DNA of 61,899 bases, filler included, from Globobulimina sp. (Eukaryota), in NCBI GenBank assembly GCA_003354225.1. It is 23 parts of 23 records of this genome, joined end to end, with 100 filler letters (N's around TTAATTAATTAA, not from the genome) between each part and the next. Parts side by side here need not be neighbours in the genome. Positions count along the whole stretch, not along the records: positions 5,397 to 7,994 come from PIVH01005809.1; 22 more parts are not named here. One strand, 5' to 3'. The notes under the pieces were generated by a model. That model was given only the letters and a program-made list of their open reading frames with translations. It was not told the DNA's origin and searched no databases. How positions within the stretch are numbered: the stretch's first letter is position 1; every line of letters starts with the position of its first letter. Positions 1 through 61,899 of this stretch are shown in pieces. A program made the translations under genes and the position numbers.

Positions 1-699
1 GGAAGTGACGTCATCGTAGGATTTTTGTCTATAACTCGATCAATAATAAGCCGTTTTGTCTGAAATTTTTTTATTACAGGTTTTCGGTTATGGCGCGTTA
101 TACCATGGGATTATTTTTTCCGATTTCCGACCGGAAGTGACGTCATCGTTGATTTTTTGTCTCTCCAAATCGAGAGACTATCGTCTATCCATATTATACC
201 ATAATTTTAAAAATTTAATTTAAATTTAATTTTTAGATGGCAAATTGTCAGTGACGGTTTAACTGCATGGAACCATAAATTAGAATTACATTTACCCGGC
301 CGTTTATCAGATGTCGTACGTTGGTTGGTTGAGGCTGAATCGATATTGCTTGCCGGTGTACCGTTGAAAAAATCGGAACCAGTAGAAACACTGAGCAATT
401 TGGATTCTATATTTACAAAACATGACGTAGGTATTTTTTTGTGTATCGCGTAATTTAGTGTTGAACCCGAACGCACAAAATAGCATTATGTAGTGTTTAA
501 TGGCGCAATGACGCACAAAATCGCGTCATTTAGTATTTAATCAATATGACAATGACCGACAAAATCGTGTCAATAATGCACAACATTTCATACCTCGTTG
601 GAGTACATTTACGCTCCACCTGGTCTCACAGTGAAAGTTGTTAAATAAATTACGGTATTTTTAACAGATGATGCAGTGCTACAAAAATTACTTTTTCAG

Positions 700-2377
700 A
701 CTCATTTCGCCGATTACAGTACCCAGTACTCACAATTTCATGCCATCAATCGCAGTGGTAAAGTGGAAGGAAAGCTAATTCCGGCCGAGTTTCTGGACGC
801 TCTCAATGCCCGCTTTCAGCAAGTGACTGAACGTGCCCCCGAACACTTGAAATGGCTGAAATTCTTATTGGCACAATACAGGTAAACTCGACTGAATAAC
901 GTTCGAAGTTGGTCATTAATTATTGCCTCATGTGAGTGAGAGTTGCTTCTTGCCGCGATAACATGTTCATCTTTGGGTTACTGTAGAATTAATTTTTGTA
1001 AGGGTCAAGACGCACTAGTAAGTGTTGTACTACCCTGAGTATGCCAAGTACTGCACGGTATTTTAAACAAATTTTTGAATCATTTGAATCCTTTGAATAA
1101 CGTAGTACTTGCCCAGCAGGGTAGTGCAACACTAGTAGTGAGTCTCGAAACGCAAATCAGTGGTCGTGACATTGACTGCGGTTAAGTGACCAAAAATAAG
1201 TCTATTTTCAGATTATTAGCACAACTTTATTACTTGAATCAAATGATTACGAAATGGCGAAGTGCAGAAAGTTTGGAAGAGCTTGGTCATTTCATCGAAG
1301 AATTCATGGTATGCATATTTTTGATGAATAAATACGTGAAAAATTCATCATTTGGATGCGTTTCAGGACACCAAAGACAACCATCATACTGGCGAAGTTA
1401 TCAAGAATTTACAGGATAAACTCAGAGAATGCGATTATGCGGCAAAAAGTTGAAATTTTTCGTTTTTTCCCATTTCAAACTAATTTTGAGCAATTCTAGG
1501 CGCAGACAAACAACAAGAAGTTTTTCACGTTCTCCATGACACCTCGAATAAATGGGACGAATTTTTGACTAATTTTAATCTGATGGGTGATGAATTGATG
1601 AAAACACGTCAAATGTGGTCTGATAGTTACGATTTATATTGTCCTTTAAATGAATGGATCGACGCCTCTCTCAATCGTCCGCCTGTCACTGATCAAGAAA
1701 GACATGTTAGTATTTTCTTAGTATTATTTACTTATTTATATGTTTATTGATGAGTTTTGATGAAGCATCACTCACGTTAACAATAAGGCAACCAACCGCT
1801 ATTCTATGCAACGGCGGAAAGTGCATAAAATAGTAGTTGCCGATTGTAATTATATCATTGATGAAAGGCGACGGCTATCGCATGCATCACTGAAGTGCAT
1901 TAAGTAGTAGTCTCCGCTTACCGTGAAAGAAAATACATCCATGCACCATCTCGCGGGCGCATGAAATAGCAGCCGCCTTAACCCACCGAATGTGATGACG
2001 TTACAATTTTCAGAATTTGTTCCAAGAAAAAGTTAACCGACTTCACAATTATGAAATGACACTTGCATTGGGATCTCAGTTAGTTGACAGAATTGGGTCT
2101 AATCAAGCTGAGAAAATAATGCAACAATGTGACGAGCTTAGAAGGAAATGGGACGGGTTGGGAATTCTAGAGGTAATTGGAGATGTTTTTTCATTTTTTT
2201 GAGATTTGTTGAATTTACAAATAAAAAGGAAGAACGATTGTTTGGGAGGTGGCGCTGCTTGCAATCATTTCATTATTTCAGGGTCAACAGCAAACAAAAC
2301 AAGGAATAGGACATGGCATCAATCCCAAAGGAAGAGCATTACAAGTCGGTCAAACTATTACACTTACTCTAAAAACG
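700..2377 (+). CDS. Internal exons of a nesprin/ANC-1/MSP-300-like spectrin-repeat protein, probably nematode; exons about 700-881, 1212-1308, 1367-1448, 1500-1705, 2014-2172, 2282-2377
   Basis: Exons splice in frame through GT-AG introns, mostly with TTTCAG acceptors. THFADYSTQYSQFHAINRSGKVEGKLIPAEFLDALNARF...YRLLAQLYYLNQMITKWRSAES resembles the ANC-1 post-CH region. Later exons have spectrin-type W motifs (CDELRRKWDGL). Confidence 0.7.
1005..1148. repeat. Intronic MITE-like foldback element with ~45-bp imperfect terminal inverted repeats
   Basis: CACTAGTAAGTGTTGTACTACCCTG...CCAAGTACT (1013-1052) is the near reverse complement of AGTACTTGCCCAGCAGGGTAGTGCAACACTAGTAGTG (1104-1140). Confidence 0.7.
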
Positions 2378-2598
2378 GTGAGGTCTACATTGTATGTATT
2401 ATACTCAAACTGTGAGGTATATACATTCAGACATGCGCATACCCCAGTACCCAGGTTTCGAACCCTGGTATATTACAATACATGTTTAAGCCATACATAC
2501 AGTAGGTGTCCTCGTCGAGGGGGGTTGGGGGGTCGAGCAAAAGGGCGGGGTAAAGGTCTCGAACAAAAAGCATTGGACAAGTTGGAAGTCGGACAAGT

Positions 2599-2698
2599 NN
2601 NNNNNNNNNNNNNNNNNNNNNNNNNNNNNNNNNNNNNNNNNNTTAATTAATTAANNNNNNNNNNNNNNNNNNNNNNNNNNNNNNNNNNNNNNNNNNNN
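2599..2698. other. Artificial contig spacer (N44-TTAATTAATTAA-N44); the first of 22, recurring about every 2.7 kb (5297, 7995, 10692, 13389, 16086, ~18783, 21478, 24174, 26870, 29566, ~32262, 34958, 37653, 40348, 43043, 45738, 48433, 51127, 53821, 56514, 59207)
   Basis: The same N-padded six-frame stop linker recurs, and the contigs between spacers shrink steadily from about 2598 to 2593 bp. Confidence 0.99.
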
Positions 2699-2700
2699 AT

Positions 2701-3435
2701 ATGATGGACCATCGACATTTTCATACATTGAATCAAAAAGAGATTGAAAGCATTCCATTGCCACAGAAACGGGCTGTAAATAGAAAGAGGACATTTGATG
2801 AATACAATTGCAATGACGGTGTGGATGATAATATTAATAAAAATAATAATAATTATGATCCGGATCCTATTGGGTTTATTAAAAAAATAGCAAAACCATT
2901 TCCAAATCCTGCTGCATGGCGAGATAAAATATCTGAAATGATTGGAGCTGAGAAGAAATTATTGCAAATTACTGACAGTGACGAGAAGTATGATGAGAAT
3001 ATTATCGATTTGTTGTTCAAATATTTAAATGTTAATAACAAAAATAAAAATGAAAATGAAAACGAGAATGGGAGACAAAGTTTTAAAGTGTTATTGTGTA
3101 TAAATCGGTTATTTGCTGTTTTATGTATTCAAATTCCACCAAATTGCGGATTTCTAAATGATTCAAAGTTTAATGATATTTATGTCATGTATGGATTGTG
3201 CAATGTTTCCAAAATAATTACATCCATTTTAACAAATGAAATTAACGAATTGTATTTATATGGAACATTATCTCATATAATGGATGAAAACATTGAATTT
3301 AAATTGTTGAAAATTGTAGGCATTAATAAAGACTTTGTGGCGAGAAATAATTGTAATAAAAAATATAACGACACTCTTGCCAAAATAACACAAAAATTGT
3401 TATCTATTCATGCAAATATTTCCTTTACTAATTAA
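2701..3435 (+). CDS. Hypothetical protein, Asn-rich, possibly 5'-partial
   Basis: 244-aa open frame starting at the contig edge; no recognisable domain. Confidence 0.5.
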   Translation: MMDHRHFHTLNQKEIESIPLPQKRAVNRKRTFDEYNCNDGVDDNINKNNNNYDPDPIGFIKKIAKPFPNPAAWRDKISEMIGAEKKLLQITDSDEKYDENIIDLLFKYLNVNNKNKNENENENGRQSFKVLLCINRLFAVLCIQIPPNCGFLNDSKFNDIYVMYGLCNVSKIITSILTNEINELYLYGTLSHIMDENIEFKLLKIVGINKDFVARNNCNKKYNDTLAKITQKLLSIHANISFTN

Positions 3436-3664
3436 TTTATCATTAAAATAATTCGCAATAGACATTGTTTTTTATCTGTACTTTGTAAAGAATCTGTAAA
3501 GCTACGCGCGGTGAAATCTTTTTAGGTAAAAATATGCAGCTACACTGGCAGTACTATAAATATATACATATCATCGCTGAAAACCAAGTGCAAGGATATG
3601 TACTATGAAAAACACGATAATTTAATAGTAGTATATTATTATTTATTTGGTATAATAATTTTTT

Positions 3665-4180
3665 TTATTCGTCAAGTTTTGGAATTGGTAATTCCTCCCA
3701 TCCAATTTGCCCAGGTTCAAATTTCTCAAAACCATTATTTTGAATACCTCGTATCCAATTCACTCTTTTTCGAACATGCCACACCGGCCACCAAATCATC
3801 GCACCCATTCGATATTTTTCACCGGTTTTAACTCGAGCATCCGAAATATGCCATCCTTTTTTATGTGGTCGAATACGAACCTCTGGATCTCTCCAAAGTG
3901 AATTCCAAAAACAATAAAATGGGAATATACTGCCAAGGACAAAAAGAAGGCACATAATTGATCCCGCCATATACCAATCGTTATGTGAAAAACATAATGC
4001 TTCCCATTCACGAAAATAATGCGTAAAACCATGTCCATGTCTCTGTACAATGTTAAATTTGCCGGGCGGTGATACGGGTTCGTGGACAAAACGGCGCGGT
4101 ATTATGCTGGTCGCATATACGCCACGATACATTCCACGATATATGCCACGATATAATAATCGTTGTCCTACTGACGCCAT
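3665..4180 (-). CDS. NDUFA4: Mitochondrial NDUFA4/B12D-family protein (cytochrome c oxidase accessory subunit)
   Basis: Arg-rich presequence (MASVGQRLLYRGIYRG...RRF), one TM helix, then LWRDPEVRI...GEKY, matching the B12D pattern NPEVRV...GEKY. Confidence 0.65.
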   Translation of the reverse strand: MASVGQRLLYRGIYRGMYRGVYATSIIPRRFVHEPVSPPGKFNIVQRHGHGFTHYFREWEALCFSHNDWYMAGSIMCLLFVLGSIFPFYCFWNSLWRDPEVRIRPHKKGWHISDARVKTGEKYRMGAMIWWPVWHVRKRVNWIRGIQNNGFEKFEPGQIGWEELPIPKLDE

Positions 4181-5740
4181 ATTATAAATCTTCTCTTCCA
4201 AATGCTATTTCTAACAAATTAAGGGTACAAAAAAAACAATTATTCTGTGAAACAAAAAAAATGATTGAGACGTATTGTTAAAAAAAAATGTTATTTCAAT
4301 GGATCGTTTTTAAATGAATAACAATGTTGGCTGACTTGGATGAGATGACATGTATAACAGACTAAACTGATGAAAAATGTTTTAGTTGGAACAATGGCAC
4401 TTTCTGTCGAGCTGTCTGTAAACAATCTATATATGATCTATAAGTTGCTGATTATATTATGTACATCTAACACAACTTCAAAATGTAAATTTCCAAATTC
4501 AAATTTAAAATTGTAGTATTTCTTTCAAACATCACAAAAGGAGTCGCAATAAAAATTACATACGGAAAGGATATATTAAACAAATGTATTAATACAAGAA
4601 AAAAGTAAACGAAAAATGCTACATTTAGAAATAGCTAGTCCTGTTCCATTTGAATTTGATATTGTGAAATGTCCGCTATTTTACGCTTATTAAATTTTAA
4701 TTAGTGAAATGCTGTCACCCAATCTGTTTATATTAAATTTTAATTAGTGAATGTTTTGTGTTATGTATTGATTGGTTATGTTTTATATATTGTGATTGAT
4801 TGTGTTGACGTTAATTTACTTCAAATTCAAATTAAACCATCACAATAATCATCACAATAACCATCACAACAATAATAACAGCAATAACCCCTATAACAGC
4901 CACAACATCAGCAACAACAAAAACTATTAGTGAATTATTTGATTTATTTAGTGGCTCCACGCAGCAAACAAGAAATCCCAGAAAAAGGCAATTGCATCAA
5001 ATATCACAAAGTCCTGCTTCTAAAAAAAGGGAAATAAGTTATGTCAACAATACATTACATAAACAAAACAAAAATATAGAAATTAAATCAATGGAAGGAA
5101 ATGACGATTGTGATGACTAGAAACGGGAAATGAGGATAAAAATGGAACACAAACGGAAACAAATTATATTACTGTAAATAATACAAATGAAGCAAATGAT
5201 ATATCAGATCGGAGTGATTTTGATAAATATAAAAATGTTGGAAATAATGATGTAATTAAAAAATTGGAGATAACAATCAAAAAAACACCAAATGTTNNNN
5301 NNNNNNNNNNNNNNNNNNNNNNNNNNNNNNNNNNNNNNNNTTAATTAATTAANNNNNNNNNNNNNNNNNNNNNNNNNNNNNNNNNNNNNNNNNNNNATCA
5401 TACGACGTAGCAAAATAAGCAAATGCCACAAATTCATCCATAAATTAATTATATGAATAAGGTGCTATGTACACACCGTCTGTCATCATACGACGTAGCA
5501 AATGCTACAAATTCACCCATAAATAAATACAGTTATTAATCCATATGATATTAAATGCCGACTATTGTGTTTGTAACATTTATATCAATCAACTTATACA
5601 AAATAAAAGTATATACCTACAACTTATGCATAGCACAGATACTCAGAAAGCACGCCATGGACGACACAAACACATGTTATTGTTGAGAGCTAAAGATGTT
5701 TAGTGGTGACTTAAAAACTTACATACTGCACAATTTTCTT

Positions 5741-6162
5741 TATTTGTGTGGCTTTTATGTGGTTATTGCGCCACGGACTGAACGTGTAATTATTACTGAG
5801 AGGTTGGCATAGTGGTCGGCCTCCTGGATAGATATTTTTATTACATTATTTGTGTGGCTTTTATGTGGTTATTGCGCCACTCTTTGAACGTGCAATTATT
5901 ACTGAGGGGTTGGCATAGTGGTCGACTTCATGGATTATATTATTTATCACATTAATTGTGTGGCTTTTATGTGGTTATCGCCACGGACTGAACGTGTAAT
6001 TATTACTGAGGGGTTGGCATAGTTGTCAGCCTCATGGATTGTATTATTGATTAGATTATTTCTGTGGCTTTTACGTGGTTATTGCCCCACAGTTTGAACG
6101 TGCAATTTTTACTGAGAGGTTGGCATACTGCTCGGCCTCATGGATTATATTATTTATTATAT
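5741..6162. repeat. Four tandem ~106-bp repeats downstream of the USP ORF
   Basis: The unit TATTTGTGTGGCTTTTATGTGGTTATTGCGCCAC...TGAACGTGYAATTATTACTGAGRGGTTGGCATAGTGGTCGGCCTCATGGAT starts at about 5741, 5847, 5953 and 6057. Confidence 0.95.
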
Positions 6163-6176
6163 TTAATGTACACATT

Positions 6177-7925
6177 TTAGTATGGAAAAATATGGCCTGT
6201 GTCAATAGGATCAACCTGAACACCAGTAAATAATGATGGATTATTTGATATGTTGGCTTGACAATATCCCAAAATATATGCTCTCCCAGAAAACATAAAC
6301 TGATAAAAATCATTACCTGCTTTAGAAATATGTTGATCATTACAAACAAAACATCCATTTGGCTCTCTGATAAAACATACAAAATGACCTCCTGCTCTTG
6401 TGTCATTGTATGGTGCCGGCTGTCCTGTATCATCAAATTGTTGAATGTTACCATCGCCAGTATGCACAATCACAAATTTTAATTCATATTTATTTGGTCC
6501 GTTTGATGCATAATGAGGATATTTATCGTTTAAAACACCACAAATACCATCAGCTTTATACACCAAATAATTTAAATTCAATTCATTTGGAAATGAAATA
6601 TATTTACAATCTTTTGTATACGAAATTTGATTGGGGTTTTGTGCTGAATATGCCATTTTAAACCGTTTCATACGGATCATTAATATATACGGTAGTGATA
6701 TAATACATTCATTGAATGTGTAATTAACTCGTTGTTCTGCAGAAGTTATATTTCCATGTTCATCTCGACTGAATTCTGGAATATCTTTATATGTATCATG
6801 ATCCCGTATAAAATGTAATAAATTCTGCTCCAAGTTATCAAATTCAATATCAACATCAATATTTGGTTTATTTTGAGGGGTGAAAATAGCATTAAACACA
6901 GATCTAAGCGGTTTGTTTTTACGATGAAAATATTCTTTTGATTTATTGATGAATGTTATAGCATCCTGTGCAGTAAATCCAAGAGAAATTAATTGCTGAC
7001 ATGGAATATTTTTCCAACTGCTAACATCATGATAATCAGCAGAATTCAAAGCATTTTCATAGGAACTAAGGTTCCATTCATTCAATATATTTATTGGTAT
7101 TGCACATCCTGACAAAACTCCATCTAACTCAATGTTGAACAATGCATTCCAGTTAAACTTTCGAGAAATATCAGTGCTTTCCCATTCATCACCTTCTGTT
7201 TGTAAAAAATTGCAGAAATTATTAACATAAAAATCCCAACAGTCTTCTGCATCTGCTATTACATCACCGTTATTATCATTATTTTTACTGTTTAAACATG
7301 CTGCAATATTTAGATTTGTAACAGTTGGTTGTACTGTAACAGAACCATTATTGCGCATTGATGTGATCATGCTTTGAAACAAGTTGCCAATTTGATATGA
7401 TAGACAATTTAGAGCAAAATGATGATAAACATTAATATATCCATCTCTCAATGGTTTAATACATGCCAAGCTTTGTAATATTGCATTAAGATAACAAGAA
7501 TTATGTGGATTTAAAATTCCGATTGGTGTGTAGTATCTGTTATCATTTGTACATACTGGCGGCACTGTATTTGTACATACTGGCATAGGAACAGTGCGAT
7601 TAATTATTGTTGATGAGATATTATTCATATGGGCACATCTAATATTTAAGTTATCAATGATGGTTGGCATCTTTATGTTATTAAGATTATATTGCCTTTG
7701 TAATCCAAGAGGATTCCTGTTTCTTCTCCGAAACATATTAAGTAGCTTTAAAGCTACTCGCAATGCAATTGGAAATAACCATTTATCTCTAATCCAAGGT
7801 TGATCAAATATTTTAAATTTTTGTTTAATCTGCGAAAATGATCTCTCAATCAAACCTCGATCCGTATTAAATTGTTTGTTCCAATCTCTTTTTTCAGTAC
7901 AACCATTAAAAATAGAATTTATATA
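6177..7925 (-). CDS. Ubiquitin-specific protease (peptidase C19) with an N-terminal segment resembling a DDE_Tnp_4 (PIF/Harbinger/IS5-like) transposase C-terminus; intronless, 5' end broken
   Basis: Cys box GILNPHNSCYLNAILQSL, DAED motif, LPYILMIRMKRF and His box YELKFVIVHTG...GGHFVCFIR...CNDQHIS. The frame stays open upstream of the listed ORF as EKRDWNKQFNTDRGLIERSFSQIKQKFKIF. Confidence 0.8.
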   Translation of the reverse strand, partial: YINSIFNGCTEKRDWNKQFNTDRGLIERSFSQIKQKFKIFDQPWIRDKWLFPIALRVALKLLNMFRRRNRNPLGLQRQYNLNNIKMPTIIDNLNIRCAHMNNISSTIINRTVPMPVCTNTVPPVCTNDNRYYTPIGILNPHNSCYLNAILQSLACIKPLRDGYINVYHHFALNCLSYQIGNLFQSMITSMRNNGSVTVQPTVTNLNIAACLNSKNNDNNGDVIADAEDCWDFYVNNFCNFLQTEGDEWESTDISRKFNWNALFNIELDGVLSGCAIPINILNEWNLSSYENALNSADYHDVSSWKNIPCQQLISLGFTAQDAITFINKSKEYFHRKNKPLRSVFNAIFTPQNKPNIDVDIEFDNLEQNLLHFIRDHDTYKDIPEFSRDEHGNITSAEQRVNYTFNECIISLPYILMIRMKRFKMAYSAQNPNQISYTKDCKYISFPNELNLNYLVYKADGICGVLNDKYPHYASNGPNKYELKFVIVHTGDGNIQQFDDTGQPAPYNDTRAGGHFVCFIREPNGCFVCNDQHISKAGNDFYQFMFSGRAYILGYCQANISNNPSLFTGVQVDPIDTGHIFPY

Positions 7926-8609
7926 TCACAATAATATAAGGCTACTGGAATCTTTGTACATAACATAATTTATGTTATATTGATATATTATGTANNNNNN
8001 NNNNNNNNNNNNNNNNNNNNNNNNNNNNNNNNNNNNNNTTAATTAATTAANNNNNNNNNNNNNNNNNNNNNNNNNNNNNNNNNNNNNNNNNNNNCCAAAT
8101 ATGAATGAAATAATAATTATTGCATCTATATTTTGTACATTTAATATTTATAATTTATTATCAATTATTAATTCAGCAATATTACCAAAAACATTTGATC
8201 GAATAATAATTAAAGGTGTAGGTGGTTGGTTAGAGAGTGTATTTTCAGATGAAATGCGTTGTAAATTTGTTGAGAGCAATTTTTTTGTTGAGTTAAGAAA
8301 ACATGAATACGAACACGAATTAATAATTTATAAAACTAAATAGTTATTATCAATTTTGCACATTATAATTTAACGGAATAACCCACTTTTAAATTTTCTT
8401 TTTTTTACCATGTATACATTTTAGTACTTATATTTATTTTATCCGCTTCTACTTTTTCATTTTCATTGCTTATTTTTTGATTTTTGTGTCTGTGAAATGC
8501 TCCTACTTGTTTGAGCTGTTTTTAATATCTTTAAATTTTTGTTTGATTATTTTTTGTCTGCTTTGAAAAAAAATACTTTAGTTAAACTAAGAAATAAAAA
8601 TCAAAAATC

Positions 8610-10670
8610 ATGGCAACAACAAACTCAAATTACCAGAAATGCGTCAAGACCTTAACATCGATGAAAAACAAGTACCCAAAACTTAAAGAAGAATTCGTAA
8701 AATGGTACGAAGATGGAGGTTGGGATGACGATGGTTTAAACGATGAATTTTTAGAAGCAGCTGAAGAATCATCATTTATTGATTGGATTAAAGAGAATGA
8801 GTCTATTTCAACAGAGGAACAAGGCAATGAAATATGGCAAGTACTGCACCAAACCATTAAAGGTGATATTGAGTCAGGATCCGGATCGATATCAGGCTCC
8901 ATATCCGAGGAAAAAACAAAGATTCTAAATCCCTATGATTCCTTAGTCGTAAAATTATTATCAACACAAATTGCATCTTCTGAAAGGAAAAAACATATCG
9001 AATCATCAAAATCACCAACCAAACAACGTATAACTACACAATCTGCGTCAATGTTACCTGCTGCCTCCAGTGGTGGTGGCTTATTTGGTAGAAAAAAAAA
9101 TCAAGCACAAGATATATTGATGTGTGAATTGTTAGGATACAAAAACAATAATTATCCTCTATTATTGCATTTTGTTGATGCATATATCCGGTTTGTTACC
9201 CATTTTCTTAGAAACAGTGTCATTGTCACACTCAAGCAGTTTTTTTAGATTTTGGACATTTTGCATAAGCTTAACCATGGCAACTACCTCACTAATGACA
9301 CCTAAGTACGCGTGGTATAAGTGACCATAAAATAAATATAAACTAATAAGTGTGTTGTGTGTTTTTGCAAACGTTAAAGATGTCAATTAAATGAATGGAT
9401 ATATCGCGGTAAGAAACAACCGGAGAGATTTTCGTCCACAGATTTTTTTGAGAAATATTGTGCAAACCCACATTTCCGACAATATAAAGAGATTAATTTG
9501 GCGCAACAAACAATCGATTTTGTACGTACAGCAATAGATTCGTACCAAAAAAGAGTGTTACCCAGTTTTAAATTTATGGAACCGATATATAAAATAAATG
9601 GTACTGCATTGGATATCAGTGACTATTTTTTTGAAATGGCGCGCATTGCACGCAACTGTGCCTCCCAACCAATGCATAATTTTACATCCATAATCCCCAT
9701 GCAAATTGATTTTATGATATTAAATACCAAAATCAAAGATGTTCGACCTCGTGCCCAGGATTGTGCAGGTTTGTAATTGTATAAATATTGCTTTTTTTAG
9801 GCTTGCAATGCTATAAAATCCAAACAAATAAAGGTGTAAAGGCATTGTTTTCTGACGAAGACTGGGACGAAGAGGATGAGACAAAATCGGATGACGAAGA
9901 CGGTTTGGATGAGAATGAGAACGTTTCCAAGGATTTAGACAAATTGTTATCAGATAAAAACATAAAATATCATGTTTATAAAAACCCGTTGCGAGATATG
10001 CTCCGTTGCACAGAGGACATAAAACGCATTGTTGATAATAAACGGTCGCAAAGAACTATATTCATTTTAGATCGGCGAGGAAATAGAAATAAAAATCATG
10101 CAGAATCGCATGGCACCGCTGGGGATAAATTGTATTTGTTCAAACCCAGAAAGTTTAACAATTTCGAGGATAATTATCAAGAATTAATACATGCTTCGCT
10201 TCATCACAACAGCGTTGTTAAGTGATATTTATTCAATGTGTATTTTAATATACTTTGTCAACCAAACCAATATAATATTTGTGTGTAATACATATATAAA
10301 TGTGACAGAATACAATTGTTCCTCGATCGGGCAAAGGAAAAAAGGATTTTACTGTTCGGGAAGGTTTGCGGGGACAAATGTTTGTTATTTCGTATCATAT
10401 TATGTCCAAAGAAGAGATCCGATGTTATTTATTTTATCAGGGACAATGTTTTCGATTTTATGGTGAAGATTTGATTAATGTGTTACCGATTTCTTTTTGA
10501 ATGAGAAAGAAATTCATAAGTTGTTATTAAATAAATATAATCATCAACAAAAATGGAGGAAAGCATTTGATGAATTTGCGGACACATTCATTGATAACAA
10601 ATTTAAAATGTTTTATCATGGCTTAACGGGGAAGATTCCCAGAATACCAGTCATTCAACAAAAATACTGA
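8610..10670 (+). CDS. Hypothetical multi-exon protein
   Basis: Consecutive ORFs (8610-9248, 9498-9776, 9788-10225, final exon ending ...IPRIPVIQQKY* at 10670) separated by short AT-rich GT-AG introns; no domain recognised. Confidence 0.6.
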
Positions 10671-10791
10671 TTGATTGGATTCATCTTGTTTNNNNNNNNN
10701 NNNNNNNNNNNNNNNNNNNNNNNNNNNNNNNNNNNTTAATTAATTAANNNNNNNNNNNNNNNNNNNNNNNNNNNNNNNNNNNNNNNNNNNN

Positions 10792-12242
10792 ATCAAACAT
10801 TGCTTCGAATGGATAATATTGCTGCGTATTATTGACAAGAAAATATAAATCAAACGCAATGGTTACAACTTGGTGCGCTACCAATGGCGTAAATGTCTGA
10901 TACATATATTCATTTTTATTAAACAATCCATGCATCCATACTCCAGCAGATATCTCCTGTTTTGCGACATTATTCCATGCAGTATACTGTTCATCAAACA
11001 GCTCATTCGATTCGCACCATACACGCGGTATGTCCCAATACCCAGAACAAGCCTTGACATCAATGTGCTTGATACGATATCCATCACCGTTGTTATAGCC
11101 CTGTACTGCAAAGGCAATGTTTGAATTGGGAGTAAACGCACCATCAATGGCACATAAATAGGAGCTTTCTTCTGCATAATCCGCGTAATGTACACGTATA
11201 TTTAGATAGGATTTCTGTCCAACTTCGTCATTACGAAAGCGAATTCGTACTTTGCCATCAGCCATGCCGCCATGGTTGCCATTCCTATCAAAGCCCCAAC
11301 CAAAGGATTGCGTCCATCTGGTCGCATTTTGACCACTCATTACATTGGCAATGTCGTCTGTATATATTAAATGAAATATAGTGCGAGGATATAAATTAAA
11401 ATTAACCACTTCTCCATACCGTTAGTCAATGTGACTCCGGATGATGCGAGCGAGTGACTGCACGAATAAGCACTCGGAGCAGCACCATATGAGATAGCGA
11501 ACTTCGAATCGGTCATTTTAACAGCAATGTATTTCGAATGTTGGTCATAAATATAAATAACCGGCGCTGCCTTTGCAGTGATACCAAGTGCTGGATTGTA
11601 ACATAGTGTATCACCGCAAGCATACTCCAATTCGAACCACGTGATACTGTTATCTGTGAACACCATTTGCGTCTCGTACGTGAATAGGAATTGTATGGCA
11701 TTGGCTGTGGGCAATATCTTTAACATAATGATTTCAGGGTCGTTGTCATCGATTAGTTTGGAGATATGTTGACGCGGATATACGTAGGTCCAATCCCGCC
11801 AGAATGTGTGTGCAGAAACGCATTCGTGAGCTATGAATGTGGGGAACGATGTGGGCGAATTGGTCGGTGCGTTTGTAGGCGATGTGGTGGGTGAGTTTGT
11901 AGGTATGTCTGTGGGTGAATAGGTGGGTGAAGTGGTGGGTGCCTTTGTCGGTGGTGTGGTAGGTGCCTTTGTAGGAGGTGTGGTGGGACTTTTGCTGGGG
12001 GCATTGGTTGGTGATGGGGTCGCATTTGTGGGTGCATCTGTTGGGGAGAATGTAGGTGCAGGCGATGGCATGTCAGTGGGTGCTGGTGATGGCTGAGATG
12101 TAGGTGCTGGGGTTGGTATATCTGTGGGCGCAGTGGTAGGTGCAGGTGATGGAAGGAATGTGGGTGATTTGGTTGGAGATTTACTTGATGCGGATGGCGG
12201 TGTCTGTATATGTGTGCTTGTTGTGGATGGATATACGATCAT
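10792..12242 (-). CDS. PT-repeat (mucin-like) surface protein with beta-rich extracellular domains, 3'-partial; intron 11358-11419
   Basis: Long PTxxPT tract (11840-12180); a GTATGG...TATACAG intron joins ORFs 11367-12242 and 10744-11409. Confidence 0.75.
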
Positions 12243-12530
12243 GAAAGGGGCAAATGTTAATTAACTGTTTGTGCATTGATAGGAGCGATTAAGTCTGGAT
12301 TATGTGGTGTTTTTGTGCGTGCATGACTTTGAAATGGACGAAAAGGGAATTAACTCGTTGATAAGATGGTAAAACATAATGCTAGCGTAATGAAATTATG
12401 TAAGAACATATTCGTTTGTTGTTGTAAAATAAAAACGCTTAATTCAAGAAGCAGCCATCTAAACAAAGAAACTAAGAAAAAACGTTTTTACACTCTTTTA
12501 TTTACGAAATCAAAATAAGTGAATTCAATT

Positions 12531-13388
12531 TTAGAAATCAAAATAGGGTTGAAATGCGTTTGTATTTTTACGATCACACCAGTCAAGCAAATCAGATCTA
12601 TCTAAGTGCGTTAAAGACATCTTTAAATAGGTCCATATTTGATTTGCAGTTGGATTTAATTTTAATGATTTTAAATATGATTGACATGCTTGTTTATGCA
12701 TATCTAAATTTGCAAAACTTATCCCTAAATTGGATAATGTTCGCACATAATTTGGTTTTATTTCCAATGCTCGTTTATACGAATTTATAGCTTCTGCATA
12801 TTTACCACCATTAGCTTGTGTGGCACCCAATTTATTCCATAATGATGCATCATTTGGTCTCATTTTAATTGCATTTCCAAAGTAATCTGCAGCGAAATCA
12901 TATTGCGATGTCAAATTATACAAAACACCTAAAACAAAAAGTAAATCTGCGTCCATTGCATCGATTTGTAGTGCACTTAAATATAAATCAACAATGAGTT
13001 GATGCTGATCATTGTCAACAAAAGTATGAATGTCATCGGTTATCAAACCAAAATATTTCGGATTATTTGCAATCCATTGTTTCATGCAATTTAATGCATT
13101 TTCGGTGTCTGACTCGTTGCAGTATGATACGCTTAAACTTAATAATACCTCCAAATTGTACGGATTCAATGAATAACATTGTAAAAATGCAGACATTGCA
13201 TCATTTTCATTTTCATTTTCAGCTTGCAATATTCCTAAATATCTCCAGGCTTCACTTAATTCGAAATTATTTAAGATTTCTTGCTTAATATTTGCCTCAA
13301 ACCATAATATTGCATCTTGCAAATTACTCTGTTCCATCAATAATGCGTTTTTATGGATATAATCGATGATGTCTCCAACCAATGCATT
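12531..13388 (-). CDS. PEX5: Peroxisomal targeting signal 1 receptor PEX5, C-terminal TPR domain, 5'-partial
   Basis: AWRYLGILQAENENE, LLSLSVSYCNE, LGVLYNL, LWNKLGATQANG, YKRALEIKPNYVRTLSNLGISFANL. Confidence 0.93.
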   Translation of the reverse strand, partial: NALVGDIIDYIHKNALLMEQSNLQDAILWFEANIKQEILNNFELSEAWRYLGILQAENENENDAMSAFLQCYSLNPYNLEVLLSLSVSYCNESDTENALNCMKQWIANNPKYFGLITDDIHTFVDNDQHQLIVDLYLSALQIDAMDADLLFVLGVLYNLTSQYDFAADYFGNAIKMRPNDASLWNKLGATQANGGKYAEAINSYKRALEIKPNYVRTLSNLGISFANLDMHKQACQSYLKSLKLNPTANQIWTYLKMSLTHLDRSDLLDWCDRKNTNAFQPYFDF

Positions 13389-13489
13389 NNNNNNNNNNNN
13401 NNNNNNNNNNNNNNNNNNNNNNNNNNNNNNNNTTAATTAATTAANNNNNNNNNNNNNNNNNNNNNNNNNNNNNNNNNNNNNNNNNNNNG

Positions 13490-15874
13490 CAATTTGATTA
13501 TTCATTTGATGATGATGATAATCCATCGCCAATCCCCTTTCCACCAAAAAAGAAAACAAAAAATCCCCTCAAAAGAACGTATTCCCAATCAAAGCAACCA
13601 ATTGATTCACCATTGCCTGCGTCGAAGACTCCTAAAACAATCAAAATATTCTCCATTGAGCATCCCTCGATACATGCAAACCGATTGAAATACATTAAAG
13701 GAATCCAATCCATTTCCCCCCACACAAAATCTGTACAAATCAAATGCGTTTCCAAATATATACGCGATGATTCCCCCTCATTTGAAGATTTTGACGCATT
13801 GCATTTGGTGTTCAATCAAACCAAATTAAAATATAAGACGTATAACAGATTGTTGACCACCAATATCCCCGATGAAAAGGCAAACGACATTGAATTGATT
13901 ATCAAATTTAAAAGGATGCAAGAAATCCGTGCCAGCAGATGGGTGGAAAACGCATTGGCGCATCACAAGAAACTAAAAATCAGCATTAATCCCCGCATCG
14001 TCTATGACAAAGTATTTATTACGGATCGCATGGCAGACATTATTTGGGTGCCAAAAGCAGTAAAATTTATACGTGAATTAGCCAACGCACCAATTTGTAA
14101 AACAAGGAAAGAAAATGCGCCAACTATGGCGCCAACAACAACTATATTTACATCGCCTGCATTCTCCTTCTTCTTCAACGATAATTCTTATTACAATGCC
14201 CTCGCAAATTTTGAAGGTGCCACAGATGGCATATTAACATACATTGACCCCACACATGGCAAGATATTTAAAACAGGCGCCGGGTTTAAATTTGTGTCAA
14301 AAAACAACGCCTTATTAGAATATGTGCAAAACATCATTGGCAAACCTCTGCCGCTACGATACACCGCGACGTACAACAATCAGCCGGTCTCCATTACCAT
14401 TGCCGACAACATTGCAACAATTGGTGAGTCATCGTACATTGCCTCCAGTAATGGCAGCAATGTGTTTTCGTATAACACGAAGAAGACTGGATTCTATTTT
14501 TGGTGCAGAAATAAAGTCGCAATATGCATCACAATGACAGTCTTAGATAATATTGATACGATTAATCGCTATGCGGGCTCCACCATTAACCTCCAATATA
14601 TATGGGATCGCTTAGGTTATCACGTGACAGACCCCAAATGCCTGGAATTAACCGTCCAAATCCCCAGTCAAACGGTAACCCGTTCATGGTATTGCTCCAC
14701 CAAAGCATCCATCAAAGATAAATACATATTATCTCTACACAAACCCCCCCCTTTTCTGTACAAACACGAAATAAAATACGTATTAGATCATATATGTCCG
14801 TCCAAATCAGACTTTCATATCCAAAATTTTGCACATCCGCACCAGTTACACTCTAATCATCATTCATGGAAATTCACCGCCCAGAACATGGCAAGAAACT
14901 TATTATGCGGCGTTGACATCGCAGATCTCAACGACGTGACAAAATATTATCAAAACATCATATTGGCGTCAAACAACGCGATAATTAATGGGAAAGTGGT
15001 CACTGTGGTGGAGACCTACAAAGACGACTTTATTGCCAGCACAGTGATGAATTTACACAAGAAATTGCGCTGCGATTATTGCCCCTCCTTATACTGCAAA
15101 GACAAGAATAAATGCGACAACTTCAAATCCAAATTAGATGAGGCCAAACTGGCAAAGAAATATCAGTTAACAAAGGAACACGTTGAGGCTAAGACCATGG
15201 AGCACATTTTAAGCAACGTACGAAGAGCTGCCATCATCCCCAGATGCGGCCATTTAAAATCAAAATGTAAAGGCTGCAGCATCAATATGGCACAGTTAGA
15301 AGATGGCTTTACGGGGCAGTTCGGTTTAGGCAATGCTCCCAATGAGCAAACATTAATTTTATTTTATCACTCCTATGGCATTGCGAAAATTGAAGGAATC
15401 ACAATCAAGAAAACTAAAATTGTCTGGGATGAATTGTCTACGTTGGCTCAAATAGGGCTTACGTTCAATAAAACCATCAAACAAACATTGAAAGATAATG
15501 ATATCGGACATCTCATATTCCACAACGCGGTCAAAGTTAGCAGCGATTTCACCAAATTAATATTAAATGAGAATCGCCTGAAATTATTATTATTAAAACA
15601 AGAGCATGGCATTGACATTTGTTCGGATTTTAAATTGATCAAAGAATACAGTGTCCACACTGACGTGGATAACAATGATGCCTCCAATACAAACATCTCA
15701 ATCAATATAGAATCTCCCAGCGACACCAACGATAACTCCAACAATTCTGCCAACACCAACGATAACTCCAACAATTCTGCCAACACCAACAACAACAACA
15801 CCAATGACATGGACGAGGACATCGAGAATGATGACGAGCTCAAACAAAACGACCCTAATCAATCGCCCCTGTAG
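13490..15874 (+). CDS. Large intronless hypothetical protein, possibly ORF1/gag-like protein of a non-LTR retroelement
   Basis: The frame is open from the contig start (~795 aa). The coding strand is A/C-rich, with Cys clusters CDYCPSLYCKDKNKC and RCGHLKSKCKGC and a low-complexity Asn/Asp tail. The ORF is solid; the function is tentative. Confidence 0.5.
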   Translation, partial: QFDYSFDDDDNPSPIPFPPKKKTKNPLKRTYSQSKQPIDSPLPASKTPKTIKIFSIEHPSIHANRLKYIKGIQSISPHTKSVQIKCVSKYIRDDSPSFEDFDALHLVFNQTKLKYKTYNRLLTTNIPDEKANDIELIIKFKRMQEIRASRWVENALAHHKKLKISINPRIVYDKVFITDRMADIIWVPKAVKFIRELANAPICKTRKENAPTMAPTTTIFTSPAFSFFFNDNSYYNALANFEGATDGILTYIDPTHGKIFKTGAGFKFVSKNNALLEYVQNIIGKPLPLRYTATYNNQPVSITIADNIATIGESSYIASSNGSNVFSYNTKKTGFYFWCRNKVAICITMTVLDNIDTINRYAGSTINLQYIWDRLGYHVTDPKCLELTVQIPSQTVTRSWYCSTKASIKDKYILSLHKPPPFLYKHEIKYVLDHICPSKSDFHIQNFAHPHQLHSNHHSWKFTAQNMARNLLCGVDIADLNDVTKYYQNIILASNNAIINGKVVTVVETYKDDFIASTVMNLHKKLRCDYCPSLYCKDKNKCDNFKSKLDEAKLAKKYQLTKEHVEAKTMEHILSNVRRAAIIPRCGHLKSKCKGCSINMAQLEDGFTGQFGLGNAPNEQTLILFYHSYGIAKIEGITIKKTKIVWDELSTLAQIGLTFNKTIKQTLKDNDIGHLIFHNAVKVSSDFTKLILNENRLKLLLLKQEHGIDICSDFKLIKEYSVHTDVDNNDASNTNISINIESPSDTNDNSNNSANTNDNSNNSANTNNNNTNDMDEDIENDDELKQNDPNQSPL

Positions 15875-16185
15875 TTCTTACCATCATTGACAGCTATTTT
15901 AATAGCACTAACATCCACCATATTAAATTGCAACCAATCTACCCCTTTATTATTCTTTCAAATATATATTTATTTCTTTTGTTACCGTTACTTCCGAACT
16001 TACCGTTTATGCTTTGTTTTTTTTCCAACCTGTTTAGTTTTCTACTATTACTCCTTTGTGTGGGTTATCTCCCTTTTTTTCGACTNNNNNNNNNNNNNNN
16101 NNNNNNNNNNNNNNNNNNNNNNNNNNNNNTTAATTAATTAANNNNNNNNNNNNNNNNNNNNNNNNNNNNNNNNNNNNNNNNNNNN

Positions 16186-16643
16186 GTTGTTTGCATTTAT
16201 CATTAGGGGCTGATCCAGGACCAGCGTGCAAATCAGGTGGTTATCTTTCATATAAATGTGGCAGCGATGTTGATTGTATAAATTGTCCGGCTCCGTCATT
16301 TTATTATGCGTTCTGTGATCACGATGATGGCGAATCAATCTGTCATTTTAATAACTATGGAAAAGGAATAGTGTTACACGATGGAGCAAAAGATGATATA
16401 CAATTGCATAACGTGACAGATCTAACATGTACTGAGTTGCGAGTTGGTTTATACGAAGGAGGTAGTGAATGTTGGTTCGATTTTTGGAGCAAAAATTCAG
16501 TTTATTATCAAAATTACAGCCAAGGATTATGTCCCTCATATTTTAGTCATTATATTGCATCACAGACTATTTGCTCTGACTTTAGCATTGGCGCTCATAT
16601 CAACCAACGACAAACAAATTCAACTGAAATTCAGATGAAATAA
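16186..16643 (+). CDS. Small cysteine-rich, probably secreted protein, 5'-partial
   Basis: 150-aa ORF with about 10 Cys, preceded by the end of a hydrophobic stretch at the contig edge. Confidence 0.5.
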
Positions 16644-16780
16644 TTTTTTCGCAGACGGACTTGTTTTTTATTAAAATTAAAATTGCAGCCTTTGCAATGG
16701 TTTAGGAGTCGAGTTGTGTGTCAGAAACATTTATTTATATCAAATCAAATTAAAATTTGAAGTCAAGTGAAAGATTATAA

Positions 16781-18556
16781 TTACTTTTGGTAGTTCCAAT
16801 AGTGGACATATTGGCAGTGGAACCGGGAACTCGGAGCGATGGAGAATCCATTCCTGTCAATTTTGATCCAATCAATTACTAGCCAGCCACCATTGGTATG
16901 GTTCAACACCAGCTCCGAAAACTGCTTAATATCCGCAATAAATGCTTCCACATGAACTAAAAACATATCTCGATCTCGTTTTGCACCCAATGCCGGCAAA
17001 TCACGTGTCGTGGCATTTGAGGACAGGCTACTTTTTCTTTTACTGGCTGTGATTGCAAACACATTCTTCCACAGTTTGTGAGGCGATTTAGGAAAGCGGG
17101 GATCCCATTCCTTGTCATTATAATCTATAATTAGCAGCCGGTCATACAAATTGATGGTTTTGTGCAGAATGTTGTCGATGGCATGCAAAGACTTTTTGTA
17201 TTTGGATCTCTTAAACATTGGAATGACAAATTCAAATCTAAACATTAACTGGTGATGGCGCTCCACGCTCAACAATGGATCCTGAGTCAGCAAATAATAC
17301 CAATTGAAATACATTTCAATCAAAATGATGTTAAAAAATGAGACATAGGGATTGTTGCCAATGAATACCATGAAATCAAAGTTATTGTCGGCAATCTCGC
17401 CACAAACCATGTCATGTAACAACTTCGTTAAACCAGGCCGAAACATGACGAAATACTCATCTTTGTCGTCAGCGAATTGGTCCTCGACACGTTCTGTCTC
17501 ATTCAGATTAATGTAAGCAAACACCAGATCTTCTTGATCGTAATTGTATTGTTTCGCAATTTGGCTCAAATCAGTCTCATTTCTATCCTCTGCACAAATA
17601 TGAATGTCATAATCCAGCACTGTTTTTTCTAAGTGAAATACAACCAAATTATCAGACTCTGCACCTTTGGTTTTTTTGGTTTCCAAAGCTTGCATTTGAA
17701 TCTGCGCAACATCCAAATCGTGCAACTCATGGAATCTATTCCAGCATTCTCCAGTTATGTACTCTTTCATCCCTTCGATGCCGTTAATTGACTGTTCCAA
17801 CCAAAATGGATGCACTTCATAGTCCTTATTCATTCCAATTGGAATGAGATTGATTATTGATTCGCAATCAATGCCAGAGATCAATTTGTATTCCGAGCTC
17901 GAGCCGATCTCTGTGGCGGCATACATTCTTTCCAATGGGTTTGGCGAACTAAACAGCGAGATTGTTGAGGCCGAACTACCAGTGGTCACAGAAAAGTCTC
18001 CATACTGATACGTATACGGAAAGCTAGATGAAGATCGGGATAATGGACGGAAAGCGGGTGGTATTCGAGGAAACGTATCCAGCAATGGAACGAGAGGCGG
18101 TGAAGGTGCAATATATGAACATAAAGGAAATGGCAATGCATAGTCGTCTGATGGTGAGCGGATGGCTGGTTTTAAAATACTAAGACCTGATTCTAGCGTT
18201 GATTGTGAATTTTGTGCTGTGAATTTTGTGAAAAAATTCACCTTTTGGCCTGGTGATGATGATGATGATGACTGTGGCTTGGACTGTAACTGTATCTCAT
18301 GAGGTGCCAGAGGTGGAGTTGATAATGGATTTGATTTTGACATTGCGATTAATGCTGGTATTGGTGCGCGTGCATCGTCATTATTACTAATACTTGTAAA
18401 GTTTATCTTGGTGACTGCATTCGATCGCGAGTCACCAACACAACAATCAGCGCAGTCAGAGATACAGGAACGAAGACAAGCAAAGCATCCTAGTTTCATT
18501 GTTTGTATTGCTGTGATGTAGGAAAGTGCCAGAATAATTTGGTAGGAAGTCAACAT
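16781..18556 (-). CDS. Signal-peptide protein with a degenerate FCP1/NIF-type HAD phosphatase domain
   Basis: N-terminal MLTSYQIILALSYITA. LVVFHLEKTVLD aligns with LVLDLDETLIH, YFVMFRPGLTKLL with YVKLRPGLxEFL, and LLIIDYNDKEW with IIDDRxDVW. Confidence 0.6.
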   Translation of the reverse strand: MLTSYQIILALSYITAIQTMKLGCFACLRSCISDCADCCVGDSRSNAVTKINFTSISNNDDARAPIPALIAMSKSNPLSTPPLAPHEIQLQSKPQSSSSSSPGQKVNFFTKFTAQNSQSTLESGLSILKPAIRSPSDDYALPFPLCSYIAPSPPLVPLLDTFPRIPPAFRPLSRSSSSFPYTYQYGDFSVTTGSSASTISLFSSPNPLERMYAATEIGSSSEYKLISGIDCESIINLIPIGMNKDYEVHPFWLEQSINGIEGMKEYITGECWNRFHELHDLDVAQIQMQALETKKTKGAESDNLVVFHLEKTVLDYDIHICAEDRNETDLSQIAKQYNYDQEDLVFAYINLNETERVEDQFADDKDEYFVMFRPGLTKLLHDMVCGEIADNNFDFMVFIGNNPYVSFFNIILIEMYFNWYYLLTQDPLLSVERHHQLMFRFEFVIPMFKRSKYKKSLHAIDNILHKTINLYDRLLIIDYNDKEWDPRFPKSPHKLWKNVFAITASKRKSSLSSNATTRDLPALGAKRDRDMFLVHVEAFIADIKQFSELVLNHTNGGWLVIDWIKIDRNGFSIAPSSRFHCQYVHYWNYQK

Positions 18557-18921
18557 TGTTAAATTAGAAAGTGTTTGCTGAGTAAGATTTAAAAACAGTT
18601 CGAAAATGCGCTACTTAATATAAACGTAGGCACTCGGCGTAGCTGCAGTTTTTTGAGTTTATAATGGTTTGTTAAACAAGGAATTGGGAACTTATCGACT
18701 GATGAGGTTGCAGAGAGTGAGGAGGTTTTAGTTTTATTGGCATCCGAAAAGCAATGGGATGATATAAATGAAATATGTCAANNNNNNNNNNNNNNNNNNN
18801 NNNNNNNNNNNNNNNNNNNNNNNNNTTAATTAATTAANNNNNNNNNNNNNNNNNNNNNNNNNNNNNNNNNNNNNNNNNNNNGTATAACAATGTACAAATT
18901 GTAAAAAATAAAAATAAAAAA

Positions 18922-19915
18922 TTAAATAATTAAAACAATTATATTATTATAGATTGGTTGCAATAAATTAATTCCATTCATGATGCATTCGTAAATAAGA
19001 ATTAATGTTTTTAGAATATTATTAACAAATTGGATTTTGTGGTGTTTGAGATGCTCAGGAATGAATTTTAAGGCACGGCGGTATGTATTTTGTATCCCCG
19101 TCGTGTCGTAAATGCAGTCATATTCTAAAATGATTCGCTTTGTGTTATTATCAGATTTATCTAAATCAGATTGTTGTTGTGGAGTTAATAAATTATATTT
19201 GATTTTGTTTTTGATAAACTTGTTTTTATAAAGATAATATTGTTTACAATTCAATATAATGCGCTCTTTGATGTGTTTGCGTCGATAATAATTGTTGACA
19301 ATGTTAGAGCGACTTACATATTTTGTATGCTTTCCAATTCGTATCATTTCTGTATTCCAGCCGCGGTCAATTAATTTCTGTGTAATAAATGTTTTATTAA
19401 TCATAAAGTTGCGTTGATTTGAATTAGTTATAACTGCATTTTGATACAGTGACGAAGTTAAACTCCGAATGATTTTAAGTTTATCACAGTTGGAATATGG
19501 CGTTGTAAATGGAAATGTTGACATAGGTTTAAAATATTGTTTGTAAGCAATTTTGTTATTGGCGTAATCAAAATAAATTGTGATGTTTGTGATATTAATA
19601 CATTTTTTTGATACTATAACTTCTTTCAATGGAATTTCGACATTTTGAGGGTAAAATGATTGTAAAAGATGATGAATGATTATAAATTGTATTCTCACAA
19701 AATTTGCATTTAATTAATGAATATTTCCTGAGGTTTAATTCATTTGCCGTGGGAAAGTCATCTGTTTCATCATTGTATTCATTGTCTTTAATTATTGGCA
19801 ACGTTAAAAAAAATACTTTATCATTGATATTCATTATAGTTTTATCTTTATCTATTTCGCAGTCAAAGCAAATTTTCATAAAATCTTCTTTTTTATCCTT
19901 TCGTACAAATACCAC
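18922..19915 (-). mobile_element. Decayed Penelope-like retroelement fragment (end of RT plus thumb/C-terminal domain), frameshifted
   Basis: LQSFYPQN...INITNITIYFD...YKQYFKPMSTFPFTTPYSN...NSNQRNF...QKLIDRGWNTEMI matches the PLE pattern lNsfhP..FLD..Y.KP....S.hP..S...f...L..RGY....I; the overlapping ORFs are out of frame. Confidence 0.6.
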
Positions 19916-20146
19916 AAAATGATGCTAAATATGTAATATTATTACAGTTCTAGTATTGTTTTAGTTTAAACTGAATATCAAACACACCTCAATTCTCACA
20001 TGATACTGATTTGGTGGCAAACATGGCTTGAAAAATAATTTTAATTGTTTCAAATGTGGTAGCTTCTCCAACAAATACGTAGCTGACATGATTTGGTGCA
20101 AGGTTAATTGTTGATTTTCCGAAAACATTTGAGTCAGAAACAAAAA

Positions 20147-21474
20147 ATGAACCATAAGCATGTTGTCGGGAAAAGACGATCACAATTATTAGTAAGTGGA
20201 TACGTTAGAAAATATAGGACGCAATACATCCATACAGATATTATTAGTATCATTCATGCATTCCATTATTATATTTCATTGTTATTATTTTCGATCGGTT
20301 GTAACAGATTTGGACAACAGGGGAATGGAAGAAACCGAGATATTGAAAAAATAACAAAAATAAAAACATTTGATAAAAAAATAAAAAATATTTTTACTTG
20401 TGATGGTCGTTGGGGTCATGCAGCAGCATATATTTTATTTGATGATCAAACATATGAATGCTGTGGTTATAATAGAAATGGTGTATTAGGTGTTGGCCAT
20501 TATAGTAATATTAATATATGGCATCAAGTAAAAGATATGAAAATAAAAAATATATTTGCAGCACCAAATAGATCAAAACATTCATTTTGTATTTCAAATG
20601 AGAATAAATTATATGCTGTCGGATGGAATCTTAAGAATCAATGGATACCAATTAATACAACATTTTCGATTCAAAAAGTAGCCACAACAGAGCTATATGC
20701 AACATTTTTAAGTACAAATGGTAAAATCTATGTGGTTGGTTATGGAGGTGATGGTGGTTTAGGATTAGGAAAAGATATTAAATCATCACCAAATATTCAA
20801 GAAATTCAAATAAAAATAAAATTCCAGGATATATATTGTGGACAGGATCATACCTTAGCACTTGATGATAATTATGGTGTTTGGTCGTGGGGATATGGTG
20901 AATATGGTAGTTTAGGTCATGGTGATGGTAATAATAGATATTCACCAACAAGAATACAATATTTTATTCAAAACAATATTAAAATTGCTAAAATATGTTG
21001 TGGTGGGTATCATAATGTGTTATTATCGTTAAATAATAAAGTTTTGATCTTTTTGTGTTCTGTTTATTTATTTTTATATTGTTTAGTGATGCAAATATAT
21101 TTTAATAAATAAATAAGATATATTGTTTTGGATTCAATGTGCGGTATCAATGTGGGAATGGTTCAGATAAAAATGTATATTTACCACAACCAAATGAAAC
21201 ATTAAAAAATGAAACAGTTATTGATGTTAAATGTGGTGGACATCATAATATTATTAAAACAGCGCGTAATACATATTATTTATGGGGATATAATGACTAT
21301 AATCAATGTTTATATGTCCATGATGACAATCCGCCATCAAATATTGAGAAACCATTATTGTTTAATTCAAATTATTTTGACAAAGATAAAGAAATACTTG
21401 GAATGTATCCTGGCGTTAATGAAACACGACTAATAATTGGTAATTGGAAAGCAAATGAAGATGAAAAAAGATAA
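20147..21474 (+). CDS. RCC1-repeat protein; intron 21041-21117
   Basis: Repeated GxNxxGQ/GxLG motifs, IYCGQDHTLAL and VWSWGYGEYGSLGHG; N-terminal LLVSGYVR...DIISII motif. Confidence 0.9.
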
Positions 21475-22805
21475 TTTNNNNNNNNNNNNNNNNNNNNNNN
21501 NNNNNNNNNNNNNNNNNNNNNTTAATTAATTAANNNNNNNNNNNNNNNNNNNNNNNNNNNNNNNNNNNNNNNNNNNNAATGCAACTGTGAGTATGATGCG
21601 TGTTTTATGAGTGATCTGCTGCAAATATAATGTGTTTAATACTTTGGTAAAGAATCCTAATGCAGTGACTGACCAAAATATTAATCCGATTAAATTTGGT
21701 GCGTTGAACGAGTCTGACAGGTTTTTGGCTGAAATTATTGAATGTGCCCAGAATAAAGAAACAAATCCAGCCCACTGTGTATAATGATTTGTATACTACG
21801 GAATTGTGACTTGACGGAATTGTATACTACGGAATTATTGTCTGCGTTGTATTCCATGCTCGGTTCATCACTGTCACTGTGGTAAAGTTTTATGTCTGGA
21901 TTTTGTGAGATCAATGACAGGACTGGCTCGTTTGTTCGTGTTTGTTTGTCGGTGATTTGTGATGATTGTGTGCGCGCGCAGTGACTGTGATGGGATTGGA
22001 CGACTGTGATCGATGAAGACTAGCAAAAGTAAGCAGATTAGACACAGGACACGAGACTTTGAAGACATGATTCGAAAGCAAGTGAAGCGAAGTAAGTTTT
22101 CGATTTGACAAATGATTTCAAGAAAGCTGTATTCGACGGTTGATACCTTTCAATAAAATCAACCGCAAGATTTTGAAATATTTCGGGATACCTAACCTTT
22201 GAAGGGTAGCAATGCATTCTTACAACAAAGGTTGGCTCCCTTTGGTTCGATGACGACCATTGCTTAGGAGAGACAGACGGGATTGATATCGAAAAATTGT
22301 GATTCGTTTCTTGAATAAACCGCGAGTCTATGCTTTGCATTACTGCAATGGTGCCAATGATGAGAGTAAACACTCATTATTATTCGATCCAAACTGAGAA
22401 GAAATGATCATCGAATCAAATGCACTAAAAGCAAATCGATCAAATGGAGCAACAGCAAATGCACTAAAAGCAAATCGATCAAATGCTTCTTTGAGTTTAA
22501 TATTAACCAACACCTCATTGCAATGGTTTAATTCCAAACTAGAAAATATTTTTAAACGGCTCATAGATGCATTTTGTAAAATGACCAACAATATATATAT
22601 CATACCGTCTCTATAAAGGGAATCGGAAAAAAATAAACGAAAAAATACAATATACACAAAATTACACGGTCTGTGATTTATTTATGAATATTTTGGATGT
22701 TTTGTTAAAAGTTTGGCAGAATATGTTCACTGCAACACGCATTTTTAATTTAAATTATTAACGTCTACAATACATAAACAAAAATCAGAAATGACATATT
22801 TCAGG

Positions 22806-23795
22806 TCACGGAATGGATGTGTTGTGTATATATGCACAATACGGTGGATACATGCAAACAATACACGCACAATATCTGTATATTGGTGACAACTGCTGTC
22901 CAAACAACAAATACACTAATGAAAGGTTAATCCAAATTAAAGATTCTAGCATTGCTGGAGGATGCTTGTTTGCAGTAATTAAACACCGCAAAAATATATA
23001 TAATACCAACAATCTCTGACACCATTTTATCACTAATACTGTTGCTTTTGAATTTATCCAATTGCGGCGAAGACATAATAACATAAAAAATGCAACATGC
23101 AAGATCAATATCACTGGAATCAAGTAATTTGAAACAAATCGAATAATGTCAGGTGTTACCATGAATTCATTCATTGTCGCAATGTGTGAAATTCTTCGAG
23201 CTTCAAAAATCATCAATGCTGAAAAAATGGCAGTCTGTGATGTGATATATGTTGCATCACCCCATATACGGTTACTGCTCCTGTCCAAATTATGTTTTTT
23301 TTGAATTTCCCAATGTCTAAACAACTCTTTACCTAAATACAAATACAAACATACAGATATTATACCAACACAATAGTCCGCAATGCAACCCTTTCCTTGA
23401 ATAATTGTAACACAACACCAAGATACCCAACTTGGTAACATAACGTGATCGCAAAACACATGTATCCAGAAACATGAATATTGTTCAGATTGTTTCGGAA
23501 ATAATTTAGCTCCCACTACTGTATGTCTGCCATTTTCTGCTAATTTGTGTAAGTTATGTTTGCTTCGAAGAACGAATGTAGGAAGTCCAGGGGTTCCTGT
23601 TGCTAATATCCAGCCTGTTATTACAATGCCACAAAATGTGAGTGCATTCAACGAGAGTAAGCTACCATATCCAACAAATAATTGCTTAACTCCAATGTAT
23701 GGTGCAAAAAATAATATGATGGCACAGCAGGCATTTACAACAGAACTAATTGAATGGATCACTACTACCAAACGGTTGAGTTTGAAATGTTTCAT
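22806..23795 (-). CDS. Hypothetical multi-pass membrane protein
   Basis: 329-aa ORF with about 7-8 hydrophobic segments; the start is uncertain. Confidence 0.55.
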   Translation of the reverse strand: MKHFKLNRLVVVIHSISSVVNACCAIILFFAPYIGVKQLFVGYGSLLSLNALTFCGIVITGWILATGTPGLPTFVLRSKHNLHKLAENGRHTVVGAKLFPKQSEQYSCFWIHVFCDHVMLPSWVSWCCVTIIQGKGCIADYCVGIISVCLYLYLGKELFRHWEIQKKHNLDRSSNRIWGDATYITSQTAIFSALMIFEARRISHIATMNEFMVTPDIIRFVSNYLIPVILILHVAFFMLLCLRRNWINSKATVLVIKWCQRLLVLYIFLRCLITANKHPPAMLESLIWINLSLVYLLFGQQLSPIYRYCACIVCMYPPYCAYIHNTSIP

Positions 23796-24799
23796 CAGCT
23801 CCGAGTTGCGTTGAATGGATAAAGCTGCAATGCACTTATTCTAGATTATAGAGGGATAACTACTTTGTGACAGATGTGTTGCTGAAAGAAGAAGATCTGA
23901 TATTTTTGACTTTTATGCTAATAATAGTATGATTGTCCGTCATAATCAGCTACAGTTAGCTATAATTAATGATTCTGCGATACAGCTGAAATGATTGCAT
24001 TTGACTCTGAAAGATTGCATTACCAAACCACATCGTCACAAGAATATGGAGCCGTGACTCCTAACAATGATTTTTGTTCAGATTTGACGGTGTTAGTCAA
24101 GGTTCAGTACCTAAATGATCTCTAAATAAACTCTACTGCTGATAATCAAAGATAGCTGTGCAATGTGTCAATTNNNNNNNNNNNNNNNNNNNNNNNNNNN
24201 NNNNNNNNNNNNNNNNNTTAATTAATTAANNNNNNNNNNNNNNNNNNNNNNNNNNNNNNNNNNNNNNNNNNNNCTGAGAAATGACATCATGTATTCTACG
24301 GACATACATTTGTGTATAATAAGTATAAACAAACAATATTCACCAATAAACTGCATCCAATTACATTTAATCGTGATGGATGATGGATGGAATGCCTCTA
24401 CAATGAAAACACAATCGATTCGACCATCTGGGGGATTTTGCCAAAGAGCATACTTAGTTACAAAGTGAAGCACTCAAATGTTAGTAAAAATAGAAAATTT
24501 AAATGTTGATTGAAGAAATGAACTAAAAGCAAAAACCCTAATCCATTGGATTATTTATTAAGTTTTCTCTAACACCACAAATCCAAATATAAATGTAGTT
24601 GATGATGAATATGAATTGCCTCAAACTAAAAGCCAACCACTGACCCAAACTTTGTCTTGTGTTTGTTCTGTGTTTGTTATAACTTTGTCTTGGGTTTGCA
24701 AATCGAGAACAAAGTCAGAACAAATTTATAATTGAATTTTCGGTATACTTGCATCACATTTACATAAAGACTAGTCGAAGTAGACGAATTAGAAGAATC

Positions 24800-25611
24800 A
24801 TGATGCAACTCACATTAATTGTGTTATCAATATATTTGCCATATCAAGCATTATCCAAAAAATATAATGTTAATCTCGTTTGGCAGCAACTATTGACAGA
24901 ATCTGGTCTCGAAGCTTTATGTCCCGGCAATAAAATACCTATTCCTGAGCCATTTGAAAAGACATCAGATCAGATGTTGAAGAATGGAATAGTGCCTTAG
25001 CGGTATGTATGATGAAATGGTTCAATGAAGGAATGCCAGCTGGAACACCATTCGTTTCTATGTATAGTGATATTATAGCAACAATAATGATTATGAGTGT
25101 TTTTCGACGATATCCGGGCCGGGGCGCCATACATGGATTATATTAAACGGTGGGTTAATGTTTAGTCGTTCATCATTTACAAATTCTAGGCAAAAATCGT
25201 ATTTTTGGGATATTACCATACCACGACTTGGAAGGGGGAGCCATTAAAAATGATAAATGTATTCACCAATATTCCTTTAATTTTGATCGTGATGAGGGCA
25301 ATTATGGCGTTCTTAAAAGATACAATTTCTTTAGCAATGGTAATAAAGAAAAAAAAGTATTAAAATGGGCTCGTCAGAGTGTAATCGCAAGATCTGTCTC
25401 TTCATTTTCTCTCAAAATTGATAATTTTAATAAGAATAATGAGTATATTTATGTTGATAAAAGAATTGTGTTTTTTTGTGTAGGATTGTCCGTTTTATTG
25501 GTTGTGTTTATGGCGATTTGTACAATTGTTCCGTGGATAGCCAGGATAGGCTTTAGACGACGCAAAATTGAAATGTTTGATGATTCAGAGTGTGATACTG
25601 ATATAATATGA
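24800..25611 (+). CDS. Hypothetical type I membrane protein, intron-containing
   Basis: Signal peptide MMQLTLIVLSIYLPYQALS; the last exon encodes a TM helix followed by RRRK. Confidence 0.5.
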
Positions 25612-25937
25612 TTTGTATTTGCAAACTTATATTAAGAGCATGCGGTCATTTAATTTCTCCGAACACTTCTGGAGAAATGCTCTTTGTTACTTACTTATAT
25701 TTTTTTTTTTACTTATTACTTACTTATAGTATTTTTATAATTTTATTGTATACACAAACTTACCCATCGTCCATCGATTAGGTATTTTATTTACGGATAA
25801 TGTCATTGGTCTGCACCGATCAGATCGCATTTTGAAATGCAGTCATAAAAATGTGTTTGCTCTCAAAAAAAGTAACTCAACGATATATTACTACCGACTA
25901 TGTGACAATACTTGAAATGTTTTCACAAAACATAATG

Positions 25938-26030
25938 TTTGCATTGGGTTTGCATTGGGTTTGCATTGGGTTTGCGAAAAACCAATATTGCAAATGTACA
26001 GTTGCATTCACATTGCAAACCCAATGCAAA
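25938..26030. repeat. Small inverted-repeat element: (TTTGCATTGGG)x3 ... GCAAACCCAATGCAAA
   Basis: Three tandem 11-mers followed about 40 bp later by their reverse complement. Confidence 0.7.
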
Positions 26031-26241
26031 TTTTACTTGCAAGAAACACCTCGCGGTCATATATTTCTGAAAAGGAAAAAAAATAAATGCAGTTATAACC
26101 CCAAATAAGAGATGCAAAAGTAAACACACACACAAATTGAAAGTCAAATAAAGCAATGTGGTATGAAATAAGGCATATAATAGAATATAAAAATAAAACA
26201 ATATATGATAGTTAATCGAAGTCAGTATAACAAAAAGTAAT

Positions 26242-26869
26242 TTATATTCCCTCATTTTCATCATTATCATAATCATCCTCATCTTCATAGTCATCTTCAT
26301 CTTCATAGTCATCCTCAGAATCATCAAAACCAACACCCGCAGCATTAAGCGCAGTGTTTTCAACTAATCCAATATCTATACGTTGATTTTTATTTTGCTC
26401 AACAAATGAATTCTTGCTCACATGTTTGTATTTCTTTTTTTGTTGCTTTTTGTATTCCATTCTCCAAATATATTTTTTACAAATACAATAATGTATAAAT
26501 AAACCACCGACTAATCCTAAAATTCCTCCTCCAATCGATATAAATATAACATACAATGTATTACTATCCATATGCAATCCCAATAAATCAAATGGACCAT
26601 CATTGGTCGTGTCCTTTGTACGCACAAACGGTGATAATGTTGGATCAGACGTTGGATTATATGTTGGTACAAATGTCGGTCCAAATGTTGGCTCAAATGT
26701 CGGCTCAAACGTTGGCTCAAATGTCGGTTCGAACGTTGGCTCAAATGTTGGTTCGAACGTTGGGTCACTTGTTGGGTTATACGTTGGATCTTTTGTTGGG
26801 TCATTTGTTGGATCGTTTGTAGGGTCTGTTGTTGGATCAGATGTTGGATCCGATGTTGGATCTGAGGTT
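26242..26869 (-). CDS. PT-repeat single-pass membrane protein, 5'-partial
   Basis: (TSDP/TNDP/TFEP)n tract, TM helix LYVIFISIGGGILGLVGGLFIHYCIC, basic stop-transfer and acidic tail. Confidence 0.8.
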
Positions 26870-27094
26870 NNNNNNNNNNNNNNNNNNNNNNNNNNNNNNN
26901 NNNNNNNNNNNNNTTAATTAATTAANNNNNNNNNNNNNNNNNNNNNNNNNNNNNNNNNNNNNNNNNNNNCAAGTGGATCAGGGAAAAGCACCTTGGCTAA
27001 TGCAATAATGGGAATAAACAAATGAGTAGTCAGTCGGAGTCAGTATCCGAAACTACAGAGAATACCATGTACTCTTAGAATAACACTTACAACG

Positions 27095-28703
27095 ATGCTT
27101 TATTTGTTTGGATGGTTTTTATTGTTTATTGTAAATGCAAAAGTTAAATGTAAGTCCCCCAAAGGATGGAAATGTGATTTTGCTGCCGAATTTTCACAAA
27201 TCGATGGAGATCACGCTTATTGTGATTTTGATGTAATTTCAATGGAAACCCCGTATGCATTTGTCTTATTACTCTTATATTATATAAATATAATGTCATA
27301 ACTCATGCTCATGAATTTTTGAGTTTGCACGAATTTTTAGAAAAATATTATATGAAAAAGCCCGTTGCTATTAATACAAAATTGTCTGATTGGACAAATA
27401 CGACATTCTGGGAAAAGAATAATTTATTAAACGATTATGGAGACTATGAATTTGATGTAGGTAAATCTATAAATTTAGTGTTGTACGCCGGTGTGGCTAA
27501 AAACAAAATGAAATTAGCACAATATGTGCATGACAATGATGCAAATCTCAACAATTATACACTGCTGGAACCATTATATATTTTTGATCGAACCATATGG
27601 AATCAAGAGGATCACAACTTTTTATCAAACCATATTGATGGTGGAAACATTAAATTTTATGATTATGCCGCATCAAAAATCAATTATAACGCGCAAATAT
27701 TAGCAATGGGGCCAACAGGAACCGGTGCGACCTGGCACGCGCATGGCGAGAACTGGTTATTTATGTTAATGGGCCAGAAAAGAGTCTTTTTATACCCACC
27801 AAACTTGCATCCTGTTGGCGGATTTTGGCCGGGCTATTCCTCCAAAGATTGGTTCAATAAAATTTATCCTCATTTGCATTCAAAATATGAGTACAATTAT
27901 TTCAATTCAAATCCGGATTATAATTTTCTGTTTGAGTCGCAATTTATGGATAAATTCAATAAGCAGCAACCTTCAATATTTTCTCGTAACATTTCTGATA
28001 TTTTTGCATTTGCGTACACTAACTTTAAACCATTGGAATGCATAGCAAATGCTGGACAAATAGGTTTGGTTATTGTTTAGTTATATTTTTTTCAAAGACT
28101 ACTATATGTACATGGTACATACATAAAGTTTATATTCCAGAGTTTTGGTGGCACGCTGTACTTAATGTAGGTGATGCGGCAGGCATTGCGGTGCAGACAT
28201 CAACAGCGAAGGCACCGTGGATGCTGGAGAGGGACATTCATGACGGTGTACGGCATAAACTGCGAAGTGGCAATCATTGGACTGATTTGGAAGAAGAAGT
28301 TAATCGATTTGAAAGTGTAAAAGTCTATAAAAGATTGAAAGAATATGGTCCATTGAGTGCTGTTCATGAATTTTTCATTGGATTCGAATATTATGAGATC
28401 GCGATAGCAAATAAGTTTTATCTTAAAAAAGCAATCACACATTTTACAAATGCAATATTAATGGATTCGACCTATATTGAGGCTTATAAATATTTGTCAA
28501 GGATTTATAGTTCTGATGATGCAAAGAATAAATATTATGATATTAATAAAGCAGAGGATTTGTTGAGAATCGCATATTTACTAAGTCCAAATAATGAGGA
28601 AGTCCGAAGTGAATTAATGCGAGTTTTTATTAAACAAAATGATAGGAATTCGTGGGAAATAGTCCGACAAAAACAGCCGTTGCCATTTAAATCTTTACGT
28701 TGA
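27095..28703 (+). CDS. JmjC-domain protein (JMJD8-like) with signal peptide and C-terminal TPR-like repeats; introns about 27253-27323 and 28063-28128
   Basis: MGPTGTGATWHAHGENW, GQKRVFLYPP and the spliced GQIVYIPEFWWHAVLN; TPR-like AITHFTNAILMDSTYIEAY and AYLLSPNN. Confidence 0.8.
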
Positions 28704-28944
28704 GTCGTTGACATATATTATATGGACAATGTACATTGTATAATAACTGAACTGAAGACAATGCATATTTAATACTTTCACATATTCGAATTGCCATTTC
28801 CGCAGTCCGATCCATTGCCCAATATTTTTGCGTCTATTAAAACCAAATAGACCACCTGTAATATTTACCACCAATTGCATAACGAACCCAACACTAAAGT
28901 CCTGTTAATATTAAGATTTTCTTGAAGTGAGCACAGACCGAAAC

Positions 28945-29337
28945 ATGGCAGAAGCTAAAGATTGTCGGACATTTATAAATAATGTTGCAGCATTGAAATC
29001 ATACCGTGATTTGGAAACGATTGAGACTGGTGGTGATAAAATAACATTGAAATTATTAAAAAAATGGAATCCTGTAACAACTGATAGTGCCATAATGGAT
29101 GAAGATTATGATGAGGAATCAAATAAATTCTATTTAATATTATGTTTAAAGGGTAAAAATGCGCCGGTGCGGTGTAATTGGAAAAGCATTCATAAAAAAA
29201 CCCTCAAATCGATTAAGTTTATGCAGTATTACTGGAAACAAACTCAAACTATTACCAGAATGCCAAAGGATGCTGATGAAGTAACCAATTTGTGGAATAA
29301 TTATATTGTTGCCAAATATGCACAAACCGGACACTGA
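28945..29337 (+). CDS. Hypothetical protein
   Basis: 130-aa ORF with normal composition; no confident domain. Confidence 0.4.
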   Translation: MAEAKDCRTFINNVAALKSYRDLETIETGGDKITLKLLKKWNPVTTDSAIMDEDYDEESNKFYLILCLKGKNAPVRCNWKSIHKKTLKSIKFMQYYWKQTQTITRMPKDADEVTNLWNNYIVAKYAQTGH

Positions 29338-29665
29338 TCGGATATTTTAACAGTTAACATTGTTGTTCTCATTTTAAGTTAACATTGTTATTTTTCTTCT
29401 TTTCAGCACTTGGATGTGCTTTTCGTGACAAATACTTTTCGTGAATATCCAAGTGCTGGAATTTCAGCTTATGGATCATGTAAATCGAGAATAAAATGAA
29501 AAAAAAAAGCAAACTGGCAATCGATTACATATAATTCGAAATGAAAAATAACCCACAAAAAAAAANNNNNNNNNNNNNNNNNNNNNNNNNNNNNNNNNNN
29601 NNNNNNNNNTTAATTAATTAANNNNNNNNNNNNNNNNNNNNNNNNNNNNNNNNNNNNNNNNNNNN

Positions 29666-32001
29666 ATAAACACATAACAACAGAATATTATGTCTAGCTT
29701 TGCCACTGTGACAGAGTCAAATCCAGAACAATCGATAACGACATCAGGTTATTCGTTAAACACTGAATATCATTATACTTTGTATCAAACGCAAAGAAGG
29801 TTAACAGTTACATTTGGTGGAGATTATGTGTATGATGATATCTATAATTATAGTGGCGGCACTGGTGAAGTAACAGGCGTTGCTGCATCGCATCCCATTG
29901 TAATGAATCAGGCCATTAATTTAGGCAGTATTTGGGCGGATGAGTTTGATGCTACAATAAGAAATTTAGTGGTTACTACAGCAAATTCACCTGAAACAAC
30001 ATTCTGGTATTTATTTTTTTATTTTTTATAAAATACATATTAATTCATAACTTATATTGTTGTAAGGAATTACATCTGCGATTGGGACGACAGATGGACG
30101 ACACGTAGTGGTGGCGACTGGGTGTGGGGAGGGATTGGTATTGGAATTGATGGAGATTGCAGTGTCCGACAGTCGTATACAGGAACCCCGACTACCTGGG
30201 CCTGGATTGGAGAGAAAGATCCAGACTCATTGCTGTGGACCGACTATAAAATAGAAATGATCATAAATTTAATGTAAATTCAGTACCGCAACCTATGTGA
30301 TGTGGATAACTAGTTTAATAACACAAACATATGTGATGTGATGTGATGTTATGTGAATATTAAACTAGTCGTCGTATCTGTTATTTTCATATATGTTGTG
30401 GTATTGTTATAAGATCTGGAGCTTCTGTTGGACCTCTTTTCCGTGCAACGAATGTCGATTGTGGTGTGAATGCGTGTGGTAACGCTTACATTCTCAGACT
30501 GAAGCCCAGCGGATATGAGTTTGGTAAGTTTGATGTCAGTCATATTATTCTATACAAACATTCAATGGGAGCAGGAGCACATTCCTTGGGTACACCGTAT
30601 TTAGTCCGTGTCGAATGTGTTGGAAATACATTCAAAATTTATGAAGACAATAAATATTTATTTAATTATTCAGATGCTAGTTATGCCGTTGGATCTGTTG
30701 GCATTAGAACGGCTTCCAGTGATGCCAGAATATCTAAAGTGCGTATTACGTTTCCGCAGAATCAACAAAGGTACACTGCCGATCCATCAGCAGCACCCAC
30801 ATTTATGCCTACGTCAGTACCAACCAAAACACCAACTATTTTCCCAACAACATTACCAACAAAATCACCAACATTTGAACCTACATTTATACCCACATCA
30901 ATCCCATCACTACAAACCAAAGCACCTACAAATCCAACTAATTCCCCAACAAAATCACCAACAACTTCTATGCCAACAACTTCTGAGCCAACAACTTCTG
31001 TGCCCACAACTTCTGTGCCAACAACTTCTGTGCCAACCAAATATCCATCCACGTCACCAAGTAAATCACCAACTAATTTACCAACAACATCACCAACATT
31101 CGCAAAACAAGAACAAGAACAAAGAGAAACCACAATATATTCCGCAGGGAACGATTATGAAAGTAACATTGGTGCAAATCAAAAAGGTAGTAATTATGGT
31201 CTGTATATTGCAGTGATTATTATTGTTATATTTTTGGCATTTTGTGGAATTTCTGCATTATTTTTTTATAAATTTTGGAAGAAAAAACAAATAAATATCG
31301 CAATGATTTTAAAGGATCGGGTTTCGAGTATGAGTAATGTCGAAATAGTAAATGTAAAAAGTAGCGGAGATGATGGCGTTGTTATTGCGGATATTAATGA
31401 AACATATTTGGATATTATGGATAATTCGGGAGATAATAATGATAGTGATTTGGTGGGAATTATTAATAAAACAGATATGGGAATGATTAATATGAGTGAT
31501 GCAGTGGATAATGACAATGATGTCTTAGAAATGGTGAATAAAACAAATATTGGAATTATGGATAATTTATATGGTGATGATGTGGTTGAAACTGATGGTG
31601 GATATATTGATGATTTTGTGATTGAAGATTCATCAGAAAATCAAACAAATGGAAATCCGATTACAAAAGTTGACTTTGGCGAAAATAATTTTATTATTCA
31701 TGATTTTGCAGCAAAACAAATAATTTATACTGAGTCAGGTATTTTGGCTGAACATGCGGAGAATGATTATGATATTAATGAGGATGGAGCAAAAGCGATT
31801 AATTTGTGGTTGGATTCAATTGGATTGCTTAGATATTATGATATGTTTATTCAAAATGGTTTTGATTCACTGGAAATGATACAGGAAATAAATAATGAGA
31901 ATGATTTGAATAGGATTGGTATTACATTGCTTGCGCATCGATTAAAAATTATAAATCACATCGAAAAAATTGACATTAATTCATTAATTTTATTTTCATA
32001 A
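29666..32001 (+). CDS. Receptor-like type I membrane protein: concanavalin/DUF1080-like ectodomains, PT stalk, TM helix and cytoplasmic SAM domain; multi-exon, 5'-partial
   Basis: YLVRVECVGNTFKIYED...GSVGIRT; PT repeats; TM LYIAVIIIVIFLAFCGISALFFY; SAM motif WLDSIGLLRYYDMFIQNGFDSLEMI...IGITLLAHRLKI. Confidence 0.8.
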
Positions 32002-32361
32002 ATCTATTGTATACATTGTGTGTACATAATATGTTTTTACATTTAACCACAATACTGTTAATATATCACTTGTTTTACTCAGCAACGAAAAGTGGGTTTT
32101 ACCACCCAACACTAAACGATCGATCAACAACAAAACAGATCATGGATCAGAAATTACTAATTTAAAACTTTGAAGGCTCTGAAATTTAGTACTTCTTCAA
32201 AACACTAAGAAATCAATTATTACGAATTTCGAATCGATTTACCCTTTTTTTTTTTGATCAANNNNNNNNNNNNNNNNNNNNNNNNNNNNNNNNNNNNNNN
32301 NNNNNTTAATTAATTAANNNNNNNNNNNNNNNNNNNNNNNNNNNNNNNNNNNNNNNNNNNN

Positions 32362-32455
32362 TTGCTCCCTTCACATATGTACCATCGTGATATGCGGTGA
32401 GTGTTACTTCTTTGGCAATTGATCGAGTCAATAATAAGCAGAGGATGACATGCAT
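32362..32455 (-). CDS. 5' end of a secreted-protein gene, divergent from INTS11
   Basis: MHVILCLLLTRSIAKEVTLTAYHDGTYVKG runs off the contig edge. Confidence 0.4.
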
Positions 32456-32541
32456 TTTGGCTGAAGACAAATGAAGATCCTTGCACTGTTTTCTTTAATT
32501 AATTTACCAAATTTAAATTTTAAGGTCATTGTTTAGAAGCA

Positions 32542-34458
32542 ATGGCAAATATCTTTTCCAACAGTAAAATTGAAGTAATTGTGTTGGGAGCGGGCCAAGA
32601 TGTGGGTCGAAGCTGCATCGTAGTCCGAATGGGAGATAAAACAGTGATGTTTGATTGCGGCATTCATTTGGGCTACAATGACCATCGGAAATTTCCAGAT
32701 TTTAAACAATTGGCACATTATTATCCGAATGCGAAGTCATATGACGAAGTAATTGATTGTGTGATAATATCCCATTTCCATTTGGATCATGTCGGAGCTT
32801 TGCCTTATTTCACGGAACATGCTCATCCGAATAAATTCAACAATAAAATCATTATGACCCATCCCACAAAAGCAATCTGTCCCATTTTGTTGAATGATTG
32901 GAGCAAAATCCAACGTAAACAGCATATGCATCACCACAAAGATAAGAAAAAACTGACATTTAATTCTGACGATATCAGCAAATGTATGGCTAAGTCGACG
33001 GGAATCTGCTTGCATGAAACGTATGAAATCAGCACCAATTTCTGCGTCAAGGCGTATTATGCCGGCCACGTATTGGGCGCTGCCATGTTTTTAGTAAAAT
33101 ATAAGGATTTATCCGTGCTATACACTGGCGATTATAATATGACACCCGATCGCCATTTAGCCGGTGCCTCGGCGGAGCGGTGCCGGCCGGACCTATTAAT
33201 CACAGAGTCGACGTACGCGACAATGATAAGGCAGTCTCGCCGCATTCGGGAACGCAACTTCTTCACAAAAGTACATGACTGCATCTCCAACGGCGGCAAA
33301 GTGTTAATTCCCGTCTTCGCCTTAGGCCGTGCCCAGGAACTCATGATTCTGCTCTCCAGCTATTGGCAGAGAATGGACCTCCACATTCCCATCTATTTCA
33401 GTGCCGGTTTGGCGCAAAAAGCAAACGATTATTACAAGTTTTTCATATTTTGGTGCAACGAGTCGGTGAAACGCAATTTGTTGCAAAAGCAGCAGAATGT
33501 GTTTGATTTCACTCATATTAAGAAGTGGGAGAACAGCTACATGCATTCGGAGAAAGAGTGCGTTTTGTTGGCGACGACGGGGATGTTACACGCGGGGACT
33601 TCGCTGCGTGTCTTCAAAGAATGGTGCTGCAGTCCCAAAAACTTGCTGGTTTTGCCCGGATATTGTGTACAAAACACGGTTGGCGGACAAATATTGTCCG
33701 GTAAGAAAGTCATACAAATCGAGAGCAAATCGTATCAGATTGCGATGCAAATTGCAAATCTCTCATTTTCTGCACATGCCGACATGAAAGGGATATTGCA
33801 GTTAATTCGCAATGTGGCGCCAAAGAATGTGATGTTAGTACACGGCGAATATACGAAAATGAAGTCGTTGAAACGCAAAATTGAATGCGAGCTTTCATTG
33901 AAATGTTTTACGCCGTTCAATGGACAGTATTTAAAGATTGAGCCGTGGCAATATTTGGCGATGAAGGTAAAGAGAGAGGATATTTACAATGAGAAGAAGC
34001 ACAGAAATGAGTTAAAAGGACATTTGATTTTGAATAAGAATGAAATAATAATGACCAACAATGATGTTTGTGATTTGTTGAATGTTTCGCAGCATCAGGT
34101 CTTATTTGATTTGTTTTGCTGTTTTACACCAAACCATTTATTAAAGAATGAGAATAAGAATAATATGAAAGCGGCCTTGTTGTGGTTATATGATACAATT
34201 AAAAGGAATTTGTGCGACGACTATCAGGTTGAAAGGAAGGAGAAATGCATTGAGATTTATGAGAGTAATATGAAGAGCGAGGACTGTGTGACTATGTATA
34301 TTGAGAAAAGGATAAATGAGCATGAAAATGAACAGAAAATGGATGTCGACTGTGACAATCATAAATTGACTGTAAAGATTATCTATCCACATAACTTGAT
34401 AGAGACTGCATCTTTGGTGCAATCCTTGGTTAATATTACCTGTGACTCTTATTGTTGA
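32542..34458 (+). CDS. INTS11: Integrator complex subunit 11 (CPSF73-II/CPSF3L), MBL/beta-CASP endonuclease
   Basis: LGAGQDVGRSCI, FDCGIHLGYNDHRKFPDF, SHFHLDHVGALPY, YTGDYNMTPDRHL, LITESTYAT, SFSAHAD, VMLVHGE. Confidence 0.93.
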   Translation: MANIFSNSKIEVIVLGAGQDVGRSCIVVRMGDKTVMFDCGIHLGYNDHRKFPDFKQLAHYYPNAKSYDEVIDCVIISHFHLDHVGALPYFTEHAHPNKFNNKIIMTHPTKAICPILLNDWSKIQRKQHMHHHKDKKKLTFNSDDISKCMAKSTGICLHETYEISTNFCVKAYYAGHVLGAAMFLVKYKDLSVLYTGDYNMTPDRHLAGASAERCRPDLLITESTYATMIRQSRRIRERNFFTKVHDCISNGGKVLIPVFALGRAQELMILLSSYWQRMDLHIPIYFSAGLAQKANDYYKFFIFWCNESVKRNLLQKQQNVFDFTHIKKWENSYMHSEKECVLLATTGMLHAGTSLRVFKEWCCSPKNLLVLPGYCVQNTVGGQILSGKKVIQIESKSYQIAMQIANLSFSAHADMKGILQLIRNVAPKNVMLVHGEYTKMKSLKRKIECELSLKCFTPFNGQYLKIEPWQYLAMKVKREDIYNEKKHRNELKGHLILNKNEIIMTNNDVCDLLNVSQHQVLFDLFCCFTPNHLLKNENKNNMKAALLWLYDTIKRNLCDDYQVERKEKCIEIYESNMKSEDCVTMYIEKRINEHENEQKMDVDCDNHKLTVKIIYPHNLIETASLVQSLVNITCDSYC

Positions 34459-34556
34459 AGTAAGTTTTCAAACACACTCACTCAAACTGCATCAGTACGT
34501 TGTGACGTTATTAACAACATAATTAATAATTAACATAAAATAAGAAAATAAGAAAT

Positions 34557-34957
34557 ATGGGATCAATCTGCTCAGCGAATGGAAATGAGGCAAACCACTT
34601 TGATTATCATGACATGCGTTCAAATCGAAGAAATACATTTAATTCAAATATGAAAATGGAGATTAAACCGTTAATTCCGCATTTCGAAGATATTGCGACA
34701 ATGACTGAAAAGGACATTTTTAACAAACTGCAGGAATGTGACGACATCGTACAATGCCTGTTGTATCTCCATACATTTTTGAAAGAAAACAAGATCTCAA
34801 CAAAGTTTGATGAATGTAAACTGCGTAGCATTGCTTTTCAAAGTTGTGACGAGGAGACATCGACATATTTGTGGCATATTAATGCGTTGATTGCCGCAGC
34901 AAAGGATTTCGAACATTTATTGTTTGGCTTAGAATGTATGTTTCGCCGATTTCTGGG
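34557..34957 (+). CDS. Hypothetical protein, 3'-partial, with a possible N-myristoylation start (MGSICS)
   Basis: Open frame to the contig edge. Confidence 0.5.
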
Positions 34958-35057
34958 NNNNNNNNNNNNNNNNNNNNNNNNNNNNNNNNNNNNNNNNNNN
35001 NTTAATTAATTAANNNNNNNNNNNNNNNNNNNNNNNNNNNNNNNNNNNNNNNNNNNN

Positions 35058-35651
35058 ATTTCCAAAATATAATATCGATCCTGACCCATTTGGTGGAAAT
35101 GATTTAAATATTATATCAAATTCAATGTAAATGTCGTCCAATATATCAATAACACCAATACGAGAAACTGCAGTCAGTGCTCGAACATAATCAGTTTTCA
35201 ATTTCAAGGGTTTAGGATAAGCACATAATGGGAAATATTTATCATCACAGTGCGTGTCTCTCCATTCATAATTAGATGCATTATATACACGAACACAATG
35301 ATCATTAATGTTATTCGGTTCACCATTTTTCCATGGGCCATTCCCATCATCTCCGTCGATATCTGTGCCATAATCCCAGTCTGTATCATCTGTCCATGCC
35401 CAGCCTGTCGTGCTATCATTCCTTAATCCAATCCATACAGTACCTAATGATGAAGACATAACTTTTTTTGCGTCAGTAAAATCTATATCATTATGTATTG
35501 ACGCTAAATGTGTGTCGTATCGAAATAAGCATAGACTCTCTGCGTCATCAAATGATAATGCCTCTTCTATCAGAATATAGTTTTGTGAATTCGCAACAAG
35601 GATTAATATATACGACAAAATCAGCATGTTTCTGTGTAAACAAGACTTCAT
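35058..35651 (-). CDS. Secreted C-type lectin domain protein, 3'-partial
   Basis: Signal peptide; AESLC..HLASIHN, VWIGL, WAWTD, WKNGEPNN..DHCV, WRDTHCD..FPLC. Confidence 0.9.
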
Positions 35652-35791
35652 TTTGATGAGACAGCTGCAGCTTACGCGTACATTATTACTCTAACAAACA
35701 ACTTTGTTTTGTAGTGAGTTTTCCGCCAATGTGCAAGGATCGAGTTCACGACACAAATATCAGTGTTCAATATGACAAATCTTATTCGTTC

Positions 35792-37480
35792 TTATTGAGA
35801 TTTTGCAGGAAAATAAAACCAGTTTGCTTGCTTAACGCCATCATTGACAGCATTAACAAACAATACACATTGTTTAACAATATTCAATTTATTCATTTTA
35901 TTCTCTTTATATTTTTCTAATTTATCACCTCTCCTATCCATCAAATAAAACCATGGCTTTCCATTTTTAAACATTGCTCCTCTTTTCTTGTCTTGCTCCA
36001 AGCTAATAAGCATAGATTCCTTTGTAACAAAATCATAATCATATAAAGTGCCATGTACATGACCAAACTGATGGACTTTCAATTCCTTCAAACTATTTAA
36101 TACCAATCTCAATTGCGAACATCCAGAATGACTTTCTGCTCTATCAAGTATTCCTTGTGGTGGACAATGCGTAATTAAATAATCCACATCTTTTGGTATC
36201 TTTTCCCATTTTTTCAGAATAAAAGCTGGTTCCAAATACAGTCCATAATTTTCATCCGTATGGTTACACCACGAACTACCATAAAACTTTATATTTTCAA
36301 TAATAATCTCTTCATCATTCAACAACGTACAATTTGTCATCACCTTCCTCAATTTTTCAACCTGTTCATCATACAAACCATGCAATTCTGACACAATTTC
36401 TTTATCACGAATCAACTTCTTATTTTCATGTAGAATTTTCAAATACTTTTCATTCAAAACAATATCACCAAAACCTTCATGATTCCCATTGATTAGCAAT
36501 ATATATTTGTACTTCTTTTTAGCTTTAATTCTGCCAAACCATTCATTCACTTCTTTAGCTTCCTCAATAGTTCCACAATTTGTATAATCCCCGGATAATA
36601 TCAGAATATCTCCTGTTGGCAGACTCAACTTTGTATGTTTCATATGAGTGTCACTGATCGCTACAATTCTAACAAGTTTGTAACGTTCATTTGCTTTCTG
36701 TTCTGCAGTATTTTTATTAAAATATTTCCCATACTTTATGTGTATGCCCTTTTCTTTGGGTTTACGTGCTTTTATAGCGGACAACAAATTTGTTTGCTGC
36801 ATCGGAAATGATTTCTTTTTCTGTTCCATTGATGCATTGCTATCTGAATAATTTTGTAACTTAATGGCAATGTCAATAATATCAGATTTAGATAACTGCT
36901 GCAAATATTGTTTTGTGTATGGTATTATTTCATCATTTGTTAGCTTTGGATGGTTTGCAGGAATGGCTTTGTTCATTGGCTCCATTTTAAGTTTCTCAAA
37001 ATTAATTTGAGGTATTTCCAATTCAAACGTGTGCCAACCAGCAGTCCCTTTTGCTAATGTTTGAGTGTCTGTTTTATAAAACATTTTCCTTGATATATTT
37101 GTATAGCCTGTTTCAAATAATATGTTTCTACCAATTTCCTGAATTATTTGTTCATTATTTGGAGGGCCACAATAAAAGATTATAATGCCGACACCTGAGG
37201 AGTGGTGTTGATGCATTGTGGACACTTTCATGTTTGATACACCTTTTAATTTGCCATTGCGATATAAGTGTTGACATTTCCTCCAATGTGGCCATATTTC
37301 AGTATGATTATAAAATTGCATCCATTTGCCACCTGATGGCAGTTCGGCAAAACGTTGTGGATCCAACTCGCAAACCCATGGTGTGTTTGTGAGAGTGGTT
37401 GGATTGCGATCATCTGCTTCTTTTGCCACGCCTTTTGTACGTAGATCGGCGCGTTGTTTAATGGCTGCTAAAAAAGCCAT
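35792..37480 (-). CDS. Fusion of a Bles03/DUF1917 (eIF4E-like fold) domain and an MPPED/239FB-type calcineurin-like metallophosphoesterase
   Basis: GGKWMQFY...KVST...IIIFYCGP...MFYKTDTQT, then IVAISDTH, GDILILSGD, INGNHE, LITHCPP and HQFGHVH. Confidence 0.8.
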   Translation of the reverse strand: MAFLAAIKQRADLRTKGVAKEADDRNPTTLTNTPWVCELDPQRFAELPSGGKWMQFYNHTEIWPHWRKCQHLYRNGKLKGVSNMKVSTMHQHHSSGVGIIIFYCGPPNNEQIIQEIGRNILFETGYTNISRKMFYKTDTQTLAKGTAGWHTFELEIPQINFEKLKMEPMNKAIPANHPKLTNDEIIPYTKQYLQQLSKSDIIDIAIKLQNYSDSNASMEQKKKSFPMQQTNLLSAIKARKPKEKGIHIKYGKYFNKNTAEQKANERYKLVRIVAISDTHMKHTKLSLPTGDILILSGDYTNCGTIEEAKEVNEWFGRIKAKKKYKYILLINGNHEGFGDIVLNEKYLKILHENKKLIRDKEIVSELHGLYDEQVEKLRKVMTNCTLLNDEEIIIENIKFYGSSWCNHTDENYGLYLEPAFILKKWEKIPKDVDYLITHCPPQGILDRAESHSGCSQLRLVLNSLKELKVHQFGHVHGTLYDYDFVTKESMLISLEQDKKRGAMFKNGKPWFYLMDRRGDKLEKYKENKMNKLNIVKQCVLFVNAVNDGVKQANWFYFPAKSQ

Positions 37481-37752
37481 GAAAAGAGTTTAGCGCATAG
37501 AATATAAACAGGCAGTGTTTCAAAAACGAAATATTTTGGAAGGAAAATAGGTTAATAATAAAATGTTAATGGTTCCCGATGAAACACAACCTTTAAGAAT
37601 TCAATTTTGACTTTCAATGTTTTTATTTTGAATAATCTGTAAAAAACTGTAANNNNNNNNNNNNNNNNNNNNNNNNNNNNNNNNNNNNNNNNNNNNTTAA
37701 TTAATTAANNNNNNNNNNNNNNNNNNNNNNNNNNNNNNNNNNNNNNNNNNNN

Positions 37753-39397
37753 AGGAAAAATAGAAAATACCGTGGCGGAAGCAAAAGATCCATCTGATAA
37801 ATCGGATCGATCTGAGCAAGACGAAAAGGCTCAAGAACCAGAACCCGCTGCGGCTGTTACACCTGTACCGGATCCACCGGTCTACGTTAATGGCGGTCCA
37901 GGTATCACACCACAGCCATATGCATACAATCCATCCATACATATATGTAAATGTACACATCTATATATAGCTGAGCAAGAAATACAAGATAAAACCGTAC
38001 AAAGTGTAGACGATGCCCTTTCTGACAACGCCTACATATATGATGTTGATGAGGATGTTGACGTTGTTGTTGTTGATGTTGTTGAGGTTGCGAAAGAGGA
38101 TGAGACTGTATATGTGGATAGAGATTATTTAGCATTATATCAAGAAGCTGTTTTTTTAAATGATATTTGCAGGGAAGAATTTAGCTCATTTAAGTCGTTG
38201 ATAGTTTCACATTTAAGTAGCATTCGTCAAGAATATGTCCGTGAAAATGCAAAAACGCACGAATTGCATCAAGAGGAACGCCAACAATTAAGTGAAGAGC
38301 ATGTGCGCGAAATAAATATATCAAAGATGGAAAGGAAGACCTTATTAAACAACAAAGATAAAGTGATCAAACAGAGAGAAAATGAAAGCAAAGCCTTGAA
38401 AACAAAACAGAATGAGATGCGGTCAGAGATTATCAGAATGAAACAGTTAATGGAGAAAAACAAACGAGACTCACACAGCGAGAAACAACAAATTATAGAA
38501 ATAAATAACAAATTAAAAAAGGATAATAAAGTGTTGGCGGATAAATTGACGCAAGAGGTTTGTATGAAATTTCTTATTTTTTCAAACTCATAAAAGCATT
38601 TAAATAAATAAATAAATAGAAAAAGAATGTATTATTGGAGAGGGCAGATAAGTTGGCAGTGTCTGATAAGAATCAGGAGTTTTTGCGAAAAGAAAAGGCA
38701 AAAATATCGTTGCAATTAGATAAACAACAAAATATATGTCATAGTTTAGAGACAGAATTGAGTCAAAAAAATGACAGTTGTCGCGAGAAACAATTATCGA
38801 TCAATCAGTATATTAATAAATTAAAAGCATCAAAACAGTCCCATTCGCAGCAAGAGAATATTGCCAATAAAGCCATTCGAGAGAGAGACGCTGCGATTAA
38901 GAATCTTCAGAGTAAAGGAATACAATTTAAAAATCAACAACATATATTTAACCAAACTCAAATTGAAATCGAAACCATACGGAAACAGTCTACAAACCAA
39001 CTCGTTAAATATATTTATATTCATTTTGTGTACGCAAATTCGCATTAAATATTGGCTTTTTTTTTGATAGAATGAGATTAAAGTTTTGCATGAATCGATG
39101 CGAAGGAAAGCAGAGAAAGAGAGACAATTTGATGATATGAGGAAGAAATTAGCAAATAAAGAGAAAAAATTAGAGCAACGAGAAAAAGAACTAAAGGGAA
39201 AATCGAAGAAAAATAACAAAAAAAAGAATCCGGACAGTTCATCATCATCGCCTTCAAAAACAAATAGAAATAGAAAATCAAACACAATGTTTTTATCAAA
39301 TGATCCCTTAAATCAGTATAGAAATATATTGCCATTTCATTGGATTTCAATATTTTTAGTTGCTATTTTAATGATTGCTATCGCACAGAGAAAATAA
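37753..39397 (+). CDS. Coiled-coil protein with a C-terminal TM anchor (golgin-like), multi-exon, 5'-partial
   Basis: E/K/Q-rich heptad ORFs 37772-38593, 38635-39048 and 39086-39397; C-terminal WISIFLVAILMIAIAQRK. Confidence 0.65.
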
Positions 39398-39653
39398 CAT
39401 ATTTTTATAGTATATTTATCATAGATAGACACACTTCAGTTTTTTTTTTGTTTTTTTTTCCCAATCTTTTTCTATAATTTTTATTTCATTTTAGCCCTTC
39501 TACTTATTAGTTAGTGGAATTCTCCGTGTTAATCCGAAGTGGAATTGTTCGGAGTTTTCTTTGATTTTAGATGTGGACAAAATGAAAACTAACTTCTGTG
39601 AAATAAAAATTGATTTTAATAATTAATTTCAAATAACAAGATGGTGGCAATTG

Positions 39654-40347
39654 TTATGAATGCTGGTGTTGTTGTTTCGGAGACATAATACTGTGTTTTT
39701 TTGGAATAATAACAGTATTTCGATACCAAAACCACCAAACTATGAAACATATATCAATGAAAAGATCAGCAATAATTACAAAATATTTGCCTTCAACGTC
39801 ATTACACCACATAAATAATATTATCGTGGCCTGTTGTAAGATATTGGTAAAAATGAGTAGCCGCGCAGGGAAATATGGATTGACATCGGATAGTCGAAAA
39901 TTTAAAGCCAATAATGATGAATATACCCATTTATTAATTAATAATACAAACGCAATGATTGGGATAACAAAAGGCAATGAACAACCAAATATAACCACAA
40001 TCTGTACATGATTCCATATTTCAGCATATTCCACATTTATAACTGAGCCTATTTTTCTTATACCGGACAGGTATTCTTTTTTTAATGTATTATGGTATCT
40101 ATATACAGAATATAACCAAAACCCAATCATACACACAATATATCCAAACAATGAAAATACAATAATTGTCCCCCATTCTTCCAAGACTGAGCGAAAACAT
40201 TTGCCATAATCCACACCATATTGTGCATTAAAAAAACCATACGAACATATTGAGTCTTTTATTGATATCATTTGACTTCCAATAAAAAATTCAAATTCAT
40301 CATTGTTGTCTGCATCACACTTTTTCGAATAAAAATTGCCCTATCGA
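39654..40347 (-). CDS. Multi-pass membrane protein C-terminus (TMC/OSCA/anoctamin-like pattern), 5'-partial
   Basis: EYAEIWNHVQIVVIFGCSLPFVIPIIAFVLLINKWVY and several TM helices. Confidence 0.5.
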
Positions 40348-40861
40348 NNNNNNNNNNNNNNNNNNNNNNNNNNNNNNNNNNNNNNNNNNNNTTAATTAAT
40401 TAANNNNNNNNNNNNNNNNNNNNNNNNNNNNNNNNNNNNNNNNNNNNACTGAATAGTCAGTTATCACGAGATATCGACAAAATAAATAATAATTTCAATT
40501 CAAAATATTAAAAATCCAAAAAAAAACACAAAATCACAAAAAAATAAACTAAAACTACATGCAAAAGCAGCAACATAAATAAAAAACATAAGGAGTACAA
40601 TACGAAAACAACAGTATAAAAAGATAGCTATATATATTCATTCAATCAATAAAAATGACTAAGACAATCCAGTAAAAACTTTAGTCAGTCAGCAACATTT
40701 TTACATCATGACAAACGAGACGTGGATTATGGTTAATATGGTGCGGATGCGAGTGATCAGACGCAAATTACGAACACAATAAGTTATAGTTAAGTTTTGT
40801 AATCTGCGAAAAAACAATAAAACAATCTGCGAAAAAAACATAAAAAATGAAATCTCAATCT

Positions 40862-41045
40862 TAATGGAAATGTTAACGATGTACTTGCTTGTACTCATCG
40901 AAAAAACATAAAGGAAATTGTAATGGAAATGTTGATGATGTACTTGCTTGTACTCATCGAAAAAACATAAAGGAAATTGTAATGGAAATGTTGATGATGT
41001 ACTTTTTGGGGTCGAGTACATGAGTACATGGATGTACTCATGTAC
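40862..41045. repeat. About 2.4 copies of a 59-bp tandem repeat followed by a perfect 14-bp-arm palindrome
   Basis: Units start at 40862, 40921 and 40980; GTACATGAGTACAT-GG-ATGTACTCATGTAC lies at 41016-41045. Confidence 0.9.
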
Positions 41046-41509
41046 GCTTGTACCCCTTTATACTCCTTTGTACTCCTTTATACTCTATATGATATTAAAT
41101 AATGAGTTTTGAAAGCACCCATTTTTATATTTTCGTACGTTAGTTAGCACGTTGTCACCGTCAGATTATATATTGCTGTTTCTGAGAAACGAAAGCAAAC
41201 CTATATACTTTTTACCATTAATTGCCAGTCACCAGAAACAGTTGCTTCTGACAACTCTTATCGCAAAAGTTCGGCTTTTAAAAGTAATCATAATACTTAT
41301 CCACAACATTTATCTCTAATTGCAACAGCAGAAGCTGAGAGATTGCTTCATACAAAATCAGTATTGTATTTAAAGTGTTGCAATATCAAACAAATTAATT
41401 ATGGGACAAAGTTCATTAATATTTGAAGAAGTCATATTCATTTTTGTTTGTAAAAATATATTCTTTGCATTGTATGACATATCAATAAGTTAAAATTACT
41501 GCCGGCTGA

Positions 41510-42880
41510 TCACACAAATGTCGGATTGACTGATCCATAATTGCTTGGTTTTGCCGTTGTGCTACTGATAATATTATCCTTTCTATTTGACTTTGCTTTT
41601 TTATGTAAAGGTCCATCTCTCATTATATCTATGCAGTGGACACTTAACGCGATTAACAAACCAAATATTACACAACAAAGTAGCATGAATACGGACCAAT
41701 GAAACGAATAGGTCTCATCCGCAATAATCCCAAACAAATAGGACTGCATCATACTTCCAGCCATGCATCCAATGGAGTTGACAGTATTTACCATAGAACT
41801 CAATTCCAACGGACAAACCATAAACAAACAAGTAAAACAAACGCCAAAATAATATTGCAATCCAACCACATAAAACAGCATCATAAGCCACGCAGTCACT
41901 TCTGAGGACATATCCCATTGCTCATTATAAAAAAATAATATTCCATATGCAAATGTGATACATATAAATGAAATGACAAAGAAGTGTGACAAGTATCCGT
42001 ACTTCGAGATGAGCCAACCCCATAACTGCCCAAATGTCAGTGCATAAATGGAATTAAACGATAATAAAACATCAATGGACCATTCGTTGACATGGAATTC
42101 CTGCATCAATGGGACTGTCAACAATGTGCCAAATGTCTCAGACGAAGACCAACCAATAATTATTGCAATGAGTATTAACCAAACCATCAATCCAAAGTCT
42201 TTAATGTTTGCGAAGTGGTTATCCAGTTTAGATGAGGCAGACTCTGCAGCTATTTCACCATCTGCATTGTCGCAAAATTGCTTTTCAATGTACATCATCA
42301 CCGTGCAACAAATAATGGATACAACGCCAAAGGCGACACCCAAAGTAAATGGAAGCCATAATTGATGATTTAAATGGTATAAAGGTATCATGCAATAATA
42401 TCCGGTGACGACACCAATATAAAATGTAGTGTTTACTGTGTTTATTGCAAAAGTCAGCCATTTGTTGCTGTTAAACCAAATATTGATGACTGTGTATATG
42501 ACTACATTGTGAATACCATAGCAAAGTCCCAGGAACATTCTGCCAGTGTACATTACCAATAAATTGCTGGACATAATGCCAATAATAAATATTGATTGTC
42601 CAAAGGTGCATAAAATGCAAGATAATAACATTGCATTATATACATTGATTTTGTGTATAATGTATGGACTGGCTAAAGATCCGCATATTGCGAATGCAAA
42701 AATGACAGTTGTAAATAAAGAAAACTCAGCGTTAGACAGGTTGAATAGTTGCAACATATCATCTTCTAATGGTGCTATGCACAGAATGCAATGATAGGAA
42801 GCAGTCCATAATGTAGTTATTGGTGTCAGAATAAACCATTTCTCGATACTGTCGCTACGACTGCGGGAGTTGCTCCTCAT
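41510..42880 (-). CDS. Major facilitator superfamily transporter (MFSD1-like)
   Basis: 456 aa with about 12 TM helices in 6+6 arrangement; GRMFLGLCYG...INIWF, WGWLISKYG. Confidence 0.85.
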   Translation of the reverse strand: MRSNSRSRSDSIEKWFILTPITTLWTASYHCILCIAPLEDDMLQLFNLSNAEFSLFTTVIFAFAICGSLASPYIIHKINVYNAMLLSCILCTFGQSIFIIGIMSSNLLVMYTGRMFLGLCYGIHNVVIYTVINIWFNSNKWLTFAINTVNTTFYIGVVTGYYCMIPLYHLNHQLWLPFTLGVAFGVVSIICCTVMMYIEKQFCDNADGEIAAESASSKLDNHFANIKDFGLMVWLILIAIIIGWSSSETFGTLLTVPLMQEFHVNEWSIDVLLSFNSIYALTFGQLWGWLISKYGYLSHFFVISFICITFAYGILFFYNEQWDMSSEVTAWLMMLFYVVGLQYYFGVCFTCLFMVCPLELSSMVNTVNSIGCMAGSMMQSYLFGIIADETYSFHWSVFMLLCCVIFGLLIALSVHCIDIMRDGPLHKKAKSNRKDNIISSTTAKPSNYGSVNPTFV

Positions 42881-43142
42881 TCTGTTGCCACTATACTTGC
42901 TGAAAAATCAAAAAACTTTTAATTTTGCAGTGTGAAAATGTTAATATCACAAGACAAAGTTGTTTGCTCTTAAAGTTTAGCTTGTAAGTTGTCACAGTTT
43001 TGTATAACTAGAGCACTCGCACCACCTCCACCATTGCATATTNNNNNNNNNNNNNNNNNNNNNNNNNNNNNNNNNNNNNNNNNNNNTTAATTAATTAANN
43101 NNNNNNNNNNNNNNNNNNNNNNNNNNNNNNNNNNNNNNNNNN

Positions 43143-43381
43143 GCAGCTAATAATGTTGAGCCTAGTGATAAAACAAACGATGTTGTTATTAACAAACCAA
43201 AAACATCGCCTCGTTTCGCAAGGCCCGCATTTTCGTTTCCAAAATTAATTTCCGAATTACTGACAACATATGCAAAGCCACTCGTTAATCCAGATATATT
43301 TGCAATTAACATCCAATAATCTTTCAATCGCTTATGTAATTCTTGTGGTTCAATTATGCTGCTCAAGCGCAACCATGTATG
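43143..43381 (-). CDS. Membrane protein fragment (PGG-like), 3'-partial
   Basis: LKDYWMLIANISGLTSGFAY...FGLLITTSFVLSLGSTLLA. Confidence 0.35.
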
Positions 43382-43773
43382 AGTGTAATTGTGCACAGTT
43401 CCTCCTTTAATTGCAACGATACACAATCAGTCAGTTCACCAAACTAAAACAAAGATTAGCACACTTACCTTGCACCTACATGATATAAAAAAACTGTTTA
43501 TTTAAGGTCAACTATGACTAGCTCACTTCAAAAAAATCTTAATATCAGTCAACGTAAACTTTTTTGTTTACAATCTGTCCCCGAAAATAGTAACAACACT
43601 GACAGGTCAGGTCAGAAACAGATTCGTTTTTATATATCCAAAAACGAATCAGTTTGGACATAATATCGAAAACTGGTTTGTCGAATCGATTCCGTCTTGT
43701 TAACGCTGCGGAGAAAATATAAGCTAAAACAAAATAAAATTATATATAGTAATAGTATAAGTATATAAGTTAT

Positions 43774-44658
43774 TTATTGAATGGTTTTGACAGTAAGCTT
43801 CTTGAAACCAAACACTTCCTTCAACATATACTCCCGACAACCATCAAACGTACCAATCGAGCCGCCACCAACCGCAGCCTGCACCACTTTGTTTGGGAGC
43901 CATCCTTTGATATCAGTTTGGATCACATACCGGCATTTACACCACGTTAACGCTTCTTTTTTGTCACCAGCCATCACCTCCAACTCAGGAACACCATATT
44001 CGTCCTTTAACTCCTTGCCATCGATAACTGTGATCCTTTGCCCATACAACGTATTCCAAGCATCCACAAATCCTTTCTTCGATGGAAAATCTTTATATTT
44101 CGTAGACTGCGCAGCTAATTCCAAGCCCTCATTCGCTAATTTCCAGCGCTGTACCAACGTCGTAAACTGTCGCGGAGACACCAAACCGCCCACCATTGGC
44201 ACTGTCTGATAATTCACCACGCGAAGGGCGGTGCTGTTGTCTTTTTCGTGCCATAATTCCATCTTATTATGAGAGGAAATTTGTGAATCCCATTTTAAGC
44301 GATATTCAGAATCGCCCCAAAACTTCAAAAATGTCTCCGGTTTGCCAGGCATAATTGTCGTCAAATACCACACTGTCGGCTCGTGTTTGAAACATTTTGC
44401 AAATGTTACACGAGTTTCGATTCGAAATTTGGTGTCTTTATCAATCACGAACTCTAAAATGGCGGTTTTATTCAATTTAAATTTGAATTCGTCCATTTTC
44501 TCTAAAATTGTTTGGAAACGGGTTCGTCGTTCGGCTGTGATGTCGAAATATTCTTGTTTGGGTTTGTCTTTTTGCTCATCTTTTTCATCCTGTTTAGCAT
44601 CATCATTGGACGGTGCGTTTTTAATTTGTTTTTCTTCTTCCTTTGCTACCTCTGCCAT
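43774..44658 (-). CDS. START (StAR-related lipid transfer) domain protein
   Basis: EYRLKWD, GGLVSPRQF, KKGFVDAWN, YVIQTDIKGWLPNKVV. Confidence 0.88.
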   Translation of the reverse strand: MAEVAKEEEKQIKNAPSNDDAKQDEKDEQKDKPKQEYFDITAERRTRFQTILEKMDEFKFKLNKTAILEFVIDKDTKFRIETRVTFAKCFKHEPTVWYLTTIMPGKPETFLKFWGDSEYRLKWDSQISSHNKMELWHEKDNSTALRVVNYQTVPMVGGLVSPRQFTTLVQRWKLANEGLELAAQSTKYKDFPSKKGFVDAWNTLYGQRITVIDGKELKDEYGVPELEVMAGDKKEALTWCKCRYVIQTDIKGWLPNKVVQAAVGGGSIGTFDGCREYMLKEVFGFKKLTVKTIQ

Positions 44659-44756
44659 GATGGTTTTGTAAGGGGTGAATGGTAAATGAATTAAGTGTAA
44701 GATTTTGGTGAAGTCTAGAACTTTTTTGTCTTTTTTCTAGAATACTGTCCAAAAAC

Positions 44757-45612
44757 ATGTCCGAACAGTGGAATAATTTCGAGTTTAGACCAATCACCCA
44801 ACAGTTGATTGGTAAAGTGCAGCAATTTCATGTTTGTAGTTGCGATCTATGTGGGACATTATTTTTAATTACATAATATATATATATATATAGTATGATT
44901 TATTTGGTGAAAACAATGAAGCATTCTTCGGTCTATCATTTTTACGTCGTTTAGTGGAATGTACATCGTTTAGAAGTTTAATATTGTTTGAAAAAAATAA
45001 GCCACACATTGTTGCAATATCTTGCTTTCAAACATTTGGGTTGTGTTAAGAGTTTATATTTAAATTATTTTAAACTGGTTGCAAAAATCATTGTCATTGT
45101 CATTGTCATTGAACGCTGTTCATGATTTTTGCGATGCGACCCAATGTCACCCAAACTGTGCCAGTGCGAATACAAAATACAAATGATTTTAACAAATGAT
45201 TTTAACAAACTAGTTTAAGCAATAATTATTTATACGCAGATATATTTATTCATTTGGTGTTGATTCCCGATACAGACGTTTAGGAATAGGCCGATTTATA
45301 TTGAAATGTACCATCGAATGTATGATTGACATGGAATGTGTCCAGGCCTCTTTGAATGTGAATACTGGCAATGAGGCTGCCATTAAATTGTATAAATCCA
45401 ACGGATTTAGTATTTCTGGGATGGTTTTAGAAGGATTTTACGATGAGCACGATTCAATGGGCGCTGATGCATATTCCATGCAAATGCTATTACCATTAAA
45501 AACATGTACACCTTACAATTATCACAAAAAACAAGCCTGGAGAACATTCACTGCAAATGAATGGAATTTAGTTCATCGAATCAATGGATTGTTAACAGTC
45601 ATAAAGCCGTAA
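44757..45612 (+). CDS. GNAT N-acetyltransferase (NAA50/NAA60-like); three exons at about 44757-44831, 44894-45039 and 45240-45612
   Basis: Spliced GYIYSFGVDSRYRRLGIGRFIL acetyl-CoA motif; LNVNTGNEAAIKLYKSNGF; FY...DAYSM. Confidence 0.8.
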
Positions 45613-46406
45613 TTTATTTAGTTTATTACTTTTTGTTGTTTCTCTCGTTAACTTGCACAATAATACTAATGTACCAAACTAGTCAATTTGAGTTATATCT
45701 GTATACAATTCCTAATATTATAAACAAGCAAATTACANNNNNNNNNNNNNNNNNNNNNNNNNNNNNNNNNNNNNNNNNNNNTTAATTAATTAANNNNNNN
45801 NNNNNNNNNNNNNNNNNNNNNNNNNNNNNNNNNNNNNGACTGCAGACACAACTATTGACCAAATTTCATTGCATGCAAAAGAAAAGAATATTACAATAGG
45901 CATTTTAATGTATACAAAATGCAATTCAAAAGATATTGTATTCTCCCATAAACTGAGTTAAGTATAAATGATTTGATAAGTACACGATCTCAATTTTCAT
46001 TTGAATTGCATTTTTTGCATGGTTTCTATTTTCCTCTGAATCAAACTCCCAATCATATATAAGAAGATTCCCATTCATATTTTTCAGCGTCATATTTTCA
46101 TATTTTTATTGGGGTAAAGCCATATTTTTCTTCAGACACAACTATTGAACTAATTTATTGTGGTTAGCAATCAACTCCAAAAGTTGTGAAGTGAAGTCCG
46201 ATCACCACAATGAAAATTATCTCAATAGTTTTGACTGCAGTGAAAGTAGAAGCAAGTGGTGCTGGATTTGCAAACCAAGACTAAGTTATAACTTATAACA
46301 AACTCAACACAAAGCTATAGCAAACAGTTTCTTTCTGTATATAAAAGTATGACTGAACCAAATGGATACAACTGCAGACACAACTATTGACCAAATGTCA
46401 ATGTAT

Positions 46407-46938
46407 TCAAAATTTTTTATTTGGAAAAGGAAGTTTTATTTGATTCGGTTGTAATATTTTTTGAAATTCACTCAAATCCTTGACAATTTTACCAATGTAG
46501 GATTCTAAACTCTCACTATTTGATTTTAACAATGCAACTTTTTCATCCTGAAACATAACCATTTGTTCCTCACATTTTCTCATTGTTTGCAAATTTTTTA
46601 GGCATAACTCATCCTTTGCTGTCCAAAGCATATTGTTCTGATTAACTGAGGTCGACGGCATGCTATCATTGCAATAAAAAACAAACACAAACTCCTAAAA
46701 TACGCAGGAATACAGTGCAAGGATGCAATTGCAAAAAACAAACAAATTAAACATACATTGATTGATTCTCAAACGCTTTAAATGCATTATGTGACATTTT
46801 CAAGTTCTCTTCCATTTTTTTATTTAATTCCTGATAGGAATTGCATAATCTTATCATATCGTTGGGTAATTCTTTCATTAGCTTGACATTCTCATTTAAA
46901 TACAATTCCTTTGGCTTTATAGTATTTGCCTCTGCCAT
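46407..46938 (-). CDS. ING N-terminal domain-like coiled-coil protein, two exons, no PHD finger visible
   Basis: YLNENVKLMKELPNDMIR..ELNKK and QDEKVALL...LESYIGKIVKDLSEF resemble the ING N-terminus (LP.el.R..ELD; DEKV.LA...VD.HIRRLD.DL..F). Confidence 0.5.
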
Positions 46939-47070
46939 GATCAAAATATCTAAACTGTTTTCTCAATTTTTTGCTGATTTGCATTCACATCATACGAACA
47001 CTTGCCATTTGAAAATAGAAATTATATTTTCTTCATATTCAGTATTTACATAACATATATTTTCTAAACT

Positions 47071-47619
47071 ATGATCATGTCATCAGAGGAGCACGATAAT
47101 GATTCATATAATGTTGATGGTGATTTTGCAGATGACGACTCAGTGAATTCCCGATCATTAACATTGGAAAATCCATATGATATTTACCATAGACATAGAC
47201 ACTTGGGAGATAAAAAAGGAGAGGCAATAAAAAAATGGAAAAAAAAAGTAATAATATTTTCAGCAATTTTAATGTTGACCAGTTCGATATTGATATATAG
47301 CCAAATATGGTATGCCAATGTTATTGGAGTCGCGGCGTCCGCCTTAGGAATATATGGAGCACTAAAGGAAAATTCTGAATTTTTGTTTGTTTATTTAGTG
47401 CTATTATTTTTAGAATTACTTAAAAATGTTGGTGTATTTGCTTATTTTGTACAGGAAAGGGATGTTAAGCCTATTATGATTGCTCTGAGTTTCATTGGTT
47501 GCATCGCCGAAGAGATTGTTGTTGTTCCTGCAAACATATTCTATGCATTTAAACTGTACAGAACACTAAAAATATCGGGAGATGCTGATCTTGATAAAAC
47601 ATTGTCAAATTATCAATGA
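47071..47619 (+). CDS. Small four-TM membrane protein
   Basis: 182-aa ORF with four hydrophobic helices; LGIYGALKEN motif. Confidence 0.65.
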   Translation: MIMSSEEHDNDSYNVDGDFADDDSVNSRSLTLENPYDIYHRHRHLGDKKGEAIKKWKKKVIIFSAILMLTSSILIYSQIWYANVIGVAASALGIYGALKENSEFLFVYLVLLFLELLKNVGVFAYFVQERDVKPIMIALSFIGCIAEEIVVVPANIFYAFKLYRTLKISGDADLDKTLSNYQ

Positions 47620-47834
47620 TTAATGAAATTTAAATATTCATGCAATTAAACACATTGTTTGCATTACGTAATTGTTTATCAATCTTGTTTGATGCTCTTG
47701 ATTGATACTAATCCTTCATACTAATCCTTCGTGTTTTTGTGCAAGGAGGTCATTTTCAAACAGATAGCCGACGGGTTTTCGAATATATCTAATATATCGT
47801 TCAACTTTTTTGCGTCAAAATCCTTGCATGCTTG

Positions 47835-48432
47835 ATGGCTTACAATAAGCGTAACAAAAAAGCTTACAATAAACACAATAGGCGATCAAATAAATACTCG
47901 AAGCCATATCAAAATCAAACAGCGGAAAGCTATGAATACACATTAAAATACGGCTTAGATGATGGTACTAATAATTCAAATCATTCTGTAGACAAAGATT
48001 CAATGATAAAATTGGATTTGCCAAGAATTGCAATGTGGGATTTTGGCCAATGCGATGCCAAAAAATGTAGTGGCAAACGTTTAGAAAAATTTGGTTTATG
48101 CAAAGTGCTTAAAATAAAGCAATCATTCAATGGAATAATATTATCACCGGAGGCAAAGCAATCAGTCTCCCCCTCAGATTATGATATAATCCATGAATTA
48201 GGTGTTTGTGCCATAGATTGTTCGTGGGCGCAATTGTCGACTATCCCATGGAAGAAATTAAAAGGTGACAACACGCGTTTATTGCCGTTTCTGGTGGCTG
48301 CCAATCCCATAAATTACGGCAAACCCTTCAAATTGAGCTGTGCCGAGGCATTTGCTGCTTGTTTGTATATTGTTGGAATGAAGAATGAATCTAAATATTT
48401 ATTATCCAAATTTAAATGGGGTCCGACATTTA
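47835..48432 (+). CDS. TSR3: 18S rRNA aminocarboxypropyltransferase TSR3, 3'-partial
   Basis: MWDFGQCDAKKCSGKRL, ILSP..SVSPSD, IDCSWA, RLLPFLVAANPINYGKPFKLSCAEAFAA, FKWGPTF. Confidence 0.95.
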
Positions 48433-48532
48433 NNNNNNNNNNNNNNNNNNNNNNNNNNNNNNNNNNNNNNNNNNNNTTAATTAATTAANNNNNNNNNNNN
48501 NNNNNNNNNNNNNNNNNNNNNNNNNNNNNNNN

Positions 48533-48690
48533 TTGTTTTAATTCAGATTGTAATTGAGTTGTAGTTTTAATTGAAGCTGCTGTACCATCTAGGATAAACG
48601 ATTGTTTACCATCTATTATATCTTGCAGTTTACCTTTAAATTCTTTATTTGAAGCTGCCATTTGTTTAGCTTGTGCTTGATAATCAGCTT
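48533..48690 (-). other. Fragment of a phage/bacterial zeta-toxin-like P-loop kinase abutting the eukaryotic reductase gene
   Basis: QAKQMAASNKEFKGKLQDIIDGKQSFILDGTAASIKTTTQLQSELKQ contains the Walker-B-like SFILDGT motif of zeta-toxin/AAA_33 kinases. Confidence 0.55.
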
Positions 48691-49657
48691 TTGGTTCCAT
48701 AGCCATTGCCTATTTCTTATTGAAAGTATTCCGCTTAGTATGGCAATTAAAGCGGCCCGCCAAGAATTTATCCACTTTTGGCTCATGGACAGTTATAACC
48801 GGTGCTACAGACGGCATTGGTAAAGCAATGGCATTTGAATTGGCCAAAAAAGGACAAAATTTATTAATTATTGGCCGCAATCAAGAGAAATTAGCCAAGA
48901 CAGTGCAAGAAATCAAGGATAAATATAAAAGTATCACTGTCGAGACGTTACTTAGCGATTTGTCGGAGTTCCATTGCAACAAAGAAGTACAAGCTAAATA
49001 TGTAGAGATGATCGCCAATAAGAATGTAGGAATATTAATAAACAATGCCGGCTTAGCCTATCGATATACAGATTATTTCAATCAAGTCTCGCAAGAACGA
49101 ATTGAGAATATGTTATATGTAAATAATTTATCGCCGACATTGCTCATTCATAAAACCATAAAAAACAAATTCTTGGATAAGAAGAAGAGTGCAATCATCA
49201 ATATCTCCTCTGCTGGCTCCATATTACCCCATCCATTGCACGTCGTATATTCCGCAACAAAATCGTATTTAAATAAGATATCTGTTGACTTGGCATCGGA
49301 ATATTATTCAAAAGGCATTTCTGTGCAAGCACAAATGCCGTATTTTGTGGCGACAAAAATGTCCAAAATACGAAAGCCGTCATTTACAACGCCGAGCGCC
49401 AAAGACTATGCTGAAGCTGCTGTCAAACAAATTGGTTATAATGGATTAATATCACCGTATCCGGTGCATGCCGTTATCTTTTTTGTTCTTGATTTTGTTC
49501 CGACATTTATTTTGGAGAAATATGTTCATTGGTTACATGCAAAAATTAAACAGTTTGGTTTTGTTTATTTTCTTGAAATTTCCAACATAAATTATTCACC
49601 GTGTCTTTTGTTGTTGTTTTGTACAGGAAAGGCGATAGGAAATATAAAAATCAATAA
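48690..49657 (+). CDS. HSD17B12: Very-long-chain 3-oxoacyl-CoA reductase (KAR/HSD17B12, SDR family), start missing; intron about 49553-49626
   Basis: WTVITGATDGIGKAMAFELAKKG, ILINNAG, IINISS, YSATKSY, PYFVATKMSKIR; N-terminal TM FGSIAIAYFLLKVF. Confidence 0.9.
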
Positions 49658-49777
49658 ATTTATTCGTAGTAATTAATTGACATTTATTCTAGTTTGTTCT
49701 TTTAATTTATATTAATTATAAGTCCAAGATCCAAAAAGCTAAAAAAAGCAAAGTGTTTCTTAAAGTCTTGAAATGTA

Positions 49778-50504
49778 CAGTCATTTCTCTCTATAAGAGC
49801 TGATCTTATAGAGCAATTCTTACCAATTTTCCCCTGAGTTTCCTAGTCATTGATCTTATAAACAGCACTGATCTTATATAAGATTAGATCCTATATAAAA
49901 TATTTTCTGACATTATTTGTTAATTTTCTATAAGAACACGGTTTTTTTTACTTCAAAATTTAAATCATTTTCCAATCACTTTGACTCATAGTCACTTTAA
50001 CTGTGGAACCTTGTGGTGAATTCTGAAATGGTACAAGAAGAAGAAAAGGTCGATGGAGTCACTACACAAGTTTGGTCTGCAAAAGAATCCAGATGTGGTA
50101 AAGTGATATGTATCAATAATGATCATTGTGGTTGTAAAAATAAAACATATGGCCATATCAACATCAAACCATTAGATATTTTATTATTTACATATCCAGA
50201 TATTGCTTATTTGGGCCATCGTGCAGAGAGTGTTGGTCATAGAATGTTGGTAAATGCACCAAACCAAAGTGACACGACTAAATATATCACAATTCTTCTT
50301 TTGATGCGTAACTTGACTGCAGAAATCATTGCTAACGCAAAAAATGTTAATTGAATATTTTCTATAATATCAAATTAAATATTTTTCTATAAGATCCTGA
50401 TCTTATAGACAAATTCTTACCAATTTTATCCAGAGTTTCCTAGTCATTGACCTTATAAACAGCACTGATCTTATAGTGAATGAGCTTATAGAGACAAATG
50501 ACTG
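49778..50504. mobile_element. Non-autonomous Tc1/mariner-pogo-type DNA transposon (MITE), 727 bp
   Basis: TIRs CAGTCATTTCTCTCTATAAG / CTTATAGAGACAAATGACTG (1 mismatch), TA on both flanks (49776-49777, 50505-50506) and a ~90-bp subterminal direct repeat at ~49790 and ~50387. Confidence 0.85.
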
Positions 50505-51855
50505 TATTGCCCAAACGACATGGAATATGAATGATGAGACCGCCATGATCTATCAATTAGGTATATACAATCACGATGTCCCAGTGAATGAATTAGCAGT
50601 CGATGCCATTGATCATTATCATCGGATTTTATGTGAAAGTCGAAATCAAAGGTTCCTCTTTGATGCATTAAACGAGGAAAACAAATTGACATTTATCGAA
50701 AGAAGAAAAGCAGAAATTACAACTGCCAAACAAGCAAAAGAAGATGAAAGAGACAGAAATGAAAATAAAGTTTAGTAAAAAATACTGATTTTTATATCTT
50801 AAAACTTGACCGGATAACATGGCAAAAACAAACCGGACAAACATTTTTTATCACAGAAAGCAACCGGTTTAGTAATCCAATCATTGAACAAAACGCTTTC
50901 CAAACACACACAAAACAACACTGACGAAATTAATACAAAGTTGTTCAAACAAACAGAGATGAATTGCCATCATACAATGACTGATATTATCCATAACTGT
51001 CAACATTTACAACGATTAGCATTTGCGTTAAAATATTATAATAATAAGAATAAATCAGTGAAAGAATGGAGTAATTTTTGTTTGACTGTGTATGGTGTTT
51101 TTGTGTTGGATGATTATTATCATTTANNNNNNNNNNNNNNNNNNNNNNNNNNNNNNNNNNNNNNNNNNNNTTAATTAATTAANNNNNNNNNNNNNNNNNN
51201 NNNNNNNNNNNNNNNNNNNNNNNNNNCAGCAACCTCTGATAGTGAATTGATAGAAAATTGATAGCAAATGATATTTATTTGGAATGTGCAAACCTTGAAT
51301 CATAAATAATAAGAACATGATGGAGACCCACAGTGTTAAAATGGCATACATTAAATGGGGACATGACGAATATAAGCGGCGCAATGAAAAAAATATATAA
51401 ATGTTGTATATTCCATAAGTCCACAATAAAATAAATACATGAAACAATGAGGCATATAAAAGTAACTGTATATCATGTGTACGTATGTTTGAATTAGCCA
51501 TATTTTGTATAAACTACATCATACTTTTTGAATCCAAAATTGCTTATCGCTAAACAACGACGTTCCCATGAGACTCAAAACAAGTAAGCTGTTGAAAATA
51601 TTTTACCAGAACTCAGTATCTTCAAAAAAAAAGAACTCAGTATATAGTTTTCGTTTTGTGCTGACATATTTGAAACAGTTAATTAAATTTTGTAGGTTTC
51701 CTTATATAAAGCTGCGGATTTGATGAAAAATTGTCGGCTGAATAGTGATCTCAAGTTCAATCAACGTTTATTAAATAAAAAAATAACTTAGATGTTTACG
51801 TATACTGTTTAGTAAAAAATGAAATATAAAATTCCTGAAAACTGTTTTTATATTT

Positions 51856-52587
51856 CTATCTATTTACTACGATGCTTCTCGCACTTGGATCGTTTGAATT
51901 ACTCCATTTTGGTACAAAAAAATATGGTATTAATTCTAATCCCACACCAAAATATTCATTGTATATTTTTCTATAATAATATGCTTCTTTGGAAATTGGA
52001 ATTTTTAAACCTTTTGATTGATATAAATTACATATATTATTATATTCTTTATCACCAATAATATTATTAACGTATTCTTTTAATAATAAATCAAATGACT
52101 TTTTAATATTTGATATTCCATCATCCATTTGTTCTTTTTCGCGCCATAAGATATCATTTGGGATTAAATCATCATTTTCAAATGCTTTGCGTAATAAATA
52201 TTTTTCAGTTTTTTTATATTTGGGTGCTCTTAAAATAGGTGCTATTTTTAAAACATTTTTCACAAATAATTTATAGTTATTATTTAATATTTAGTTATTA
52301 TTATTTTTAATGGGTATTTTTGCTTCAAATGTTTTATAACTATTTTCATCATGAATACGTTTTAATATACCATTATATGTAACATTATGAACAAACGGTT
52401 GCATTCCTAAACTGCTTAAATCATTAATTGCTAATCTATGGAAACCAAAATGAAGGTTTTCATTAATTACGAAATATTTTGTTGAATCGGGACCACGTTG
52501 TTTAATTTTCATCATATTTGAATAAATTTTAGTTTTTGGATACTTATTAGCAATGTGTTTTGCTAACAGTGCAAAGATACCACACAT
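51856..52587 (-). pseudogene. asnB: Asparagine synthetase (glutamine-hydrolysing) remnant with a large internal deletion
   Basis: N-terminus MCGIFALL..KQRGPDS..GFHRLAINDLSSLGMQPF and C-terminus EKYLLRKAF..ILWREKEQMDDG..KEAYYYRKIY..PKWSNSNDPSAR span only ~730 bp, with a stop codon between them. Confidence 0.85.
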
Positions 52588-52717
52588 CTTTTTGTGACAA
52601 AACGAACAGAAAACTGTAATATTTAAGCTTTCAAAGGTGGCGATGAGCCATATCACAGCTCAGAAAGGTTCGAAATAAACAACTCAAATAGCCATTGCTT
52701 CCGCAGTCAAAATCAAA

Positions 52718-53820
52718 TCAAAGTTTATCCATTCTCCAATCAATACCTCTCCTCCAACAAACAATCATTTTTGATGCGGTCAACATATCATTTATATTCA
52801 TATCCTGTTTGCTCATTGTCATTAAGGGTCCAAATATTCTCCCTAATTGTTCCGAATTCATACGTGTATTATATTCATTCTTAGCCACTTTAGCTAACAT
52901 ATCCCAGACAAATCGGGTAACTGCGCCATGTTCCACATCTATTGCCTCTAAAACCCTCCACATTGCATCTTTGCTCACTCCGTTATCAAATACTTTCTTA
53001 TCCACAAAGCTCAACAAAGGACTCGCCATTTCACTAAAAAATGCAATGATATTATTCGATATCAAATATGATTCATCCTTATCCTTATTCGAAGCTATTG
53101 TGTCTGGATCAAATATTCCTTCTTTTTCATAACCTCCATTATCATTCAATTTCTGTTCCAACATAACTAAAACAGTGGGGATATCCGACTCATATCCAGG
53201 CACTGTCTGTTTCTTCATACTATTTAAGTCTTTACCGAAAGCTGCCATTATTTCTGAATTTAAATCATTTCCATTTTGATCCACCAACTGCGGACCACTG
53301 TTATTTGCTGCAATTGGCGCGTATTGTGGCTCTTTTTGCTCTGTAACCACATCATTATCATAAGCTGATCCATATTGTTGCTGATCATTGATGTTAACAT
53401 TAACTGTCACATTGGTATCTGTAGTGTTATTATCGGGTGGCGGCGTAACTGCCGTTTGTTCCAACTGTTCAGAGCTATTATTGTCTGATGATGGAGTTTG
53501 CTGTGACTTGTTGGTTGGGGGTGGTCGCGTTGGTTGCGTTCCTTGAGTCGATTCCTTTGGCGGAGGAACACCATTTTGACGTTGAGCGAGCGGTGGAGGT
53601 AAACTACAGCCTAAGTTACAAAATTTAGTCCACACTGAAAATACTAAATATATAAAAGACAGTATAATTGTGATTACGCCGGTTGCTATGGAGAAATCGT
53701 CACCAAATGTCAATATTACTGTGCCTTAAAAAAAATAAGATGAGTTATTTTTTGTTTTGATGTATTTTATTTATAATTGGAACATACCAATAAATAAGAA
53801 TGTCAATCCCCGGCCGAGAA
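52718..53820 (-). CDS. TVP15/COPI-associated membrane domain fused through a Pro/Gln linker to a RhoGAP-like domain; intron 53725-53787; 5'-partial
   Basis: Spliced LGRGLTFLFIGTVIL...TGVITIILSFIYL; RhoGAP motifs IPTVL..GGYEKEGIF, FFSEMASPLL and NTRMNSEQLGRIFGPLM. Confidence 0.7.
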
Positions 53821-53920
53821 NNNNNNNNNNNNNNNNNNNNNNNNNNNNNNNNNNNNNNNNNNNNTTAATTAATTAANNNNNNNNNNNNNNNNNNNNNNNN
53901 NNNNNNNNNNNNNNNNNNNN

Positions 53921-56513
53921 AATACTAATTATAATACAAATTTCAATCCAAATGATAATTACAATGCTTATAATAACCGATATCGAGGCAGGGGTATAAG
54001 AGGGAGAGGAAGAGGAAGAGGCAGAGGAAGAGGAAGAGGCAGAGGAAGAGGCACTGACAGAGGCCGAGGCCGAGGCAGAGGTGGATATAATAACAATTTC
54101 AACCAAACCAGAAACAACTACAATGATAATAATTATAATAATTATAATAACAGATCACGGGGAAGAGGTAGAAGCAGAGGAAGAGGGAGAGGCAGAGGAA
54201 GAGGCAGAGCAGCACACAGAGGGAGGGGTAGAGCGCGAGGAAGATATCACAATAACAACAATTTTAATTCTAAACCGTATAACGCCGATAAAACAGACAA
54301 TAAATCGTGGAAACAGTTAACTATTTTACCGTACAGATGGCAACGCAAACAGCCGCAAGATGATGATAAGCAGGACCCGTATCAGCAAGAAGGCAAAGTG
54401 CAAATAACCAATGATGCAGCGGTCGAAGTTGACGGTGAATGGATATGGTGCAGTCATTCTGAATCAGTGCAATATGAACAAGAATTTAACTCTGATAACA
54501 AAACATTGCCACATAAATTCGAAGCACTTGGCTTATTTCGAAGAATGATAAGATTCGAAGGCAATGTCATTAAAATCATACCACGAAAAACAATGGGTTT
54601 TGTGCAACCGAATTATCCCCAACAAAATGACGCCATTGGTATTGCATTTTATTATGGCGATTTTACCGAGGAACGTATAAATGCAACCAATCCATTGAGA
54701 AAGGGACATAAATTACAATATTCATTGCAGTTTCACAGTACTCCCAAACCAGGCTATCGAGCGGTTGATATTAAGATTATATCGCGAGAGGTGTCTGGCT
54801 CGCCTTCCCTGTCCGTTACATCTGCCCAATCCATGCCCAATATGTCTGAATTGAATGTAGGAGCTCCTTCTCCTCATTTTGCACCGGGACATGGTGCAGC
54901 AAGTGCATCGACAATGAAATTAGAAAGATATGTTGATCGAGTTCAAGAAATAAACATATCTAAACAGCGGGGATTGATTTGGTGTACAACATTAAATACG
55001 TTGATTGAATTTGATTTGGCTGCATGCACTGAGATGGATATTGAGAAAGATTGTTATGTTGAATATTGCGTAGAAAATGCAAAAGCGACGAGGGTTACAT
55101 TGGTGATTTTGGATTACAAATGGAAAGAATTTGAAAATAGCAATAAGCGGTGGAACAAATGTTCATATCAACAATGTGTTGATTATGAAAATATGTATAA
55201 CCAAAATCATTTGAGTATTGAGAGTGAACTAAATTTGAATGGGAAACGTTTAAAGAGATATACTGTTTAGTTAATATGTACTTATTTGGACACACAACAC
55301 AAACAACATAAACACAAAGAGGTTTCAAGGGAAAGTTAAGCGATTTAATGCAGACAAAAGGATGGGATATGTTCAATATGGAGTTAAATATAGTGTGATT
55401 TTTGAAGCAGATGAATGTGATTTTAATACAGCATTTTTGTGTGAAAATGACATGATTTCGTATGAAATTGATCGGGATGAAGATGTGTACGGTGTGCCTA
55501 CTGTGAAATGTATAAACGTTAAGTTTCTGCCCATTCGGTATTTGTGGCGAGAAAAAGCGATAAATGGTACTGATGAATGGAGGAATTGTTCAGTTCAAAA
55601 ATCAAAACAATTAGAAAACAAATATTATCAACGTTGGAAGCAAAATAAAAATAAAGACATCTGTGAACATGCGAGTAATACAAAATATTCACGAACTGTA
55701 ATGTTCATTGGACAAATATCAAAATGTAAAGGCACGATTCAATTCGATTTAGACGATGAATATAAAAATATTGTGGTTGGCTTTGATGCGGAAGAATGCA
55801 AAAATCAGTCATTTAACGAGAATGCGGAAATACAATTTAAATTAGTCAACACAGAGCAGGGTGTTTGCAAAGCTGTGGATTTATCAAAACCAGGCGAATG
55901 CAAAAGGAAATGTGGCATAATTACACGCATTGATAAGAGCAAAAAAGTGGGTTATCTCAAATGCAATGATGACAACAAGGAATATACGTTTTGGTTTTCA
56001 GAATGTAATAACAACGTTAATCCCATGTATATACCGAAAGGTACGCGGATTGAATATGAATTGAGATATTTCACAAAGCCGCAGCCGGCGTATAACGCAA
56101 CAAAGATTTGTTTGTATCTATTGCCGTACCAATGGGTGACATATGATGATGCGAATAAAATGTGGAGACCACAGACCATTGATACATCGATATTATTTGA
56201 AAAAACATTCAATTCGTCGTCAAAAATAAATGATTTGCAATTGAAAATTGGCGAAAATATTCGGGTGCGGAAATTTCAAAGAAAAATAAAAGAATTAAAA
56301 AATAATGGCGGTTTAGTTGAGATCAGCTATAACGACGAAATTAAAAATGCCTGCATTTATTTTGATTTTAGAGAGTTACAGTTTGATGCCAAATATTTAC
56401 AAAATGGAGATGAAATTATTTATGAATTGAAAAAAGAAAACTATCCAAGACCACAATGGAAAGCTGTTAATATTCAGTTTGCAAATATTATACCATTGTT
56501 AAATTATTTTTCT
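53921..56513 (+). CDS. RG/RGG-rich protein with multiple cold-shock (OB) domains interspersed with WWE-like segments; intron 55265-55319; partial at both ends
   Basis: The frame is open from 53921 (N/Y-rich, two RG tracts). CSD motifs are FEGNVIKIIPRKTMGFV, FQGKVKRFNADKRMGYV and CGIITRIDKSKKVGYL. Four YxW...W..C/Y....E..Y/F segments are interspersed. Confidence 0.75.
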
Positions 56514-56864
56514 NNNNNNNNNNNNNNNNNNNNNNNNNNNNNNNNNNNNNNNNNNNNTTAATTAATTAANNNNNNNNNNNNNNNNNNNNNNNNNNNNNNN
56601 NNNNNNNNNNNNNCAAGTCAAGTTAATTCCTGAACTCATTGTTTCTCGACATAGAAATGCTCAAAATTAAATGTGGTGGTTATAACTCACATGGACGTAG
56701 GTTTGAATCCTTCCTGAGTCAGCATAGGAAATTCTTATTTTTAAAACGAGGTGTTTCTAACACGTCCTATTCTAAAGTATAATAGTTATTTTTTACAATT
56801 GCAATGGCTGCCTTGTACCAAGAAATAGCTGAATTAAATATGTTTGTGAATTATGATTTGAACA

Positions 56865-58988
56865 TTATAGTTCTTGATGTAAATGTTTGTTCGTGTCATC
56901 ATTTTGCTGTATCACCTCTTCTTCATTTTGATTATGTTTACATTGCATTTGCCATCTTTTAGCAATTTTAATCCAATCTAAATTATGAAATAACGAACTT
57001 ATATAATACCCAAACATTTCCATTTTAGTCCTTGGGAAATTAAATGTTTTCTGTAACGAAGTCCCGATATGTTTGATATCAATTGCTTGTCCGATAATTT
57101 CTTTTGTTTTATATTTTTTTTTATTAATTTTTTTATATTCAACTTGTTTTAATTTATGTCCACCAATAAAATCATTATAAAAACTATGACTCCATAAATC
57201 AACCAACATTAAAATGCCATCATCATTTAAATTATCATTTGCTTCATATCTCAAAGTATGTTGAAAATATAATTTATTATTTTCATCTGTATTGTTACAT
57301 AAAATCCATACAAATCCGGCCGAATAATATACAGAATTCCTATCAATATATTTGATAATGTCCTGTGTTAATTGCACAACGCCGCCAAACTGTTTGTTAA
57401 TAACACCAATAAATTCACTCATTTCCGACCAATGTTCTTTGGATATTTCTTTTGTTTTAAACTGATCAAAAAAATATCTATGAAAGAAATAATTATTCAA
57501 ATAAAATAATTCCAATCCCTTCATTTGCTTTGCTTCCATATCTTTGATAAAATATTTAATATCAATCACTCGACTGTTTGTTATATATTTTTCATAATTT
57601 ACAATTGTTGTATTTAATAATAACGTATTTGCATATATTAATTTGTTATGAATTATTAGCGACTCAATCGAGATTTGGTTCCTGTCCATTCCTCTTTTTT
57701 CCAGCCATCCATAATCAGTCCAATATTGCCTGTTATTCCCAGCAACAAATCTGTCCAATTCTTGTTTAACATTTTCATTCTTATCAATCACTGTCATTCC
57801 ATTAATATTTGCATTTGCTGCTATTTGCAACCAATTATTCAACACTTTTTCAATTATTTTCAAATAAGTCTTAATTTCTTGGTTAAATCTTCCAATTTGT
57901 TCAAATGTATTGATACAAATCATTTTTTTGTCATTAATTGAAGCTAAATAAGTTTCAATTGGATTATTACCAGACATTAAGTCTGAAATTGTGACAAATT
58001 CAATCTTGACTTCATTCTCATTCTTATTATCAATGCAAATAAAACCATCTCGAAAATATTCATATTGTAAATCCTTTTCAATCACATTCATAATCTCACC
58101 AATTGCAATGATATCCATTCCTTCATTGTTATTCTCATAATTGCCATACAATGAATTTGTAAATAAAAAATGTATGCTTTCGATTGTTAATCGATATAAA
58201 ACGTCGTCCAATTCAATCTTATTTTTTTTGGCATAATTTGTTTCAATTTGATTCAAATAAATATCCCATTTATTTTTTAGATTTTCATAGTTTGATAAGA
58301 TAAATATTTCAATATCTTTTTTATTGGTAATGGCATTCAGCGGCATTGCTCTTATTCTTTTATTTTTATTTTTATTTTTTAGGTTAAACCGATTATTCAA
58401 TCTCCATTTTATGAATGTGTTTAAATCTGCATTATTTTGCATATATTTATTTGATGAATATTCATAAATATATAATAATTTTCTATTGATACTCTCCCCC
58501 AAAAAATCACAATATTCAATGTTATTATTGATCCATTTTTTGTTTTCTTTGTTCTTTCCATCTGTTATAATTAAATAATTTGGAAATGTGCATTTCTTTA
58601 CTTTTAATGTCAAGTCATTTAGTAATAAATCAATATCAATGGATGGGTTTAAGGAGAAAAACAAGGATGAAAGCAATAGTTCTTCCAAATAAACATTATA
58701 TTGAATGCGTAGTGTTATTATTAGCATGAAACCAATAAACAAAATAAATAAACAATTTAATGAGAAAGGACTTGCATTATTTTCCGATTCTGTCTTACTT
58801 TGAATATAATTTATTATTTCTAATGTATTTGCATCGGGTTTAATTGTTCGATATTCATTTACTAAATCTTGGTGTTTAGAAAGGTATTCATTTTTGGCTT
58901 TTAACATTAGAGCCCGTAATTCTTCTTTACTTCCAGCGGTGGGTGATCCATCGGGGTCTTTCTCTGCGGACTGTGCAGCAGTGCTCAT
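56865..58988 (-). CDS. Hypothetical 707-aa membrane-anchored protein ending in the ER-retention-like signal HQEL
   Basis: Intronless ORF, TM helix near aa 77-95, C-terminal HQEL. Confidence 0.7.
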   Translation of the reverse strand: MSTAAQSAEKDPDGSPTAGSKEELRALMLKAKNEYLSKHQDLVNEYRTIKPDANTLEIINYIQSKTESENNASPFSLNCLFILFIGFMLIITLRIQYNVYLEELLLSSLFFSLNPSIDIDLLLNDLTLKVKKCTFPNYLIITDGKNKENKKWINNNIEYCDFLGESINRKLLYIYEYSSNKYMQNNADLNTFIKWRLNNRFNLKNKNKNKRIRAMPLNAITNKKDIEIFILSNYENLKNKWDIYLNQIETNYAKKNKIELDDVLYRLTIESIHFLFTNSLYGNYENNNEGMDIIAIGEIMNVIEKDLQYEYFRDGFICIDNKNENEVKIEFVTISDLMSGNNPIETYLASINDKKMICINTFEQIGRFNQEIKTYLKIIEKVLNNWLQIAANANINGMTVIDKNENVKQELDRFVAGNNRQYWTDYGWLEKRGMDRNQISIESLIIHNKLIYANTLLLNTTIVNYEKYITNSRVIDIKYFIKDMEAKQMKGLELFYLNNYFFHRYFFDQFKTKEISKEHWSEMSEFIGVINKQFGGVVQLTQDIIKYIDRNSVYYSAGFVWILCNNTDENNKLYFQHTLRYEANDNLNDDGILMLVDLWSHSFYNDFIGGHKLKQVEYKKINKKKYKTKEIIGQAIDIKHIGTSLQKTFNFPRTKMEMFGYYISSLFHNLDWIKIAKRWQMQCKHNQNEEEVIQQNDDTNKHLHQEL

Positions 58989-59306
58989 TTAGCCTACAGT
59001 TTTCAGCTGCGTTTATCTTAAAACTTTAATTTGTTCATGAAATCACTAAAAAACAATCTGTTGACGATTCACAATAACACCACCGCCAATATATTTCAAT
59101 TAATATCCAATTTCTCTGCATTTGCATAAAATGGATTTATTCCCATAAACCATTGACCGCCATATTTCCGTACATTAAATATAACCTTAAATAACAACAA
59201 CAAATANNNNNNNNNNNNNNNNNNNNNNNNNNNNNNNNNNNNNNNNNNNNTTAATTAATTAANNNNNNNNNNNNNNNNNNNNNNNNNNNNNNNNNNNNNN
59301 NNNNNN

Positions 59307-59599
59307 CATCTGTTTTTGTTTTATGTATGAGTTATATTTAATAAATTATGCATATAAATTATAAATCATACAAAATGAGTATGACAGTCCCATAATCCGG
59401 GCATTAAAACATGCACAGAAATGTCTCTTGAAATGGTTTGCTTATCATTTGGAATACTTTGGTAATCCTGGAGCGTGCCAACATAATCTATGGTATCATT
59501 TTTTAATATCACTACACCGTTATAAATTGGATTACCTTTGCCTGGGATAATTATTTTGGCAAAGATTCTTTGATATTTATCCGTATTTACAGTTGACAT
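59307..59599 (-). CDS. Amidohydrolase-family (imidazolonepropionase/prolidase-like) protein, first exon
   Basis: IIIPGKG..IYNGVVILKNDTIDYVG and VLMPGLWDCHTHF (HxH metal motif). Confidence 0.85.
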
Positions 59600-59648
59600 G
59601 ATTTACACTAAAAAATAACTGTTTTCTTTCTTTATTCCACAATATACC

Positions 59649-61899
59649 ATGTCGACGATTGAAGTTTTAAATGATAAACTGTTAGAATTTGGCGACTGGG
59701 TAAGCAATTTATCACAACTCGATAATAACACCATTCGAGAGTATCAACATGAGATTAAATTAAAAGGAAGGAATTTTGTTAAATTCCATGCGGAGGTTAA
59801 AGTGTTGAATGATGAGCAATTAATCACAAAATTCAAACAATTAATGCAACGGTTTAAGACTGTTAAAGCAATATCAAATGGAAGAGAACCGCCGACAGCT
59901 CCGACTCCAATGGAAGATGATAAAAAATCACAGGTTTCACATATATAATTTATAATTTATATATTAATTTTTCTTTTTGTCAGTCACCGCAACCAAAAGA
60001 TAATGACAATAAAAACACCGACTCATCAAAGTCATGTATTATGGGCAAAGATTGCAACGACAATGACCCCAAACATTTTTATGATTTTATACATTTTGAC
60101 CATCCCAAATCTGACGAAATGGTCAGAAAATATGAAAAATTCTTAAAAAAACAAAAATGTCAGCAAATATATGATACGCACACCAAAAATAAAACTAATC
60201 TTTCATCAGAATTTGGTGAATTTCTCTCCGATCAGGAACTAGCTCAGCAATTGCAAGCTATGCAAGATATGGAAATAGATAACACAGACAACACAGATAC
60301 AAATACAAAGAAAAGAGTACGGAGAAAAAAACAAATAATAATCTATAAAGACGATGACTTGGATGAAAATAAAGAAAGCAGTTCTGAAGAAGACAACGAT
60401 TCGGATGAAGACTTTGATGAAACCGAAGTACGCCGAACCTATCGGAGAAAGATAAAAAACAAAAAAAAAGAAAACCAACGACGCAAATTGCTGGAAGACA
60501 CAATGGACACTCACGAATTAGAAAGATTGCGAGCGGAGCGATTAAATAAATTATTAGCAAAAACCGAATCTTATATGAAAACCTTAACGCGGAGAGTCAG
60601 GAAAAACTTCAAACAAAACACAAATAACAACAACAACACAAACAACAAAAAAGCAGCGGATTTATCAGCCACTGAAGTACGCTCTTTTTTAACTGGCGAT
60701 TCCGGTAAAAACGAAGCCATCCAACAAACCAAAAGTTTGATTGGTGGCACACTTAAAGATTATCAACAAATTGGCTTGAAATGGATGGTGACCCTCAATC
60801 AAATGCGGCTGAATGGCATATTAGCGGATGAGATGGGGTATGTTATCGCTGTTTGTTTAACAGTTTATTGTATCTATTTATATACAGATTGGGTAAAACC
60901 GTGCAAGTGATGGCTTTGTTGGCTTATTTGCTCGACAACGAAGGAACGCGCGGCAAGCATTTAATCGTCGCGCCACTGTCCACTTTATCTTCGTGGCGCG
61001 ACCATTTTGCCGCATGGCTGCCCGCATTAAATGTCTATTTACACCGCGGTGTGGCCTCCGAACGCAGAGAGCAATTAATCGCCATCAATAAGGAGCAGAG
61101 TGACACAGACATTGTAATATCAACCTATCAAATGGTGATCCGCGACGCGGAGACTATGAGTAACATAAAATGGTGCTATTTGGTCGTGGATGAGGCGCAT
61201 ACCTTAAAAAATTCGAAAGGTCGTTTGTTTGAGTCATTAAATGCTTTTTCAACGCGGCATCGCTTATTATTGACCGGCACGCCGTTGCAAAATAATTTGA
61301 ATGAATTGTGGAGTTTATTGAACTTTATATTGCCGGCCGTGTTTGACTCTGCTCAGTCGTTTGACAGTTGGTTCTGTTCTCCTTTTCAGCATTTGCATAC
61401 TAAGAAGGATAAAAGTAATAAATCTCTGAGCGACATAGCCATGTCAGACAGCGAGAGGTTGATGGTAATGGACCGTCTGCATCGTGCTATTGATCCTTTT
61501 TTATTGCGCCGGATGAAGAAAAATGTGTTGCCAGACATGGTGAAGAAAAAAGAAATTGTCATTAAAGTGGCCATCAGCGGCTTACAGACCGCCATTTATC
61601 AACAACTGCAAAAATACGGCGCGTTGAAGTACAAACTTGATAAAAAAAGACATGCTTTCAATAATATTATGATGCAGCTACGCAAATGTGCCAATCATCC
61701 ATATTTATTCTATCCTCATCATACCAGCAACGATGAAGGCGATGGCTATGATATCGATGAGGAAATCTATCGATGCAGCGGCAAGTTTGTATTATTGAGA
61801 CATCTGATTCCCAAAATGAAACGATTTGGCCATAGAATCTTAATCTTTTGTCAATTTGTGCAGACTATGGATATTTTAGGGGAATTCTTCGATTTTATG
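59649..61899 (+). CDS. SNF2: Snf2/Brahma-type chromatin-remodelling ATPase with an N-terminal PBZ-like zinc finger; introns 59934-59983 and 60838-60887; 3'-partial
   Basis: RLNKLLAKTESY (post-HSA), GGTLKDYQQIGLKWMV, NGILADEMGLGKT, VVDEAH, LTGTPLQNNLNELWSLLNF, FDSWFCSPF, MQLRKCANHPYLF, SGKF. Confidence 0.9.

Follow-up and report, generated by a model that had tools for sequence, protein, structure and literature searches.

A DDE_Tnp_4-Type Transposase C-Terminus Encoded in Frame with a C19 Protease on a Globobulimina Contig

Described Transposon-Protease Combinations and the Globobulimina Locus

Proteases of the ubiquitin and SUMO systems occur in several DNA transposon superfamilies and, to our knowledge, nobody has demonstrated a benefit of these proteases to the element. 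PIF/Harbinger is regarded as a derivative of the IS5-type pfam01609 family. The closest described protein is XP_001314237.1 of Trichomonas vaginalis, in which a pfam01609 (IS5-type) transposase and a Peptidase C19 are combined in one polypeptide according to the account of Bao, Kapitonov and Jurka (2010, PMC2836005), who cite Gladyshev and Arkhipova (2009) for it. The same account describes OTU or Ulp1 proteases in Ginger1, Ulp1 in Mutator-like elements, and OTU in Helitrons. UCH domains are described as stably included in Helitron-like HLE2 elements (HELIANO, PMC11417382), where the UCH apparently belongs to the 17 of 20 added domains that are found in ORFs other than that of RepHel.

The window analyzed here is the whole stretch of 61,899 nucleotides, filler included, from Globobulimina sp. 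(GCA_003354225.1). It is composed of 23 contigs of ~2.6 kb with N-TTAATTAATTAA-N linkers at the joints, and the source genome is AT-rich. The contig that carries the transposase tail and the USP (5397..7994, 2598 bp) is flanked by these linkers.

When set beside this locus by its published description, the T. vaginalis protein is similar in that an IS5-type DDE transposase is combined with a C19 USP in a protist. The host lineages differ, since XP_001314237.1 is from Trichomonas whereas the nearest relatives of the window USP are foraminiferal transcripts. The window copy has just the last quarter of the transposase, unlike the transposase domain described for the T. vaginalis protein. As described in these two articles, the Ginger1, Mutator-like, Helitron, and HLE2 elements are similar to the locus in having a ubiquitin/SUMO-system cysteine protease, which in such DNA transposons often sits C-terminally in the transposase. 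However, the OTU and Ulp1 proteases of the first three belong to other protease clans than C19, and the UCH of HLE2 accompanies RepHel, which is another transposase type than DDE_Tnp_4. The original prediction of a new transposon type is therefore not upheld, because the T. vaginalis protein and the HLE2 UCH, as reported, precede it. The architecture is rare but already reported, and the window holds a further instance in which the front half is missing. Beyond PMC2836005 and PMC11417382, the literature search returned no description of a fusion between a Harbinger or DDE_Tnp_4 transposase and a USP, and no paper on DDE_Tnp_4 with UCH.

The Transposase Tail and Its Missing Front

The tail, a linker, and the USP are encoded by a single stop-to-stop frame of 582 codons on the minus strand (6177..7925), which is followed by the TAA stop codon at 6177-6179. 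No stop appears within the translated frame. The translation agrees with the reading quoted in the original prediction, in which the USP frame extends upstream of the listed ORF. An in-frame TGA (7926..7928, minus strand) adjoins the upstream end of the frame, and the contig continues upstream of the frame for 69 nt, ending at 7994. The first in-frame ATG encodes Met64 within the transposase tail (7734..7736, minus strand), and no Met precedes it. The second encodes Met86 (MPTIIDNLNI; 7668..7670, minus strand), which in the family alignment is located one or two codons past the end point of the stand-alone transposase relatives. The ORF and four Met-started versions were absent from the sequence collection by exact look-up, and a word-based homologue search with the ORF at near lengths provided no match.

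The 780 nt downstream of the frame contain a tandem repeat and no long reading frame. The repeat consists of four copies of a 106-bp unit (5740..6163) beginning 14 nt past the stop codon. Its depth in the read-derived contigs is above that of the gene, and the window's other contigs contain no relatives of it. Scans of the contig for tRNA and Rfam families returned 0 tRNA and 0 Rfam matches, which leaves a tRNA-derived origin of the repeat unsupported.

The ORF was used as the query in a phmmer search against 1.84 billion representatives, and 26 matches were obtained. Nine of these cover residues 6-83 alone, the best being P0003 with an E-value of 7.9e-18 and 61% identity. The corresponding segment (7686..7895, minus strand) is ~70 residues long and forms the C-terminus of a transposase of the DDE_Tnp_4 (PIF/Harbinger) type. 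When the tail alone was compared with Pfam, PF13359 (DDE_Tnp_4) was matched over positions 106-137 of 158 with an E-value of 0.0064-0.018 and 15-17 bits, below the 24.8-bit cut-off. PF13359 is found at E <= 0.01 in all nine tail-only relatives, and eight of them reach or exceed the Pfam cut-off; P0003, P0013, and P0018 match both PF13359 and PF01609. A family profile of 285 positions was made from the nine relatives with the window excluded, and this profile scores the tail at 95.5 bits over positions 210-280. A check of the tail against PF13359 had been proposed; the direct score falls short of the cut-off, but the homology is established via the profile of the nine relatives.

All nine family-invariant residues (N, R, E, F, W, R, L, K, N) are retained in the tail, as is the conserved C-terminal PLGLxRQY end of the family. 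The mean identity of the tail to the nine relatives is 52.9%, compared with 47.4% among the relatives themselves, and thus the tail does not appear to be decayed. The metagenomic PIF/Harbinger-type transposases P0003, P0018, and P0013 (289, 339, and 223 aa) align with the tail over 66 columns at 47-67% identity, with 67% for P0003, and have the invariant residues and the PLGLxRQY end in common with it. By comparison of sequences, the tail is confirmed as a genuine DDE_Tnp_4/PIF-Harbinger-type transposase C-terminus that includes the predicted catalytic Glu. On the strength of the P0003 match and the profile score, the tail is a fragment homologous to the DDE_Tnp_4 family, and the complete domain appears to be absent from the contig.

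In the profile search, the transposase homology begins sharply at 7895, nine codons past the in-frame TGA. Nothing on the contig, whatever the frame, corresponds to positions 1-209 of the 285-position profile. Glu27 of the IER motif (codon 7845..7847, minus strand), the third DDE catalytic residue and invariant in the family alignment, is the only member of the catalytic triad on the contig, and both Asp residues are absent. In the relatives the Asp motifs read xDGxDF and GADGGY. The second of these is located ~29 residues ahead of the WNK motif, and it is expected ~87 nt upstream of the homology start, at ~7960-7980, within the contig. This motif was sought in the ~100 nt upstream of 7895 in all frames and in three candidate spliced forms and was absent. 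The Asp motifs had been predicted to be hidden by a TGA near 7928 together with the contig end. The TGA is present, but the contig end is not the sole cause, since the second Asp is due inside the contig.

Because the homology stops at 7895 and the expected second Asp motif is missing, the copy is predicted either to be 5'-truncated or to be spliced, with the AG at 7889/7887 as its first candidate acceptor. The first two AG dinucleotides past the TGA (7886..7889, minus strand) are probably the sole candidate 3' splice sites that would let an upstream exon continue into the tail. One intron in the window was verified, and its length is 50 nt; an intron hiding the remaining transposase would need >100 nt. 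Three in-frame GT-AG introns that remove the TGA (42, 60, and 72 nt) were rejected; they have weak 5' sites and gain zero transposase homology. The peptides YIIYQYNINY and KDSSS upstream of the TGA resemble the GYxxTxHINV and ADGGY motifs by eye, and this resemblance is unsupported by the profile search.

The USP Domain, the Junction, and Related Proteins

The USP (peptidase C19) domain comprises residues 135-554 (6264..7523, minus strand). Pfam UCH (PF00443) is matched over its full length, positions 1-254 of 254, with an E-value of 1e-21 and 78.1 bits against a cut-off of 23.9 bits. The putative catalytic Cys144 (7494..7496, minus strand) is found in the Cys box NSCYLNAILQ, and its counterpart in the alignment with USP46 is the Cys-box cysteine. 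The putative catalytic His514 in the GGHF His box (6384..6386, minus strand) and Asp530 in the CND motif (N529-D530; 6336..6338, minus strand), the third member of the USP triad, are each invariant in eight of eight aligned clade members. The domain is complete and its predicted Cys-His-Asp triad is intact, in agreement with the intact C19 protease that had been predicted.

An AlphaFold2 model of the protein has a mean pLDDT of 55.1, with 70-84 in the core blocks and low confidence outside the core. When this model was used with Foldseek, every one of the best matches listed was a USP (USP46, USP12, USP7, Ubp8, and USP2; E 5e-9 to 2e-7). The best matches of the protease part among cellular USPs are USP46/USP12, USP7, and Ubp8, with a Foldseek E-value of 4.9e-9 and a TM-score of 0.59 by target for 5cvn_B and a phmmer E-value of 1e-4 for USP46. 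However, the identity to the cellular USPs is merely 12-17%, the window USP carries a long and poorly modelled insertion at ~residues 255-400, and USP46/USP12, USP7, and Ubp8 have no transposase segment. An Atlas search with the ORF provided USP clusters alone at scores of ~0.8, some of them from giant viruses; these are leads only.

The linker between the transposase end and the USP is ~50 residues long (7524..7685, minus strand), matches no family, and is modelled with low confidence. Tail, linker, and USP are continuous in one frame without a stop. At the DNA level, the fusion of the transposase tail and the USP in one frame is real. The predicted in-frame union of a DDE_Tnp_4 tail with a USP is thus borne out by the 582 open codons, the profile score of the tail, and the UCH match. 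Given 0.0565 stops per codon, the frequency in the window itself, the chance of 63 open codons ahead of the first Met is p ~0.026, and that of ~130 open in-frame codons upstream of the USP domain is p ~5e-4.

Both domains appear together in one of the 26 phmmer matches, P0006, a metagenomic protein of 1120 aa from a 7944-nt contig in ENA. The DDE_Tnp_4 domain of this protein is complete (268-435, E 1.8e-10), carries D, D, and E in the motifs VDCT, GDRAY, and VERCY, and is followed by UCH (732-1052). The order of the domains and the USP clade are the same as in the window. The two USPs align over 448 columns with a BLASTP E-value of 2e-23 and have the motifs LNMNHLV, NDKYPHY, GGHY, and YFGG..AYI in common. 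The two proteins differ in the spacing between DDE domain and USP, which is ~300 residues including a Cys/His-rich stretch in P0006 and ~50 in the window, and in the basic KRRK tail at the end of P0006, which the window protein does not have. The transposase of P0006 does not match the family profile of the window tail (E 0.7). The original prediction knew of no C19 protease fused to this transposase family, but the architecture has a precedent in P0006, where a full DDE_Tnp_4 domain precedes a USP from the window's own clade. A word-based homologue search with the whole length of P0006 returned P0006 itself alone.

P0003, P0018, and P0013 are predicted to end ~5-12 residues past GLxRQY, at a stop codon or contig end, and have no USP. 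None of the nine tail-family relatives is seen to carry a USP, and no longer members of the family were found by an alignment-based word search, which is weak evidence. The tail relative P0007, from a 1310-nt contig, does not stop at the usual end but continues into MPDLIKNCNI, a stretch with weak resemblance to MPTIIDNLNI of the window protein. Pattern scans for related USP and transposase loci in metagenome_contigs, genome_contigs, and viral_contigs provided matches, none of which was confirmed by tblastn.

The window USP sits in a small clade whose nearest members are foraminiferal transcripts. The motifs LNxN-LVY, NDKYPHY, GPYKY, and YFGG..AYILGY are marks of this clade. Three other members, P0001, P0016, and P0011, have N-terminal parts without a recognizable transposase. 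The fronts of these three proteins (1200 residues in P0011) match no Pfam family at E <= 0.01, no PDB sequence outside the USP, and nothing in the Atlas.

Copy Number, Origin, and Possible Role

One sequencing run was listed as containing the stretch, with no RNA run, and the depth and independent assembly figures are from this single run, X1. A contig assembled from the X1 reads covers 5981-7923 and spans the junction of tail and USP with 0 differences and 0 joints; it is not fully independent evidence, because the window may derive from the same reads. The read-derived contig stops two bases short of the TGA, and support for the 70 nt preceding the frame is poor, since the read cover over 7920-7994 is nearly nil. 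The depth in X1 is 8.9 for the gene contig and 8.4 for the unique flank. The USP part has no paralogue at >=80% likeness in the X1 assembly, and the pieces elsewhere in X1 that resemble it are ~36-40 nt long with <90% likeness. The locus therefore looks low-copy, unlike a recently active family. Neither the depth nor the assembly data of X1 point to multiple copies in the genome. Zero relatives of the transposase or the USP are found on the other contigs of the window.

PIF/Harbinger elements have terminal inverted repeats and a 3-bp (TWA) target duplication, and they typically encode a Myb/SANT-like DNA-binding protein in a second gene. The inverted repeats on the 2.6-kb contig are short and internal, and neither terminal inverted repeats nor a target duplication is visible on it.

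The contig probably carries the 3' portion of a gene whose origin was the in-frame fusion of a USP to a PIF/Harbinger-type (IS5-related, DDE_Tnp_4) transposase gene. Since the USP part begins at Met86, directly past the end of the transposase in the relatives, loss of a stop codon would have merged the transposase with a USP reading frame just behind it. The fused protein would bring the USP to the site of transposition, where the substrates that lose ubiquitin may be the transposase itself, chromatin, or repair factors; similar proposals exist for the OTU and Ulp1 proteases of Ginger1, Mutator-like, and Helitron elements. The role suggested in the original prediction, that the protease may counter host silencing or degradation, is likewise a hypothesis. 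For the front of the gene, an intron may end at the candidate acceptor, with further exons beyond the contig. Alternatively, the copy may be 5'-truncated with a USP from Met64 or Met86 alone as its product.

The second alternative extends to a possible, though somewhat doubtful, reading of the locus as a relic. The tail would then be dead and untranslated, and the stand-alone USP would be a host gene or the domesticated leftover of an old fusion or insertion. The TGA, the lack of a Met ahead of residue 64, the cut-off of homology at 7895 with no second Asp motif where a colinear gene has it, and the location of Met86 are all consistent with truncation, as are the single-copy-like depth, the absence of close paralogues, and the clade members without a recognizable transposase. 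However, the tail is conserved like those of bona fide members, with all invariant residues and 71 codons free of stops and frameshifts. Decay would be absent after a recent truncation as well, so this conservation is compatible with a relic. The open codons ahead of the first Met also argue against a relic, their chance probability being multiplied by 1/3 for the shared frame with the USP, as does the full DDE_Tnp_4 fusion to the same USP clade in P0006.

A broader version of the fusion is unlikely on present evidence. The protist USP clade, in foraminifera-like hosts, would be a portable C-terminal module gained repeatedly by unrelated mobile-element proteins, and the window gene would be live and spliced, its protease acting as a deubiquitinase on the transposase or on nearby chromatin while cut-and-paste transposition proceeds. 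The recipients would be two distant DDE_Tnp_4 lineages (those of the window and P0006), the 1200-residue part of no known family in P0011, and the Cys-rich DNA-binding-like heads of P0001 and P0016.

It is quite improbable that an unrelated transposon fragment merely happens to precede an ordinary host USP gene, with the shared frame an accident. This reading would suit the single visible locus and the nine transposase relatives, none of which is seen to carry a USP, but the ~130 open codons upstream of the USP domain, the similar joining of the USP clade to DDE_Tnp_4 in P0006, and the hint of the same continuation in P0007 all argue against it. An assembly chimera of a transposon read with a USP gene would suit the very fragmented assembly of 2.6-kb contigs and the end of the read-derived contig at 7923 with almost no cover beyond, but is scarcely credible given that this one contig, though possibly built from the window's own reads, crosses tail, linker, and USP without a difference or joint.

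The locus is a lead for mining foraminiferal genomes and not a defined new element, because the rear quarter of the transposase alone is present at a single low-copy locus. If the favored reading, a transposase gene fused to a USP, is true, this rhizarian-like protist would contribute an independent case in which a Harbinger-type transposase is combined with a USP. The window protein and P0006 would then provide a natural pair of fusions with which deubiquitination could be tested as a means of protecting the transposase or of managing repair at the excision site.

The Transposase Tail and the USP Domain

The minus-strand frame at 6177..7925 is open from stop to stop over 582 codons, reads as quoted in the original prediction, and ranks fifth by length among the open frames of the window. 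Comparison of its transposase tail alone (first 55–88 residues) with Pfam returned DDE_Tnp_4 (PF13359) at E 0.006–0.018 over profile positions 106–137 of 158, at scores under the curated cut-off. This match by itself is thin evidence, and at the level of sequence comparison the identity of the tail is settled by phmmer. An exhaustive search of 1.84 billion representatives gave 26 matches at E ≤ 0.001, nine of which are restricted to ORF residues 6–83. The best is the stand-alone metagenomic transposase P0003 (E 7.9e-18, 61% identity). All nine match DDE_Tnp_4 at E ≤ 0.01, eight reach or exceed the cut-off, and three also match DDE_Tnp_1. In the alignment, the window tail keeps every family-invariant residue, the IER Glu among them, as well as the C-terminal PLGLxRQY end of the family. 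A profile constructed from the nine relatives, with the window excluded, scores the tail at 95.5 bits (positions 210–280 of 285). Mean identity over 66 tail columns is 52.9% between the window and these relatives versus 47.4% among the relatives, so the tail has not decayed.

A complete UCH/USP domain is present at residues 135–554 (Pfam, E 1e-21, 78.1 bits, profile 1–254 of 254). The Cys box NSC144YLNAILQ lines up with that of USP46, and His514 (GGHF) and Asp530 (CND) are invariant in eight of eight aligned members of the USP clade, in agreement with the predicted C19 protease carrying Cys, His, and Asn/Asp motifs. Confidence in the AlphaFold2 model is low on average (mean pLDDT 55.1) and rises to 70–84 in the core blocks. 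Every best Foldseek match obtained with this model is a USP (USP46, USP12, USP7, Ubp8, and USP2; E 5e-9 to 2e-7). The original observation of a transposase tail in frame with a USP is borne out by the nine relatives, the profile score, and the UCH match.

Relatives of the USP Domain

The USP part is matched by 17 of the 26 phmmer hits, and Pfam UCH is found in 16 of these. The closest relatives are transcriptome proteins from Bolivina argentea (P0001, at 39%; P0002, at 52%; P0009 and P0014) and Nonionella stella (P0005 and P0019), both of which are foraminifera. Origins were looked up for 20 of the 26 matches; the remainder of those are short contigs. The motifs LNxN-LVY, NDKYPHY, GPYKY, GGHYxC, and YFGG..AYILGY are common to the clade and are not typical of cellular USPs.

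The 1120-residue metagenomic protein P0006 contains a complete DDE_Tnp_4 domain at 268–435 (E 1.8e-10; motifs VDCT, GDRAY, and VERCY), followed by a spacer of ~300 residues and a USP of the same clade at 732–1052, which aligns with the window USP over 448 columns (E 2e-23). Its transposase falls outside the family of the window tail (E 0.7 against the tail-family profile). In P0011 (1647 residues, from a 7183-nt contig) the clade USP lies behind ~1200 residues for which no Pfam family, PDB sequence, or Atlas cluster was matched; this may be another mobile-element protein with a USP module. Cys-rich heads precede the clade USP in P0001 and P0016. The USP relatives P0006, P0009, P0012, and P0021 end in short basic KRRK-like tails that look like nuclear localization signals. 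Unlike these, the window protein has no such tail and ends directly before a tandem repeat.

The repeat consists of four copies (85% matches) of a 106-bp unit at 5740–6163, beginning 14 nt past the USP stop codon. One part of the repeat has a depth of 65.6 versus 8.9 in read-derived contigs, a several-fold increase, and a diverged copy is found on another read-derived contig; the unit therefore has further copies at other sites in the genome. Searches for tRNAs and Rfam families gave no match to it, and none of the remaining 22 window contigs contains it.

Upstream Limit and Continuity of the Junction

The 61,899 bases of the window are 23 contigs of 2593–2598 bases in descending length, not a single locus. 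Each of the 22 linkers consists of 44 N, the six-frame stop linker TTAATTAATTAA, and 44 N, and features are not to be read across these joints anywhere in 1–61899. The frame lies on the third contig (5397–7994, G+C 32%). Other contigs contain eukaryotic genes, and in an SNF2-type helicase gene the DEMGLGKT motif is split by a 50-nt GT-AG intron (60838–60887, GTATGT...ATACAG). Removal of this intron, the sole one verified in the window and the yardstick for intron size, restores DEMG-LGKTVQ. These genes and the intron indicate an AT-rich eukaryote with short introns. Long frames with Pro/Thr/Ser-rich repeats (SPTxxPT) occur on other contigs at 11367–12260 and 30364–32001, and a further one, at 53921–54300, contains long Arg-Gly repeats together with Asn-rich runs. 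Low-complexity proteins of these kinds are typical of an AT-rich protist.

Homology to the transposase-family profile starts abruptly at 7895. Earlier profile positions found no match in the 100 nt to the contig end, in three frames and three spliced forms (in-frame GT-AG candidate introns of 42, 60, and 72 nt). The original prediction held that a TGA and the contig end hide the Asp motifs. The in-frame TGA is present at 7926–7928 (minus strand), but the second catalytic Asp (GADGGY), which lies ~29 residues ahead of the WNK motif in relatives, would be expected inside the contig at ~7960–7980 if colinear and was not found there. The tail also has no Met before residue 64. It is therefore translatable only via an intron; otherwise the copy is 5′-truncated and could yield just a USP protein that starts at Met64 or Met86. 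An intron would end at the first AGs after the TGA (7889–7888 or 7887–7886), with the earlier exons lying past the contig end at a distance of >100 nt. So long an intron is somewhat disfavored by the 50-nt example. The locus looks low-copy: depth is 8.9 for the gene contig versus 8.4 for unique flank, and elsewhere in the contigs of the sequencing run the USP part is matched just by pieces of ~36–40 nt at <90% likeness. A truncated or domesticated single-copy descendant is a possible, less favored reading. We consider the fragment to be probably the rear part of a Harbinger-type transposase–USP fusion gene.

The predicted proteins of stand-alone transposase relatives end 5–12 residues past GLxRQY. 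The window frame continues as QYNLNNIK-MPTIIDNLNI, which places Met86 one or two codons beyond the usual transposase end. At the stop-codon frequency of the window itself (0.0565 per codon), the 63 open codons ahead of the first Met have p ~0.026 by chance, and the figure for the ~130 open codons preceding the USP domain is ~5e-4; a chance juxtaposition of tail and USP is thus improbable. The transposase-tail relative P0007 also continues, with a 14-residue insertion followed by MPDLIKNCNI (BLASTP, weak). An ancestral USP frame may have started at Met86, directly behind the transposase, and have become fused to it when the stop codon was lost; the P0007 continuation weakly fits a USP frame once starting at the junction Met.

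One public run contains 93% of the sampled words of the contig, and no run listed as RNA does. In that public run, a single 1943-nt contig covers 5981–7923 with 0 differences and 0 joints. An independent read assembly therefore shows no break from the tail through the linker to the USP, its independence being limited in that the reads are possibly identical to those behind the window; an assembly chimera is very unlikely. The 1943-nt contig stops two bases short of the TGA, cover over 7920–7994 is almost nil, and the third contig is at its least secure in the 70 nt preceding the frame on the upstream side. At the DNA level, the evidence for a fusion is good.

Published Fusions and Proposed Role

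The original prediction was aware of no earlier fusion between a C19 protease and a transposase of this family. PMC2836005, citing Gladyshev and Arkhipova 2009, already names a case in Trichomonas vaginalis, where one protein combines a pfam01609 transposase domain with Peptidase C19. The same paper surveys the OTU and Ulp1 domains carried by Ginger1, Mutator-like, and Helitron elements and suggests a ubiquitin-pathway role in transposition or repair. The HELIANO paper (PMC11417382) lists UCH as one of the domains that Helitron-like HLE2 elements stably carry. Beyond these two sources, the literature search returned no account of a Harbinger/DDE_Tnp_4–USP fusion or of such transposons in foraminifera.

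By anatomy, and by the suggestions published for OTU and Ulp1 fusions, a transposase-tethered USP would deubiquitinate either the transposase or chromatin and repair factors at the site of transposition. Given the Trichomonas case, likened here to the window gene by its published description rather than by alignment, transposase–USP fusion in the IS5/PIF-Harbinger lineage is rare and not a new kind. The window gene would be a new member of this kind, set apart by its host lineage and by the distinctive clade of its USP.
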